Shown one piece after another: positions 1 through 64,000 of a DNA stretch of 64,000 nucleotides. The notes beneath the pieces are model-generated. The model did no database searches. It was given only the letters and a program-made list of their open reading frames with translations, and had not been told where the DNA came from. Source of the DNA: Pseudomonadota bacterium (GTDB lineage Bacteria; Pseudomonadota; Alphaproteobacteria; Paracaedibacterales; CAIOTO01); assembly GCA_040387495.1 (NCBI GenBank), contig JAZKDQ010000003.1, forward strand, positions 1-64,000. Direction: 5' to 3'. Every line of letters starts with the position of its first letter. The stretch's first letter is position 1. A program made the translations under genes and the position numbers.

Positions 1-207
1 ACTCCAACCGTCAACACCTTTTTCGCCTCAAAGATGCTTTTTTTTAATCTTTTCCTAAAAAAATGAGAAATGCCTTGGAAAAGGTGCATGGAAAGGTCAC
101 GTCTTGCTGGATTATTGATTTGCTGTTCTCTGAAAATATGAGTTTTTAACAATTTATTAATATTATTCATGGATAATATGAATATAAATTTGATTAAAGT
201 GTGAATT

Positions 208-993
208 ATGAATATGAATATTTTATTTTCTGTTTTTGCTGGGCTCATATGTGCATTTAAAATGGATGTTGTCGCAAGCGGTCCTAGTCAGCATTCACAC
301 TTTCTAAATGTGTCAGCAGACAAAAATGAGCAGAAACGTAAGAAAGAATTGGATGAAGAGGTGTTTAGCTCTAATGTGCCTCTGAATCTTGGTAAAGAAA
401 AAAGGGTTTTTGATCCGTTGTCATATATGAGTGATGATTCACTGAGTTCTATCTCGGTTGATACAACTGATGGTTCCAACGCAGATTCAACTACAAATGA
501 ATGGGGTAGTGTGGGAACTTTTAGTGATTCTGAAGATGAATGGATGAGATATTCTCATGTTAGTCAAAGGAGAGTTGAAGCGTGGTGGAGATGGTGGAAT
601 CACCATTGTTCCTCGTTTAATTCACTTCAGAGAGTTTTTGAGAATACAAAAAGAAAATTAGAACTTTTGCCCGGAAATACTGCAGTGTATGCAATGGAGA
701 GTACTGTTGACCGGCATATACGCAACTATGAATATGCACTTGATTTATATAAGGATTTTTTAGAAAGCACGCCTGTGGATATAATCAATAAAAATATAGT
801 GCCAGAAATGACAAAATTGAGAAATGAAGTGCTTCTATCGATTGATACTGTTATTGATGCCATTGATGGATACAAAATAAATAAATATAAATTAATGAAA
901 AATAAATATTTGGATGATATTGTATGTGTTTTAAAAAGTGAACGTATAAAGATAAGTGGAATACTGTTTTCCCTCTCTCGATACCTCGATTAG
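208..993 (+). CDS. Hypothetical exported protein with Ser/Asp-rich region and helical C-terminus
   Basis: 261 aa ORF; hydrophobic N-terminus (ILFSVFAGLICAF...VVA) resembling a signal peptide; no family recognised. Confidence 0.65.
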   Translation: MNMNILFSVFAGLICAFKMDVVASGPSQHSHFLNVSADKNEQKRKKELDEEVFSSNVPLNLGKEKRVFDPLSYMSDDSLSSISVDTTDGSNADSTTNEWGSVGTFSDSEDEWMRYSHVSQRRVEAWWRWWNHHCSSFNSLQRVFENTKRKLELLPGNTAVYAMESTVDRHIRNYEYALDLYKDFLESTPVDIINKNIVPEMTKLRNEVLLSIDTVIDAIDGYKINKYKLMKNKYLDDIVCVLKSERIKISGILFSLSRYLD

Positions 994-1289
994 CAATATG
1001 CTTTGTTGAAGAAAAAGAATCGTGGTGGGCTATGCATTCAATTTTAAAATGCAGAGTGTTGGGTGTTCACCAAAATTAGAAGCAGCAGCGATAATTTAAG
1101 TTTGAGCTATTTCTTATCAAAAATTAAGAGATATCATTTTTCATTAAACCTCGATATACTTATCAAAGTTTTGATTTTATTGGTTTTTAACGATTAAAAA
1201 ACAATAGAACTTTAGATGAAGATATCACTTTTTATTCAATATTATAAAGATATTATATTGCGATAAAATAACATAAATAAGAGGGGTTA

Positions 1290-1994
1290 ATGATGAAAAA
1301 CAAACCAAACAGCACAACCAGTACCGTGGATATTGAACCAAATGACGTGCATGGCCAGGACCATATGGACGAAATGGAATTGGATGGAGATGATTTAGGC
1401 GATGATTTGGATGAAGAATCTAGTGAAATGCTCTTTATATTAGAAACAATATATGAATTTATCACAAAAATGCTTTCAAAAGGTGTTCATCCACATTTGA
1501 TTCAAAGCACCTTGCTTGCGAACTGGTTGCAAGTTGTCATTATGAACTGTGATGAAACAGAAGAATTTTTTATGAGCCAACTCGAGAAAATGGAAGAGTT
1601 TATTCCATTGGTTGTAGCGAAAATTACTGAAATTTCAAAGATGTTGCCAGACGAAGTTACTGATTTTCTAACTGATGAAGCACGTACGCATTTTACTGAA
1701 ATGCAAACAACGATACGTGAGATGTCAAAACAAGAGATGTCACCAGAAGATTTTACACACCAAGAAGCACTTGTTGAAGCAGCTACTGAGAATTTATTTG
1801 AAATTTTCGAGCAATCAAATGCGCATCCATTAGATGTTGAAGCAGCCTTTTTGTTTTATTGGATTCATTTCTTGGGAATGGATCATGAATTTTCTGACGC
1901 GAAAATCGAAAAGCTTATTTATTATTGGGGAGATGTTTTTGAACCAATGGCCGTTTTTGTACGTACACAAATGGGCCTTGATGACGCGTTTTAG
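1290..1994 (+). CDS. Acidic hypothetical protein with an internal two-fold repeat
   Basis: 234 aa ORF, RBS-like GAGGGG upstream; HP-x10-W-x5-M occurs twice; ends 2 nt before the next gene. Confidence 0.7.
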   Translation: MMKNKPNSTTSTVDIEPNDVHGQDHMDEMELDGDDLGDDLDEESSEMLFILETIYEFITKMLSKGVHPHLIQSTLLANWLQVVIMNCDETEEFFMSQLEKMEEFIPLVVAKITEISKMLPDEVTDFLTDEARTHFTEMQTTIREMSKQEMSPEDFTHQEALVEAATENLFEIFEQSNAHPLDVEAAFLFYWIHFLGMDHEFSDAKIEKLIYYWGDVFEPMAVFVRTQMGLDDAF

Positions 1995-1996
1995 GC

Positions 1997-2959
1997 ATGT
2001 TACCGGATGTATATGTTGAACGTATTAAAGTAGAACTAATATCGCAAGGGCAGGGGGCAGAGAGCACAAAAGCAGCTTATGCTTCCCTCAGCCAGCGTTA
2101 TCGTGAATCAAATGCGTCTGGTTTTAGATCAAAGGCGGAGATGGGAGCTTATATTGATGCACGGTTTCCCGCCACATTTTCAGTTATAGATCATATTATA
2201 CGATCCGAGATTGTGTCGGACACGAAAGTTCAGTCGGTTCTCGATCTGGGTGCAGGGCCTGGAACAGCGACTATTGCTGCACTTAATTATTTTTCCTTAT
2301 CACATGCCACCCTTATTGAGCAAACGCCTGAGTTTGTGACGGCAGCGGGAGCGGTTCTTCGGTCTTCTTTTCCTAATAGTGATTTCAATTTTAATTCTGA
2401 ATCCCTACATAATACCAATTTCCCACAAGCGGATTTGGTAATGCTGTCGTATTTGTTGACTGAAATGTCTGAACGGCAGGCACTGAATGTGTATGAAAAG
2501 TCGTTAAGTGCAACGATGGCCTTTAATTTAGTAGTTTTGCCGGGAACATCGGCGGCGTTTAAATTATTGTTGCAGCTTAGGGATCGGGCAATTACCTTGG
2601 GGTATCAAGTTTTGGCGCCGTGCCCGCATATGCAGGTTTGCCCTATGGCAAAGAATGCTGAGCAGTGGTGTCATTTTAGGCAGCGTTTAAGCCGAAGCCG
2701 TGCGCATCAGGATATTAAAAAAGGTACGATGGGTTATGAAGACGAACCCTATTGTTATTTATTGGTTGCACCAGCTGACCAAGTGAGCTCCGGGAGCGTG
2801 CAAGGCAGAGTTATTAATACACCAAAACAGCGCCCGGGGCATATATATGTAGATGTGTGTGCACAATCGGGAGCTATTGAAACGAAGTGCGTGACGAAAA
2901 AAGATAAGATAGCCTATAAAGCGGCTAAGGATTTGAACTGGGGTGATCGATTCTTGTAA
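1997..2959 (+). CDS. Rsm22/METTL17-family small-subunit SAM-dependent methyltransferase-like protein
   Basis: AYxxARFPAT, LDLGAGPGT (SAM motif I), APCPH-x3-CPM, WCHF, GYEDE and WGD motifs typical of the Rsm22 family. Confidence 0.85.
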   Translation: MLPDVYVERIKVELISQGQGAESTKAAYASLSQRYRESNASGFRSKAEMGAYIDARFPATFSVIDHIIRSEIVSDTKVQSVLDLGAGPGTATIAALNYFSLSHATLIEQTPEFVTAAGAVLRSSFPNSDFNFNSESLHNTNFPQADLVMLSYLLTEMSERQALNVYEKSLSATMAFNLVVLPGTSAAFKLLLQLRDRAITLGYQVLAPCPHMQVCPMAKNAEQWCHFRQRLSRSRAHQDIKKGTMGYEDEPYCYLLVAPADQVSSGSVQGRVINTPKQRPGHIYVDVCAQSGAIETKCVTKKDKIAYKAAKDLNWGDRFL

Positions 2960-2961
2960 AC

Positions 2962-3000
2962 AGAGAGAATGTTCTTATACGATTTTATGAACACTCTCTC
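2962..3000. terminator. Hairpin between convergent genes
   Basis: GAGAGAATGTTC...GAACACTCTCTC imperfect inverted repeat between two stop codons. Confidence 0.5.
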
Positions 3001-3016
3001 TTTCTAAATTTAATTA

Positions 3017-3454
3017 TTATTTGATTAAAAGTGCTCTATTTATTTGTACTTTTTGTGGAGCATCTAGAGGACCATGCTTGCTCATAAAATAATCTGTATA
3101 AGTACCATCATTATTTATTAAATAATTTTGGTACTGCCCTAAAATGTTACCATATGTAGGAACAACTTCGTTATTTTCAGTAATAATTCCTTCTGCAACG
3201 ATATTTCCAGCATGATTTATAAATAGCTGGCCATCATAAATAAAACCACATACCCGTTCGCCATTTTCGCTTTTATACCAAGCATCTTTATTATTTATTT
3301 CTGCTTTAGCTGCATCTAGATCATCATGTTGATATTTGATCCAAGTTGGTTGTGTCAGGGTTTTTTCTGCAGAAAAGTCATTAATATCTGTTGCAGCATA
3401 GCTAGCTGACCCCATGAAAGTAGCAATTAGTAACAATTTAATTTTGTTTTTCAT
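3017..3454 (-). CDS. Hypothetical exported protein
   Basis: 145 aa; signal peptide MKNKIKLLLIATFMGSASYA; AAGGA RBS upstream. Confidence 0.65.
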   Translation of the reverse strand: MKNKIKLLLIATFMGSASYAATDINDFSAEKTLTQPTWIKYQHDDLDAAKAEINNKDAWYKSENGERVCGFIYDGQLFINHAGNIVAEGIITENNEVVPTYGNILGQYQNYLINNDGTYTDYFMSKHGPLDAPQKVQINRALLIK

Positions 3455-3569
3455 GAAATTAAATCCTTAATATTTTTATTGAGTATAAAGCTAATTCTTT
3501 ATACCAGCTTAATATAGGAATTGTGTTTTTGAATTTCAAGAGATAACCTAGAGATATATGTGAAAGATT

Positions 3570-5102
3570 CTATCCTCGCATCGCTTTCATGGTTCCTGCT
3601 AAATAACTGCTCGCCATATAGAAACACACGCCAATAGTACAACCGCCGAGCACAAAAGTGATATCTCTATAACGCCTTAGAAATGCTGGAATATAAATAT
3701 ACCCAACAATGGTTGGCAGGTAATAAATGAGAATTCCCATGATGATGCTAAGGCTCGTAATTTTGATGCCAAAGCTAACGAGATTGCGTGTCATATGAAA
3801 TAAACCGCGTTTGTGCAGTAAAATTCCCAAAGCAATCACTTGGCCATAAGCGGCAATTGATGTAGCAAGCGCTAAACCCACATGCTGGAAAAATGGCATC
3901 AAGCAAAGGTTCAGGATTAGATTTCCAAGAATTGCAAAGCCTGCGACTTTAACTGGTGTTTTTGTATCGTTTCGCGCAAAAAATGTTGTGGTAAATACTT
4001 TTGCGGCGACATAGGCAGGCAGGCCGCTTGCGAATGCGGCAAGGGCAGGTGCTGTTTGCATAACGTCGGCTTCTGAAAAACGACCATGACCAAAAAGCAA
4101 TGCGATAAGTGGTTGGCTAAGAACGATTAGGCCAATGGCGGCGGGCATGTTCATGAATAGAGCAAACGTAAGTGCTTTGTTTTGCAGACCTAATGCCTGA
4201 TCTGTATTTTGTGCGCGCCAGAGTTTGCTTAAGCTGGGCAGTAAAGCCGTTCCAATGGCAACACCAAAAATTGACATTGGTAACTGGTATAGGCGATCCG
4301 CATAATACAAATAGGTCATAGAACCAATAGGCAAAAATGATGCAAGTTGTAGATCAATAAGTAGGTTGATTTGCATAACGCCGGCACCAACCATGCCGGG
4401 CAGCATGTGACGCATGACATTGCGAACATCATCAGTAATGCGCGGTAGGTGAAGCGGTAGAGCAAGGCCGTGCCGCATACATGACCAGTAAAGCCAGCCA
4501 AGTTGTAAAATGCCGGCAACAAAAACAGAGATTGAAAGTAGTACACCTGATGATATGTCCGTATAAGGAATCATCAAAAGTGAGAAAATCATGGCGATGT
4601 TTAGCAAGATTGGAGCCGCAGAAGCTGCCCAAAAACGATCAACAGAATTAAGCATGCCTGCCAGTAGAGCCGTTAAAGAAATGCACAAAATATAAGGAAA
4701 TGTGATACGTGTAAAGGTGATAGCAAGTTCGACCCGTTCGGGTGTGCCAGAAAAACCGGGGGCAATAACAGGAATGACATAGGGTGTGAGGAGTTCTATT
4801 AGCAGCACAAAACCAAATAAGAACCATGCCATGATTGAAAAAACGTCAGTGGCCATCTTTTTGGCAGACGCGGTACCTTCTTCAGCTAATTTTCCAGCAA
4901 ACTGAGGAACAAAAGCAGCATTAAGTGCGCCTTCTGCAAAGAAACGTCGAAAAAAATTTGGGAATTTAAAGGCGACAACAAATGCGTCGCTGACAATGCT
5001 GGCACCCATGTAATGGGACATTAACATTTCACGCAACATACCCAAGATGCGACTTATGGCTGTCCATCCGCCGACCGTTGTTGCTGCTTTAAAAAGACTC
5101 AT
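3570..5102 (-). CDS. murJ: Lipid II flippase MurJ (MviN)
   Basis: SRILGMLRE, AFKFPNFFRRFFAEGA and YLYYADRLYQLP motifs; polytopic membrane protein of 510 aa. Confidence 0.97.
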   Translation of the reverse strand: MSLFKAATTVGGWTAISRILGMLREMLMSHYMGASIVSDAFVVAFKFPNFFRRFFAEGALNAAFVPQFAGKLAEEGTASAKKMATDVFSIMAWFLFGFVLLIELLTPYVIPVIAPGFSGTPERVELAITFTRITFPYILCISLTALLAGMLNSVDRFWAASAAPILLNIAMIFSLLMIPYTDISSGVLLSISVFVAGILQLGWLYWSCMRHGLALPLHLPRITDDVRNVMRHMLPGMVGAGVMQINLLIDLQLASFLPIGSMTYLYYADRLYQLPMSIFGVAIGTALLPSLSKLWRAQNTDQALGLQNKALTFALFMNMPAAIGLIVLSQPLIALLFGHGRFSEADVMQTAPALAAFASGLPAYVAAKVFTTTFFARNDTKTPVKVAGFAILGNLILNLCLMPFFQHVGLALATSIAAYGQVIALGILLHKRGLFHMTRNLVSFGIKITSLSIIMGILIYYLPTIVGYIYIPAFLRRYRDITFVLGGCTIGVCFYMASSYLAGTMKAMRG

Positions 5103-5782
5103 ATCGTATGCGTGACCTCTTCCACGATGCCGTTATGTAAGTGTACGATACGATCCATTTTGCGCGCTAGTGCTAAATCGTGTGTGGCGATTACGGCGGC
5201 AAGATTTTGATTGCGAATCATGTGCATGAGTTCTGCAAAAACAATATCAGCTGTTTCATTGTCAAGGTTACCTGTGGGTTCATCTGCTAACAAAATCGTA
5301 GGGTCACGGACAAGTGCACGTGCAATAGCCACGCGTTGTTGTTCTCCACCAGATAATTTTTTAGGTGAATGGGTTAGGCGATGGGATAGCCCCATCTTCT
5401 CTAATAATGTTTCAGCTTTGACGCGTGCTTGTTTTGAGGGGATGCCCGTCATTAAAAGTGGCATCATGACGTTTTCAATTGCGCTGAATTCAGGTAAAAG
5501 ATGATGAAATTGATAGATGAAACCTAAATGAGTGCGTCTTAGGCGTGTTAAATCTGAATCAGATAAAGCACTAACACTTTGGTCGTTGATGAGCACTTCA
5601 CCTGAAGATGGTTTTTCTAATAGACCAGCTACGTGTAAAAAAGTTGATTTTCCAGAACCACTTGCACCGACAAGAGCAACTATTTCGCCTGCTTTGAGGT
5701 CAAAGTTAATGCCTTTAAGGATATGTAAAGGTGAATCCCCTTGTTGATAAACGCGGTGGATTTCTTTACATGAAAGGATCAT
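5099..5782 (-). CDS. lolD: Lipoprotein-releasing ABC transporter ATP-binding subunit (start corrected to ATG at 5782)
   Basis: GASGSGKST, GFIYQFHHLLPEF, LSGGEQQRVAIARAL, LADEPTGNLD; the ORF-track extension to 5851 runs into the tRNA. Confidence 0.9.
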   Translation of the reverse strand: MILSCKEIHRVYQQGDSPLHILKGINFDLKAGEIVALVGASGSGKSTFLHVAGLLEKPSSGEVLINDQSVSALSDSDLTRLRRTHLGFIYQFHHLLPEFSAIENVMMPLLMTGIPSKQARVKAETLLEKMGLSHRLTHSPKKLSGGEQQRVAIARALVRDPTILLADEPTGNLDNETADIVFAELMHMIRNQNLAAVIATHDLALARKMDRIVHLHNGIVEEVTHTI

Positions 5783-5808
5783 TATAATTTCCGGAAATAA
5801 ATATAAAG

Positions 5809-5886
5809 TGGGGCGAATGACCGGGATCGAACCGGCGACCTCTAGGACCACAACCTAGCGCTCTAACCAACTGAGCTACACCCGCC
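5809..5886 (-). tRNA. tRNA-His (GTG) with encoded G-1 and CCA
   Basis: Reverse strand GGCGGGTGTAGCTCAGTTGGTTAGAGCGCTAGGTTGTGGTCCTAGAGGTCGCCGGTTCGATCCCGGTCATTCGCCCCA; anticodon arm CTAGG-TTGTGGT-CCTAG; G-1 pairs with C73. Confidence 0.97.
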
Positions 5887-5947
5887 ACAATAGATATTAT
5901 TTTTACTGGCTTTTGCTGAAAAAATCAATGTTTTTTTTTATAAAGAC

Positions 5948-6002
5948 CAACGTTCACTTTTTGTTCTTGGGCTAAGCCTAAAATGATAAAGAGTGAACGT
6001 TG
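5948..6002 (-). terminator. Long hairpin downstream of the ClpX-like gene
   Basis: CAACGTTCACT...AGTGAACGTTG outer stem plus inner GGC-TAA-GCC stem. Confidence 0.55.
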
Positions 6003-6027
6003 CTGTTAAGTGCACGAATGCGATCTA

Positions 6028-8052
6028 TCAAACATAACAAGTATCTATTATATATTGGTTCCTACGATCTTCTTCTGATTTATCGGTTTTCGGTATTGTC
6101 AATTCAACCATTTCTTTTGTAATGATTACGGTTGTTCCTCTTGCATCATCTGCATTTTCAAGCACAGGGTCGAGCAGTTCATCAACAATTGATCGGAGTG
6201 CTCTGGCCCCGGTTTTTGATTCAGAGGCTTTTTTCGCAATAGCATCAAAGGAATCATCTGAAAATTCAACATTAATTTCATACGCTGGTGATGAAAGCAA
6301 CGACTTAAATTGTTGAATGATTGAGTTAGCTGCTTCCGTTAAAATGCGGCGTAATCCAGTTGCATCGACGGGTTCAAATAAAACACGTTTATGAAGGCGC
6401 CCGAGCAGCTCAGTTTTCATACCATACTTTTCTAATTCAGAAAGTGGTATGGTGAAACGTTTTTCAATAATGATTTGTTCAGTGCTTTTTTTTGATGGTA
6501 ATGGCTTTACAACAAGTTTAGTATTTGTGGGCTTTAATCCATAGCGTTCTAATTCAGTATCTTTAAATGAAAGAGTAGTTCCAGCCGAAGTAATATCCAT
6601 AGAATTATTTTTTTTTGTTTCTGCTCGTATTACCTCATCTTTTTCTTTATTATCCTCTTCTCTAGTGGCCTCTTTTTCAGTCTTTTTTTCTATGTTTGCT
6701 TCAATAACATTCTTCTTAATATTTTTAATTATGACATCATATGATGCTGGCTTAATGCCTGTAAAGGCGCCGGCTGTGATAAATAAGATGTTTGTTGTAT
6801 CGACAAAATAAGTTCGTTTATTAGGCCCCTCACCTTCATCAATTTTAATTACATCCCCTTGTATCAAACGTAATAATTCACCTTGTACATCCGCGCCTGC
6901 AATGTCACGTTCACCCCCACCTGATTTTGCTGCTATTTTGTCAATTTCATCAATAAAAATAATGGTTTTATTTTGGGTGTCTTCTATGTTGAAGTTATTA
7001 GCCATGAGTGCTTTTTTTATAAGTCCTGAAGCACTTTGTCCAACATAACCAGTACGTGTTAATGAGCTGGCATTTCCCATAATCAATTTGACATTGACAC
7101 CATTGGCATTTAGAAAGTGCTGTAAATGTTCCAAAGATGCTGTTTTTCCGCACCCACTTTGTCCAATAAGAAGCATATTACTTTTATCGAAGTGGACCCA
7201 TCCTTTTTCTGCTGCTAATGCGGGGTTAGTTTGTATAAGATTATTTAATTCGAGACCTGCATAATGTTTGTAAATATGCGTTGCGAGTGCAGACATTGCC
7301 CTGTCTTGTCCGATAATGTATTTGTTTAGATGATTTGAGATGGATCGAGAGGACGGAACTGTAGGGGCCGTATTTTCTATTGTTTTTTCTAAGTTCCGAG
7401 TAAGTTCATCATGAAAGGGGATATAGATTACTTCACCTTTTTTTGAGGGTGAATTAATATTTTGTTGATTACTTTGTGGTTCATCACGCTGTGTCGTTAA
7501 TGGAGGCTGATCTCTCAAATTGCGTTTTCTTTTATGAGGAGGTAGATAAACATCAGATTTTGATGGTCCTTTGCTTAATGGATCGAGAGTTTTATCTCTT
7601 TCTTTATTTTTTTCTATTTTTTCTTTTCTTGCTTTCTGTCCAAGCTCTTTGATTGTAAGGAATTCTAAGAATGGATCTTTCCAAAGAGGAGGCATTGCAT
7701 CTGAATAATGTTCAGATTTATCTTCCCAGACTTTGTAATTATTTAATATTTCATCTGAATTTCCTGTATTGTAGCTATTGAAAAAATTGTTAACTTTAGT
7801 GTTAACTTTGACTGCTGCGGACTCAAGTGACTCATAGTTCACCAGTTCTAAGCTATTAAACAGTCTGTCGTAATTTTCTTTTTCGGCTTTTCTAAAGTTT
7901 CTTCCAGTTCTTGCAGACTTGTTGCCGCCATCTTTTCTCCCGCCAAAGATGTCATCGCTGGCTAAGGCTGAGTCACTTGAAAATCCTATAATTGTTAAGC
8001 TGGAAGTTAATAAAAGCACGCGGGCTTTTGACATTATTTTTATACAAGTCAT
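6028..8052 (-). CDS. Atypical ClpX-family AAA+ ATPase with signal peptide, no Zn-binding domain and an HbYX-like tail
   Basis: LNKYIIGQ, KSNMLLIGQSGCGKT (Walker A), TGYVG (pore-1), IIFIDEIDKI (Walker B), RDIAGADVQ (pore-2), NILFITAGAF, ELLGRL, KTGARALRSI; AAGGAG RBS before ATG 8052. Confidence 0.88.
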   Translation of the reverse strand: MTCIKIMSKARVLLLTSSLTIIGFSSDSALASDDIFGGRKDGGNKSARTGRNFRKAEKENYDRLFNSLELVNYESLESAAVKVNTKVNNFFNSYNTGNSDEILNNYKVWEDKSEHYSDAMPPLWKDPFLEFLTIKELGQKARKEKIEKNKERDKTLDPLSKGPSKSDVYLPPHKRKRNLRDQPPLTTQRDEPQSNQQNINSPSKKGEVIYIPFHDELTRNLEKTIENTAPTVPSSRSISNHLNKYIIGQDRAMSALATHIYKHYAGLELNNLIQTNPALAAEKGWVHFDKSNMLLIGQSGCGKTASLEHLQHFLNANGVNVKLIMGNASSLTRTGYVGQSASGLIKKALMANNFNIEDTQNKTIIFIDEIDKIAAKSGGGERDIAGADVQGELLRLIQGDVIKIDEGEGPNKRTYFVDTTNILFITAGAFTGIKPASYDVIIKNIKKNVIEANIEKKTEKEATREEDNKEKDEVIRAETKKNNSMDITSAGTTLSFKDTELERYGLKPTNTKLVVKPLPSKKSTEQIIIEKRFTIPLSELEKYGMKTELLGRLHKRVLFEPVDATGLRRILTEAANSIIQQFKSLLSSPAYEINVEFSDDSFDAIAKKASESKTGARALRSIVDELLDPVLENADDARGTTVIITKEMVELTIPKTDKSEEDRRNQYIIDTCYV

Positions 8053-8641
8053 AACACTTTTCTCCTTGGTTGAATAAGAAAGTATGCTTTGCAGTTGTCA
8101 TGACATGTACAAATGAAATTATTCCATTTTATACATAATCTTTTTTGTCATACATTTCTTGCACATTGTCGCATTTTGTATTTTTCAATGAGTACGCTTT
8201 TGAACCATGATTCACGATTACCCCGTACTTTGACTAATTGAATACCTAAAGTGCTGAGATCATTTATCTGGCAAATTACGTGATAAGTCTTCATTGAGAA
8301 AAAACCCCTGTGTTGAGAAAATGTTGACATTGATATGCTGCTCCATACTCACTTATAATCTTTAGCTTCACACAAAATACATGATAAGTATTTATGTTGC
8401 GCGAAAGAGGTGTTTAATGACCTCTTATTTATTATTTTAAGTAAAAATGGTTAATTTATGATTAATTGTGGCTAGAGATTTACAAAAAGTGATGGGGTTA
8501 AGTTTTATCAGCACACTGTTTTTGCACACACAAAGAGATCTGTTCTTGTAAACATTATGGTGACAGAAAGATTCCTAATAAATCTTCTGGCACAATGGAT
8601 TCGTTGACGATAATGTAATACATGAAAAATGGAGTAATAAT

Positions 8642-9196
8642 ATGCAAGAGCACAAACCTGGTCTTTGGTATGGAACAACTATCGTTTCTATACGTAGGAA
8701 TGGTAAAGTTGTCATCGCTGGTGATGGCCAAGTTACATTAGGGAGTCAAATAATTAAAGCACAGGCGAAAAAGGTTCGTCGTCTTGCAGGCGGTCAGGTG
8801 ATTGCTGGGTTTGCAGGCGCAACGGCCGATGCTTTCGCGTTGTTTGAACGATTAGAAGGTAAGTTGGAGCAGTATCCATCGCAGCTTGCACGTGCGTGTG
8901 TTGAGATGGCGAAGGATTGGCGCACGGATCGTTATTTGAGGCGCCTTGAGGCCATGATGTTGGTGGCTGATAAAAACGTTTCATTGGTGTTAACAGGAAC
9001 AGGGGATGTGCTTGAGCCTGAAGATGGTATTATGGCAATTGGTTCAGGTGGTGGTTTTGCGCTTGCTGCGGCGCGTGCCCTTGTTGATGTTGATACGCTT
9101 GATGCAGAACATATTGCCAGACGTGCTATTGAAATTGCTGGTGATATTTGTATCTATACAAATAAAAATATTATTGTTGAAAGCTTGATTATATGA
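8642..9196 (+). CDS. hslV: ATP-dependent protease peptidase subunit HslV
   Basis: GTTIV (catalytic Thr), [43 protein letters not shown]. Confidence 0.98.
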
Positions 9197-10506
9197 GTGC
9201 ATTAACCCCCCGTGAAATTGTTGCTGAACTTGATCGTTTTATTGTCGGGCAAACAGATGCAAAACGTGCTGTGGCTATTGCTCTGCGGAATCGTTGGCGA
9301 CGTCTTCAGTTGCCTCCTGAATTGATCGATGAAGTCTTGCCTAAGAACATATTAATGATTGGGCCAACGGGTTGCGGTAAAACAGAAATTGCACGACGAC
9401 TTGCAAAATTAGCGCAAGCCCCTTTTATTAAAATTGAAGCGACTAAATTTACTGAAGTTGGCTATGTAGGACGTGATGTAGAACAGATCATTCGTGATTT
9501 GGTTGAGATATCAATTCAAATGTCAAAAGAACGTATGCGGGAAGAGATTAAAGTAAAAGCCACTGCTCTTGCTGAAGAGCGCGTGTTAGATGCATTGGTC
9601 GGTGAGTCAGCAAGTCCTGAAACACGCTTGAAGTTTCGTCAAAAATTACATGATGGCGAATTGAACGATCGCGAAATCGATATTCAAGTGCAAGACAATA
9701 GTAATATGTCCATGCCTACAATGGATGTGCCGGGCATGCCGGGCGCGCAAATGGGGATGCTCAACCTTGGTGATATTTTTGGGAAAGCATTTACTGGGAG
9801 TCGCACAAAAGACCAGCGTATGACTGTGCTTGAGGCGCACGATATACTTGTAGAAGATGAATCTGAAAAGTTGCTTGATCAAGACAAAGTTGTTCGTGAA
9901 GCGCTAGAGGCCGTTCAGCAAAATGGCATTGTGTTCTTGGATGAAATTGATAAGATTTGCGCGCGGTCAGAAAGACAAGGCGCGGATGTGAGCCGGGAAG
10001 GGGTGCAACGTGATTTGTTGCCGTTGATTGAGGGCACAAATGTTTCAACAAAGTATGGCACGGTTAAGACGGATCATATCCTGTTTATTACATCGGGTGC
10101 ATTTCATTTGGCAAAGCCATCAGATCTGTTGCCAGAATTGCAGGGGCGTTTGCCTATTCGTGTGGAATTAAAGGCGCTGACGCGTGAAGACTTTGTGCGT
10201 ATTTTGACAGAGCCAGAGGCAAATCTGATTTGCCAGGCCAAGGCTTTACTTGCAACTGAAGGGGTTAAGTTAGATTTTGATTTAGCTTCAATTGAAGAGA
10301 TTGCACGTCTAGCAGCTGAGATTAATCAGAATGTGGAAAATATTGGTGCGCGTCGTTTGCATACGATATTAGAGAAATTGCTTGAGGAATTGAGTTTTGA
10401 TGCCTCTGATCGTGTGGAGAAATCAGTATGTATGACGGCAACTGATGTGCAGGAAAAAGTCGGAGAGCTTGCAAAAAATCAGGATCTATCTAAGTTCATT
10501 TTGTAG
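9193..10506 (+). CDS. hslU: ATP-dependent protease ATPase subunit HslU
   Basis: [38 protein letters not shown]-domain, C-terminal DLSKFIL; ATGA overlap with hslV. Confidence 0.98.
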
Positions 10507-10550
10507 AATTAACTGTATATTTTTGCTTATCCATATGGCTTGCATGACTG

Positions 10551-10590
10551 CCGTCATGGCTAATTCCTCAGGGGTGTGGCCATCCAGAGA
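10551..10590. repeat. Half copy of the palindromic intergenic repeat (family A)
   Basis: CCGTCATGGC...GTGGCCATCCAGAGA matches the left half of the copy at 49445. Confidence 0.55.
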
Positions 10591-10655
10591 GATAAATGTG
10601 CATGAAGCAACCAGCTATTTATAGTTGTCCTCTCAAAAGATGGTTATATTCTGCT

Positions 10656-10737
10656 GTCATTGCGAGTCCTGCAAGGGCGTGGCAATCTGGCTCTTAGTCA
10701 CAATAGATTGCCGCGTTACTACGTTCCTCGCAATGAC
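10656..10737. repeat. Palindromic intergenic repeat, family A (RPE/REP-like)
   Basis: GTCATTGCGAG...CTCGCAATGAC perfect 11-bp ends with inner GCGTGGCAATCT/AGATTGCCGCGT stem. Confidence 0.8.
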
Positions 10738-10991
10738 GAGAGAGCAAAGGTTTCTCCTTAACTAGTGGCAGTGAAACCCATAGCCTGCCAAACAAATTCC
10801 ATATAGTGTCATCTTGTCATTTAATAAAAATATGTGTCTAATTTGACACATACGGGCGAATTATTGCGATCTTTTCCCGGACAGGCTCTTTACGTGTGCA
10901 GTAGATGATGCTAGGTTTTGGCTAAATTAAGAATAAATGTTGTTCATACAATTCAAAAGAATAATTAATAAGAATAGAGTTAATAAACAAG

Positions 10992-12716
10992 ATGAAATTT
11001 TCTAATAAATTATTTAAAATTCAAGCTAAAATTTCTGTGTCAGCTTTTATCCTGATAGGAAGTGTCTGTCATTTGGGCGCGTCCGATGACTTGTCTGCTG
11101 GTGAATTTGATGAACGTCTTCTTACTGGTGTATCGAGTTTTGGGACGCCAGTGCAAGGTAGGTCTGAATTTAAAGCAGCAGGTTACTCTAGTAAAGGCAA
11201 TCACCGTGATTCTTTGGATTCAGTGTCTTCGCAGTCTCCTGTACATGTGAGACAGCTAAAGAAGAATATTGGTAATCAGCAGCAAGGCAAAGTTGAAGAG
11301 TTTGCGCGCCCGAGAAACATAAATAGGCAAGAAAAACCAAGTGTAGTTGCGAATCCGTCAGGCGGATTAGAGAGAAGTTTAAGTGTACTTAATAATCCTC
11401 AACTGATTACTAATGCACTTGCTAAAAAAGTCCGTGGTGATGAGGGGCGTGGGCGAGACGGAGGTCGTGGTCGTGGCTCTGGTTCTGAGAGAGCCTGGTC
11501 TAAGCAGAAAACGCCTGAAGTACTTTTTGATGCAGTGTATTCTGGTAATAAGCAAAATAGAAATAGCCCTGGTTTTTTTGGCCGTGTTGGATACTCATCA
11601 AACCCTAACCAAGGCACATTGAGTGTTGGGGAAACGTTGCTTTTTACGTCACCTATAAAATCTCCTGTAAAAGAAATATCTCCTAGAAAAGAATCTGTTG
11701 GAAAAGCTTTGCTTGAACGGCTGAGTCATGAGAGTGAAGGTGCTGTGGTGCTGCATGGTCGTGGTGATGCATTGGCTGTTCTTACGGCAAAATCGAGTGA
11801 CGAAATTACTCTGCATGTTGCAGGAAAAGATAGAAAAACAACAATTGAACAAATGGTTGCTAGCGTTGATGTTACTGATGCAAATAAACAATTGTCATTT
11901 CAGAAGCACTATTTCCACTGCCTAAAGCTTAGCGAAGTTGATCGGACAGCTTATCTCGAGCTATTGCTAGCTAAGCCTGAGTTTAAAGGGCAGACGTTGA
12001 AGACTGCGTGGAAGTTTTTGCAAGAAAGTGCTGATTCAGCTTATACATCCTTACGTGGATTTTTTATGGCCGGTAACTTGAGAGATAAAATGCACGCCGA
12101 ATTCATTCGAAATATTTTGGCTGAGTCTCAAACTGTGATAAGTCAGAATCAAACGTTAGTGACTACTTTACGTCAAGCATACGCTACAAGTTCCTCGTCA
12201 GCTATTTCAAAAGAGTTTGCTGCAAATCCAACTGGTGTACTTAGTTTGGATACAAGTGAATGGACTACGAGTCAATTTTCAAAGTGCATAGAATTTATCG
12301 TCAATCAATTTGTTGGATCGCAAGAAACAACTAATATTCAAGCGAAGTCAATGAATAAATTAATAACAACTTTTTCCAAACGGAGTGATGAATTAGCAGC
12401 AGAAAATGCAGAATTGAACGTTGAACTTATAGAATCGAAAAGTAAACTGAGAATAACAGCAAAAACTATTAATGATTTAAAAGAAGAAAACTCTGAATTG
12501 AAGACTAGTCTTAAAGAATCGAAAATTAAATTAAGAGCATCAGTGGCAACAGCTGAGCTGTTAACAGAAGGGCAATCAAAATTGGAAGCGGAGCTTAGAG
12601 AATTGCGTGCTCTTCGAGAGACTTGGCAGATAGAGAGGTCAACTTTAGCTGATAGAGTTGCAGAGTTGTTAGAAGAAAATCGAGAGTTGAAAGCAGTGAA
12701 AAAAACACCAGCTTAG
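10992..12716 (+). CDS. Hypothetical exported protein: disordered N-half, C-terminal coiled coil
   Basis: 574 aa; hydrophobic segment SAFILIGSVCHLGA then SDD; RG-rich patch; L/E/K heptads over roughly the last 110 aa. Confidence 0.75.
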   Translation: MKFSNKLFKIQAKISVSAFILIGSVCHLGASDDLSAGEFDERLLTGVSSFGTPVQGRSEFKAAGYSSKGNHRDSLDSVSSQSPVHVRQLKKNIGNQQQGKVEEFARPRNINRQEKPSVVANPSGGLERSLSVLNNPQLITNALAKKVRGDEGRGRDGGRGRGSGSERAWSKQKTPEVLFDAVYSGNKQNRNSPGFFGRVGYSSNPNQGTLSVGETLLFTSPIKSPVKEISPRKESVGKALLERLSHESEGAVVLHGRGDALAVLTAKSSDEITLHVAGKDRKTTIEQMVASVDVTDANKQLSFQKHYFHCLKLSEVDRTAYLELLLAKPEFKGQTLKTAWKFLQESADSAYTSLRGFFMAGNLRDKMHAEFIRNILAESQTVISQNQTLVTTLRQAYATSSSSAISKEFAANPTGVLSLDTSEWTTSQFSKCIEFIVNQFVGSQETTNIQAKSMNKLITTFSKRSDELAAENAELNVELIESKSKLRITAKTINDLKEENSELKTSLKESKIKLRASVATAELLTEGQSKLEAELRELRALRETWQIERSTLADRVAELLEENRELKAVKKTPA

Positions 12717-12956
12717 CGCACGGACAAGCTGCTAAAAAGAAGTAATATATAGTTTTTTGGGTTGTTGATACGTTTTTTTATTGTTATCTGTACGTTCTGA
12801 GTAGGCTATAACTGTTTGAATTGTTAATAATAATTAGTCTCTTTTTTTGTTGTTATACCTGCCTTTCAATAATTGAGGTTAATAATAAAAGATATCACAA
12901 TCTTTTTTTCTTAAAATAGTTTAAGAAATAATAATAAATATTAAGGAGAATTAAAA

Positions 12957-13967
12957 ATGAGTAAAAATAAATTTTTTGTTGCATATGTGGCGACATTACT
13001 AAGTTCATGCGCCGTGTTTTCAGCGGACTTCGACGAAGGTGCTGGACAATCTCACGTGACATTTAGTGCATCTACTGCTATGTCTGAGACGCCAAAGAAG
13101 GTAGATCTAGGTGGAGTTACTTATGATCTGACTCCAGACACGGCACGATATATTACTAAGGAAAAAGCTACGATTTTAGGTACTCCTGGCCTGAAAGCTG
13201 AAGTTGAAAATGAATTCGCAGGTAAACGGATACCTGAACGACATTTAAGCATGAAGAAAGCTGCTGCTATTTCAGATAAAAAATTTGAAAGAGCCCAAAA
13301 AATGACACAACTTTCTCAAAGGGCAAGTCTAAATCAAGAAAAAGTGAGCGAACAACAACGTAATAAAAAACTTCTGGCGAGTGCCCAAAAGCGTGACGTT
13401 GAACATGATCAGGTAGCGCGTGCTTTACAAGAGACGTTATCAAAACAGCGTAGCGCTGTAGTGGCGTTGCAAGATAAGTTATCTCAGAGCGATGTTTCTG
13501 TAATTGATTTGGTATCAAAGGTTGATGTGTTTAAAAAAGCTCTTTCTCAGCTAGAAGCAGAGAAAGAAAAGGCATCCGCTGAAGATACAGAATTCTTCGC
13601 AGAGCTTGAAGCTAAAATGAATACCATGACAACACAGTATGAGCTTGCGCAAAAGGCACTTTTGAGTGAAAAGGCTGCTGCAAATCAATTGAGAGCAGAT
13701 TTAGCTCATAAAGAGGCTAGTCTACAGGCGACTAAGAGTAAAGAAGCCGCATTACTTACTAGTTTAAGGGGAATGGCTCTGTCAGGTGCTTCTTTAGATG
13801 CTGAGTTTGAAAATGCTGGTTCAGAAGATGAGAATGGATTTGAAGGTGCAGGTTCAGAAGATGAGTTGCATAACTCTGGCGCAGCTGCTGCGCAGGTTCC
13901 TCAACAAAATGAACATCAAAAACCTACAGCAACGCTTCTTGAGGATGATGATTTAGAGGCCTTCTAG
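12957..13967 (+). CDS. Hypothetical exported coiled-coil protein with acidic tail
   Basis: 336 aa; AAGGAG RBS; signal peptide MSKNKFFVAYVATLLSSCAVFS; long helical A/E/K/Q region. Confidence 0.78.
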   Translation: MSKNKFFVAYVATLLSSCAVFSADFDEGAGQSHVTFSASTAMSETPKKVDLGGVTYDLTPDTARYITKEKATILGTPGLKAEVENEFAGKRIPERHLSMKKAAAISDKKFERAQKMTQLSQRASLNQEKVSEQQRNKKLLASAQKRDVEHDQVARALQETLSKQRSAVVALQDKLSQSDVSVIDLVSKVDVFKKALSQLEAEKEKASAEDTEFFAELEAKMNTMTTQYELAQKALLSEKAAANQLRADLAHKEASLQATKSKEAALLTSLRGMALSGASLDAEFENAGSEDENGFEGAGSEDELHNSGAAAAQVPQQNEHQKPTATLLEDDDLEAF

Positions 13968-14287
13968 ATTCTACTTTTAGTTTCCTTCGCGCGATGTGAG
14001 AACTTATGTGCTCTCCGATCATGTCGGAGGAAACTGATAGTAATAAATGCTTATTTTGTAAGTGACGCGCTATGTATAAAGATTTTGTTAGACTGAGTCG
14101 CTGCTATTTCTCTGGGTGGTGTGTTTTGCTGAATCCTCCTGGTGGGCATGCCACAGAGAAGCTAAATTCTGCCTTGCATCATGTGCATGGAAAACTTTAT
14201 TCGTAGACATCCTTAAAATCAATGCTTATAATTCAATAAAATTTTAATTAGCAATACGTTCCCTTTTTTTGTAGAAATAATAATTAA

Positions 14288-15073
14288 ATGAAAAAAAAAT
14301 GTTTTCTACTTTTTTCTTATCTGTTTTTTTTGTGTAATATCCAAGTTTTTGGCCAAGGCAGTGCAACTGCATCGCATTCATTATTAATGTATCGCATTGG
14401 TGCAGGCATTGCCGCTGAGTATGCATCAATTGAGGGGCATTTGAAAAATAGGCCTTTGAATCCTGAGGATGACGCTAATCCCGCGAACGAAAATTTCGCT
14501 TCAGACGCACATCATTCGTGTCGTAAGTTTCAAGTTTCACCTGGTGTTGAGCTTGGAGTCTTTATTGCGAAAGATTATTATTTAGGTTTGGCAGTTAGTT
14601 ATCACAATACTAATGCACAAAATGTGATGTATACGTCAATAGGCCAAGCTATTCATTTTGAACATGAACTGAAATTAAAGTCATATACAGATTTATTTTT
14701 GAAGTTTGGGTATAAAATTATGCCGAAAATAATGTTCTACGGTTTGCTTGGCCCATCGTTTGCAAATTGGTCCCATAATTCAAAGACAATTTATTATAAC
14801 ACTACGTTGAAGCGTAAAAGCGTAGAAGCATTGTCGCAAATGAACAAAAAAACAACTGGTTTAGGGGTTGGTACTGGAGTTGAATATTTTATAAACGAGA
14901 AATATTCAATAAATCTTAATTATACAATTAATATGCATAAGGCAAACAAATTGCGTTACCGGTCTAGCTATAATACTGATACTTGGGATCCTGTTTATAC
15001 TGATGTCCAAAAAAGCGTCCGTCTTATGTACTCCACAATTGGGGTGCGCTTTTCGTATTTCTTTTCATTCTAA
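14288..15073 (+). CDS. Outer-membrane beta-barrel protein (OmpA-TM/opacity-like, probably 8 strands)
   Basis: Signal peptide; amphipathic strands (LFLKFGYKI, GLGVGTGVEYFI); terminal YSTIGVRFSYFFSF with C-terminal Phe. Confidence 0.8.
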   Translation: MKKKCFLLFSYLFFLCNIQVFGQGSATASHSLLMYRIGAGIAAEYASIEGHLKNRPLNPEDDANPANENFASDAHHSCRKFQVSPGVELGVFIAKDYYLGLAVSYHNTNAQNVMYTSIGQAIHFEHELKLKSYTDLFLKFGYKIMPKIMFYGLLGPSFANWSHNSKTIYYNTTLKRKSVEALSQMNKKTTGLGVGTGVEYFINEKYSINLNYTINMHKANKLRYRSSYNTDTWDPVYTDVQKSVRLMYSTIGVRFSYFFSF

Positions 15074-15128
15074 TAATAAGGGTGTGGTTGCGTTCGATTT
15101 TCTCTCTGTATAATGGTTGCATTCCGTC

Positions 15129-15208
15129 GTCATTGCGAGGCTTGAAGGGACGTAGCAATCTGGCTCTTTAGTACATAGATCTCCGCCTCACGTTGTTCCT
15201 CGCATGAC
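15129..15208. repeat. Palindromic intergenic repeat, family A
   Basis: GTCATTGCGAGG...GCAATCTGGCTCTT...CCTCGCATGAC; close match to 10656-10737. Confidence 0.78.
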
Positions 15209-15294
15209 GAAAGAGAGGGCCAAAAACCATTTGAAAGAAGTATATATCTCTTACTTTTCTTTTTTATGTAGCCCCATGTTAACGTGCACTTAAG

Positions 15295-15325
15295 AAAAAA
15301 GTCTCCTCCACAGGAGGCTTTTTTT
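15295..15325. terminator. Intrinsic terminator (possibly bidirectional)
   Basis: AAAAAAGTCTCCT-CCAC-AGGAGGCTTTTTTT. Confidence 0.7.
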
Positions 15326-15444
15326 ATGAATATGCATTATTCCTTTTCTCCAGGCCAAAAATCCTTTATCTTTCAATAAGTTATTATGAACTTCGTTGGC
15401 TTTTGATGCCATGCGGCTAATCTTTTACAAAGGAATCATGTTTA

Positions 15445-16743
15445 ATGACATTCCAAAATGAATCTGCACATGCACCTATGGGCATGCTTGATGACACTTC
15501 TTCTTCATCGTCAAGTGCAATACCTCCCTCAACGACGAAATCGCCGCGTATTCAGCTGTGGCACAAAGTCTTAATGGGGCTTATTGGCGGTATTGTAACT
15601 GGCTTTATCTTGGGCGACTATGCTGTATACCTAAAACCCATTGGTGATATCTTTATTAGATTGATCAAAATGATCGTCATGCCATTGATATTTTTCTCGA
15701 TCATTAACGGGCTCAGCAATATTAAAGACGCAAACCAGTTGGGGCGTATCGGCATCAAAGCTGCTTCTGCTTTTGTGGTATGTACATGTTTTGCGATTTC
15801 TTTGGGGATGCTAGCTGCATGGTTATTTCAACCGGGAGTCGGTCTTGTACTTAAAGCAACGACTACGCCAACCCCTCAGGTATTTGATGCCGTCAAGATG
15901 TTGTTGGATATTATTCCAGACAATATCATTGGTGCAATGGCACAAGGCACGATTATGCAAGTTGTGTTCTTTTCAATTTTCTGCGGTATTACATTGGTTA
16001 TGATGGGTGAAAAAGCGAATCGGATTTTCTTAACAGTGAAAGACCTTACAGAGGTTGTATTGACCATGATTCGTATGATCGTGCGTTTTGCGCCTGTTGC
16101 CGCATTTTGTTTGATGGCATGGTGTGTTGGTACGCAAGGCACGGCGGTACTCTATAGCCTTAGCAAACTTGTGATGGCTGGGGTGTTCGCGTTTGTGATT
16201 CAGTACTTTGTTTTTGGTGGTCTTATTATGGTATGGGGGCGGTTGTCTCCACTGCCGTTTTATCGGAAAAGTTTCGAATACCAAGCCATGGCGTTTTCGA
16301 CCAGCAGTACTAAGGCTGCACTACCGGTGACGATGTCTGTGTGTCATGACAAGATGGGCGTATCTAAGCTTAGTTCATCATTTATTCTACCGTTGGGTGC
16401 AACCATAAATATGGATGGATTGGCGATCTATTTGGGCTTGTGTGCGATTTGTTTTGCACAAGCAGCTGGGCACACGCTGACTTATGGTGAATATGCGACG
16501 ATTATGTTTACAGCAACGTTGGGTTCGATTGGCGGCGCAGGGATACCAAGTGCTGCAATTGTGATGCTGCCAATGATTCTTGGGGCAGTTAATTTGCCGC
16601 TGGAAGGTGTATTGCTGATTACTGGTATTGACCGTTTGATGGATACGTTCCGCACAACGATTAGTATTACAGGTGATGCAGCCGTAACGTTGGTGGTTGA
16701 TAGCAGCGAAGGTATGTTGGATCGCGATAAGTATTATAGCTAA
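15445..16743 (+). CDS. Dicarboxylate/amino acid:cation symporter (DAACS, GltP-like)
   Basis: FIRLIKMIVMPL, AFSTSSTKAALP, LPLGATINMDG, GIDRLMDTFRT motifs. Confidence 0.95.
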   Translation: MTFQNESAHAPMGMLDDTSSSSSSAIPPSTTKSPRIQLWHKVLMGLIGGIVTGFILGDYAVYLKPIGDIFIRLIKMIVMPLIFFSIINGLSNIKDANQLGRIGIKAASAFVVCTCFAISLGMLAAWLFQPGVGLVLKATTTPTPQVFDAVKMLLDIIPDNIIGAMAQGTIMQVVFFSIFCGITLVMMGEKANRIFLTVKDLTEVVLTMIRMIVRFAPVAAFCLMAWCVGTQGTAVLYSLSKLVMAGVFAFVIQYFVFGGLIMVWGRLSPLPFYRKSFEYQAMAFSTSSTKAALPVTMSVCHDKMGVSKLSSSFILPLGATINMDGLAIYLGLCAICFAQAAGHTLTYGEYATIMFTATLGSIGGAGIPSAAIVMLPMILGAVNLPLEGVLLITGIDRLMDTFRTTISITGDAAVTLVVDSSEGMLDRDKYYS

Positions 16744-16816
16744 ATTTTAGCTTTGCCTTCTGCCCCATTCAGGTTAAACTAATACATAAAAATTAGTTTA
16801 ATTTGAAAGAGAAAAA

Positions 16817-18259
16817 ATGACATACACTATCACACTTATTCCTGGCGACGGCATTGGCCCCGAAGTTACAACGGCAGCGCGCCGAATTATAGATGCGACG
16901 GGAGTTTCCATTAATTGGGAGGTGTGTGAGGCAGGTGCAGAAGTTTTTAAAAAGGGCCAAGCAACCGGCGTTCCTCAAGAAACGATTGATTCAATTGTAC
17001 GTAATAAAGTTGCGCTAAAAGGACCACTTGAAACACCTATTGGTTTTGGCGAGAAAAGTGCAAACGTAACGCTTCGTAAATTATTCGAAGCCTATGGTAA
17101 TATCCGTCCTGTTCGTGAAATTCCAGGTATTAAGACGCCTTATCAAGGGCGCAACATTGATTTTGTGATCGTACGTGAGAATCTTGAAGATCTGTATGCA
17201 GGCATTGAGCATATGCAGACTCCTGGTGTTGCACAATGTTTGAAAATTATTTCACGTAAGGGCTGCGAGAAAATTGTCCGTCTTGCTTTTGAAATTGCGC
17301 GCGCAGAGGGCCGTAAATCGGTCCATTGTGCAACAAAAGCAAACATCATGAAATTAAGCGAAGGGTTGATGAAGCGCACCTTCGAAGAGATCGCTTCGGA
17401 ATATACAGAAATCAAAGCAGAGCACATTATTGTTGATAACGCAGCGCACCAATTAGTTAGAAGTCCTGAACAATTTGAAGTGATTGTAACAACAAATATG
17501 AATGGTGACATTTTAAGTGACTTAGGGTCAGCGCTTATTGGCGGGCTTGGTTTTGCGGCAAGTGCGAATATTGGTGATGATTATGCTATTTTTGAGGCAG
17601 TTCATGGATCTGCACCAAAGTATGCCGGTAAGAACAACATCAATCCAACAGCTGTTTTGATGTCAGGTATCATGATGCTTCGCCATTTGGGAGAGTTTGA
17701 GGCTGCTAATGCGATTGAACAAGCTTTGTATGTTACCTTTGATGTAGACGGTACGCAATTGCGTGATACAAAAATCGGAGAGGGTGCTGTATCTACAACA
17801 ACATTTACGGATGCCGTGATTGGCAATTTAGGGAAAAAGCACCTGACGTGCGCATCACGTGTTTATAATCCTATTAAGTTACCAAAGGTTTCGAAAGCAC
17901 CTGATCTTGTGAAGGTGACAACACGCCAAGTAAATGGACTTGATATATTCTTGGAATCTTCGGTTGCTGTTACAGATGTTGGTGCTAAACTTGAGACTGC
18001 TGTTGAGGGGACTCCTGTTCGTCTTAAAATGATTTCAAGCCGTGGTGTTAAATTGTATCCAGGCACAAATCCTGTAGCCGATGTTGTGGATATGTTGACA
18101 GTACGCTTAATCGTTCGCGAGAGTACATATGATCTAACTGACTCTGATATTGCCTCTATTATGGCAAAAATTGCGCCTTGTTATCGTTGGAACCACATCG
18201 AAAAATTGAATGTGTTTGATGGTAAAATTGGATATACAAAGTCACACGGCGAAGAATAA
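16817..18259 (+). CDS. icd: Isocitrate dehydrogenase, long form with C-terminal extension
   Basis: LIPGDGIGPEV, KSANVTLRK, VRENLEDLYAGIEH, NMNGDILSDL, FEAVHGSAP; 480 aa. Confidence 0.95.
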   Translation: MTYTITLIPGDGIGPEVTTAARRIIDATGVSINWEVCEAGAEVFKKGQATGVPQETIDSIVRNKVALKGPLETPIGFGEKSANVTLRKLFEAYGNIRPVREIPGIKTPYQGRNIDFVIVRENLEDLYAGIEHMQTPGVAQCLKIISRKGCEKIVRLAFEIARAEGRKSVHCATKANIMKLSEGLMKRTFEEIASEYTEIKAEHIIVDNAAHQLVRSPEQFEVIVTTNMNGDILSDLGSALIGGLGFAASANIGDDYAIFEAVHGSAPKYAGKNNINPTAVLMSGIMMLRHLGEFEAANAIEQALYVTFDVDGTQLRDTKIGEGAVSTTTFTDAVIGNLGKKHLTCASRVYNPIKLPKVSKAPDLVKVTTRQVNGLDIFLESSVAVTDVGAKLETAVEGTPVRLKMISSRGVKLYPGTNPVADVVDMLTVRLIVRESTYDLTDSDIASIMAKIAPCYRWNHIEKLNVFDGKIGYTKSHGEE

Positions 18260-18265
18260 TCTTGC

Positions 18266-18376
18266 GTTCAAAAGGCATTAATTAGTGGATCATTTTGCGG
18301 TATCTCAGTGCTCATGTATAAAAGTGTATACTCCGTCCTTGATCCTTTCCCTCGCGCTACTTAATGCTTTTTGAAC
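18266..18376. repeat. Palindromic element, family B (RPE-like)
   Basis: Ends GTTCAAAAGGCATTAA / TTAATGCTTTTTGAAC (15/16 inverted match); core GTGCTCATGTATAAAAGTGTATACTCCG. Confidence 0.6.
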
Positions 18377-18408
18377 ATGATTTTAAAATGATTGAAATGA
18401 GTACGTAA

Positions 18409-19779
18409 ATGAATACACGTGTTGAAAAAGATACAATGGGATCAATCGATGTTGAGGCGTCTCGCTATTGGGGCGCACAAACAGAGCGATCACGTCGTAA
18501 TTTTAAAATAGGTAGCGAGAAAATGCCTATTGCACTTATTCATGCCTTTGCACATTTAAAATGTATTGCGGCGGAAGTGAATGGAGCGCTTGGGTATTTA
18601 AACCCAACGTGGGTCGAGGCAATTAAAATTGCTGCGAATGAAATTGTGGAAGAGAACTTAGATGACCATTTTCCACTTGTTGTTTGGCAAACGGGGTCTG
18701 GTACACAAACAAACATGAACGTGAACGAAGTGATCGCGCACCGTGCAAACATGCATTTGGGTGAAGCGGGTACCATACATCCGAATGATCACGTAAATAT
18801 GGGACAATCATCAAATGATACCTTTCCTACGGCCATGCACATTGCAGTGGCACTTGCAGTGCAGAAACAATTATTGCCTGCACTTCGCCATATGCAAACA
18901 GTACTCGCAGATAAAGCGAAAGAATTTGAGCATCTTATTAAGGTGGGACGAACACATTTGCAAGATGCTACTCCTGTAACACTTGGCCAGGAATTTAAGT
19001 GTTATGCAACACAAGTACGTCTTGGGATAGAGCGTATTGAATCCACAATGCCGCGTGTATACAGTTTGGCGCAAGGCGGTACGGCTGTTGGTACGGGGCT
19101 CAATTGTCCTAAGGGATTTAAAGAAGCGTTTGCGACACGATTGAGTGAACGGCTTGGCATTCCTTTTAAACCAGCGGATGATTTATTTGAAGCACTTTCT
19201 ACGCATGATGCGCTTGTTGAATTATCCGGGCAACTTAATGTGTTAGCTGTTAGTTTTATGAAAATTGCGAATGATATTAGGTGGCTCGGGTCTGGACCAA
19301 GGTGCGGTCTTGGTGAGATTTTCTTGCCAGAGAATGAGCCAGGCTCATCAATCATGCCAGGCAAAGTGAATCCAACTCAGGCTGAAGCGACGACGATGGT
19401 CTGTTGCCAAGTTATAGGGAATCATACGGCGATCACGATGGCGGGTTCACAGGGACATTTTCAACTTAATGTTTTCAAGCCTGTTATTATTCGTAATCTT
19501 TTACATTCAATTACGTTGTTGGCAGATGCCTCAATGAGTTTTTCGAATAATTGTTTGCTTGGTATAACAGCAAATGAGAAACAGCTTAAAGAGAATGTTG
19601 AAAAGTCTCTCATGTTAGTAACTGCTTTGAATCCTATTATCGGCTATGAAAAAGCAGCTCATGTTGCTAAATGTGCATTAAATGATAATTTAACCCTTAA
19701 AGAGGCTACGCTTAAACTGGGATATATGACAGCTCAGACTTTTGATGCGGCTGTCGTCCCAGAGCATATGTTAAGTTAA
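18409..19779 (+). CDS. fumC: Class II fumarate hydratase
   Basis: [45 protein letters not shown] signature. Confidence 0.98.
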
Positions 19780-20073
19780 CAATAAATAAACTGTGCTTTT
19801 TTATCGTCTTATATGCATTTAATATCGAAACAGCTATAAAGAAATTCTTATTTTTTTATTTTCCATAAGAATCTTAATTTTTGCAAAACACAATCCATAT
19901 TTATAATTCTTTTGATTTCAAGTAATATTAATATATTTTTGTTAACCTTTTGTTAAATATTTATCTGATATATTATAGATGATAGTTAAATAAATATTGA
20001 TATTGATAATTTTCTTATTAAAAATAAAGTTTGATATAATTTATTAATAATTTGAATCGAGGGGATTTTAAGT

Positions 20074-21381
20074 ATGTTTAAGCATAGATCATTTGTGTTA
20101 ACTTTGCTTGTGGCAACAGCATCAACGGTGTTTGCTTCGACAGCAACCTCTATAACGCCTGCAACTACAGCGAGTACAACTACAATTGCAGCAACGGTTA
20201 CTCCAGTAGTGCCAGCGACTCCAGCAGTGCCAGCGACTCCAGCAGCGACTCCAGCAGTGCCAGCAGCGACTCCATCTATGGTGCCCACTGCTGCTCCAGC
20301 AGCAACATTGTCAGCACCAAGTGAAAATCGTCGTCGCACCCCGGCATCCAGCCCTTATGATTGTAATTACTATTCTTGTGGTTATACGGCAGACCCAATA
20401 ACGTTAAATTATTGTACAAGTTTACAGGGTGATAATGCGCGTATCGCAATGGGATGTTATATTCGTTATCTTGAAGCCCATGTATGTCCAACAGGCGAAG
20501 ATGCACCAACAAACCCTCCATTGGATGTGAAGTCAGACGGAACAGGTCGTTGCCAGATCGCACGTAATCAAATAGTATTAGGTATGCAAGCAGCTTATGC
20601 AAATGATCCTACTATTTTAGATAAGGTCTCTCGAACAGGCTCTAGAACAAGTGCTTCGGAAACTCCTTCAGCAGCAGTAACAACAGCTGCACCAGCAACA
20701 ACGACGGCTTCAACAACAACTGCACCAGCAACAACGACGGCTTCAACAATAACTGCGCCAACACCAACGCCAACAGCTGCACCAACACCAACGACGATCC
20801 CAACACCAGCTCCAGTAGCTGTATCTGCTGATCCAGGTATAGCATCACAGCAAGCAGCTTCTGCTGCAACTCAGGCAGCGCAGTCGGCTCAACAAGCCGC
20901 TACTGCAGCAACACAAGCAGCACAATCAGCCCAGCTTGCTGCACAAAGTGCCGGCGCAGTAACAACGAATTCCCAAGTTGCTCAACAGTCAGTACAGTCA
21001 GCACAATTGGCAGCAAATTCAGCATCACAAGCTTCTAAAGCAGCTCAAACAGCTGCAACGAGTGCAAGCCAAGCAGCACAAGCCGCACAAGCGTCTTACC
21101 AGCAAGTCGCAGGTTTAGCACAAAATCCAACAGCACAGCAGGCGGTTTCACAATCCGTTATTCAATCTGCAAGTCAAGCCGTGTCTCAAGCCTCAGCTGC
21201 ACAGGCCGGTGCTAATCAAGCGATAGCAGCGCAACAACAAGCTGCATCTGCTGGAATGCAAATTTCAATGTTAAATCAGACAGCAGTAGCAGCTACGACA
21301 GCAGCACCTCAGGCCGCAAAGACAGACAACGCGGCGGCTACATCAGCAGCTTCAACATTACTTTCAGCAATTTTAAAGTAA
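20074..21381 (+). CDS. Exported low-complexity protein: T/A/P linker, Cys-rich domain, T/A/P linker, Ala/Gln heptad region
   Basis: 435 aa; GAGGGG RBS; signal peptide ending VFA; Cys domain shared with the next gene. Confidence 0.8.
   Translation: MFKHRSFVLTLLVATASTVFASTATSITPATTASTTTIAATVTPVVPATPAVPATPAATPAVPAATPSMVPTAAPAATLSAPSENRRRTPASSPYDCNYYSCGYTADPITLNYCTSLQGDNARIAMGCYIRYLEAHVCPTGEDAPTNPPLDVKSDGTGRCQIARNQIVLGMQAAYANDPTILDKVSRTGSRTSASETPSAAVTTAAPATTTASTTTAPATTTASTITAPTPTPTAAPTPTTIPTPAPVAVSADPGIASQQAASAATQAAQSAQQAATAATQAAQSAQLAAQSAGAVTTNSQVAQQSVQSAQLAANSASQASKAAQTAATSASQAAQAAQASYQQVAGLAQNPTAQQAVSQSVIQSASQAVSQASAAQAGANQAIAAQQQAASAGMQISMLNQTAVAATTAAPQAAKTDNAAATSAASTLLSAILK
20687..20749 (+). 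repeat. Intragenic direct repeat, 33-nt period
   Basis: CTGCACCAGCAACAACGACGGCTTCAACAA at 20687 and 20720. Confidence 0.85.
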
Positions 21382-21432
21382 ATGATGCTTGATTTAAAAT
21401 AATTATATTAATTAGTATGAAAGGTTTTTCTT

Positions 21433-21966
21433 ATGTTTAAGAGTAATTTTAGAATAGCTTATTTTATAGCTTTGCAGGCAGTGGTGGCAATTGCTTCTGC
21501 TTCCACACAAACGCCAACTACTTCTGTGGCAGCAACTCCCACAGCAACCGCAGCACCTGCGGTAGCTCTAACAACAACGGCTGTTGTGACAAATGCTGCT
21601 GCTCCATCTGTACCTGCGCCAACGCCAGCGGCACCAGAGTCGGTTGTCACTATAAAAAACTGTACGTATGCGAATGGTTTGCTTGGTAATGCAAATGCAC
21701 CAATTCGTGATTTTTGTCTTTCACAAACGACAGATATAAGCACAGGAAAAGCTCATAGAGCTATAGATTTCGCAATGGGATATTATGTTGCTATGAAGTG
21801 CACAGCTGGAAATTCAGTGTTAGATGGAAGTTGCAAGAATGCTGCTAATACAATTGCGAATGGTGTTGCCCTCGCATTCCATTTAGATTATACAACATTA
21901 CATGAAATCCGCAGAGCAGTTCCACCGGGATCTACAGCTGGGTGCCCTTGTTCAGCTGCGGCATAA
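21433..21966 (+). CDS. Exported protein paralogous to the upstream gene (T/A/P linker plus Cys-rich domain)
   Basis: 177 aa; AAGG RBS; signal peptide MFKSNFRIAYFIALQAVVAIASA; shared Cys pattern. Confidence 0.8.
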   Translation: MFKSNFRIAYFIALQAVVAIASASTQTPTTSVAATPTATAAPAVALTTTAVVTNAAAPSVPAPTPAAPESVVTIKNCTYANGLLGNANAPIRDFCLSQTTDISTGKAHRAIDFAMGYYVAMKCTAGNSVLDGSCKNAANTIANGVALAFHLDYTTLHEIRRAVPPGSTAGCPCSAAA

Positions 21967-21994
21967 GTAAAAGCCAGATTAAAATTATAATTAG

Positions 21995-22035
21995 AATCTC
22001 TGGGTTGGCTTCCGGCTAACTCAGAGATTTTTTTT
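21995..22035 (+). terminator. Intrinsic terminator
   Basis: AATCTCTGGGTTGGC-TTCC-GGCTAACTCAGAGATT followed by a T run. Confidence 0.8.
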
Positions 22036-23527
22036 AATGCCCAGGTACTGTCTTCATATTTCCTTTTACAGGCATTGCCTTTGGTAAAGCGGCGTCAATT
22101 CCTTTTAAAATAATTTTTGGATAAACACCCAAAGCAAGAACAATAAGAATTAAAATACCTAACACGCTTCTTTCACTGCCTGTTAAATCAGTATGTTGTC
22201 TGTCATGTAATATAAGCACACCGCTTATTTTTCCCATAAAAATACGTTTATAAAGCCACAGCATGTGAACTGCACCAAGAATCATGCCGAACGTTGCCGT
22301 TGCAGCATAAAAAATATTTGTTTTAAAAGTGGCTATTATCACTAAGAATTCGCCAATGAAGCCGCTGGTTCCTGGAACGCCAATGCTTGCAATCACTAAA
22401 ATAAAGAATGCTGATGCATAGAGAGGCATAATGTTAAGTAGCCCACCATAATCATTGATTTTACGTGTATGGTACCGGTCATAAATAATTCCAACACACA
22501 AAAATAGTGCAGCCGATATAAAGCCATGACTTATCATTTGAACAACAGCTCCGGCAACTCCTTGCGGTGAAAATGTGAAAATTCCAAGCGTTACAAAACC
22601 CATATGTGCTACTGACGAATAAGCGATTAGCTTTTTAATATCTGTTTGTACAAGTGCTACGAGCGAGGTATACACAATTCCAATTAAGCTAAGTCCAATC
22701 ATGATGGGCGCGAATTGTTGTGAGGCATCTGGTAAAATTGGCAGGACAATACGTAAAAGCCCATAACCGCCCATTTTAAGCAAGACACCCGCAAGCAAGA
22801 CAGAGCCTGTTGTTGGAGCTTCTACATGCGCATCGGGAAGCCAAGTATGTACAGGCCACATAGGGATTTTAACAGCAAAAGCGGAGACCAATGCCCAAAA
22901 GAGCCATTGTTGGGTGCTAAGGGGGAGGGTAATGCCAGACATATCTATAAGGTTTGTTGTTCCTGTATAATCATAAAGTTTAACAAGGGCAATAAGCATG
23001 AAAACAGAACCGAGAAACGTGTATAAAAAGAACTTAAAGCATGCATAAATTCGATTGTTTCCGCCCCAAAGACCAATGATTAGAAACATTGGAATAAGAA
23101 CGCCTTCGAAAAATAGATAAAATAAAATTGCATCAAGTGCACAGAAAACACCAATCATAAATGTTTCAAGTAGCAAGAATGCAATCATATATTCACGAAC
23201 GCGGTTGGTTATTTTGTCAAAACTTGAGAGTATGCAAATAGGTGTTAAAATAGCTGCTAACAAGATGAAATAAACAGACAATCCATCCACGCCTAAGTGG
23301 TAAGAACAACGCATACTTTCAATCCAGCTATATTTTTCTACATATTGAAAGCTAGGATTAGAAACATCAAATTGTGACCACATCACCAGCGCAAGAATAA
23401 GATTAAGACATGAAATCCAAAGGGCTACTGCTTTGGCATTTCTAACGTTATTATTTTTTACAAGCACTAAAAATACCACGCCGATGAGGGGGAGGAAAAT
23501 GAGTAAACTGAGTAGCGGGATGTTCAT
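22034..23527 (-). CDS. nuoM: NADH-quinone oxidoreductase subunit M
   Basis: YHLGVDGLS, FFEGVLIPM, AVKIPMWPVHTWLPDAHVEAPT, KKLIAYSSVAHMG. Confidence 0.97.
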   Translation of the reverse strand: MNIPLLSLLIFLPLIGVVFLVLVKNNNVRNAKAVALWISCLNLILALVMWSQFDVSNPSFQYVEKYSWIESMRCSYHLGVDGLSVYFILLAAILTPICILSSFDKITNRVREYMIAFLLLETFMIGVFCALDAILFYLFFEGVLIPMFLIIGLWGGNNRIYACFKFFLYTFLGSVFMLIALVKLYDYTGTTNLIDMSGITLPLSTQQWLFWALVSAFAVKIPMWPVHTWLPDAHVEAPTTGSVLLAGVLLKMGGYGLLRIVLPILPDASQQFAPIMIGLSLIGIVYTSLVALVQTDIKKLIAYSSVAHMGFVTLGIFTFSPQGVAGAVVQMISHGFISAALFLCVGIIYDRYHTRKINDYGGLLNIMPLYASAFFILVIASIGVPGTSGFIGEFLVIIATFKTNIFYAATATFGMILGAVHMLWLYKRIFMGKISGVLILHDRQHTDLTGSERSVLGILILIVLALGVYPKIILKGIDAALPKAMPVKGNMKTVPGH

Positions 23528-23582
23528 GTGATGGGCTCCAGAGTAGTCGGAAAATAGTAATACAGTTGACCTAAACGTTAGA

Positions 23583-25490
23583 TTAAGGGTAGAAAAAACA
23601 CATTATTAACACAAGACTAAGTGCTATTAATCCAACGATTATACCAAGTGCATAATGGTATATATAACCTGTTTGAATGCGATGATTTTGGTGTGAAAGC
23701 GTCAAGCATGTATGAGCCACACCATTAGGGCCAAAACGATCAATGATGCCAAGATCGCCTGTTTTCCATAAAAAATTACCAAGTGCAAGGACGGGACGAT
23801 TGATTATTTTAGTATAGAGTTCATCAATCCACCATTTATTGTATGAAAACGTGTAAAATGGTTGATTCGCTAAACGGTCAATGAGTCTTGGCTTTATTCC
23901 ATAAAGATAGATTGCACCTGCTATTCCAGTGCTTGCCATAATAAGCGGCAAATGATGTATCAAAAATGGTAAATGAGTTGTTGGTTCCTTTAGTACAACA
24001 AGCGTATTTTTCCAGCTAAAACCAATTTGCTCTATAAACAATGTATGACCAATCATACCACTAAAGATGGCGCCAATACTCAGTAATCCAAGCGGAATAA
24101 GTATCATTAAGTTTGATTCATGGACATGTGCCATGACATGTTCATTTGCATGGGGGACGCCATGAAATGTAAGCCATAAGAGACGCCATGAATAAAAACT
24201 TGTGAGGATGACAACGAGTATTCCTACAGCATATGCTATAGGGTGGTGGCTGTTATAAAGTGCCTCTAAAATAGCATCTTTTGAATAAAACCCAGCAAAA
24301 AATGGAATTCCTGCAAGTGCAAGGCTGCCAATCCACATGAATGCGTATGTTTTTGGAATGAGTCGAGCGATACCACCCATTTTTCGCATATCTTGCTCAT
24401 CAGACATAGCGTGAATGACAGAGCCAGCTCCTAAGAACAAAAGTGCCTTAAAAAAGGCATGGGTTGATAAATGAAAAATAGCTGCATTATATGCGCCGCA
24501 ACCACATGCTGCCATCATGTATCCCAGCTGACTGCAGGTTGAATATGCGATGACACGTTTAATATCATTTTGTGTGAGTGCAACTGTGCCGGCAAAAAAG
24601 GCAGTGATTATGCCAATCCACAGCATGGCTTCTTTGGCAATGGGTGCCAATTCATACAAAGGTGAAAAACGTACCATCAAAAAGATACCCGCAGTTACCA
24701 TGGTCGCTGCATGAATGAGGGCGGAAACAGGCGTTGGTCCTTCCATCGCGTCAGGCAACCAGACGTGTAGGCCAAATTGAGCAGACTTACCCATAGCCCC
24801 TAATAGTAAGAAAAATCCAATGAGGTCATAGGGGCTGATCGCATGCCCAGCCAATGTCAATGTAGGCAGATGTGTTGTTGGTAAGGCTGTTAGTATGACA
24901 TTAAAATCAAGGCTGCCAAATAAAAGGAATAAGCCGCCCATAGCAAGCACAAGCCCAGCATCACCCACACGGTTAACAACAAATGCTTTTGTTGCAGCTG
25001 AGGCAGCTTTAGACCGTTCATACCAGAATCCAATAAGAAGGTACGAAGCAAGGCCAACGCCTTCCCAGCCCACGAAAAGTTGAATCATATTAGGTGCTGT
25101 CACAAGCAATAACATCATGAATGTGAAAAAGCTGAGATAGGCCATAAAGCGCGGCCGTGATGGATCGTGTGACATGTAGGATAAAGAATATATATGTACT
25201 AAAAAAGAAATTATATTAACTACGCCTAGCATCACCATAACCAGGGGGTCTATCCGAATACCCCAAGCAGCTTTAAGTGTGCCAACTTCTATCCAATCAA
25301 GTACATGAATATTAAGCTGAATCATGCCTTTTGTTTTGTACCAAAGAATCAACGTTGCACCTAAAGCAATGGTCATTCCTGCAACGGAGACAGTTTCACT
25401 AAGTTTTTTGATATTTCGATGTGAGATCGCAATAAGAAAACCCATGAGTGGGGCAAAAACAGCGTATAATGCCAAGCGTTCTGGAGTCAT
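23583..25490 (-). CDS. nuoL: NADH-quinone oxidoreductase subunit L
   Basis: GWEGVGLASYLLIGFW, KAFVVNRVGD, GKSAQFGLHVWLPDAMEGPTPVSALIHAATMV, QTGYIYHY. Confidence 0.97.
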   Translation of the reverse strand: MTPERLALYAVFAPLMGFLIAISHRNIKKLSETVSVAGMTIALGATLILWYKTKGMIQLNIHVLDWIEVGTLKAAWGIRIDPLVMVMLGVVNIISFLVHIYSLSYMSHDPSRPRFMAYLSFFTFMMLLLVTAPNMIQLFVGWEGVGLASYLLIGFWYERSKAASAATKAFVVNRVGDAGLVLAMGGLFLLFGSLDFNVILTALPTTHLPTLTLAGHAISPYDLIGFFLLLGAMGKSAQFGLHVWLPDAMEGPTPVSALIHAATMVTAGIFLMVRFSPLYELAPIAKEAMLWIGIITAFFAGTVALTQNDIKRVIAYSTCSQLGYMMAACGCGAYNAAIFHLSTHAFFKALLFLGAGSVIHAMSDEQDMRKMGGIARLIPKTYAFMWIGSLALAGIPFFAGFYSKDAILEALYNSHHPIAYAVGILVVILTSFYSWRLLWLTFHGVPHANEHVMAHVHESNLMILIPLGLLSIGAIFSGMIGHTLFIEQIGFSWKNTLVVLKEPTTHLPFLIHHLPLIMASTGIAGAIYLYGIKPRLIDRLANQPFYTFSYNKWWIDELYTKIINRPVLALGNFLWKTGDLGIIDRFGPNGVAHTCLTLSHQNHRIQTGYIYHYALGIIVGLIALSLVLIMCFFYP

Positions 25491-25810
25491 CAGGCCACCT
25501 CTTCATGAAGGTTGTGTAAATCATTGGTGTTGATTGTACTGCGTTGTCTGAAATAGCTCACCAGAATGGCAAGACCAATAGCAGCTTCAGCCGCAGCGAC
25601 GGTTAAAATGAAAAGTGAGAAAACTTGTCCAACCATATCTTTATGATATAAAGAAAACGTGACAAAGTTGATATTCACCGCGAGTAGAATGAGTTCAATG
25701 GCCATAAAGAGCGCAATTAAATTCCGGCGATTTAAAATAATACCAAGGATGCCAATTGCAAATAAAATACCTGATACGATTAGGTATGGATTAATACCAA
25801 TGCTTCTCAT
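25490..25810 (-). CDS. nuoK: NADH-quinone oxidoreductase subunit K
   Basis: [37 protein letters not shown]. Confidence 0.96.
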
Positions 25811-26463
25811 ATATCATCCTTTTTGATTTGATGCTTTGCAATAATATCGGGTGTGACGCCCATACGAAGGCCTGGGCTTGTAAGTACCAGCGAGTTTTTC
25901 TTGGTACGTTGGTTTTGCTTTGATATATCTTGTTTTCGATGTGGAATTGAACGTCTCGTGCCTTCTGTAAGAACGATGGCGCCAATCATAGCGACAAAAA
26001 GGATAAGGCCGCCAACTTGGAATATATAAGCATAATGTGTATACAGAATCTGTCCAAGAGCCATTGTATTCTGCATGCGTCTTGGACGAGGTGAAACGAG
26101 TACGTCTGCAGCTTGCGGATGTGCTTCAAAGAAATAGGTCATAATACCTATCTCAATAATTAATAGTAATCCGACGGCAAGTGCACTATATAAATAAGGA
26201 CCAAATGTTGCTCTGATATCATTTTCTTTGAGATTGAGCATCATCACGACAAACAAAAACAAGACGGCAACGGCGCCCACATAAACAATTACAAGAACAA
26301 AGCTAAGGAATTCGGCGCCACCAATAAGCATAAGTGCAGCCGCATTAAAAAAAGCGACAATAAGCGCTAATGCACTATAGACAGTATTTCTGGCAAAAAT
26401 AACGACGCAAGCCGAGCTTATAAGGCAGGTTGCAAAAATATAAAATAAAAGTAATTTACCCAT
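25807..26463 (-). CDS. nuoJ: NADH-quinone oxidoreductase subunit J
   Basis: [39 protein letters not shown]. Confidence 0.96.
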
Positions 26464-26665
26464 TGGTTCTCAACGAAATTAAAACTTAGAAAAATGATAG
26501 CATGCATATATGTGTAGGACTAGTCCCAAGGCTGTTTGAGGGGGAAAAATTCAACTTGCGTTTTTGGAAAAGAGTAATGTATTGTGCCAGAGAAATAGGG
26601 TGTGGTTTTTGTTTATATAAAAATTAAGTCTAAATAAGTTGATTGTAATAGTGAAGGAGATACCC

Positions 26666-28378
26666 ATGAAGGTATTTAATGTTTTGAGGCGATGGCTTTT
26701 GGTGCTTGTGTGCTCGGTTGGTTCGGTTTGTGCGATGGAAAAGAAAGTATATATGCCAGATGGAACAGATGTTTATGAATGCAGTCATAATGTGTTGACA
26801 GTAGATGCTAGGCTTGTTGAAGACGGCCTTTTTGATGAAAAAAAAGAAGGTCTATTTCCCGCTATTTCCGAGAGGGTAAATGTAATCGCAGAAGAAATTG
26901 CTGGAAATGTAGATAAACTAACAACCCAAATAAGGCATCAGCCTGATGGAATAAACTATTTTATTTGCATGGGCGACACTAAGGTTGGGAAAAGCAGTTT
27001 TATTTCAGCTTTAATAAGAAAATATGGCGTAGATTTAAATATTGTTCCTGAAATCGGTTCTAGTTTTAAGTCTTGCACAAAAAATGTGGAATTGTTTAAG
27101 TTGCACTTACCTACATCTACGGGGCTAGCTTCAGTTGTAATTGCTGATGGTTCAGGCTCTAGGGATTCAGGCGGTTGGGAGCAAGACCTTGCAAACATTC
27201 TTAGTATGACTCCTATTTCAGAGATTTCCTCTGTTCATTTTTTAGTTTTTGTTACTGAGGCTAATGCTGAAGCTCCAGCTATAGGTTTAGCTGATGCACT
27301 TAGGCAGCTTGGTGGAAGATTTCCAGGTATTGTTATTAATCCTAACTCATGTTTTACATTGGTATTAACTAAAGGGTCGGCTGATTTTAATTGTGAAAGG
27401 TATTTTGGGGAATTATTGCCTGAGGCATCTGGACTTTCTTATTTTAAGGAGTCAGGAACGATGGAGTTGTTAAATAAGATAGGCGACAAGCCAGATGAAC
27501 GTATTTTGAAGTTCCCTCGTTTTTCACGTGTTGGTGAGCAGGATTTATATATTCAAGAGGCCTTTGCTAAACGTTTTGGAACAGCTGATTTTGGTCGATT
27601 TTTATATAATTTTGCTGTAATACCAGAAATCAATCAAGGACTTAGGGACCTAGTGCGTATTTGTCATGAAGAATTTTCTGATAATATTAGAAATGAAGTG
27701 CCTGCTAAAATAGGGACTCGTCTTTTTTCTCTAATAGAACATGCACGAAATTCTAAATCCCATACGTCAGCACAGTTGATAGATTCGTTTGCTAGAGTGT
27801 CTAATAGCCTTCGTAATGTTGATGAAAATGATTTTGTTGAATCTGTTAAAAACAGTCTTGTTCCATTGGGTAAATTAGGTGATTTAGACGCGGATACTTT
27901 ATTTATGAACACTTATAATTCATTATTTACGCTTCTACGTCACTTAAAAGTGCCTATAGAGATTCCTTCTATTTCTGGTGCGCTTGGCCCATTAACAGAC
28001 ATGTTTGATAAATTGGCAAATACTGAAACTAAAGTAATTAATGTTGAATGGGTGGATACTGAAAGAAAAAGAGTTGGCTCAAATAACGGTAAGCTTGTTT
28101 TTGATCGTAAAAAGAATAGAAGATGGTGGGTTGGAGGTCCAATTTTAACAAATAAAGAGACACTTTCAACAACTTTTAATTTAACGAATGGCTCTATAGA
28201 GATTTCTGAAATAAAAAATGGCAATGGAGAATTTGTAAGAGATTGTATAGTAGGTGAGCATAGTAATAGAAGATTTGCGGGTCGTGAATGCAACAAGTAT
28301 ACATATACCCCCCCTAAATCTTGGGATAATCTCGTGCGTGAATTTGAGATAGACAGTGGTTGGGTTGAAAATTATTAA
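26666..28378 (+). CDS. Exported P-loop GTPase-domain protein (TRAFAC, AIG1-like); start corrected to ATG 26666
   Basis: AAGGAG RBS; signal peptide MKVFNVLRRWLLVLVCSVGSVCA; G1 GDTKVGKS, G2 SCT, G3 DGSG, G4-like LTKG. Confidence 0.72.
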   Translation: MKVFNVLRRWLLVLVCSVGSVCAMEKKVYMPDGTDVYECSHNVLTVDARLVEDGLFDEKKEGLFPAISERVNVIAEEIAGNVDKLTTQIRHQPDGINYFICMGDTKVGKSSFISALIRKYGVDLNIVPEIGSSFKSCTKNVELFKLHLPTSTGLASVVIADGSGSRDSGGWEQDLANILSMTPISEISSVHFLVFVTEANAEAPAIGLADALRQLGGRFPGIVINPNSCFTLVLTKGSADFNCERYFGELLPEASGLSYFKESGTMELLNKIGDKPDERILKFPRFSRVGEQDLYIQEAFAKRFGTADFGRFLYNFAVIPEINQGLRDLVRICHEEFSDNIRNEVPAKIGTRLFSLIEHARNSKSHTSAQLIDSFARVSNSLRNVDENDFVESVKNSLVPLGKLGDLDADTLFMNTYNSLFTLLRHLKVPIEIPSISGALGPLTDMFDKLANTETKVINVEWVDTERKRVGSNNGKLVFDRKKNRRWWVGGPILTNKETLSTTFNLTNGSIEISEIKNGNGEFVRDCIVGEHSNRRFAGRECNKYTYTPPKSWDNLVREFEIDSGWVENY

Positions 28379-28403
28379 ATAATTAAAAAATGAATGTAAA
28401 AAA

Positions 28404-28434
28404 GAAGAAACGCTTTCCAGTGTTTCTTTTTTTT
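28404..28434 (+). terminator. Intrinsic terminator
   Basis: AAGAAACGCT-TTCC-AGTGTTTCTT plus T run. Confidence 0.7.
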
Positions 28435-28570
28435 GTTTAAATTTCCCTTTCGTTTTAAAGCTTCCCTACATTAATTAGATACTTCTTGCTAAATTTATTT
28501 AAAATTGTCTACAATTAGAGTGTCAGATTAATGACCGGACGCTGTGGGGTTCGATGTGCAGGAGGCGCAA

Positions 28571-28858
28571 ATGCTTTATTTAACGCGAAAAGTTGGCGAA
28601 GCTATTATTATTAATGAAGTGATCGAAGTCACACTCATCGAAATCCAAGGTAAAAGCGTCAAGTTAGGATTTAAATTTCCTGACACTGAAAAAGTTTTAC
28701 GCCGAGAACTGTATGACAAAATTAAAGCAGAAACGCACGCTGCATCCCATGATATTTTGGCAATCCAGAAAGCACTTTCGACTGAAAAAGGATCTGTCGA
28801 TGTTGTCTTGCCCGATGCTAAAACCAGACTAACTCTCCCTAAATCGTATGCAAAGTAG
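28571..28858 (+). CDS. csrA: CsrA/RsmA-family RNA-binding translational regulator (start ATG 28571)
   Basis: MLYLTRKVGEAIII...VKLGFKFP...VLRRELYDKI matches the CsrA pattern ML-LTR--GE---I...V-IG--AP----V-REE; GGAGG RBS. Confidence 0.85.
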   Translation: MLYLTRKVGEAIIINEVIEVTLIEIQGKSVKLGFKFPDTEKVLRRELYDKIKAETHAASHDILAIQKALSTEKGSVDVVLPDAKTRLTLPKSYAK

Positions 28859-28863
28859 GTGTT

Positions 28864-30252
28864 ATGCTTGAGTCATTGAATCAACAAATCTCTGCCCTGT
28901 CAGCTATTGAAATTTACGGCACGGTCTCTGCAATTCAAGGGCTTATTCTAACAGTAGAAATTAAAAATAAAATTGTCAGTGTTGGTTCGCGTTGCGTGAT
29001 TCATCCTAACTCTGATGAAGAGGACTCACATGCACATATAGCCGGTGCAACTGTTAAAGGTGAAGTCGTCGGATTTGAAAATGATCACGTATTAATTATG
29101 CCTTTTGGCTCGGTCATTGGTATTAGTCCTGGCAGCCGTGTTGTTTTTGAACATGGTATAGCAACCATTAGGCCGTCAAAAAGTTGGTGCGGACGTGTGC
29201 TGAATGCATTGGCTGAGCCTATCGATGGAGCGGGAGATCTCGAATCAGGGTTTGAGGAATATCCATTGCAGGCTTCGCCTATTCCAGCAAGCAAGCGCGC
29301 CCGCGTGGTCGATCGTATTGATGTGGGAATTCGTGCTGTAAATACGTTTCTAACATGTTGTAAAGGTCAGCGTTTGGGGATTTTTGCAGGATCTGGCGTT
29401 GGTAAGTCTATGCTTTTGTCAATGTTTGCACGGCACACAGAATGTGATGTATGTGTAATTGGTTTGATTGGTGAGCGTGGTCGTGAAGTAAAAGATTTTA
29501 TTGAAGAGACGTTGGGCGAAGAAGGACTTAAACGAAGTGTCCTTGTGGTTGCTACATCAGATGAATCGCCATTGATGCGCCGCCAAGCAACACACTTAAC
29601 CTTAAGCATTGCCGAATATTTTCGTGATCAAGGTTTATCTGTCTTGTGTTTAATGGATAGTGTTACACGTTTTGCGATGGCGCAACGTGAAATTGGTCTT
29701 TCTGCTGGCGAGCCACCTACCACAAAAGGATATCCACCGAGCACATTTGCTGAATTGCCAAAATTGTTAGAACGTGCAGGGCCCGGTATTGATTATGAAA
29801 ATAATAATGTAATTAGTAAAAATGGTGAGAAGAAAAAGACCGGTTATATTACGGCGTTGTTTACCGTTTTGGTTGACGGCGATGATATGAATGAACCTAT
29901 TGCAGATGCTGTACGTGCGACACTAGACGGGCATATTGTGCTTGATCGTGCTATTGCTGAGCGCGGCCGGTTTCCCGCAATTAACATTTTACGTAGTGTT
30001 TCACGTGCAGTTCCTGCGTGCCATTCTGAAGAAGAACAAAAGATTGTACAGAGTGCACGAACATTTATTTCTACCTATGAAGACATGGCGGATATGATTC
30101 GTTTGGGTGCATATCGTCCTGGTTCTAATGCAGAAGTTGATCGCGCAATTGAACTTTTTCCACACATATCTACCTTTCTAGGGCAACGGAGTGACGATAT
30201 CAGCGGCGTTGAAGAATCTTTTTCTCGATTAAAATCAATTTTATCTAATTAA
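28864..30252 (+). CDS. fliI: Flagellar export ATPase FliI
   Basis: GQRLGIFAGSGVGKS, IGERGREV, MDSVTRFAMAQREIGL, VLVDGDDMNEP, IRLGAYRPG. Confidence 0.93.
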   Translation: MLESLNQQISALSAIEIYGTVSAIQGLILTVEIKNKIVSVGSRCVIHPNSDEEDSHAHIAGATVKGEVVGFENDHVLIMPFGSVIGISPGSRVVFEHGIATIRPSKSWCGRVLNALAEPIDGAGDLESGFEEYPLQASPIPASKRARVVDRIDVGIRAVNTFLTCCKGQRLGIFAGSGVGKSMLLSMFARHTECDVCVIGLIGERGREVKDFIEETLGEEGLKRSVLVVATSDESPLMRRQATHLTLSIAEYFRDQGLSVLCLMDSVTRFAMAQREIGLSAGEPPTTKGYPPSTFAELPKLLERAGPGIDYENNNVISKNGEKKKTGYITALFTVLVDGDDMNEPIADAVRATLDGHIVLDRAIAERGRFPAINILRSVSRAVPACHSEEEQKIVQSARTFISTYEDMADMIRLGAYRPGSNAEVDRAIELFPHISTFLGQRSDDISGVEESFSRLKSILSN

Positions 30253-30386
30253 TTGGTTTTGATTGTTCTTTACTTAACGTGTCTCTATCTTAGCATATAT
30301 GAATTTAGGATTGACAAAACGTCTAAATATGATTAACGTTGGCCACATCGAGAGAAACATCTAAAAAGAGAGTGTAGATCCGTAAA

Positions 30387-30944
30387 ATGTTTATTCAAAC
30401 ACAAGAAACACCTAACCCAGAAAGCCTTAAATTTATACCAGGTCGAACGGTAATTGGTGATCACGAACCACTTTCTTTTGACGCTAATGATTTATGCGAG
30501 AACTCACCTTTTGCTAAGCGGTTGTTGAGTGCTAATGGCGTTGAAGGTGTCTTTTTTGGTGCTGACTTTATAACAATCACTAAAGATCAAACAAAAGATT
30601 GGTTCGTTGTAAAGCCTCATGTTTTAGGCATTATAATGGAACACTTCGTTAATGATTTGCCTGTTATCATAAGCCATGACAAGAGTTTAGATATAGGTGA
30701 AGAATCGTCTGATCCAGTCTTTAAGCAAATACAAGAAATTATAGATACACGTGTTCGTCCAGCAGTAGCTAACGATGGCGGCGATATTGTTCTTCATTCT
30801 TTTGTTGACGGAATTGTGTATTTAAAAATGAAAGGCGCTTGTTCGGGGTGTCCTAGTTCCACAGTAACGTTAAAATCAGGTATCGAAAATATGCTGAAGT
30901 TCTACGTTCCTGAAGTAATAGAGGTACAACAAATCAATGATTAA
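30387..30944 (+). CDS. NifU/Nfu-type Fe-S cluster carrier
   Basis: MFIQTQETPNPESLKF, VRPAVANDGGD, GACSGCPSS. Confidence 0.95.
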   Translation: MFIQTQETPNPESLKFIPGRTVIGDHEPLSFDANDLCENSPFAKRLLSANGVEGVFFGADFITITKDQTKDWFVVKPHVLGIIMEHFVNDLPVIISHDKSLDIGEESSDPVFKQIQEIIDTRVRPAVANDGGDIVLHSFVDGIVYLKMKGACSGCPSSTVTLKSGIENMLKFYVPEVIEVQQIND

Positions 30945-31566
30945 ACGTATAATAACGATGACTTTTCTTGGTTTTGCTACACTCAGTTTTCCTATTAAAG
31001 CGAACCCACTGCCAAAAATCAAAAGAGCAAATACGAACGATAATGACTCTCTCGCTCATTCTACAGATTGTTCTGAGATTATTAGTCAAATTGAAACAGA
31101 ATATAATATCCCTAAGAATTTATTAGCTGCTGTTGCTATGGTTGAGTCCGGGCAAAAGCCATATGCAGTACACTCATGTGGGCGCGCATTCTATTTTAAA
31201 TCACACGCAGATGCAGTAAAATATGTGACTGATCAAGTGCAAAAGGGCGAAAACCTTTATTTGGGTACAATGCAAATTTGTTTTAAAAGTCATCGAAAAG
31301 AACTGAAGTCAATTGAACATGCGTTGAATCCTTATAATAACATTCGTTTTGCTGGAAAGCTGCTGAAGTCTTTATATAAGAAACATGGTACCTGGTTTGA
31401 TGCTGTTAAGTATTATAATGCATCAACGCGTCGTGTGGCTTATACAAAACGTGTTATGGCTATTTGGGGTGGTCGTGATAAGTTGGAATCTCTTGCAAAC
31501 CTTCAAGCTGCTAATAAAAAAATACGTGTGGCTTTCGGACCTGGTGTAGGAATACATTCTAAGTAA
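30937..31566 (+). CDS. Lytic transglycosylase (SLT domain) protein
   Basis: Signal peptide; LLAAVAMVESG (catalytic Glu), GTMQI, AVKYYNA. Confidence 0.85.
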   Translation: MIKRIITMTFLGFATLSFPIKANPLPKIKRANTNDNDSLAHSTDCSEIISQIETEYNIPKNLLAAVAMVESGQKPYAVHSCGRAFYFKSHADAVKYVTDQVQKGENLYLGTMQICFKSHRKELKSIEHALNPYNNIRFAGKLLKSLYKKHGTWFDAVKYYNASTRRVAYTKRVMAIWGGRDKLESLANLQAANKKIRVAFGPGVGIHSK

Positions 31567-31711
31567 GAATTATATCTAGTCAAATCATTTTTCATTATCT
31601 TAGATTTGTCAACCTCGGCATTGCCGAAAGCCTGAAGGTGACAACTTAAAAGTAGTGTGCAATGATTGAGAGTATTAGATCTAATTAATTCGTAGCACTT
31701 CGGAGTCCTTT

Positions 31712-32302
31712 ATGTCCCACTCACTTGACACAGCAGCCCTTAATCAAATTTTCACACAAGCAAAAACACATTCTCATTGGTTAAACAAAGATGTTTCTGA
31801 CACGTTGTTGTCAGAAATCTATGACTTATGCAAGATGGCGCCTACCAGTGCTAATTGCCAGCCAATTCGCATTGTGTTTGTAAAATCTCAAGATGCAAAA
31901 GAAAAACTGCGCCCGTGTCTTTTTCAGGGTAATCTTGAAAAAACAATGGCAGCCCCAGTGACGGCAATTTTTGCGTATGATATGGAATTTTATACTAAAC
32001 TTGATGTGACTTTTCCGCATGTAGATGCTAAGCCGTGGTTCACGCAGAATGAAAGCGATACATTTACCCATGCCTTTCGTAATGGCACATTGCAAGCTGC
32101 TTATTTTATGTTAGCGGCACGCGCAAAGGGATTAGATTGTGGGCCAATGTCTGGTTTTAACACATCGCTGGTCGATGAGGTGTTTTTAGCAGGCACAAAG
32201 TACCGTTCAAATTTCTTATGTAATTTGGGATACGGTGACGAGTCCCAAGCCTATGATCGCTTGCCACGATTGCCATTTACTGAAACGTGCACCATTGTTT
32301 GA
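31712..32302 (+). CDS. Nitroreductase family protein, RutE-like malonic semialdehyde reductase
   Basis: PTSANCQPIRIVFV, RNGTLQAAY, GLDCGPMSGF, NLGYGD, RLPRLPF. Confidence 0.9.
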   Translation: MSHSLDTAALNQIFTQAKTHSHWLNKDVSDTLLSEIYDLCKMAPTSANCQPIRIVFVKSQDAKEKLRPCLFQGNLEKTMAAPVTAIFAYDMEFYTKLDVTFPHVDAKPWFTQNESDTFTHAFRNGTLQAAYFMLAARAKGLDCGPMSGFNTSLVDEVFLAGTKYRSNFLCNLGYGDESQAYDRLPRLPFTETCTIV

Positions 32303-32303
32303 T

Positions 32304-34229
32304 CTAAACGTTTAGCTCCGCCAACCCTCGGAACGCCTCTAGGCTTTCAGGATTGGCGAGTGCAGCAAGATTCGTATTTTCAATTCCATGAATAACATTC
32401 CGAACAGCGATTTCAGCAAGCTTTCCATTTTTTGTGCGCGGTAAATCAGTTACGTGAATAATCTTCGCTGGTACATGGCGCGGAGTTGTTTCATTTCGTA
32501 TTTGAGCTTTAATCTGCCCTATTAAAACATTATCTAATATGACACCTGGCTTTAACATTACAAATAAAATAATTCGAATATCATCCTGCCATTCTTGGCC
32601 TACAGCAAGTGATTCAATCACGGTAGCAATTTGCTCAACCTGCCGATAAATCTCGGCTGTGCCAATACGCACTCCACCTGGGTTCAAAACAGTATCAGAT
32701 CTTCCATGAATGATATATCCGCCGTGTGTTGTGTGTTCAATGCGGTCGCCATGGTGCCATACATTATCGAAACGAGCAAAATATGAATTATGATATTTTT
32801 GATTTTCTGGATCATTCCAAAAGCCAATGGGTTGGCTCGGGAAAGGAACGGTGCATACAAGTTCGCCCTGTATGCCGTTTGACACATTAATGCCATCATC
32901 ATCAAAGACTTCAATTTGGTAACCAAGGCCTGCACATTGTTATTCGCCACGATAAACAGGTTGCATGAGATTACCAATTAAAAAGCATGAAACGATATCC
33001 GTTCCTCCAGCGATAGAAGCTAGGTGCACGTCTGGCTTGATAATGTTATAAACGTAATTAAAAGTTTCTGGCGAAAGCGGAGAGCCAGTTGATGTAATAG
33101 TGCGCAGTCTAGGTAAATTATGGTTCGTCGTGAAATTCATCTTTTGCAAAGAATTTAAGTATTTTGCCGACGTACCAAAAAGCGTAATTCCAACATCCTG
33201 TGCCATATCTAGCAACACACCTGGTGTTGGATGCATTGGTGAACCCTCAAATAACATGAGACTAGCGTTTGACGCCAACGCACTCACTAGCCAATTCCAC
33301 ATCATCAATCCGCAGGTTGTGTAGTAGAAGACGGTGTCACCTGGTTTAACGTTGCACTGCAACTGATGTTCTTTCATATGTTGAATCAGCGTGCCACCAG
33401 CGCTATGAATGATGCATTTTGGTGTGCCTGTCGTGCCAGAGGAAAATAGAATCAGTAGAGGATGGTTAAAAGGAAAGCGTTCAAAGACAAGCGGTTTTGA
33501 GGTGAAAGTTTTAAGGATAGTCTTGTAACAGATGAATTCAACAGGTATGGGTGTCGTTTTAAGATAAGGGACAATGATTACTGCTTTGATACTTGGAATA
33601 TGCTTTTGTATCGCTGGGATTTTGTCGAGCAAATCGTGAGTTTTACCAGCATAGGTATACCCATCAACGCTGATGAGTATCTTTGGCGTGATTTGCGCGA
33701 ATCGATCACATACACTTTGTGTGCCAAAATCGGGTGAGCATGATGACCATATGGCACCGATACTAGCGGTTGCGATCATGGCAATAATAGTTTCTGGGAT
33801 GTTGGGAAGGTATCCTGCTACACGGTCACCAGAGGTTACACCATTTGCAGTTAAGAATTGAGCCATGCTACTGACTTGCGCGTGTAAATCATCAAATGAT
33901 AGTGCTCGATTTTCTAATGATTCATTCCAAAACGTAATAGCCGTATCGATGCCTGCTCTGCGGAGTAAATTTTCCGCAACATTAAGTTTACTGTGTTCAA
34001 AAAAGCGTATGGATTCCATAGGCAAGTCGTGCGTGCAAGTAACGCCAATACGGTCACCAATGATTCCACAAAAATCCCATACGTTATCCCAGAATTCGCT
34101 GGTGTTGTCGCACGACCATTTATGGAGGGCAGGGTAGGTGCTGTGACCGACTTGTTTTGCAAATGCATTGATCAATGATGACTCCCGATCTGTGTGTGAT
34201 GGTGTCCAGAGAGGATCTTCATTTTTCAT
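32304..34229 (-). pseudogene. Acetoacetyl-CoA synthetase interrupted by one in-frame TAA
   Basis: WSSCSPDFG, SSGTTGTPKCIIH, HGRSDTVLNPGGVRIGTAEIY; reads PVYRGE*QCAGLG with TAA at 32940-32942 and the same frame continues. Confidence 0.88.
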
Positions 34230-34301
34230 GTATTTATTCTAATTTTTAACTATGTGCTTTAAGCATGTGAAAACGTATGCGATTGGTCAAGTGAAAAATT
34301 A

Positions 34302-35602
34302 CTACCTCACTACTAGTAATTCATCCCATCTGGTCGTATAACGCGGACTTCGGTTGCTTTGCCGCGTATGGTAACGAGGGTTGATCCCACTTGATGCCCA
34401 AAATAAAGTATTCTTCCCGTGGCGTTGATTAAGTGTATCAATAGCTTGATTCAGCTTTTTCGACTGCTCAGTTGTTTTTGATGTTTTTTGTGGGGGAGCA
34501 AACAACTTCTTTTGATGAAGTGTTCCATCGCTAATTAAATCAAGTGCATGGATGCCTGCTGATTGATAGATGTGCCCTGGTTGGAAAGCTACGCGTAGTG
34601 CATGTAAAGCGCCTTTTATCAGTATTGACGTATCATTTGTTGGTGTGTCAAAAGCGATTACCCCGATTCCTTTATAGGGCGTGCTTCCTGAATATAGGCT
34701 GGTTTTACAAAAAACAGAGAGGGTCGGTGTGAGCAATTTTCGTTGCCTCAGTTGTTCACCAAGCCGGGTTGCATGCGCGGATATTGCCTCTGCGATATCA
34801 TCAAATTCTCTAAGTCTGACACCAAAACTACGTGTGACCTGAATGCTTTTTTTGTCAGTTTCTTCTCCACTTTCATAACATGAAATGCCTTGCAATTCGC
34901 GCACCAGACGTTCGCCACTAAGACCCATTACTTTTCGTGCCCATATGGGGTCTTTGATGTAAAGATCATATGCTGTGTACATGCCAAGTTTTTTAAGTTT
35001 AGGTGTTAATGCGCGTCCAACTCCCCATATAGCGGATAGATCTGTAGCCTGTAAGGCGCTGTTTATTTCAGGTTGAGTTGCTATCAAAACATGCGCTTTT
35101 TGTTGTTTCTTGGAGATCGATTTGCTATCTTTGCCAGTGTCTTGGTAGGTGCGATTCCGATTGTAATGGGAATGCCAATGTATTTTAAGATAGTGTCATA
35201 GATGGACTCCGCAAAGAGAGCATAATCATTAATTGGCAAGCGTGATATGTCTAAAAATGCTTCGTCAATAGAGTAGATGTCAACATCAGGTGTGAAGCTT
35301 TGTAAAATGTGCATCATGCGATTGCTTAAATCACCATAGAGTTCAAAATTACATGATAAGGTTTTAATGTCATGCAGTTTGATAAGGTGAGCAAAAGTAT
35401 GTAAAGGGGCGCCCATGACAATGCCGAGCGCTTTGGCTTCATTGCTGCGTGCAATAGCACACCCATCATTACTGGAAAGAACAATAACAGGCTTGTTGTT
35501 TAAGCTAGGATTAAATACACGTTCACAACTGACGAAAAAATTATTTCCATCAATAAGCGCGAACAAAGTTGGAGCGTTAATTGCGCAAACTGTGAATGAC
35601 AT
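34302..35602 (-). pseudogene. umuC: DNA polymerase V catalytic subunit UmuC, frameshifted near 35117
   Basis: DGNNFFVSCERVF, YSIDEAFLD, TKTLAKIAN, then a frame change to SKKQQKAHVLIATQ...IWGVGR...SPRYTTRWDEL. Confidence 0.9.
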
Positions 35603-36248
35603 TGGTAACGACTCCCCAAAGGCTAACCGCCATGTCTTCTGTCAATTCAATGTTTGAAAATGCAGGGTTTTCTGCTTGCAAGATCGTTCTGCCATTATTG
35701 TGTATAAGTCGTTTTACGGTTAAATCACCATCAACAGCGGCAATGACAATATCATTGTTTTTAGCAATAATTGAGCGATCAACAACCAATAGATCGCCGT
35801 CATTAATACCAGCATTGAGCATGGACTCACCAGAGGTGCGCACAAAGAATGTTGAGGGAGCGTTTTGTACGAGATGCTTGTTTAAATCCATGGTAAGACC
35901 AAATCTGTCATCCGCAGGAGAGGGAAAACCCGCTGATACGCTGCAGTCATAAAAAGGCATAGCAAGCAAGGAGGGAGAAGGTGCCGGTAATAAAATATTA
36001 GTAAAGGCATCCGATTTCAAGGGTGTTCCACTGCGATTATGTGTGGTGAAAGGAAAGGGGGATTTTTCTTCCGTATGCGAATTTTCTGCAATTTCATTCA
36101 GCCATGTGGTAAGTGTTGCGACATAGCTTTTTGGCACACGGATTGCTTTGGTGGGTTCTTTGAATTTACCTGAGTTTTGCTTGCGTCCTGCGCCTTCGCG
36201 TTTTCCACCGGCTGACGACTTTTTATGTGTATTTTTTTTATCAGTCAT
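35577..36248 (-). CDS. umuD: UmuD (S24 peptidase) with UmuDAb-like N-terminal extension; start ATG 36248
   Basis: VSAGFPSPA cleavage site, SGESM (Ser), TVKRL (Lys); N-terminal GGKREGAGRK...EPTKAIRVP. Confidence 0.9.
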   Translation of the reverse strand: MTDKKNTHKKSSAGGKREGAGRKQNSGKFKEPTKAIRVPKSYVATLTTWLNEIAENSHTEEKSPFPFTTHNRSGTPLKSDAFTNILLPAPSPSLLAMPFYDCSVSAGFPSPADDRFGLTMDLNKHLVQNAPSTFFVRTSGESMLNAGINDGDLLVVDRSIIAKNNDIVIAAVDGDLTVKRLIHNNGRTILQAENPAFSNIELTEDMAVSLWGVVTNVIHSLRN

Positions 36249-36271
36249 GAGGGAGCATCTTTTTTTGATTC

Positions 36272-36310
36272 TTGTACGGTAACTATGCTTTTTTTCTGTA
36301 CAAAAATCAA
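36272..36310 (-). promoter_or_regulatory. Putative sigma70 promoter of umuD overlapped by an inverted repeat
   Basis: Minus strand TTGATT-N17-CATAGT; plus strand TTGTACGG-N16-CTGTACAA. Confidence 0.5.
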
Positions 36311-36324
36311 GTGGAAAAGTCAGG

Positions 36325-36745
36325 TCATGTGCCTTTCTTTTGTTTCTTGATTTCTGCATTAACAGCTTCAAGTTGGTCAATCACATTTTTTAACATTGAT
36401 AATCCTTGCTGCAAGAAATTCGGATCGGTTGCATCTAACCCAAAAGGCGCTAGTAATTCCTTATGACGTTTCGAACACCCGCACGCAATAGATCAAGATA
36501 TTTCTTATCAAAACCTTCTGGATTTTTTGATGAATCGCATAGGGTGAATTCACTAAAAAATCCGCAAAAGCATACGAGTATACATAAAATAGTGAATGTA
36601 TAAAGTGGGGGGCATGCGCCCAAAAGCTCTCTACCGTTTTGTCTATACGCACAGATGGTCCAGGTGCTTCTTTTTGTGTATTTATGCAAATCTTATTTAA
36701 ATCTTCTATTTTAAGTTTGCCTTCTCGGCGTTTTTTATGAACCAA
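36325..36745 (-). pseudogene. pepF: C-terminal remnant of oligoendopeptidase F (M3B) with two frameshifts
   Basis: Joined frames give VHKKRREG...FWAHAPHFIHSLFYVYSYAF...KYLDLLRAG/SKRHKELLAPFGLDATDPNFLQQGL; no N-terminal part upstream. Confidence 0.82.
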
Positions 36746-37079
36746 CTGGTTGCTAGTTTCTATCCTTCATGAACCCGCAGTTTTACTGTGTTTTCAAGAT
36801 ACTCATGCAAAGGTCTCCCTGTACACCCCGTGCTCTTTATGTATCATCAGAGGATTGAATTGCCTGAAAGGCCGAAAAAACAAAAATCACAAAATATAAA
36901 TAAAAACAACATTTTAAAATTATTATATAAACATGATCACATCGAATTAATATTATAGTAAAATGAAAATCGTCAATTTTTCCATTTACTCCCACCACAC
37001 CACCTCAATAACACGAAAGTCTTGGCATAGAATCGCTCACTATGTTAACGTATTTTTAGATAAATACTAGGCAAGTCCG

Positions 37080-38273
37080 ATGGGTCAAGAAAAAGTAATT
37101 ACAGCTCCCACAATGGCAGAAGCACTGGCTAAAGTTCGTCGCGAATTAGGGCGTGATGCTCTTATTTTAAATCATGAAGAATCTGACGGGAATGTCCGCA
37201 TCACTGCACGATCGGACAAAACTGAACCTGTAGCTACTGCTAAAAACGAATCGCACAACTTTAATGATGTTAAACCAGATGACAAACAAGCTGCGATTCC
37301 CAGCTGGATAAGACCATTGTCACCTCCAAGTAAAATACAAGACCATACGTCTCAACCTGTGTCGACGCAATCAACTCACCCCTGCTCCTCCTCACTTGAA
37401 TCAACAAATATCTCGAAATCGTTTGACCGCGTAAGTGACGACCAAAAGCCAGGTCAACTTAACATACCAACTAAACGAGGTGATTTTAAAAAGCTTATTA
37501 ACCCAGCGTCTTCTTTTGATGGGACATTGTCTGCTATTAGCGCCGTTTGTGATTTATGTGAATTTCATCAATTAGGTGACTCATTAGGTGAAGCATGGCT
37601 GCGAGCGATGAATCCAGAATTCACACAGGCACCCATCCAGCTCATACCGGCACTTGATCGCGTAATACCAACAAATCCCAATTGGCTAAGTGAATTAACG
37701 ATTAAAAAGCAAGCCGTACTCGTTGGGCCACCTGGTTCTGGAAAAACAGTTACAATTGCAAAACTAGCGGCTATGTTACTCGAGCAAGGAAAGAAAGTTC
37801 GTGTCATAACGCTTGATACGATAAAAGCCTCAGGTGCATGGCAACTTGAAGAGTATTTAAAACCACTTGGCTTACAACTTTATGTCGGTTCTGAATATCT
37901 TCCAGTCGCACGTCCTAAAGAAATTATCTTGATCGACACCCCTGCACTCAATATTAATCTGCCTCGTAACCAAGAGTATCTTAAGAATCTTAGAACAAGA
38001 ATAAGTATACCCTTCACGCTCGTACTGCCAGCTGACATGAACCCCATAGAAGCTGAAGAAATAGCACAATCTTATTTGCAGGTTGATACAGAAACCCTCA
38101 TTGTTACTCGCTTGGAACTATCAAAACGATGCGGTGTCCCCTTGCGCGTAGCCTATCAAGGCCTTAAACTTACGCTAGTATCAAAAAGCCCCGAACTCGT
38201 GGAAGGACTGCAATGCGCAACGCCAGAAATTATGCTCGAGAAAATGCTTGCTGCGTGCGAGATTTCCTTATGA
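37080..38273 (+). CDS. flhF: FlhF-like SRP-family GTPase (divergent)
   Basis: N-terminal APTMAEALAKVRRELGRDALIL; LVGPPGSGKTVTIAKLAA; ITLDT; LIDTP. Confidence 0.8.
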   Translation: MGQEKVITAPTMAEALAKVRRELGRDALILNHEESDGNVRITARSDKTEPVATAKNESHNFNDVKPDDKQAAIPSWIRPLSPPSKIQDHTSQPVSTQSTHPCSSSLESTNISKSFDRVSDDQKPGQLNIPTKRGDFKKLINPASSFDGTLSAISAVCDLCEFHQLGDSLGEAWLRAMNPEFTQAPIQLIPALDRVIPTNPNWLSELTIKKQAVLVGPPGSGKTVTIAKLAAMLLEQGKKVRVITLDTIKASGAWQLEEYLKPLGLQLYVGSEYLPVARPKEIILIDTPALNINLPRNQEYLKNLRTRISIPFTLVLPADMNPIEAEEIAQSYLQVDTETLIVTRLELSKRCGVPLRVAYQGLKLTLVSKSPELVEGLQCATPEIMLEKMLAACEISL

Positions 38274-39058
38274 GACATGTAAAGTTTAACAAAATAGCAA
38301 CAGCATTACTGCTCATGCAAATACCTCTAATGGCAGCAACAGGCCAACCGAAGCCTTGGCAAATGAATTTTCAAGAAGCAGCGACGCCTATGATGGCTGG
38401 TATTGCTGAGATGCATAATCTTTTACTTGTCATCATTGCAGTTATAGCCATCATTGTCGGATGCTTAATGACGTATGTAATTTGGCGTTTTCGCGCCTCT
38501 AAAAATCCAATTCCAAGTACAACGACACACAACACAATACTGGAAATCGCATGGACATTTATTCCTGTTATTGTCGTTGTCATGATTACAATTCCATCTG
38601 TAAAGCTCATGTATGAAATGGAAAAACCTCATGATCCTGACATGACCGTTAAAATCATTGGCAAGCAATGGTATTGGACATATGAATATCCTTTCAAAGA
38701 AGGAAAAACGCTAAGTTTTGATAGTCGCATGATCGAAACAAAAGATCTAAAAAAAGATCAGCTACGCTTGCTTGAAGTAGATAATCGCATGGTTGTTCCT
38801 GTTGGCACAACAGTACAGCTCATTATCACGGCTGGTGATGTTTTACATAGCTTTGCAGTGCCGTCCCTTGGTATAAAAAAAGATGCTGTTCCCGGCCGCA
38901 TTAATGAAACATGGTTACGTATCGAGAAAGAAGGCGTATACTATGGGCAATGCTCTGAATTATGTGGCATCAATCATGGTTTTATGCCAATCGCTGTGCA
39001 TGCTGTAAGCAAAGCAGACTACGCAGCATGGCTCACTAAAATGAACCATGGGCATTAA
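38270..39058 (+). CDS. coxB: Cytochrome c oxidase subunit II (start ATG 38270, ATGA overlap with flhF)
   Basis: FQEAATP, LEIAWT, GKQWYWTYEY, DVLHSF, CuA motif CSELCGINHGFM. Confidence 0.97.
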   Translation: MRHVKFNKIATALLLMQIPLMAATGQPKPWQMNFQEAATPMMAGIAEMHNLLLVIIAVIAIIVGCLMTYVIWRFRASKNPIPSTTTHNTILEIAWTFIPVIVVVMITIPSVKLMYEMEKPHDPDMTVKIIGKQWYWTYEYPFKEGKTLSFDSRMIETKDLKKDQLRLLEVDNRMVVPVGTTVQLIITAGDVLHSFAVPSLGIKKDAVPGRINETWLRIEKEGVYYGQCSELCGINHGFMPIAVHAVSKADYAAWLTKMNHGH

Positions 39059-39085
39059 TTTTCACACGCATTTAGCTCACTTTAA

Positions 39086-41589
<2,504 letters not shown>

Positions 41590-41732
41590 AGTGTACAATA
41601 TACATCGGTAACATAATTCTGCTCTTTGATTATTTCCTTTGTTTTTTTCACCTTTAGCTTATAGTGAATTTCTGCTATCACTAATATCAATTAAAGAGAT
41701 GCTCGAATTAATCTAATGAAAAGGATATCCTT

Positions 41733-42332
41733 ATGAAGCGCACGCTCAACACTGACGACATACTACCAAATGACGTCTTTTGTGCAAAACGCAATGATTT
41801 CTTAGAAAATTTAATGTCTGTTAAAAAAAATCGCCGCGTCGCAATTGGTCCAGATGCGACATTTTACTTTGAAAATCATTTAACACTTTGGTGGCAAGTT
41901 CAAGAAATGCTACGTGTTGAAAAAGGTGGCTCGGAACAATTAACAGATGAACTGATAGCTTACGCTCCTCTGCTCCCTCAAGTCTTTCCTGATGGATCAA
42001 TGGAACTTGTCGCAACATTTATGATCGAAATTGATGACCTTGAACGTCGATTCCGTGTATTAAGCAACCTTGGAAACATTGAACAACACATCTGGCTATG
42101 CATTAATGACGCTAAAATACATGCTACACCAGAAACAGACCTTGACCGTACAGATGAAAACGGAAAAGCATCAGCTGTACATTTCATACGCTTTCTTTTA
42201 ACACCAGAGCTAGTTAAACAATTTCAGCAACCAAATCAAGATATCATCATTGAGATATCACATCCGCACTATTCACATAAAACACAACTAAATGAAAACC
42301 AAAGAGAAGCCATCGCGAGCGACTTGATCTAA
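41733..42332 (+). CDS. DUF3501-family protein
   Basis: KKNRRVAIGP, FENxxTxWWQVQEMLRVE, ATFMIEI, ASAVHFIRF, HPHY motifs. Confidence 0.8.
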   Translation: MKRTLNTDDILPNDVFCAKRNDFLENLMSVKKNRRVAIGPDATFYFENHLTLWWQVQEMLRVEKGGSEQLTDELIAYAPLLPQVFPDGSMELVATFMIEIDDLERRFRVLSNLGNIEQHIWLCINDAKIHATPETDLDRTDENGKASAVHFIRFLLTPELVKQFQQPNQDIIIEISHPHYSHKTQLNENQREAIASDLI

Positions 42333-42346
42333 AAGGAAAACATACT

Positions 42347-43021
42347 ATGACCATCCGTTACAAAATTATAAACTCAATAGCCTGTCTTTTTTTAGCCACT
42401 ACGGCTTTTAGTGACAGTGAAACCAATGAAACCAGCCACATCACTTCATTTGTTGAATCTCAGCTTTCCAATGGTAAACCAGAAGAGGCATGTAAATTTC
42501 TTGATCAGTTAGAAAAGGAATACGTTCCAGAAGCACTTTATCTCAAAGGTGTTCTAATCCTAAATGGTGTTTACAATAAAGGCATTCGTAATCCACGTGA
42601 AGCAAGTGTTTATTTTGCAAAAGCAGCAGCGCTAAAATATACACCCGCAATTGCGGCGTTAGCTGATAGCTATCTTGATGGCGATGGAACTGAAAAAGAT
42701 GAAAAGCAAGCATTCATTTTATACAAGCAAGCAGCAGATTTAGGTGACGGCTCGGCTCAATTCAATGTTGCCATTTTGTATCGTGATGGAATAGGCACAA
42801 AGAAATCAGCTAAAATGGCCTTAAAATACATGCGAATGGCAGCGAACAACAGCGAGCTCGAAGAAATCCATGACGATGCACATGTCATTATCGAAGAAAT
42901 TCTTGATGAAATGGCTTTAAAATATATGCATAAAGCAGCAAAAAACAAAACGCCAGGGGCAAATTACGAAAAGACAAATATTGCTATTGATAAAATTATA
43001 GATGAAATGAAGAATCCATGA
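42347..43021 (+). CDS. Sel1-like repeat protein, exported
   Basis: Signal peptide; three SLR units (ALYLKG...YFAKAA, ALADSYLDGDG...YKQAADLG, AQFNVAILYRDGIG). Confidence 0.88.
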   Translation: MTIRYKIINSIACLFLATTAFSDSETNETSHITSFVESQLSNGKPEEACKFLDQLEKEYVPEALYLKGVLILNGVYNKGIRNPREASVYFAKAAALKYTPAIAALADSYLDGDGTEKDEKQAFILYKQAADLGDGSAQFNVAILYRDGIGTKKSAKMALKYMRMAANNSELEEIHDDAHVIIEEILDEMALKYMHKAAKNKTPGANYEKTNIAIDKIIDEMKNP

Positions 43022-44034
43022 GCGCTTTAAGATTTGGATCAAAAACAGACTCTAACATAACTTTCTGGTTATGGGGTCTGTTTATCCTTATCTTAGCGAT
43101 GATTATGCTGGGTGGAGCAACTCGTCTCACGCATGCAGGGCTTTCTATCGTTGAATGGAAACCAATTACCGGCATTATCCCCCCTTTGTCACTTAGTGAT
43201 TGGATACTTGAATTTGAAAACTATCAAAAAACACCTGAATATCTTTTAATCAATAAAGGCATGAGTCTGAGTGCTTTCAAATCAATCTTTTGGATGGAAT
43301 ATTCACATCGCCTATTAGGGCGATTCATCGGCCTATATGTTTTATTCCCTATGATTATTTTTTGGGCGCAAAATAAATTAACTTCGCATCTTAAAGTTAC
43401 TTGTTTATTACTACTCTTTCTCATTGGCTTTCAAGGCTTTTTAGGTTGGTACATGGTCAAAAGCGGCCTGACACATGACCCAATGGTAAGCCCATTCCGC
43501 TTAAGTATTCATTTACTTATGGCGTTTGCACTCATTGCGCTTACACTCAATGCAATTTACCGACTCAATGCAATTCCGCACGAACTTATTGAAGGGCGCG
43601 CTTCTGGATGGAGCATTGCAAACCTTTTTCTTGTCATCATTACAATATTCTATGGTGCCCTCGTGGCGGGGCACAAGGCTGGCCTCATCTATAATACATT
43701 TCCGCTTATGGAAGGGCAGTGGCTACCCTCGGAATGGAATCACATCAAGCCGTTCTGGCGGAATTTTTTTGATAATCATGCAACGGTTCAATTTGTACAT
43801 CGATTACTTGCTATTCTCGTATTTTCATCAGCGTGTTTTGGCGTGTGGAAACAAAAGATTTCTCCATGGTATGGCCTAGCGGTGTTGGGACAATTGCTAC
43901 TTGGGATTGTCACTTTATTGCACAACGTGCCCCTTGTCCTTGGAACATTACACCAGGGGTGGGCCGTTGTTGTGTTTAGCATGGCTTTTTGGTGCTACAG
44001 AGCGCGTAAATCGTATAAAGATTCTACGTTCTAA
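43018..44034 (+). CDS. ctaA: Heme A synthase (COX15/CtaA type 2)
   Basis: GGATRLTHAGLSIVEW, WMEYSHRLLGR, GWYMVKSGL, QFVHR, HQ. Confidence 0.95.
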   Translation: MSALRFGSKTDSNITFWLWGLFILILAMIMLGGATRLTHAGLSIVEWKPITGIIPPLSLSDWILEFENYQKTPEYLLINKGMSLSAFKSIFWMEYSHRLLGRFIGLYVLFPMIIFWAQNKLTSHLKVTCLLLLFLIGFQGFLGWYMVKSGLTHDPMVSPFRLSIHLLMAFALIALTLNAIYRLNAIPHELIEGRASGWSIANLFLVIITIFYGALVAGHKAGLIYNTFPLMEGQWLPSEWNHIKPFWRNFFDNHATVQFVHRLLAILVFSSACFGVWKQKISPWYGLAVLGQLLLGIVTLLHNVPLVLGTLHQGWAVVVFSMAFWCYRARKSYKDSTF

Positions 44035-44156
44035 AATAGCCACTCTCTACAAATTCGTATTTTGTCTGGACATATTTTTAGATTGCCAATTTTTTATAGA
44101 CACACAATTCCAACTACGTTATAACATCATATATTATGAAATTTTGAGACGCTTAT

Positions 44157-45422
44157 ATGAGTAAATTTATTATTTTTGTACTTTTTATGGTCATTACAGC
44201 ATTCTCAGCGAATGCTACCACTCAGAATGACATTGCTCCCTATTTTACGGACATACCAGAAACCAATAAAAATTCAAATCTGCAAAGCTCTATCCCCGAC
44301 TTAACAGATAGTGATTCACTTTCCGAGAGCAACTTTGAGCCCTTGCATTTATCAGGTGTGACTGAATCACTTAACGACAGAATCTATCGTGTAAATGAAA
44401 CCAATGTGTATTTCAATGAAACCGAATACGAAATAGGTGGATTGCACATGGTCGACAAAGAAACAATAGATTTAATGCAAGATACGTTAAATAAACGCAA
44501 CATTTCATGTATTGAAGGTCCCGGTGGGACAATGATTATCACTACACGTGTGCTAAATATTATTCGTAACAATCCAAATGACAATTTCAACATCATTAGC
44601 ACTGTTGCAGACGATGATGAAGGTCGCAGTATTATAAACGGTCTTAAGCAAGAAAATATTTCATATTGCAAGATGCCACCTAAAGATACGGGCAATCCAG
44701 CTACTGGTAAGTGCCTTGTTCTTGTAACACCCGATGGCCAACGTACCATGTTTACGTATATCGGTTCAAAGTCTAATTACAACACACAAAACATAGAGCC
44801 TATTCGTGAATTATATAAGAATTCGGATTATTTCATGATTGAAGGATTCGCATTCATGGACCCTGAATATCTTGGTTTTCTAAATATAGTAATTGAAGAA
44901 GGAAGCGAAAAACATAAAATTATTTTCTTATCTTCAGGTATACCTTGCCTTAAATATGTGGATAATTATAAAGATGAAAATACGCTAAAAAATGCCCTTT
45001 TAAAAATTCTTAAATTCGTAGAAAATAATGCACTTCTTGTTATTGGCAATGAAAGTGAATTAAAAATGCTCACAAGTACAGAATCGGCTCTAGAGGCTAC
45101 AATCGTTCTTCAAGAAATGGGATTGAGTGGCTCTATCACGCGTGGCAATGAAGGTGCTATTGTTTTTGACAACACCAGCATCTATACAGTTAGCGCCCCT
45201 AACCTTGAAGCGAAGGACACAACTGGTGCTGGTGATTATAATGCAGCAGGGTTTTTGTCTGAGTTTATTGCGAATAAAAACATCATCAGAGCGGGGAAAA
45301 TTGGTGCATATTCTGCAGGTGTACGGATTATATCTGAAGGCGCACAGCCAACTGATCACAAAGAAAAACTTAGAAACTATGAATCTGCACAGGCTATCCC
45401 CCATAAAAAAATAGAAGATTAA
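44157..45422 (+). CDS. PfkB/adenosine-kinase-like protein with signal peptide
   Basis: TGKCLVLVTPDGQRTM, GNESE, TRGNEGA, DTTGAGD; N-terminus MSKFIIFVLFMVITAFSANA. Confidence 0.85.
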   Translation: MSKFIIFVLFMVITAFSANATTQNDIAPYFTDIPETNKNSNLQSSIPDLTDSDSLSESNFEPLHLSGVTESLNDRIYRVNETNVYFNETEYEIGGLHMVDKETIDLMQDTLNKRNISCIEGPGGTMIITTRVLNIIRNNPNDNFNIISTVADDDEGRSIINGLKQENISYCKMPPKDTGNPATGKCLVLVTPDGQRTMFTYIGSKSNYNTQNIEPIRELYKNSDYFMIEGFAFMDPEYLGFLNIVIEEGSEKHKIIFLSSGIPCLKYVDNYKDENTLKNALLKILKFVENNALLVIGNESELKMLTSTESALEATIVLQEMGLSGSITRGNEGAIVFDNTSIYTVSAPNLEAKDTTGAGDYNAAGFLSEFIANKNIIRAGKIGAYSAGVRIISEGAQPTDHKEKLRNYESAQAIPHKKIED

Positions 45423-45492
45423 TTCCTTTAACAACCTCACTCTTTAGTCTATAAAGAATATACCCATCTAAAATAAAGATGGAAACCTCCAT

Positions 45493-45569
45493 GCACCCGT
45501 AGCTCAGTTGGATAGAGCGTTGCCCTCCGAAGGCAAAGGTCGGACGTTCGAGTCGTCTCGGGTGCACCA
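45493..45569 (+). tRNA. tRNA-Arg (CCG)
   Basis: GCACCCGTAGCTCAGTTGGATAGAGCG TTGCC-CTCCGAA-GGCAA AGGTCGGACGTTCGAGTCGTCTCGGGTGCACCA. Confidence 0.97.
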
Positions 45570-45604
45570 TTTCTAATCACCCACTAACATGTTCAAAAAA
45601 AATG

Positions 45605-47263
45605 TTAAGAAAGTACGATCGGCGGTAGAGAGCAATTACCTGTAACACGTAGGGTTGTATTATTTCCCATAATCAATGCAGTTGTACTTGATAGATGAGT
45701 TGTATCTGAAATTGAAAGTATAGCACCACTTTGTAATGTTGTTGTACCAGTGTATGTGTTAGCTGTTCCAAATGTTACACCGCCTGACCCGCTAATGGTA
45801 AGGTCACCAGAACCACTAATTCCACCGGTTGTCGTAAATGCTTGCGTTGCACGTAATGTTGCGCTACTTGTTATCGTGATTGCGTTGGCAATTTCTGCAT
45901 TATTCGAAAAATTTCCTTCCAATGTTGTGCCAGAGTCCAACGCAATTGTTCCAGAGCTTGCAGCTGTGTGATGAGCAAGTGTTAATTTCCCCAAAGATAC
46001 GGCTGTACTACCAGAGTGGTTATTTGTCGCACTTAAAACGAGCGTCCCAGCACCACCTTTTGTTAATCCACTAAGTGTGCTTGCTAATGTTCCAGCAAAA
46101 GTTGATCCATTTGTTGACGTAATTGTGAGTGCTGCATTCGATGTGGAGCTTTGAATTGTTCCACTACCACTTGGGTCAATCAACCCGAGTGCAGTTCCAT
46201 TCAAATCATACGTACCATTCACAGTCACACCAACAGAAGTTGCAACGCTTCCCTTAACTGTCACGCCAGAATTAATCATTGTTGGTCCTGTGTATGTATT
46301 CAAATAGCCTGCACCAGACATTATAACTGTACCAGATCCACCAGTACTACTGATTGTCAACCCACAAGCCCCACTGATAATATTTTCTATGTAAGTTACT
46401 GTAAATTGATTAACATCAAGAGTGCTATCCGTATTATCAAGATGAGTAGAACCACGAAGGGTAATATTATCTCCAGCTTGTAATATCCCTCCACCAAATA
46501 TCACGGTGGAAGTTCCTAGCGCACCCTGGGTTGACAGATTAGATGCCCTTAATTTGCCTGCATTAAGATTTATTGTGCCACTGCTACTATAGCTTCCAGA
46601 TAAGGTTAATATTCCCGTACCTGCCTGGGTCAACGTGCCGGTTCCACTAATAGCACCTGCATAGGTGTAATCATCTGATCGATTAAAGATAAGTGTTCCA
46701 TTACTAGTATTAACACCAGCTGCAATACTTCCTATTATGCCACCATTACCAATTTGCAATGTTCCTCCTACTGCAGAAAACGTTGTTGCCCCTGTATATG
46801 TATTGGCACCTGTCAGGGTAAGTGTTCCTGATCCTGATTTTGTTAACTTCAGATTTGCAGGAGTAGTAGCAGCAATCGTCCCGCTGAACGTTGTATCTAA
46901 AATGGAACTCAATGTAAGTGTTTTAGAAGCCCCACTATTTGTAAGGGTGCCTGACCCACTTACATTCTTCAACGTCTGCACTGCACCATTAATATCATAC
47001 GTGCCATTCACAACCACACTGCTAAAGCCTGAAAGATCAGCAATAGACGTTGAGCCGAAATCAATCGTTGTTGTCGTTGCATAAGTGCTTGTACAAGAAA
47101 GCGTGAATAAAAATGCCATCACCCGCACGCATTTCGACCTGAACTTTGGCGACGCGCACTGCCTAACACCTACATACCAAGCATTCAACCGACAGCCATA
47201 GCCCTTTTGCTTCAGTGCAGGCTTTACATTATTCAAATAGGCTGTCGGCTTACAAATCATCAA
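45605..47263 (-). CDS. Autotransporter-associated beta-strand (PATR) repeat protein lacking a beta-barrel; start uncertain
   Basis: Repeats LTKSGSGTLTLTGANTYTGAT, LTQAGTGILTLSG, LTKGGAGTLVLSATNNHSGST, ANTYTGTTTL; ends PPIVLS. Confidence 0.82.
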   Translation of the reverse strand: MMICKPTAYLNNVKPALKQKGYGCRLNAWYVGVRQCASPKFRSKCVRVMAFLFTLSCTSTYATTTTIDFGSTSIADLSGFSSVVVNGTYDINGAVQTLKNVSGSGTLTNSGASKTLTLSSILDTTFSGTIAATTPANLKLTKSGSGTLTLTGANTYTGATTFSAVGGTLQIGNGGIIGSIAAGVNTSNGTLIFNRSDDYTYAGAISGTGTLTQAGTGILTLSGSYSSSGTINLNAGKLRASNLSTQGALGTSTVIFGGGILQAGDNITLRGSTHLDNTDSTLDVNQFTVTYIENIISGACGLTISSTGGSGTVIMSGAGYLNTYTGPTMINSGVTVKGSVATSVGVTVNGTYDLNGTALGLIDPSGSGTIQSSTSNAALTITSTNGSTFAGTLASTLSGLTKGGAGTLVLSATNNHSGSTAVSLGKLTLAHHTAASSGTIALDSGTTLEGNFSNNAEIANAITITSSATLRATQAFTTTGGISGSGDLTISGSGGVTFGTANTYTGTTTLQSGAILSISDTTHLSSTTALIMGNNTTLRVTGNCSLPPIVLS

Positions 47264-47481
47264 TCTACAATCTAAATTGTGTACATAATATTAGTGTAAA
47301 TAAAAATAGATAATAAATTGTTAATTATCGTATATATATTTAACTACAAACAATTTAAATCTAACAATACTTAGACATACTAGATTTCATGGCAATTTAG
47401 ACGGCTTACCAAATTGACCGCTTTTTTTGTCATAACCTCTTTCACAAAAACTTGATTTTTTTATCTGAAAATTGTATATTG

Positions 47482-47508
47482 TTAGCAGTCTCAGCGTTAT
47501 GCTGCTAA
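47482..47508 (+). promoter_or_regulatory. CIRCE-like (HrcA) operator upstream of dnaK
   Basis: TTAGCAGTC-N9-TGCTGCTAA versus consensus TTAGCACTC-N9-GAGTGCTAA; just downstream of a CTTGAT...GTATAT promoter-like sequence. Confidence 0.65.
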
Positions 47509-47534
47509 AAAATGAAATTTCAGAGGAGTAAAAT

Positions 47535-49433
47535 ATGGGAAAAGTAATAGGAATTGACCTTGGAACAACGAATTCATGTGTATCCGTTATGGACGGCAAA
47601 AACACACGCGTGATTGAAAATTCTGAAGGTGCACGCACAACACCATCCATCGTAGCCTTTACCGAAAATGGCGAACGTCTTGTTGGGCAAGCTGCAAAAC
47701 GTCAAGGAATCACAAACCCAGAAAACACGCTCTTCGCGATTAAGCGTTTACTTGGACGTGATTTTAAAGATCCAATCACACAAAAGGATATGAAACTTGT
47801 TCCTTATAAGATCGTTGAATCTGACAAAGGTGATGCATGGGTTGAAGTCCGCGGTGAAAAGTACAGTCCTAGCCAAATAAGCGCATTCATTTTACAAAAA
47901 ATGAAAGAAACAGCTGAGGCATATTTAGGCGAACCAGTAACCGAAGCGGTAATCACTGTTCCTGCCTATTTTAACGATGCACAACGCCAAGCAACAAAAG
48001 ACGCTGGCCGTATTGCTGGTCTTGATGTTCTTCGTATTTTGAACGAGCCAACAGCTGCTGCCCTTGCCTATGGCATGGAAAAGCGCGCATCTGGTACAGT
48101 TGCTGTATATGACCTTGGTGGTGGTACATTCGACGTATCAATTCTTGAAATCGGCGATGGCGTTTTTGAAGTTAAATCAACCAATGGTGACACATTCCTT
48201 GGTGGTGAAGATTTTGATGCACGCATTATCGATTTCGTAGCAGAGGAATTTAAGAACGAACAAGGTATTGACCTTCGTCAAGACAAGTTAGCTCTACAAC
48301 GCCTCAAAGAAGCAGCTGAAAAAGCAAAGATCGAGCTTTCAACAGCACTTCAAACAGACATCAACTTGCCATTTATCACAGCTGATGCGTCTGGTCCAAA
48401 GCACCTTAACGTAAAATTGACACGTGCTAAATTTGAATCATTGGTTGATGATCTTGTACAACGTACTATGGAACCATGTAAAGCTGCACTTCGTGATGCT
48501 GGCGTTACAGCAAGCCAAATCGATGAAGTCATCATGGTTGGTGGTATGATTCGTATGCCAAAGATCCATGAAACAGTAAAAAACTTCTTTGGTCGTGAAC
48601 CACACCGTGGTGTAAACCCTGATGAAGTTGTTGCTGTTGGTGCAGCGATTCAAGGCGGCGTTCTAAAAGGTGACGTTAAAGATGTATTGCTACTTGATGT
48701 GACTCCATTATCACTCGGTATTGAAACACTTGGTGGTTTGTTCACACGTCTGATTGATCGCAACACAACGATTCCAACACGCAAGAGCCAAGTATTCTCA
48801 ACAGCAGAAGATGGCCAAACAGCGGTTACGATTCGTGTGTTCCAAGGTGAACGTGAAATGGCTGCGCACAACAAGATGCTTGGTCAATTTGAACTCGAAG
48901 GCATTGCGCCAGCCCAACGTGGTACACCACAAATCGATGTAACATTCGATATCGACGCAAACGGTATCGTGCAAGTTTCAGCCAAAGACAAAGCAACGAA
49001 TAAAGAACACCAAATTCGTATTCAAGCATCTGGTGGATTGTCTGAAGAAGAAATCAAGAACATGGTGAACGAAGCCGAAGCAAACGCTGAAGTAGACAAA
49101 GCGCGCCGTGAGTTGATCGAAGCTAAAAACCAAGGCGATGGAATGATTCATGCCACAGAAAAGTCAATAACTGAACATGGTGATAAGATAGCATCAGATG
49201 ACAAAGCAGCGGTTGAAGCAGACATGGCTGCATTGAAAGAGTCTCTTTTAACTGAAGATCTAGAAGATATCAAAGCGAAAATTCAAACGCTTACAATGTC
49301 TTCCATGAAAATTGGTGAAGCTGTTTACAAAGCAACGCAAGAAGCTGGACCAACACCTGGTGGCGACGATCAACATGAAGAAATTCTAGAAGCTGATGTT
49401 GTTAATAAAGATGATGATCGCAAACACGGTTAA
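47535..49433 (+). CDS. dnaK: Chaperone DnaK
   Basis: [44 protein letters not shown]. Confidence 0.99.
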
Positions 49434-49444
49434 TGTTCTTTCCA

Positions 49445-49528
49445 CCGTCATGGCGAGCCTATATAATGAGCGTGGTCATCCAGAGAAACCCTGGATCAAC
49501 ACAGAACTCACGCTCCTCGTGATGACGG
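49445..49528. repeat. Palindromic intergenic repeat, family A variant
   Basis: CCGTCATGGCGAG...ATCCAG-AGAAACC-CTGGAT...CTCGTGATGACGG. Confidence 0.7.
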
Positions 49529-49624
49529 AAAACTGTTACAATTGTTAATCAGAATTCTATTAAGGGGGGCATAACCCCCTTATTGTATTTAAGATGCAAA
49601 ACTAAATTTAAGGTATAAAATTAA

Positions 49625-50791
49625 ATGTCAAAAGATTATTACGACATTCTCGGGATTCAAAAAGGCGCAAGCGCGGATGAACTCAAAAAAGCCTACCGAA
49701 AACAGGCTATGAAGTATCACCCTGACAAAAATCCAGGTGATAAGACTGCCGAGAGCAAGTTCAAAGAAGTAAATGAAGCACATGAAGTATTAAAAGACGA
49801 ACAAAAGCGTGCAGCTTATGATCGTTTTGGCCATGCAGCATTTCAACAAGGTGCAGGGCAGGGTGGTGGGCAAGGTGGATTCCATGGAAGCGCCGGCGCA
49901 GCAGGTTTTGGTGGATTTTCAGATATCTTTGATGCCATGTTCCGTGGCGCAGGCGGTTTTGGCGATGATCATGGTGGCAGTCATGCTGCACAACAGCAAG
50001 GTAATGATATTCGTTATAACCTTGATGTTTCACTCGAAGATGCATTCAAAGGCTCAACTGCAAATTTAAAATTTTATACCTTTTCATCATGCACACCTTG
50101 CAATGGTAGCGGTAGCGCCGATGGTTCAAAAGCAGCAACATGTCAAACCTGTAAAGGACGCGGGCAAGTACGTTTTCAGCAAGGTCTATTCATCGTTGAG
50201 CGCACGTGTTCAGCATGCGGTGGTACCGGGCAAATGATATCAAACCCGTGCAAAAGTTGCAGTGGCCAAGGTCGATCAAAAAAAGAAAAGAATATTGAAG
50301 TTAAAATTCCAGCTGGCGTTGATGATGGCACGCGCATACGTGTTTCAAACGAAGGTGAAGCGGGCGTTAGGGGCGGTGCAACAGGTGATTTATATGTCTT
50401 TATTAGCATCAAAGCACATCGATTCTTCAAACGAAATGCATCTGATATTTTTTGCAAAGTTCCTATTTCAATGACTACAGCTGCCTTAGGTGGACACATT
50501 GACGTTCCATCGATTGATGGTGGCCATGTAGACGTTAAAATCCCAGCTGGTACACAGCATGCGCAGCAATTTCGTGTACGTGGTAAAGGTATGCCATCTG
50601 TACGCAGCAGCATTCGCGGCGACATGATTGTCGAAGCTGCCATTGAAATTCCAGTAAATTTAAGCAAACAACAAAAAGAGTTGTTGGAACAATTTAACAC
50701 CGATTCTACGCGCGAAAAAAACACGCCACAAGCACATAGTTTTTTCACAAAGGTTAAAGACTTTTGGGATGATATTGCTAAGGGAAAGTGA
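49625..50791 (+). CDS. dnaJ: Chaperone DnaJ
   Basis: HPD J-domain, G/F region, four CxxCxGxG repeats. Confidence 0.99.
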
Positions 50792-50796
50792 TATAT

Positions 50797-50826
50797 AAAG
50801 GGATAGGCAGAAATGTTGTCCCTTTT
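50797..50826 (+). terminator. Intrinsic terminator after dnaJ
   Basis: AAAGGGATAGGCA-GAAA-TGTTGTCCCTTTT. Confidence 0.65.
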
Positions 50827-50856
50827 ACTTCAACCTAGTTTCTTAGGAAAATAATA

Positions 50857-52038
50857 ATAAAAAAAATAATTTTTTCATTATTTATTATTCTCTTTTGTTT
50901 TTTGCTGAAATCTAATTATTTCACTAAATCACAAGTACCTCTAAATATATCGCCAATTTCTCATAAAATTTCATTTTGGGAAAATGCTCAAAAAGGCGCT
51001 AATATTTTCAATACAGTCATAACGCGGGAAGACATCAAAGCAGCAAAAGCCTACGGTATTGCGTTTATACGTCTTGCACCGGATAAATTCAAAACGAAGG
51101 CAAGAGACTTTCTTATAGGAAATGCTGACGCTTACACCCAACTAATCAAAGAAGATTTGGGTGAACTTTTAAAAGTCCTTGATATATGTGCTGAAGAGAA
51201 AATGCCTGTTGTACTTACGATGCTAAGCCTCCCCGGCTCACGTTGGAAACAAAATAATAAAGACAAAGATGATTTGCGAATTTGGCTTAATTCAGAATTT
51301 CAAAAGCAAACAATACAATTCTGGCAAGATTTAGCCCAACAACTAAAAGATCATCCTGCTATCGTAGGCTATAACATATTGAATGAACCGCATTTAGAAA
51401 AAATCAGAGGCTCCTCATCAAAAACCGATCAATTTAATTCACAATGGGTACAAGAAACTTTATTTCAATTTTACCATAATGTGATAACAACTATTAGACT
51501 CGTTGATAAAGAAACCCCTGTTATCCTTGATAGTTCATTACATGCCGACCCCCAAACTTTTAAAATTCTTAAGCCATAACCGTTTGATAATATTATCTAT
51601 TCTTTTCACATGTATGAACCATACACATATACGAATTTAAAATTAAATAAAGGAAAATTGACATATCCTGGTCAGATTGATGGAAAGTTTTGGGACAAAA
51701 AAGCGCTTCACAAATATATGGAACAAGTCATTTTATTTCAAAAAGAAAATCATATCCCAAGCAATCGAATTCTTGTCGGTGAATTTGGTGGAAATAGAAA
51801 GTCAAAAGGTTTAATTCAATATTTCCAAGATTTGATTGATATTTTCAATGAAAACAAATGGCATTTTTCTTTTTATGGCTTCCACGAAGATAATTGGGAT
51901 GGCATGGATTATGAACTTGGCGATAAAAATTTACCAGAAAGTTACTGGAAAGCTCTTGATAAAGGAGAAAAACCTGAATTAAAACGCGATGGTAATGCTC
52001 CCACATTTAAGGTTTTATGGAATGCTTTAAATGCATAA
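50857..52038 (+). pseudogene. Glycoside hydrolase family 5 (cellulase-like) with in-frame TAA and probable lost start codon
   Basis: ILNEPH (acid/base) and VGEFG (nucleophile); LKP*PFDNIIYSFHMYEP with TAA at 51577-51579; upstream in-frame ATA-KKIIFSLFIILFCFLL after AGGA. Confidence 0.85.
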
Positions 52039-52858
52039 ATAACTGCTCGTTAAACTCAATCACACCCTGAAATACAATAGATGCCCTACCTCGTTGAATC
52101 AGGCAATCATCCTTAATTTCAATCGATAATGTACCACCGGCCTGGATAACAGTAATTGGCTGAGAACCATCAACGAGCCCACGAACAACGGCCGCAACGG
52201 CGGTTCCTGCGGCACCCGTACCACATGCTGGCGTTAACCCAACACCACGTTCCCACACAGTAAGGTGAATTGTATTTTGGCATACCTGTGTTGCAAAACT
52301 AACATTGGTCCCTGCAGAGAATACTGGCAACTTTTCAATCACAGCGCCCCATAATTCGGCGGATTCATCATCTTCAACAAATAAAACTACATGAGGATTA
52401 CCCACAACGATCATAACTGGTGCTGGGCTTGAATAATTTTGATACTCACCAAGATCAATTGTTGCATCAACAATCGGGGTCGGCAAAATCATTTCAATAA
52501 GCCCAATAGCATCATCAATCAAATTCGTCGTAATAAATCCACCGATTGACTGGAAATTAACTGTTTTAGTCACATTTTGTCGCATCCACCAAAGACCAAT
52601 GGTACGTGATCCATTTCCACAGCTTTCAGCTTCAGAACCATCCGCATTAAAAAACCGAATAAACATTGCGCATGTCGGGTCTTTTGGCTGGTCTACAAAA
52701 ATAACTTGATCGCACCCAATGCCAAGGCGCCTATTAGCTACTAAACGCGCAATATCAGCTAATGCCACCTTAGATAAATTACTCATCTCCTGCTCTTTCA
52801 AGAAAATGATAACAAAATCGTTGCCTAAAGCTTGGGCTTTTGTAAATGTAATTTTCAA
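52007..52858 (-). CDS. dapF: Diaminopimelate epimerase
   Basis: LGNDF, GIGCDQ, NADGSEAESCGNG, GNPH, WERGVGLTPACGTG. Confidence 0.96.
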   Translation of the reverse strand: MKITFTKAQALGNDFVIIFLKEQEMSNLSKVALADIARLVANRRLGIGCDQVIFVDQPKDPTCAMFIRFFNADGSEAESCGNGSRTIGLWWMRQNVTKTVNFQSIGGFITTNLIDDAIGLIEMILPTPIVDATIDLGEYQNYSSPAPVMIVVGNPHVVLFVEDDESAELWGAVIEKLPVFSAGTNVSFATQVCQNTIHLTVWERGVGLTPACGTGAAGTAVAAVVRGLVDGSQPITVIQAGGTLSIEIKDDCLIQRGRASIVFQGVIEFNEQLFMHLKHSIKP

Positions 52859-52863
52859 AGTAT

Positions 52864-53382
52864 CTACTTTTTTAGCTTCGCTAGCACATCAAATGGATTC
52901 TTCTTCGTTTCCATAATAGGCACATCGTTACTATCAAACCTAGGATAAGGATCGACACTCAATGACAAATACTGTGCGCCAATTTCCCCAAGGTCAATAA
53001 TCCCATCACTTGAAAATTCAAAATCTTCAAACTCTGAAAGTTCTAATTCGAACTCTTTTTCTTGTTTAGGGTGCACCACACGGAAACTAAACATATCATC
53101 AACTTCTTCGGGGATTTCTTTAAGTGTGACAGAACAACGCTGAGCAAGACTCGCCTTCATTGCACCAATAACTTTAAAGTCAATTGATTTTCCACCAAGG
53201 TGCGTAGCCGTATAGACAAACTCCAACGCATTCAACACAACAAAGTCAAAACGTTCTGCTAATTTTTTGCATTCCTCATCACTTGCCTTAATCGTATAGG
53301 GTGTTTTCATCTTTACCAGCCGCTCAAGTTCAACGATTCTACTTAGCTCAGGTGTGTGTGCTGCGGATATAATTTCTTCCAT
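52864..53382 (-). CDS. YceD/DUF177-family protein
   Basis: QRCSVTL, IDLGEIGAQYLSLSVDPYPR, NPFDVLAKLK. Confidence 0.88.
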   Translation of the reverse strand: MEEIISAAHTPELSRIVELERLVKMKTPYTIKASDEECKKLAERFDFVVLNALEFVYTATHLGGKSIDFKVIGAMKASLAQRCSVTLKEIPEEVDDMFSFRVVHPKQEKEFELELSEFEDFEFSSDGIIDLGEIGAQYLSLSVDPYPRFDSNDVPIMETKKNPFDVLAKLKK

Positions 53383-53597
53383 TTAAACTTCATATGTTGA
53401 TTGAATTTACTAGAACATAACATAAAATACACACCAAGCTTAAGAACTGTTTGCGCTTAACGTGCATTTTTAATTTTCAAAGTTCTGCTTAAGTCTGACT
53501 TTCTTGTAATTCATAATAAATTGCGATTTAAGGTTCTGAGATAAATGACGTAACAAGCACACAATGGAGCCTTTTAAAAAAAATATGTTAACACAAC

Positions 53598-53627
53598 AAA
53601 AAAAAGAGAGTCATTGCTGACTCCCTT
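53598..53627 (-). terminator. Intrinsic terminator of the PPIase gene
   Basis: GAGTCA-TTGC-TGACTC stem with an A run on + (U run on minus). Confidence 0.65.
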
Positions 53628-53662
53628 AATACTTAATATTTTATTAACGTTTTATATTTAAA

Positions 53663-55648
53663 TTATGCCGCTGGTGTTGCAGGCTTTGGTGCAGCCATAA
53701 CATTACCATCCATATCACGCATGACCACTTTCGCTTCTTCACGCAACTTCATCACAATTTTACCAGCCTCACGTTGAGAAACAGCTTGTGTTAGTTGTGG
53801 ACGAATTTCTTCAATTGATGGTGGCTGAACAGCACGTTTGTCTTCTACACGAATAACGCTGAAGCCATTGTCACCCAAAGCAACTGGCTCTGGAATCAAC
53901 GTTGCTTTTGGTGCTTTGAATAGAACATCAGCCAAATCAGAAGGCAATTGCTTTTTCGGGATATACCCTAGATCACCACCAGATTCTTTCGTATTTGGAT
54001 CGATTGTTTTAGCTTTAACGTATTCATTATCAAACTTGGCTTTACCACCTTTAAGTTCTTTCAAGATTGCAGTCGCTTCTTCTTTCGTCGCAACCATAAT
54101 GTGACGAATGCGAATTTCCATATCATCTTTAGGGAAAATCTTTTCGAATTCACGATATGCTTCTTTTAGCATCTCTGGTGTTATAACTTGCTCAAACTGC
54201 TTATCAAGGTACGCACGTTGGACGAGTCCTTTTTCTACTTGTTCTTGCTTGTCTTTCAAGTCCTTTGACTTTTCAAGACCTTCTTTTTTAGCAGCTTCAA
54301 TTAACAATTTTGTATCTGCTACACGCAAAACAAGTGGCTCGAACAATTGATGGAATGGTGACCCTTTAAGTTGCTCGGGGATACTTGCCATGCTATCACG
54401 TACTTGGCCAAGTGTAATCTTATCACCATTGGCAAAGACGCCAACAACCATTGAGTTATCCAAAGCCTTTTCATTTACACCAGAGAAATCTTTTTTCTCA
54501 ACTGGTTTCTTTTCCGGCTCTTTTCCACTTACATCAGGCATTGGCGGCAAGTCTGGTAATGGCATCGGCTTTCCATCAAGCCCAGTCAGCTGAAGTCCAG
54601 AATCACGACGCATCTTATCAACTACTGTTACAGCGTATTGTGGTGTTACAGCCTTTCTGATGTCAGCTTTGATTTTTTCAAATTCAGGTGGCTGAATTGG
54701 GCGCCTGTCTTTAATAAAGAATACGCTATATCCTTGATCAAATATTTTAAGCACTTGTGGTACCAATGTACCTTTTGCAGTCTTAAACAACTCTTCGTTC
54801 TTAATATCGGCTTTACGAACCCAACCAATATTTCCCTTATTTGCTTTCGTGCTTGAATCTACTGATTTAGCAAGAACCATTTCATTGAATTTAGCCTCAA
54901 GATTACGACCAGCAGATGATAATTCTTTCAACGCTTTCTCAGCATTTTCTTTACTATCAAATAAGATATGACTTACTTCTGATTCCATTTCATCTTTAGG
55001 CAATAATTTAAGCAACTCATTATACTTACTGCGTAAAATATCATCTGTAATGAGCTTATCAATTTCTTTATCTAGATACGCTTTTTGTAACAAGAGTTCT
55101 TTTGCATCAACAATACGTTTTAATGCTTCAGGATTTTTATCAAATCCACCTTTAATAGCTGCATCTAACAAAACTTTGCTGTCTACCAAGCGATTTAACA
55201 AACTTACATAAAGTTTAGAAAAGGGTGCATCGCGGGATTTTGCTGGTAGCTGCGTCATAAGATCTTGAACTTCTTTAAACTTAATGACAGTTCCATCAGC
55301 AAATGTTGCAACAGGACGGTTCATATCTGATGAATTTACAGATTCATTTCCAACTGTTGGCGCTTCTTTTTGCTCAACTTTTTCAGCTGCAGGTGCTGCA
55401 TCCTTCTTGTCATCTTTTGGTAAAGCAACTGCTGTAGTGGACTCAGATTCTTTTGCTTTATCTTTGGTTGGTGCTGCTACTGTTGTTGTAGCCTCTTTTA
55501 ATGAATCTTTTTTTTCCACAACATCCTTTGTTGCGTCTTTTTTACTTTGTGTTCCCATAAAGGAATTTTTATTGTAAACAATCGCTCCGATTGCCGCTAC
55601 TCCAATGGAGATCATTAGAGCTTTCTTGTAAACTGATATTTTTGTCAT
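53663..55648 (-). CDS. PrsA-like parvulin foldase, whole module duplicated in tandem
   Basis: N-terminal anchor; two units each with VA/VG-x-FAxG, LxQ(K/R)AYLDK, SHIL/RHIM, GNIGW/GDLGY and R-x-x-QPP; divergent from secA. Confidence 0.88.
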   Translation of the reverse strand: MTKISVYKKALMISIGVAAIGAIVYNKNSFMGTQSKKDATKDVVEKKDSLKEATTTVAAPTKDKAKESESTTAVALPKDDKKDAAPAAEKVEQKEAPTVGNESVNSSDMNRPVATFADGTVIKFKEVQDLMTQLPAKSRDAPFSKLYVSLLNRLVDSKVLLDAAIKGGFDKNPEALKRIVDAKELLLQKAYLDKEIDKLITDDILRSKYNELLKLLPKDEMESEVSHILFDSKENAEKALKELSSAGRNLEAKFNEMVLAKSVDSSTKANKGNIGWVRKADIKNEELFKTAKGTLVPQVLKIFDQGYSVFFIKDRRPIQPPEFEKIKADIRKAVTPQYAVTVVDKMRRDSGLQLTGLDGKPMPLPDLPPMPDVSGKEPEKKPVEKKDFSGVNEKALDNSMVVGVFANGDKITLGQVRDSMASIPEQLKGSPFHQLFEPLVLRVADTKLLIEAAKKEGLEKSKDLKDKQEQVEKGLVQRAYLDKQFEQVITPEMLKEAYREFEKIFPKDDMEIRIRHIMVATKEEATAILKELKGGKAKFDNEYVKAKTIDPNTKESGGDLGYIPKKQLPSDLADVLFKAPKATLIPEPVALGDNGFSVIRVEDKRAVQPPSIEEIRPQLTQAVSQREAGKIVMKLREEAKVVMRDMDGNVMAAPKPATPAA

Positions 55649-55871
55649 TGTGGACCAATATCCTCTCTGGCTTGAAATGTTTATAGTGCTGATTATAGCA
55701 ACTCAAAATACATTTCTGCGAGTTAAATTTGCGTAATTACTAGAATTTTTTACATTTTTAGGCTAACCTAATTATAACTAGGTATGTTTACCACCATTTT
55801 TAGATGGTTATATATAAATTTTATTCCTTGTGGGATACCCTCACAAGGTCTTTTAGCTTGAGGTTAGTGTT

Positions 55872-58613
55872 ATGATTGCAACGTTAGTGCAAAAAATTTT
55901 TGGTTCAGCGAATGATCGCTTCATAAAAAAATATACACGCATTGTTCAGCAAGTAAATCAATTGGAAAATGATTTTATTGCAATGAGCGAAGAACAACTC
56001 AAAGCAAAAACAAATGAATTTAAAGAACGTTATAAAAAAGGGGAATCACTCGAGAAACTTCTTCCCGAAGCGTTTGCAACCGTTCGCGAAGCATCAAAAC
56101 GTGCTCTTGGTATGCGCCCTTTTGATGTCCAGCTAATTGGTGGCATGGTTTTAAATCAAGGTATGATTACGGAAATGCGCACAGGTGAAGGAAAAACTCT
56201 CGTCGCAACACTCCCTGTCTATCTCAATGCGATTACAGGCAAAGGTGTTCACGTTGTTACCGTCAATGATTACCTGGCAAAACGTGACTCTAGCTGGATG
56301 GGCATTTTATATAACTACTTAGGTTTATCCGTTGGATGCATCATTCATGGGATTAATGATGCTGAACGCCGTGAAATGTACGCATGTGACATAACCTATG
56401 GAACAAACCATGAATTTGGTTTTGATTATTTACGCGACAACATGAAATTCCGCATGGATGAAATGGTCATGCGCCCGTTTAATTTTGCCATTGTCGACGA
56501 ATGCGATAGCATCTTAATTGACGAAGCAAGAACGCCTCTTATTATTTCAGGTTCTGCTGAAGATTCATCTGAAAGCTACAATAGTATTAATGCGCTTATT
56601 GCTATTTTAACTGATGAAGATTTTGAAAAAGACGAAAAACAACGATCTGTGACATTAACTGAAGCAGGTGTCGAAAAGATAGAAAAACTGCTTATCCAAA
56701 AGAATCTTATAAAAGGCACTAGCCTCTATGATGTGCAAAATATTGCAGTTGTTCACCACGTCAATGCAGCACTCAAAGCACATAAATTATTTGCGCGAGA
56801 CGTAGACTACATTGTAAAAGATGACAAAGTCATCATCATTGATGAATTCACTGGCCGTATGATGGAAGGTCGCCGTTATTCTGATGGCCTTCACCAAGCG
56901 CTTGAAGCCAAAGAAAATGTTACAGTTGAGATGGAAAACCAGACGTTGGCATCTGTTACTTACCAAAATTTTTTCAGACTCTACCCAAAAATGGCAGGTA
57001 TGACTGGCACAGCAATAACTGAGTCTGTTGAGTTTGAAGAAATATATAACCTTAGTCCTGTTGATGTGCCAACAAATGTGACAATCGCCCGTATTGACCA
57101 TGACGATGAAATTTTCTTAACAGCAAAAGAAAAATATGATGCTGTGCTCAAACAAATCTGTGAATGCTATGAACGCAAGCAACCTGTACTCGTTGGAACG
57201 ACAAGCATTGAAAAATCAGAATTTATCTCAGATTTCCTTAAAAAATCTAAGATCCCTCACCAAGTTCTAAATGCACGTTATCATGAACAAGAAGCATATA
57301 TTATCGCAGATGCTGGCCGCACAGGTGCCGTAACAATTGCAACCAACATGGCGGGTCGTGGTACAGACATTAAATTAGGCGGAAACGTTGATATGCGGGT
57401 AGAGCGAGAACTTGCAGAAGTTGTGGAAGGTGAAAATCGCGATCGTTTAATTGAAGAAATAAAACGTGATGTGGCAGCAGACCAACTTCGTGTTAAAGAA
57501 GCCGGTGGTTTATTTGTAATTGGTACAGAGCGTCACGAAAGCCGTCGTATTGACAATCAGCTCCGTGGTCGTTCAGGCCGTCAGGGTGACCCAGGAGCTT
57601 CACGTTTCTATATTTCACTTGAAGATGACCTCATGCGTATTTTTGGCTCCCAAAAACTCGATGTTATGCTCCGTAAACTAGGTGTTGAAGAAGGCGAAGC
57701 TATTTCGCATCAATGGATTAACAAAGCGCTCGAACGTGCACAACAAAAAGTTGAAGCACGTAACTTTGACATTCGTAAACATCTTCTTCGTTATGATGAC
57801 GTCATGAATGATCAACGTAAAATCATTTACGAGCAACGACGTGAACTAATGAATGCTGATGACATTTCAGAAATGATATCCAGTATGCGTGAAGAGATAA
57901 TTCACGATTGTGTTGATGCACATATCCCTGACAATTCATTACCAGAACAGTGGGACATTCAAGGATTACATGCAGAATGCATTCGCCTGTTTTCCCTTAA
58001 TATCGATATGCAAAAATGGATTGATGATGACGGTATTTCAGCGCTCGATGTAAAGAAACGCATTAACGCTCTCCATATAGAGCTTTTAAAAGCAAAAGAA
58101 GAGCAATTTGGAGCATCGATGATTCGCATGTCAGAACGGACATTGCTGCTACGTATACTAGACCAAGCATGGAAGGATCACTTACTATCACTGGATCATC
58201 TGCGCCAGGGTATTAATCTTCGTGCTTATGCTCAGGGCAACCCTTTGAATGAATACAAACGCGAAGCATACAATCTTTTCGTCTTTATGATGGGCCGCGT
58301 GAAAGCTGAGTTAATATCAGCTCTCTCACATTTTGAATTATCTTTACCTGAAGGTTTAAGCCTAGAAAGAGCTTTAGCACCTAATTTAGATTTTGATTCG
58401 ATGATTGAACAAATGCCTAATTGGGCAACAGAATTTGACGGAAATGAATCGATTGAATTAAATCAGAATTTACTTACTCTCAATGCAAGTCCAGCAAAAG
58501 GTGAGATAGATCCAGCTAACCCAGCGACTTGGGGTCGCGTATTACGCAATGCGGACTGCCCATGCGGTTCCGGCAAAAAATACAAGCATTGTCATGGTGC
58601 GGTCGAAGGATAA
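55872..58613 (+). CDS. secA: Protein translocase subunit SecA
   Basis: [38 protein letters not shown]-terminal [14 protein letters not shown]. Confidence 0.99.
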
Positions 58614-58637
58614 ACCAATAAATTTAAATCTAAAAAT

Positions 58638-58672
58638 AAAACATTCTTGCCCAAAAGCAGGGATGTTTTTTT
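58638..58672 (+). terminator. Intrinsic terminator after secA
   Basis: AAAACATTCTTGC-CCAAAA-GCAGGGATGTTTTTTT. Confidence 0.75.
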
Positions 58673-58775
58673 ATGCTCAAATGCAATATAGTTTTTTTTA
58701 AACACTTTTATCACAAAATCTGCTTTAATTAAATTGACTTTATAATCTATTAAATTTACCAGGAGCCCTTTTACG

Positions 58776-59846
58776 ATGAAAAAGCTAAAGCTATCCCCCA
58801 TTAACTATATGATTTTATCATTAGGATTTTTGTTTCTCTTATGGTTTGTAAAAGAAAATATATCAATAAAACCAAAAACACATATTACCCACAATGGAAC
58901 TCTTTCCTGTTTTAATGACACTGAAAAGAAGGATGAAAAAATCACATGTGAATTATCAAGTGCTGCTCGCTTTGGTAATTATATCGTTATTGGAAATGAT
59001 AAAGCAAAAGATGAGGTTTTGTTCTACAAAATTGCAACCCTCAGACAACAGCCTTACCAACGAAAGGTAACGCCTGCAATCAAAGTAAAACTAGAACCCA
59101 CCTATCAAATTAAAAAAATTGAATCAACATCAATTTTCAAAGACTGGATTATTATGTTTGGGTCTTATGACAGAAAAATCGATCCTTTATACATGAAAAT
59201 TATAGCTCTTAAGTTTAATGAACAGACAAAAACAGCCAGTGAATTCCATATTGTTGCAGGACCCGAGCTTTACAATGTTTTTAAGAAAATCATAGGAACT
59301 TCCACTACAAATGGTGTGGATTATTTTAAAATAGAAGCTTCGGCAATTGTACCCAAACCAGGTGATGAAACCCAATCTGTACTTCTCCTTGGTGTTCGTG
59401 AAGATGGAAAAAGCTATAAAGAAGGTGAAAATCAGAGTGCTACAAAAATTATTTCTGTAAGCATTAATGAAAAAGATGGGAAGATTATTTTAGGGACTGA
59501 CTGGAAATTAATTTACAATCGCGAGCATGCACAAGATTTTGGAATTTCAAGTCTTGAATATAATCCTGATGATAAATTCTTGTATGTTCTTCTTGCCTAT
59601 GAAAAAGGAAAATCTTTTTCTGGAAAGTTACTACGAACGCGTTTACCTGAATTATTTAACAACAAGCCTCTTGAATCCGTTGATGAAGTATCATTTAAGA
59701 ATCACAAGCCAGAAGGAATAGCGTATTTAGGTAATAATGAATATTTTGTTGTCGCTGATGACGACAGGGATGAAACACCATTACCTGATGGGAAACGTGA
59801 TGTAAATGAAGCCGCTTATTGGATTATTAATCGAAAAAATAAATAA
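58776..59846 (+). CDS. Membrane-anchored protein, probable beta-propeller
   Basis: N-terminal hydrophobic helix; blade-like motifs ELSSAA, KIEST, KIEASA, GISSLEY, KPEGIAY...VVADDD. Confidence 0.65.
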   Translation: MKKLKLSPINYMILSLGFLFLLWFVKENISIKPKTHITHNGTLSCFNDTEKKDEKITCELSSAARFGNYIVIGNDKAKDEVLFYKIATLRQQPYQRKVTPAIKVKLEPTYQIKKIESTSIFKDWIIMFGSYDRKIDPLYMKIIALKFNEQTKTASEFHIVAGPELYNVFKKIIGTSTTNGVDYFKIEASAIVPKPGDETQSVLLLGVREDGKSYKEGENQSATKIISVSINEKDGKIILGTDWKLIYNREHAQDFGISSLEYNPDDKFLYVLLAYEKGKSFSGKLLRTRLPELFNNKPLESVDEVSFKNHKPEGIAYLGNNEYFVVADDDRDETPLPDGKRDVNEAAYWIINRKNK

Positions 59847-60928
59847 TGAAATCACCTCATACGTCTATCAATCAAATTTCACCTTACGTCGCAGGCAACG
59901 TTGTCCCGAAAGACTTTATTTTTCACCACAATCTAGCATCAAATGAAAACCCATTTGGTGCTAGCCCTGCCGTACACACTGCAATTATGTCTTTTATACA
60001 ATCAAATACGCATACCTATCCTGATAGTAACGCCATAAGATTACGCACGAAATTATCAGAAACATTTAACATCCCGGCACACAATATTTTATGTGGATGC
60101 GGCAGTGAAGAGTTATTGCATCTTGTTGCCCGAGCATATCTATCACCAGGTGATGAGGTTATTATCCCTCAATATGGATTTAGTGTTTACAACATAGCTG
60201 TACTAAGTGCCTCTGCAATTCCAATTTTTGTAGAGCGAGAAGGCGAGAATAAGTTTCTTACTGTTTCATCAATCATCGCCGCTATAACTCCTAAAACACT
60301 GATGCTTTATCTTGATCACCCAGGCAATCCCATTGGAAATTTTCTAGATCGCGAAGCGCTTACAACCCTCATTAAGACCATACCAACTACAATCATGATT
60401 GTTCTTGATGCGGCCTACGCTGAATACATAAATACTCAAGAATCCTATATAGCAGGCCATGAGTTTATTGAAAAGCACCCTAATGTCGTTGTGACACGCT
60501 CTTTTTCAAAGGCCTACGGGCTCGCTGGTGTTAGGCTTGGATGGATGCATGCAGCTGATACAGTCATCGATGCTGTCAATCGCATACGCGCACCATTCAA
60601 CACGTCATCTCTCGCGCAACATGCAGGCATAGCCGCACTTAACGACCTAGCATTTGTTGATAATACAATCGTACATACACATGAATGGCGAAAGAAACTA
60701 GAGGTGGCATTAGACACAAGCGGAATATCTTATATTCCTTGCTGCGCAAATTTCACACTTGTGCATATACCAGGTCGAGCGACAGAATTTTATCACACAT
60801 TAGGACAAAATGGGATCATCGTACGCCCAATGACAATGTATAAATTAATAGACCATTTGCGTATATCAATTGGCACAGATGAAGCAATGATGGCCTTACT
60901 TGAACAAATCTATTTATTCAGCAAATAA
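59846..60928 (+). CDS. hisC: Histidinol-phosphate/aromatic aminotransferase (PLP-dependent)
   Basis: LASNENPFG, YPD, DAAYAEY, RSFSKAYGLAGVRLGW, LRISIGT. Confidence 0.9.
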   Translation: MKSPHTSINQISPYVAGNVVPKDFIFHHNLASNENPFGASPAVHTAIMSFIQSNTHTYPDSNAIRLRTKLSETFNIPAHNILCGCGSEELLHLVARAYLSPGDEVIIPQYGFSVYNIAVLSASAIPIFVEREGENKFLTVSSIIAAITPKTLMLYLDHPGNPIGNFLDREALTTLIKTIPTTIMIVLDAAYAEYINTQESYIAGHEFIEKHPNVVVTRSFSKAYGLAGVRLGWMHAADTVIDAVNRIRAPFNTSSLAQHAGIAALNDLAFVDNTIVHTHEWRKKLEVALDTSGISYIPCCANFTLVHIPGRATEFYHTLGQNGIIVRPMTMYKLIDHLRISIGTDEAMMALLEQIYLFSK

Positions 60929-61024
60929 AAAAATCTCAATTAATCATATTTTAATACTATTGCGTCATTGTAATATTAAGTATTGGTATAAAATAATAAT
61001 TTATGATTTTAGATTTAATTAATA

Positions 61025-61501
61025 ATGAAAATTTTGCATCGAACAAAAAACTGTTTATGCATGATAACAATGCTGCTTTCCACCATGTCTAAAGATGTAT
61101 TGCTAATCCGCTCTAATCAGCACCATCTTGCGGTGCCTACTGATCGATTGCTCGAAATTGTTAATCTTAAAGATTATCATGCGAAACAACAAGTGAACCT
61201 TGCAGCGCCATCCCCTAGCCATAATCCAGATCAATACAGACTTTGGCGTAATCATCTGTTGCCAGTGTTGAATCTTGGTCATTTTCTTGAACCTGCAGCA
61301 CAAAAACAAGAATGTCAATTTGGACTTGTTTATCAAGCGTCTGACCATGAAAGACTCTATTTGGATATTGATCATGTATTTGGCATAACTCACATAGATA
61401 CAAGCAAAATGCGGCCTGTCTATGCGTCTCAAAATAACATTGAGACGACAAACTTAACTCCAGAAAAGTATGCTTTAGCATTCGTTCTAGAAGTTAATTA
61501 A
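61025..61501 (+). CDS. CheW-like domain protein (divergent; start may be later)
   Basis: LAVPTDRLLEIV, WRNHLLPVLNLGHFL, LDIDHVFGI follow the CheW pattern. Confidence 0.6.
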   Translation: MKILHRTKNCLCMITMLLSTMSKDVLLIRSNQHHLAVPTDRLLEIVNLKDYHAKQQVNLAAPSPSHNPDQYRLWRNHLLPVLNLGHFLEPAAQKQECQFGLVYQASDHERLYLDIDHVFGITHIDTSKMRPVYASQNNIETTNLTPEKYALAFVLEVN

Positions 61502-61679
61502 TAAATTAATTAATTAACAACAGGGTAAAAAAACCTTCTTGTTAAAATTTAGATCAGATTAGAAACGTATATAAACTCATGTTTCATTTGTTTCAAGGCA
61601 CACATTTTCAAAAACAAAACTTGCCTTATTCGCAAAAGCAGTTTAGAAAATAGATGGGCCTATCACATTAAAAAGAAAC

Positions 61680-62630
61680 ATGACAAAGTTTTTAGATTTT
61701 GAAAAACCAATTGCGGACCTTGAAGGTAAAATAGAAGAATTGCGCCATATCTCTGGACGCGACATTAATATAGTTGATGAAGTTGCACGTCTGCAAAACA
61801 AAGCAGATCGTATGCTTCGCCAAACATATCAAACACTTACTGCATGGCAAAAAGTTCAAGTTGCACGTCACCCTGACCGTCCAAAATTTTTTGACTACCT
61901 TGATATGCTGGTAGATGATTTCATGCCCTTATCTGGCGACCGCGTTTTTGGTGAAGACTGCGCCATCATTGGTGGCTTTGGTAAACTATTAGGCCGCTCA
62001 GTTATGATCATTGGCCAGCAAAAAGGTCACGATACTGAATCTCGTGTTAAACACAACTTTGGCATGCCAAAACCGGAAGGTTACCGCAAAGCACAACGAC
62101 TTATGCGCCTTGCTGACCGATTCAATCTTCCTGTTATTACTTTTGTCGATACAGCCGGTGCATTTCCTGGCATAGAAGCTGAAGAGCGCGGTCAAGCAGA
62201 GGCGATTGCAAGCTGCATATCTGTTTGTCTTGATATAAAAGTTCCATTGCTTACCGTTATTATCGGTGAAGGTGGTTCTGGTGGCGCAATTGCTATTGCT
62301 GCTGCCAATACAATTCTAATGCTTGAACATGCTGTTTACGCTGTTATATCCCCCGAAGGCTGTGCATCCATTTTATGGAGAAGCGCGAGCAAAGCACCTG
62401 AAGCCGCTGAAGCACAAAAATTAACTGCACAAGATTTGATTCAGCTAGGTGTCATAGACAAAATTATTCCAGAACCCGTTGGAGGCGCGCATCGACACAA
62501 AGCTGCAATTCTACGTCAAGTAAAAGAAACCATTGAAGGTGCACTTGTGCCGCTTATGGCAATTGATGGGAATCAGTTACGCGAAGCTCGTAGAGATAAA
62601 TTTATTAAAATGGGGCAAAAAGGGCTGTAG
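61680..62630 (+). CDS. accA: Acetyl-CoA carboxylase carboxyltransferase alpha subunit
   Basis: FLDFEKPI, ARHPDRP, FGMPKPEGYRKA, GEGGSGGA, VISPEGCASILW. Confidence 0.98.
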   Translation: MTKFLDFEKPIADLEGKIEELRHISGRDINIVDEVARLQNKADRMLRQTYQTLTAWQKVQVARHPDRPKFFDYLDMLVDDFMPLSGDRVFGEDCAIIGGFGKLLGRSVMIIGQQKGHDTESRVKHNFGMPKPEGYRKAQRLMRLADRFNLPVITFVDTAGAFPGIEAEERGQAEAIASCISVCLDIKVPLLTVIIGEGGSGGAIAIAAANTILMLEHAVYAVISPEGCASILWRSASKAPEAAEAQKLTAQDLIQLGVIDKIIPEPVGGAHRHKAAILRQVKETIEGALVPLMAIDGNQLREARRDKFIKMGQKGL

Positions 62631-62680
62631 TTCTTTGCATATGCGTAAACTATGCATTTAGAATTAAGTCATTACAAACT

Positions 62681-62762
62681 CCGTCATTACAAGAAGTCAA
62701 AAAACAACGTTGTAATCCATACTGTTTTCTAGATTGCAGCGCTCTACGAGGCTCCGATGACA
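62681..62762. repeat. Degenerate palindromic repeat, family A
   Basis: CCGTCATTACAAG...CGTTGTAATC...AGATTGCAGCG...GATGAC. Confidence 0.5.
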
Positions 62763-62804
62763 GCAAGACGTTGATCATAATACTTAAATAATTAACCTGC
62801 AAAA

Positions 62805-63335
62805 ATGAATCTAATCATGAAAAAAAATAAAACTACAAACAGCACACTTAATAAAATAAAATTTACACTACCGATCATTATAGGCACACTTGCATGTGAT
62901 CAATTAACAAAACTCATCATCCTTTACACACTTGTAAAAAATCAAGTGGTTCATGTTTTTTCTTTTTTTAATTTTGTTCTTGTATTTAACACAGGTGTTA
63001 GTTTTGGCATGTTTCAATCGAATGGCATGTTAGGGTTTTGGATTTTAATTCTAATTGCGTTAAGCCTTTGCATATGGCTGTGTTATATCATTGGTCAAAG
63101 CAATGATCGCATCGAACATATTTCATACAGCCTCATTATTGGTGGCGCGCTTGGAAATATACTAGATCGTTTTTTATACGGGGGCGTCGTTGATTTTCTA
63201 CAATTTCACATAAAAAAATATTATTGGCCATCATTTAACGTAGCAGATTCAGCTATTGTTGTTGGTGTGGCTCTTGTATTAGGGATCCAAACATGGCATT
63301 CTTTTAAAAAATCGACCAAAAATATAACTAGATAG
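62805..63335 (+). CDS. lspA: Lipoprotein signal peptidase II
   Basis: DQLTK, NTGVSFG, GGALGNILDR, VVDF, FNVADSAI. Confidence 0.97.
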   Translation: MNLIMKKNKTTNSTLNKIKFTLPIIIGTLACDQLTKLIILYTLVKNQVVHVFSFFNFVLVFNTGVSFGMFQSNGMLGFWILILIALSLCIWLCYIIGQSNDRIEHISYSLIIGGALGNILDRFLYGGVVDFLQFHIKKYYWPSFNVADSAIVVGVALVLGIQTWHSFKKSTKNITR

Positions 63336-63345
63336 TAGGGTATTT

Positions 63346-63870
63346 ATGAAAAAACACATTACCGTAATTCTTTTAAGTTCTGCCTTTATCACGTTGACAG
63401 GCTGCGACACATTTAGAAACACATTTGGCCTAGACCATTATCAAGCTGATGAATTTAATATAAGTGATAACCCACCACTAAGCATGCCACCAAACTATAA
63501 TTTAGCGCCGCCTGCAAACAATGCATCTGAAAATTCAGAGAAAAAAAAGGCTGACGACGAGAATACGACAAAAAAGGCAAAAGAAGCTTTGTTGGGTCGT
63601 GCAGAAAAAACAAAAAATTCTTCTACAAATAGTGGAAAAATTATTGTTAAAAAAGCATCTGAGGTTCAAAAACCAGATCCAGAAATCCGCAAGACGGTCA
63701 CAGAAGAAAAAGATTCTCTATCAAGTGATTCAAATTCATTCCCAGATAAATTAGCAAAAATAGGGCAAGAAATCGCTAAGAATGCCAAAAACACATCAAC
63801 TGAAGCAGATAAACCAGAAAAAAATATTTTATCTGCTGCCCAAGTAAAAACGGAGCAAAGCTCCTCATGA
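63346..63870 (+). CDS. Lipoprotein, DUF3035-like
   Basis: Lipobox LTGC; DEF...PPLSMPPNYNLAPP; position after lspA. Confidence 0.78.
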   Translation: MKKHITVILLSSAFITLTGCDTFRNTFGLDHYQADEFNISDNPPLSMPPNYNLAPPANNASENSEKKKADDENTTKKAKEALLGRAEKTKNSSTNSGKIIVKKASEVQKPDPEIRKTVTEEKDSLSSDSNSFPDKLAKIGQEIAKNAKNTSTEADKPEKNILSAAQVKTEQSSS

Positions 63871-64000
63871 GAAATTGGCTGAGAGGCGCTTTATACATAG
63901 GGTGCATTTTTTTTACAACGGAGAATCATCTAATGGCCTCACAACCTTATTGCCCCATGCCAACAAAAACTAAACACGCCTCCGTGGCACCTATTGATAT
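63867..64000 (+). CDS. 5' part of an ORF running off the window
   Basis: ATGA overlap with the previous gene; open frame MRNWLRGALYIGCIFFTTENHLMASQPYC... to the window end. Confidence 0.5.
   Translation, partial: MRNWLRGALYIGCIFFTTENHLMASQPYCPMPTKTKHASVAPID

Follow-up and report, generated by a model that had tools for sequence, protein, structure and literature searches.

A ClpX-derived ATPase clade with an export-like N-terminus and an Hb-[YF]-X tail: candidate host-acting unfoldases of intracellular symbionts

The window analyzed here, i.e., the whole 64,000-nucleotide stretch of a Paracaedibacterales contig, encodes a AAA+ ATPase (P0001) that belongs to a clade of rebuilt ClpX proteins. 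Comparison with canonical ClpX shows that these proteins have lost the zinc-ribbon adaptor domain, the RKH loop, and the ClpP-docking IGF loop, and that they have gained what look like a Sec-type export segment, a helical N-domain, and a flexible charged tail ending in a hydrophobic residue, Tyr or Phe, and one further residue (Hb-[YF]-X). Among placeable genomes, members come from a single order, whose bacteria live as obligate intracellular symbionts of eukaryotes. From these features we infer export, action in the host, and docking on the 20S proteasome: our preferred, though tentative, explanation is that the proteins are secreted unfoldase effectors whose tails would dock on a host ring, most likely that of the 20S proteasome. 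The gene and the parts of its product are laid out as follows (residue numbers are those of P0001):

6028..8052, minus strand: whole ORF of P0001, a ClpX-derived AAA+ ATPase of 674 aa plus the stop codon (6028-6030)
8062..8067, minus strand: Shine-Dalgarno-like AAGGAG, read directly, 9 nt before the ATG at 8052
7960..8052, minus strand: signal-peptide-like segment (residues 1-31) with a basic n-region, the h-region VLLLTSSLTIIGF, and A-L-A before S32, assigned by inspection
7897..7959, minus strand: acidic/Gly-rich disordered linker SDDIFGGRKDGG... (residues 32-52; pLDDT <50 over 19-52)
7573..7896, minus strand: clade-specific helical N-domain (residues 53-160) with conserved L, FF, Y..W, W, and F positions
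7366..7572, minus strand: disordered Pro/Lys/Arg/Gln-rich linker (residues 161-229) with HKRKR at 173-177 (pLDDT <50 over 159-227)
6658..7365, minus strand: AAA+ large domain (residues 230-465; Pfam AAA_2 and AAA; pLDDT mostly >90)
6475..6657, minus strand: variable, mostly disordered Lys/Glu-rich insert at the place of the ClpX IGF loop (residues 466-526; pLDDT <50 over 468-498 and 509-520)
6103..6474, minus strand: Arg finger R552, AAA+ small domain, and sensor-2 G615/R617 (residues 527-650; Pfam ClpB_D2-small)
6031..6102, minus strand: charged tail IPKTDKSEEDRRNQYIIDTCYV (residues 651-674; pLDDT 60-72), the last three codons (6031-6039) encoding C-Y-V

The ORF that had been singled out in a previous, sequence-only reading of this stretch is real, while the start proposed there (MSKARV...) corresponds to residue 7 of a likelier, longer ORF. 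The ATG at 8052 is the likelier start because the homologues P0003 and P0004 conserve the longer N-terminus in a comparison of N-termini. A search of sequencing runs for the locus found no RNA dataset among the runs listed, and the one run that contains it in full may be that of the source sample.

The motor core of P0001 is intact, as had been proposed, and all elements that characterize AAA+ ATPases of the ClpX/HCLR clade (Walker A/B, pore-1, sensor-1, Arg finger, and sensor-2) are present. Its translation reads GQSGCGKT as Walker A (297-304), TGYVG as pore-1 (334-338), and IIFIDEIDK as Walker B (364-372), which lie in the large domain together with sensor-1, followed by ELLGRL at the Arg finger (548-553) and TGARALR at sensor-2 (614-620). 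Across 22 members that are 27-47% identical to P0001, residues G297, G300, G302, K303, G335, Y336, G338, D368, E369, D371, and K372 are invariant, as are R552, G615, and R617. Because Walker A/B, the pore-1 Tyr, the Arg finger, and sensor-2 are thus unchanged in all of these members, the ATPase is, by this comparison, under selection. A AAA+ motor of this type needs ATP, and the Gram-negative periplasm is devoid of it.

By sequence, the nearest solved structures are bacterial ClpX chains (E 1.5e-46 in a PDB search), with mitochondrial ClpX chains as the next-best matches (E ~7e-42). Nevertheless, P0001 falls below the cut-offs of both curated ClpX equivalog models, NCBIfam NF003745 (237.6 bits versus 359) and TIGR00382 (217.5 versus 370.75), and the match is split into two stretches on either side of the insert. 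The zinc-binding domain zf-C4_ClpX (PF06689) had no match in P0001 or in any of 22 members scanned, whereas the canonical ClpX of the same genome matches it with 71.8 bits. Where this canonical copy has the RKH loop in GGRKHPQQEFLQVDTTN (GGRKHPQQEF), P0001 has GEGPNKRTYFVDTTN (GEGPNKRTY) and no such loop. A motif search for [ILMV]GF between sensor-1 and the Arg finger (residues 430-547) found none; the insert found there instead (466-526) includes ELERYGLKP, a partial copy of the motif preceding the Arg finger. In the 21 of 27 members whose IGF region the parser could read, this region is either shortened to 21-24 residues (14 members) or expanded to 38-127 residues (7 members), and the sole [ILMV]GF regex match in the clade is the FG[LFM]xP motif beside the Arg finger rather than an IGF loop, compared to 74 of 96 parsable ClpX-like proteins outside the clade that have the motif. 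The loss of C4 domain, RKH loop, and IGF loop noted from the sequence is therefore borne out by domain scan, alignment, and motif search. Because the IGF region is deleted or replaced, ClpP docking by the known route is impossible for the clade. Nor is P0001 the only ClpX of its genome, which had been a point to check: a canonical clpP-clpX pair with zinc finger and IGF loop lies on contig C4, and hslVU is present too.

At the other end, the N-terminus of P0001 agrees on inspection with the layout expected of a Sec (SPase I) signal, namely a basic n-region, an h-region of 10-15 residues, and small residues at -3/-1, all inside the initial ~35 residues; its basic residues are K5, K9, and R11, and A-L-A is followed by SDD. 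The hydrophobic stretch VLLLTSSLTIIGF reaches a maximum of 2.3 in 11-residue Kyte-Doolittle windows, i.e., it is moderately hydrophobic only, and the segment is modelled as a lone helix (2-17). We call it a signal peptide on the basis of inspection, hydropathy, and conservation; a crude signal-peptide filter flagged 35% of large ORFs, which is too loose, and was used for no count. The signal-peptide-like start that the sequence-only reading had pointed out is not a peculiarity of P0001: all 30 clade members have a hydrophobic export-like segment and a small-x-small site followed by acidic residues (e.g., ALA|SDD, GFA|SS, ALA|ADD, VFA|SDN, and AYA|TSQ as putative cleavage sites), and the DD/GD-rich stretch behind the presumed cleavage site is conserved as well. 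Neither the canonical ClpX nor the HslU of this genome starts with such a hydrophobic segment. With basic residues before and acidic residues after the h-region in all 30 clade members, the charge layout fits an N-in, C-out orientation. The N-domain that follows is modelled as four helices (pLDDT 78.6), with L12, F38, F39, Y54, W57, W72, and F79 invariant in alignment A4; VIA-align gave a best Z of 7.2 to unrelated helical proteins, and Foldseek found no match in the PDB at E ≤0.001. An NLS-like K[KR]x[KR] in the N-terminal region was dismissed as too weak a signal, since it occurs in 10 of 27 members and arises in shuffled sequences at a frequency of up to 0.45 (P0001 0.45).

An export signal together with intact pore loops would also be accounted for if P0001 stayed in the envelope or in the space between bacterial and host membranes and powered translocation there, as HSP101 does in the Plasmodium PTEX translocon; this secreted ClpB-like AAA+ unfoldase, which bears a signal peptide, sets a precedent for activity outside the producing cell (PMC6550532). 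However, we consider this scenario very unlikely: the Gram-negative periplasm is without ATP, no gene for a membrane-pore partner accompanies the clade across genomes, and the conserved tail would be left unexplained. A vacuolar space also finds little room in the biology of the Holosporaceae, of which PMC11909080 describes one bacterium as free in the cytoplasm of its host, with no host-derived membranes around it, and others as cytoplasmic or intranuclear.

The tail KTDKSEEDRRNQYIIDTCYV of P0001 terminates in C-Y-V, as previously noted, and its last three residues are hydrophobic-Tyr-X, the C-terminal motif that defines HbYX (PMC11475706 and PMC8907193). Chance had been suggested as one origin of so short a motif, but an Hb-[YF]-X end is found in 25 of 30 clade members (22 of 27 without three near-duplicates) as opposed to 2 of 130 ClpX-like proteins outside the clade and 3.0% of the genome's own ORFs (31 among 1038 with 200 aa or more), which is more than chance. 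The penultimate residue of these 25 tails is Tyr in 17 and Phe in 8. Concern had also been voiced that Cys is a weak hydrophobic residue for this role; Cys does stand in P0001, yet the position is usually filled by Met or Leu in the clade, Met being the commonest, which eases the concern. The final residue varies (V, I, L, M, S, N, T, or A), as do, freely, the length and sequence of the linker before the motif. The motif is missing from five of the 30 members, two of which look truncated, and one whole sub-clade, made up of P0137 and the G024 and G018 copies, has basic residues at the C-terminus instead. A LIR-like W-x-x-[LM] before the tail is confined to one sub-group and was rejected as a family feature. 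In its variability, the last residue resembles the X of HbYX and not the ends of PDZ ligands or the fixed ...FIL of HslU, and the suggestion that the tail is a PDZ-type ligand fits poorly because the last residue of the clade is often S, N, or T.

The same residues weigh on a broader proposal, namely that Hb-[YF]-X is the bacterium's own signal (guiding it through the outer membrane, addressing it to a PDZ protease or chaperone of the periplasm, or serving as a stability tag) and that any host function is independent of it. C-terminal signals are common in bacterial secretion, P0001 must somehow cross the outer membrane, the genome encodes a secretin, a T2SS-type ATPase, and a platform protein, and three other signal-peptide-like ORFs of the genome end in [LM]-F-G. 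Against this, PDZ domains and the outer-membrane beta-signal require a hydrophobic or aromatic last residue in place of the frequent S, N, or T, a beta-barrel protein of the window has a normal end (...FFSF), and the other signal-peptide-like candidate effectors of the genome lack the ending. We know of no C-terminal tripeptide signal for type II secretion, and a search of the genome found no type IV genes of VirB4, VirB11, or DotB type. Overall, we regard a purely bacterial role of the tail as unlikely. In favour of the effector reading, two further signal-peptide-like proteins of this genome have repeats of eukaryotic type, one of them ankyrin repeats (two genes from a secretin) and the other Sel1 repeats.

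What the tail might bind in a host is best considered in light of the known 20S ligands. Either Phe or Tyr at the penultimate position activates the human 20S proteasome and multivalent activators tolerate imperfect motifs, while for single peptides human 20S strongly prefers Tyr at the hydrophobic position (all PMC8907193), a point against docking by a clade with mostly Met there. Tails with Phe depart from the strict archaeal definition of HbYX, which demands Tyr. A modelled complex of three Thermoplasma 20S alpha subunits (PSA_THEAC) with residues 630-674 of P0001 scored 0.01 and 0.02 in runs without controls and speaks neither for nor against docking.

PUB and PUL domains bind the tail of Cdc48/p97, and a secreted, host-acting P0001 might use its tail on such a partner instead of the 20S, e.g., PUB/PUL-domain cofactors, and act as a stand-alone remodeller or disaggregase or as a Cdc48 mimic, without degradation. 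All that points to export and to a conserved docking motif at the C-terminus speaks just as much for this alternative, Met/Leu-Tyr-X resembles the ...L-Y-G end of Cdc48/p97, and several tails have W-x-x-[LM] near their end (EPWKTLYM and EDWESMFV), which hints at a longer recognition element. Moreover, ClpX can unfold proteins without a protease, and its mitochondrial form partially unfolds ALA synthase to activate it (PMC7077987). Yet six flexible Hb-[YF]-X tails on a AAA+ ring are the specific arrangement used for proteasome docking and the sequence does not allow a host partner to be named, so we find this alternative rather improbable.

The distribution of the clade, which was defined on a tree and comprises 30 proteins (27 non-redundant), rests on its placeable members, as 13 of the 27 non-redundant clusters are without taxonomic placement. 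Placeable members come from 16 of 62 genomes of a single order (Paracaedibacteraceae and kin) of obligate eukaryote symbionts, including a copy in G002 that NCBI records as coming from a Candidatus Paracaedibacteraceae MAG; none were found in 199 alphaproteobacterial genomes outside the order, whose three extra ClpX-like genes lack both end features. In some genomes the clade is represented by two or three divergent copies that differ in their N-regions, as is often seen in effector families. Holosporales are described as obligately associated with eukaryotic hosts (PMC11909080). Broader searches gave no further members: a search of genome contigs with P0001 returned only canonical ClpX loci of unrelated bacteria, a homologue search with a 22-row alignment was swamped by ClpX, and a protein-atlas search yielded only generic AAA and ClpX clusters.

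The neighbourhood of the gene bears on another option raised earlier, a partnership with the divergently encoded HslV, for which P0001 would be a cytoplasmic alternative cap that docks by its C-terminal tail and uses the hydrophobic N-terminus as a membrane tether. Four other genomes of the genus (G002, G003, G004, and G005) share the adjacency to hslVU seen in the window, the final stretch of the HslU model (positions 318-440 of 441) can be aligned to the small domain and C-terminal region of P0001, and HslU activates HslV by a C-terminus inserted between HslV subunits (PMC11475706). However, none of six genomes examined from outside the genus (G054, G055, G051, G009, G015, and G018) has the gene next to hslVU, and the idea is further weakened because an exported protein could not reach cytoplasmic HslV; the charges around the hydrophobic segment predict that the bulk of the protein is translocated. 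The tail is also unlike the conserved end of HslU (...DLSKFIL in the genome's own copy) and differs from it in its variable last residue. This makes an HslV cap highly improbable.

Under our preferred explanation, a secreted unfoldase docking on a host ring, the protein would be exported via Sec and cross the outer membrane, perhaps with the secretin, T2SS-type ATPase, and platform gene products, and would then assemble into a hexamer in the ATP-containing cytosol or nucleus of the host. There, the N-domain would pick host proteins, the six tails would engage a host ring, the 20S alpha ring being the likeliest candidate, in the manner of PAN, Rpt2/3/5, and Cdc48, and the chosen proteins would be unfolded and degraded without ubiquitin. 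Also in favour of this explanation, the bacterium has no 20S of its own, HslV being its only proteasome-family (PF00227) match. A more specific version, in which variable N-domains of such a symbiont-secreted proteasome cap choose the substrates, neither ubiquitin nor the 19S is needed, and paralogues retarget the host 20S to different substrate sets, is possible but doubtful. The earlier checks that could be computed, on the ends of homologues and on a sole clpX, left the effector reading standing. Against it, we know of no pathway that moves a folded ATPase of ~70 kDa across the outer membrane of these bacteria. The route favoured for this group in PMC11909080 is type VI secretion, which works without Sec signals. 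As regards 20S docking, ClpX-type rings are without the OB/coiled-coil ring of PAN, Rpt, and Mpa, which speaks against it.

The statement that no such effector had been described agrees with our search of PMC open-access full text and bioRxiv, which found neither a secreted ClpX-like protein nor an HbYX-bearing bacterial effector, nor any ClpX paralogues in Holosporales ("ClpX" is missing from the Holosporales papers listed). Within this literature, the clade is an undescribed family. On a cautious reading, a housekeeping AAA+ motor has been rebuilt, losing its adaptor domain, tag-binding loop, and peptidase-docking loop and apparently acquiring a new substrate domain and another docking tail along with a signal for export. 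If the effector reading were true, the clade would provide the first case of an ATP-driven unfoldase that itself serves as a bacterial effector in the host, and the first foreign cap for the eukaryotic 20S proteasome, different from E3-ligase mimics and from the passive SAP05 bridge. Ubiquitin-independent targeted degradation would then also gain a natural tool that is genetically compact, and the control of protist hosts by the largely unstudied Holosporales would become testable.

Among known systems, bacterial ClpX is the closest by sequence and shares the AAA+ large and small domains, GYVG pore-1, Arg finger, and sensor-2. P0001 differs in scoring under both curated cut-offs and in adding the export-like N-terminus, helical N-domain, and Hb-[YF]-X tail, and it has no known means to bind adaptors, ssrA-type tags, or ClpP because the zinc-binding domain, RKH loop, and IGF loop are absent. 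HslU, the sister family of ClpX and neighbour of the P0001 gene in the genus, activates its peptidase by means of its C-terminal tail, but P0001 scores 124.3 bits against a cut-off of 362.45 (TIGR00390), has no I-domain (~130 residues after pore-1 in HslU; alignment A1), and has an unrelated tail sequence. Mitochondrial ClpX is, to our knowledge, not known to carry an HbYX tail, and there is no sign that P0001 descends from it. Mitochondrial ClpX (CLPX, yeast Mcx1) also has an N-terminal targeting sequence, and its yeast form unfolds proteins without ClpP (PMC7077987), though the N-terminus of P0001 resembles a bacterial Sec signal and not a presequence.

The proteasomal ATPases PAN, Rpt2/3/5, Cdc48/p97/VAT, and Mpa are alike in having a flexible tail with terminal hydrophobic-Tyr-X, on what is for P0001 a predicted hexamer, and in combining a conserved motif with a varying linker. 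However, PAN belongs to another AAA+ clade (on residues 290-397 of P0001, PAN models score only 17.5-23.1 bits versus cut-offs of 500-750), and PAN, Rpt, and Mpa have an N-terminal coiled-coil/OB ring where the N-domain of P0001 is modelled as a four-helix bundle without OB fold. HbYX ATPases have Leu, Tyr, or Phe as the hydrophobic residue, whereas Met is commonest in the P0001 clade and Phe replaces Tyr in about one third of its motif-bearing tails; P0001 further differs in bearing an export-like signal and in coming from a bacterium without a 20S. In the proposed outcome, the closest parallel is SAP05 of the phytoplasmas, whose effectors leave by the Sec route. SAP05 shares no sequence relationship with P0001. 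It is an obligate-parasite effector that sends host proteins to the proteasome without ubiquitin (PMC8525514 and PMC10850148), but whereas SAP05, a small protein, acts passively by bridging to Rpn10 on the 26S proteasome, P0001 would be an ATP-driven replacement of the 19S on the 20S.

P0001, the AAA+ ATPase under study here, is encoded by a gene that the sequence-only reading had recognized correctly, although its start was probably placed 18 nt too far downstream: two homologues keep the longer N-terminus MTCIKIMSKAR..., and the window sequence has an ATG at 8052 with AAGGAG 9 nt ahead.

6028-8052, minus strand: P0001 open reading frame, 674 residues, from translation

The translation contains all motifs previously named for it (Walker A, Walker B, GYVG, ELLGRL and GARALR) and ends in Cys-Tyr-Val as reported (...NQYIIDTCYV). 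Pfam matches are limited to AAA_2, AAA and ClpB_D2-small, and the best NCBIfam matches are two ClpX equivalog models with scores well under their cut-offs (237.6 vs 359 and 217.5 vs 370.75 bits), followed by the HslU model at 124 bits. Among solved structures, bacterial ClpX is nearest by sequence (E 1.5e-46), with mitochondrial ClpX second and HslU third.

The genome (1.66 Mb, 99.9% complete by marker genes) also encodes the canonical clpP-clpX pair that the sequence-only reading had proposed to look for. It lies on contig C4, where ClpX carries the C4 zinc finger (PF06689, 71.8 bits), GGRKHPQQ and SSIGFGAD next to a ClpP scoring 279 bits. P0001 lacks the zinc finger, the RKH loop and the IGF loop by Pfam, translation and alignment, as first noted. 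This cell thus has three proteins of the ClpX/HslU group, and P0001 does not replace the canonical copy. Judging from its sequence, it cannot engage ClpP by the known mechanism. The sole proteasome-family gene of the genome is hslV (window 8642-9196).

An AlphaFold2 model of P0001, computed with a 22-sequence family alignment as input, has a mean pLDDT of 74.7 and the following layout.

Residues 2-17: lone N-terminal helix
Residues 19-52: disordered acidic/Gly stretch
Residues about 55-160: helical N-domain
Residues 159-227: disordered basic/Pro-rich linker
Residues 230-465: AAA+ large domain, confident
Residues 468-520: insert, largely disordered
Residues 527-650: small domain
After residue 650: C-terminal tail, lower confidence

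Fold searches with the N-domain returned no recognizable fold, so substrates cannot be named. The insert (window 6475-6657, minus strand, residues 466-526) contains LSFKDTELERYGLKP, a partial repeat of the pre-Arg-finger segment IPLSELEKYGMKTELLGRL, and a comparable duplicated motif is present in the homologues P0005 and P0123.

A word-indexed search with P0001 found one protein of 98% identity and six relatives at 35-45%, and a profile search across 1.84 billion representative proteins yielded some twenty further sequences that scored higher than the ClpX background. We combined the top profile matches, copies from related genomes and the genome's own ClpX and HslU into a tree of 160 sequences (MAFFT, 359 trimmed columns, FastTree LG+gamma, rooted on HslU), and this tree, not end features, set group membership. 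P0001 falls into a clade of 29 (local support 0.69), or 30 with the sister sequence G015_470 (0.80), which includes three near-duplicate rows and hence 27 non-redundant members. The profile search also retrieved other ClpX-like forms without export-like start and without tail (P0132, P0133, P0136 and P0122); three of these have two tandem ClpX-like AAA+ modules (776-987 aa) preceded by N-terminal membrane-like segments, and the remaining one (1238 aa) has three such modules in tandem.

Within the clade, catalytic and pore residues are invariant in 22 members sharing 27-47% identity with P0001, and none of the 22 members scanned has the ClpX zinc finger. The stretch at the IGF loop, which our parser could read in 21 of 27 members (P0001, among the six unreadable, had its insert read directly), measures 21-24 residues in 14 of the 21 and a variable 38-127 in the other 7; the median in parsable non-family ClpX-like proteins is 49. 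In all 30 members the N-terminus runs from basic residues through a hydrophobic segment to a small-x-small site and then acidic residues (e.g., ALA|SDD, GFA|SS, ALA|ADD, VFA|SDN, AYA|TSQ or CHA|SDS). At the other end, a hydrophobic-Tyr/Phe-X motif, scored as [A/V/L/I/M/F/W/C/Y]-[Y/F]-X and most commonly Met-Tyr-X or Met-Phe-X, closes 25/30 members (22/27 non-redundant) and 2/130 tree sequences outside the clade. The same ending occurs in 31/1038 ORFs of at least 200 aa in P0001's own genome (3.0%; 11/1038 for Tyr only), and a published survey puts HbYX ends in bacterial proteomes at 0.72% (PMC11475706). It follows the small domain after about 10 to 70 residues that cannot be aligned, i.e., the extreme end alone is kept. 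The exceptions and related copies with basic ends are as follows.

P0007: stops within the small domain
P0003 and P0124: stop directly past the small domain
P0123: ends M-I-S
P0137: ends R-S-M; relatives in genomes G024 and G018 likewise end in basic residues
L112:2015-3247, minus strand: sub-clade copy with basic end, G024
L111:1319-2554, plus strand: sub-clade copy with basic end, G018

The P0137-type sub-clade ends in …RRSRSM or …NRFHAL and has no Hb-[YF]-X. P0007 (581 aa; L086:7500-9245, minus strand, in G001) ends …ASEELWG at a stop codon that is well away from the contig ends, and may be a decaying copy. The G053 copy, which was not in the tree set (L114:1939-3675, plus strand), ends …EEYTPRE, compared with …EEYGFYN in its G051 orthologue and …DEYGFYS in that of G052. 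The sequence-only reading had asked whether signal peptide and penultimate Tyr are kept together: all clade members have the export-like start and most have Tyr or Phe as the penultimate residue, and this co-conservation across the family is strong.

At least one member is present in 16 of 62 genomes of the order to which P0001's genome belongs (G000-G005, G009, G015, G018, G024 and G051-G056), covering three of ten family-level groups, at a scan threshold that might miss weak members. Several genomes have more than one copy, e.g., two in G018 and two side by side in G002, which belongs to the same genus as P0001's genome; the second, highly divergent G002 paralogue (L084:10304-11614, minus strand; 436 aa, with 29% identity to P0001 across 213 residues) directly neighbors the 630-aa copy, adjoins hslVU and ends G-F-Y-S. 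Among 201 alphaproteobacterial genomes sampled at about one per family, only three outside the order encode a second ClpX-like gene, with neither export-like start nor tail; the unpublished genome G100 in this sample gave a single canonical ClpX match only. All 14 placeable clusters of the 27 fall into this order, and the other 13 come from metagenomes. As far as sampled, the family is limited to obligate symbionts of eukaryotes, for which a review describes one Holosporaceae bacterium lying free in host cytoplasm and a cytoplasmic or intranuclear location for others (PMC11909080). The P0001 gene sits between murJ-lolD and divergent hslVU, a setting that is repeated in G002, G003, G004 and G005 (all same genus) and missing from six genomes examined of other genera; the linkage to hslVU thus looks like inherited gene order, not functional coupling.

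The genome encodes a secretin, a T2SS/T4P-type ATPase and a platform protein, one of each, as well as the type VI genes TssC and VgrG. Neither VirB4 nor a further ATPase of the T2SSE family (VirB11 or DotB, for example) was found. Two genes from the only secretin (domains Secretin and Secretin_N_2) lies an ankyrin-repeat protein with signal-peptide-like start, and a Sel1-repeat protein (window 42347-43021, plus strand) starts similarly, so eukaryote-type proteins with Sec-like starts are not unique to the P0001 gene; a crude filter for hydrophobic start, small-x-small site and acidic residues finds 21 ORFs genome-wide. The ankyrin/secretin region (L104:550-1926 and L104:5068-6738, both minus strand; contig C1 about 204.5-210.7 kb) includes, between the two genes, a signal-peptide-like ORF of 890 aa that reaches no family's cut-off. 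Just downstream of hslU, a 574-aa ORF (window 10992-12716, plus strand) has a start resembling a signal peptide (...HLGA|SDD...), a disordered stretch rich in Gly and Arg, and at its C-terminus a long coiled coil; it has no Pfam or NCBIfam family at cut-off and may be another secreted host-directed protein. Five more window ORFs of 177-579 aa have such starts and no Pfam family.

208-993, plus strand: signal-peptide-like ORF
12957-13967, plus strand: signal-peptide-like ORF
20074-21381, plus strand: signal-peptide-like ORF
21433-21966, plus strand: signal-peptide-like ORF
26639-28378, plus strand: signal-peptide-like ORF

On contig C20 (L107:3-2849, minus strand), a VgrG-type spike (Phage_GPD, Phage_base_V, Gp5_trimer_C) with a Lys/Ala-rich C-terminal extension of roughly 400 residues and a weak HC2 histone-like match runs past the contig end.

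Taken as a whole, the original observation on P0001 is borne out by motifs, lost ClpX parts and family co-conservation, and our literature searches found no published description of such a family. Its members share a ClpX-derived AAA+ motor that is intact and conserved. It has lost all three ClpX-specific interaction elements, and its gains are an N-terminus of export-like type, a helical N-domain private to the family, and Hb-[YF]-X at the strict C-terminal end. The motor depends on ATP, and from the charge layout the bulk of the protein is predicted to be translocated; the host cell is the only compartment fitting both, and we infer that P0001 acts there. We lean towards the broad reading, in which the protein is an unfoldase that is secreted, acts in the host and docks through its terminal tail. 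That this protein caps the host 20S proteasome is a well-motivated hypothesis that we nevertheless consider rather unlikely. Several points speak against the overall reading: with single peptides, human 20S does not prefer Met as the hydrophobic residue, the motif is missing from a whole sub-clade, the secretion genes name no outer-membrane route for P0001, and the literature favors type VI secretion for this group.

What the tail resembles can be weighed against known C-terminal signals. PDZ ligands and the outer-membrane beta-signal require a hydrophobic or aromatic last residue, and both readings are disfavored because the family often ends in S, N or T. The tail matches the docking motif of proteasomal ATPases better than the alternatives considered here. 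For human 20S, one study describes penultimate Phe and Tyr as both working and multivalent activators as tolerating imperfect motifs (PMC8907193), in line with the occurrence of both residues in a family of hexameric proteins. The tail of HslU, in contrast, is fixed as ...FIL, whereas the last residue of the P0001 family varies.
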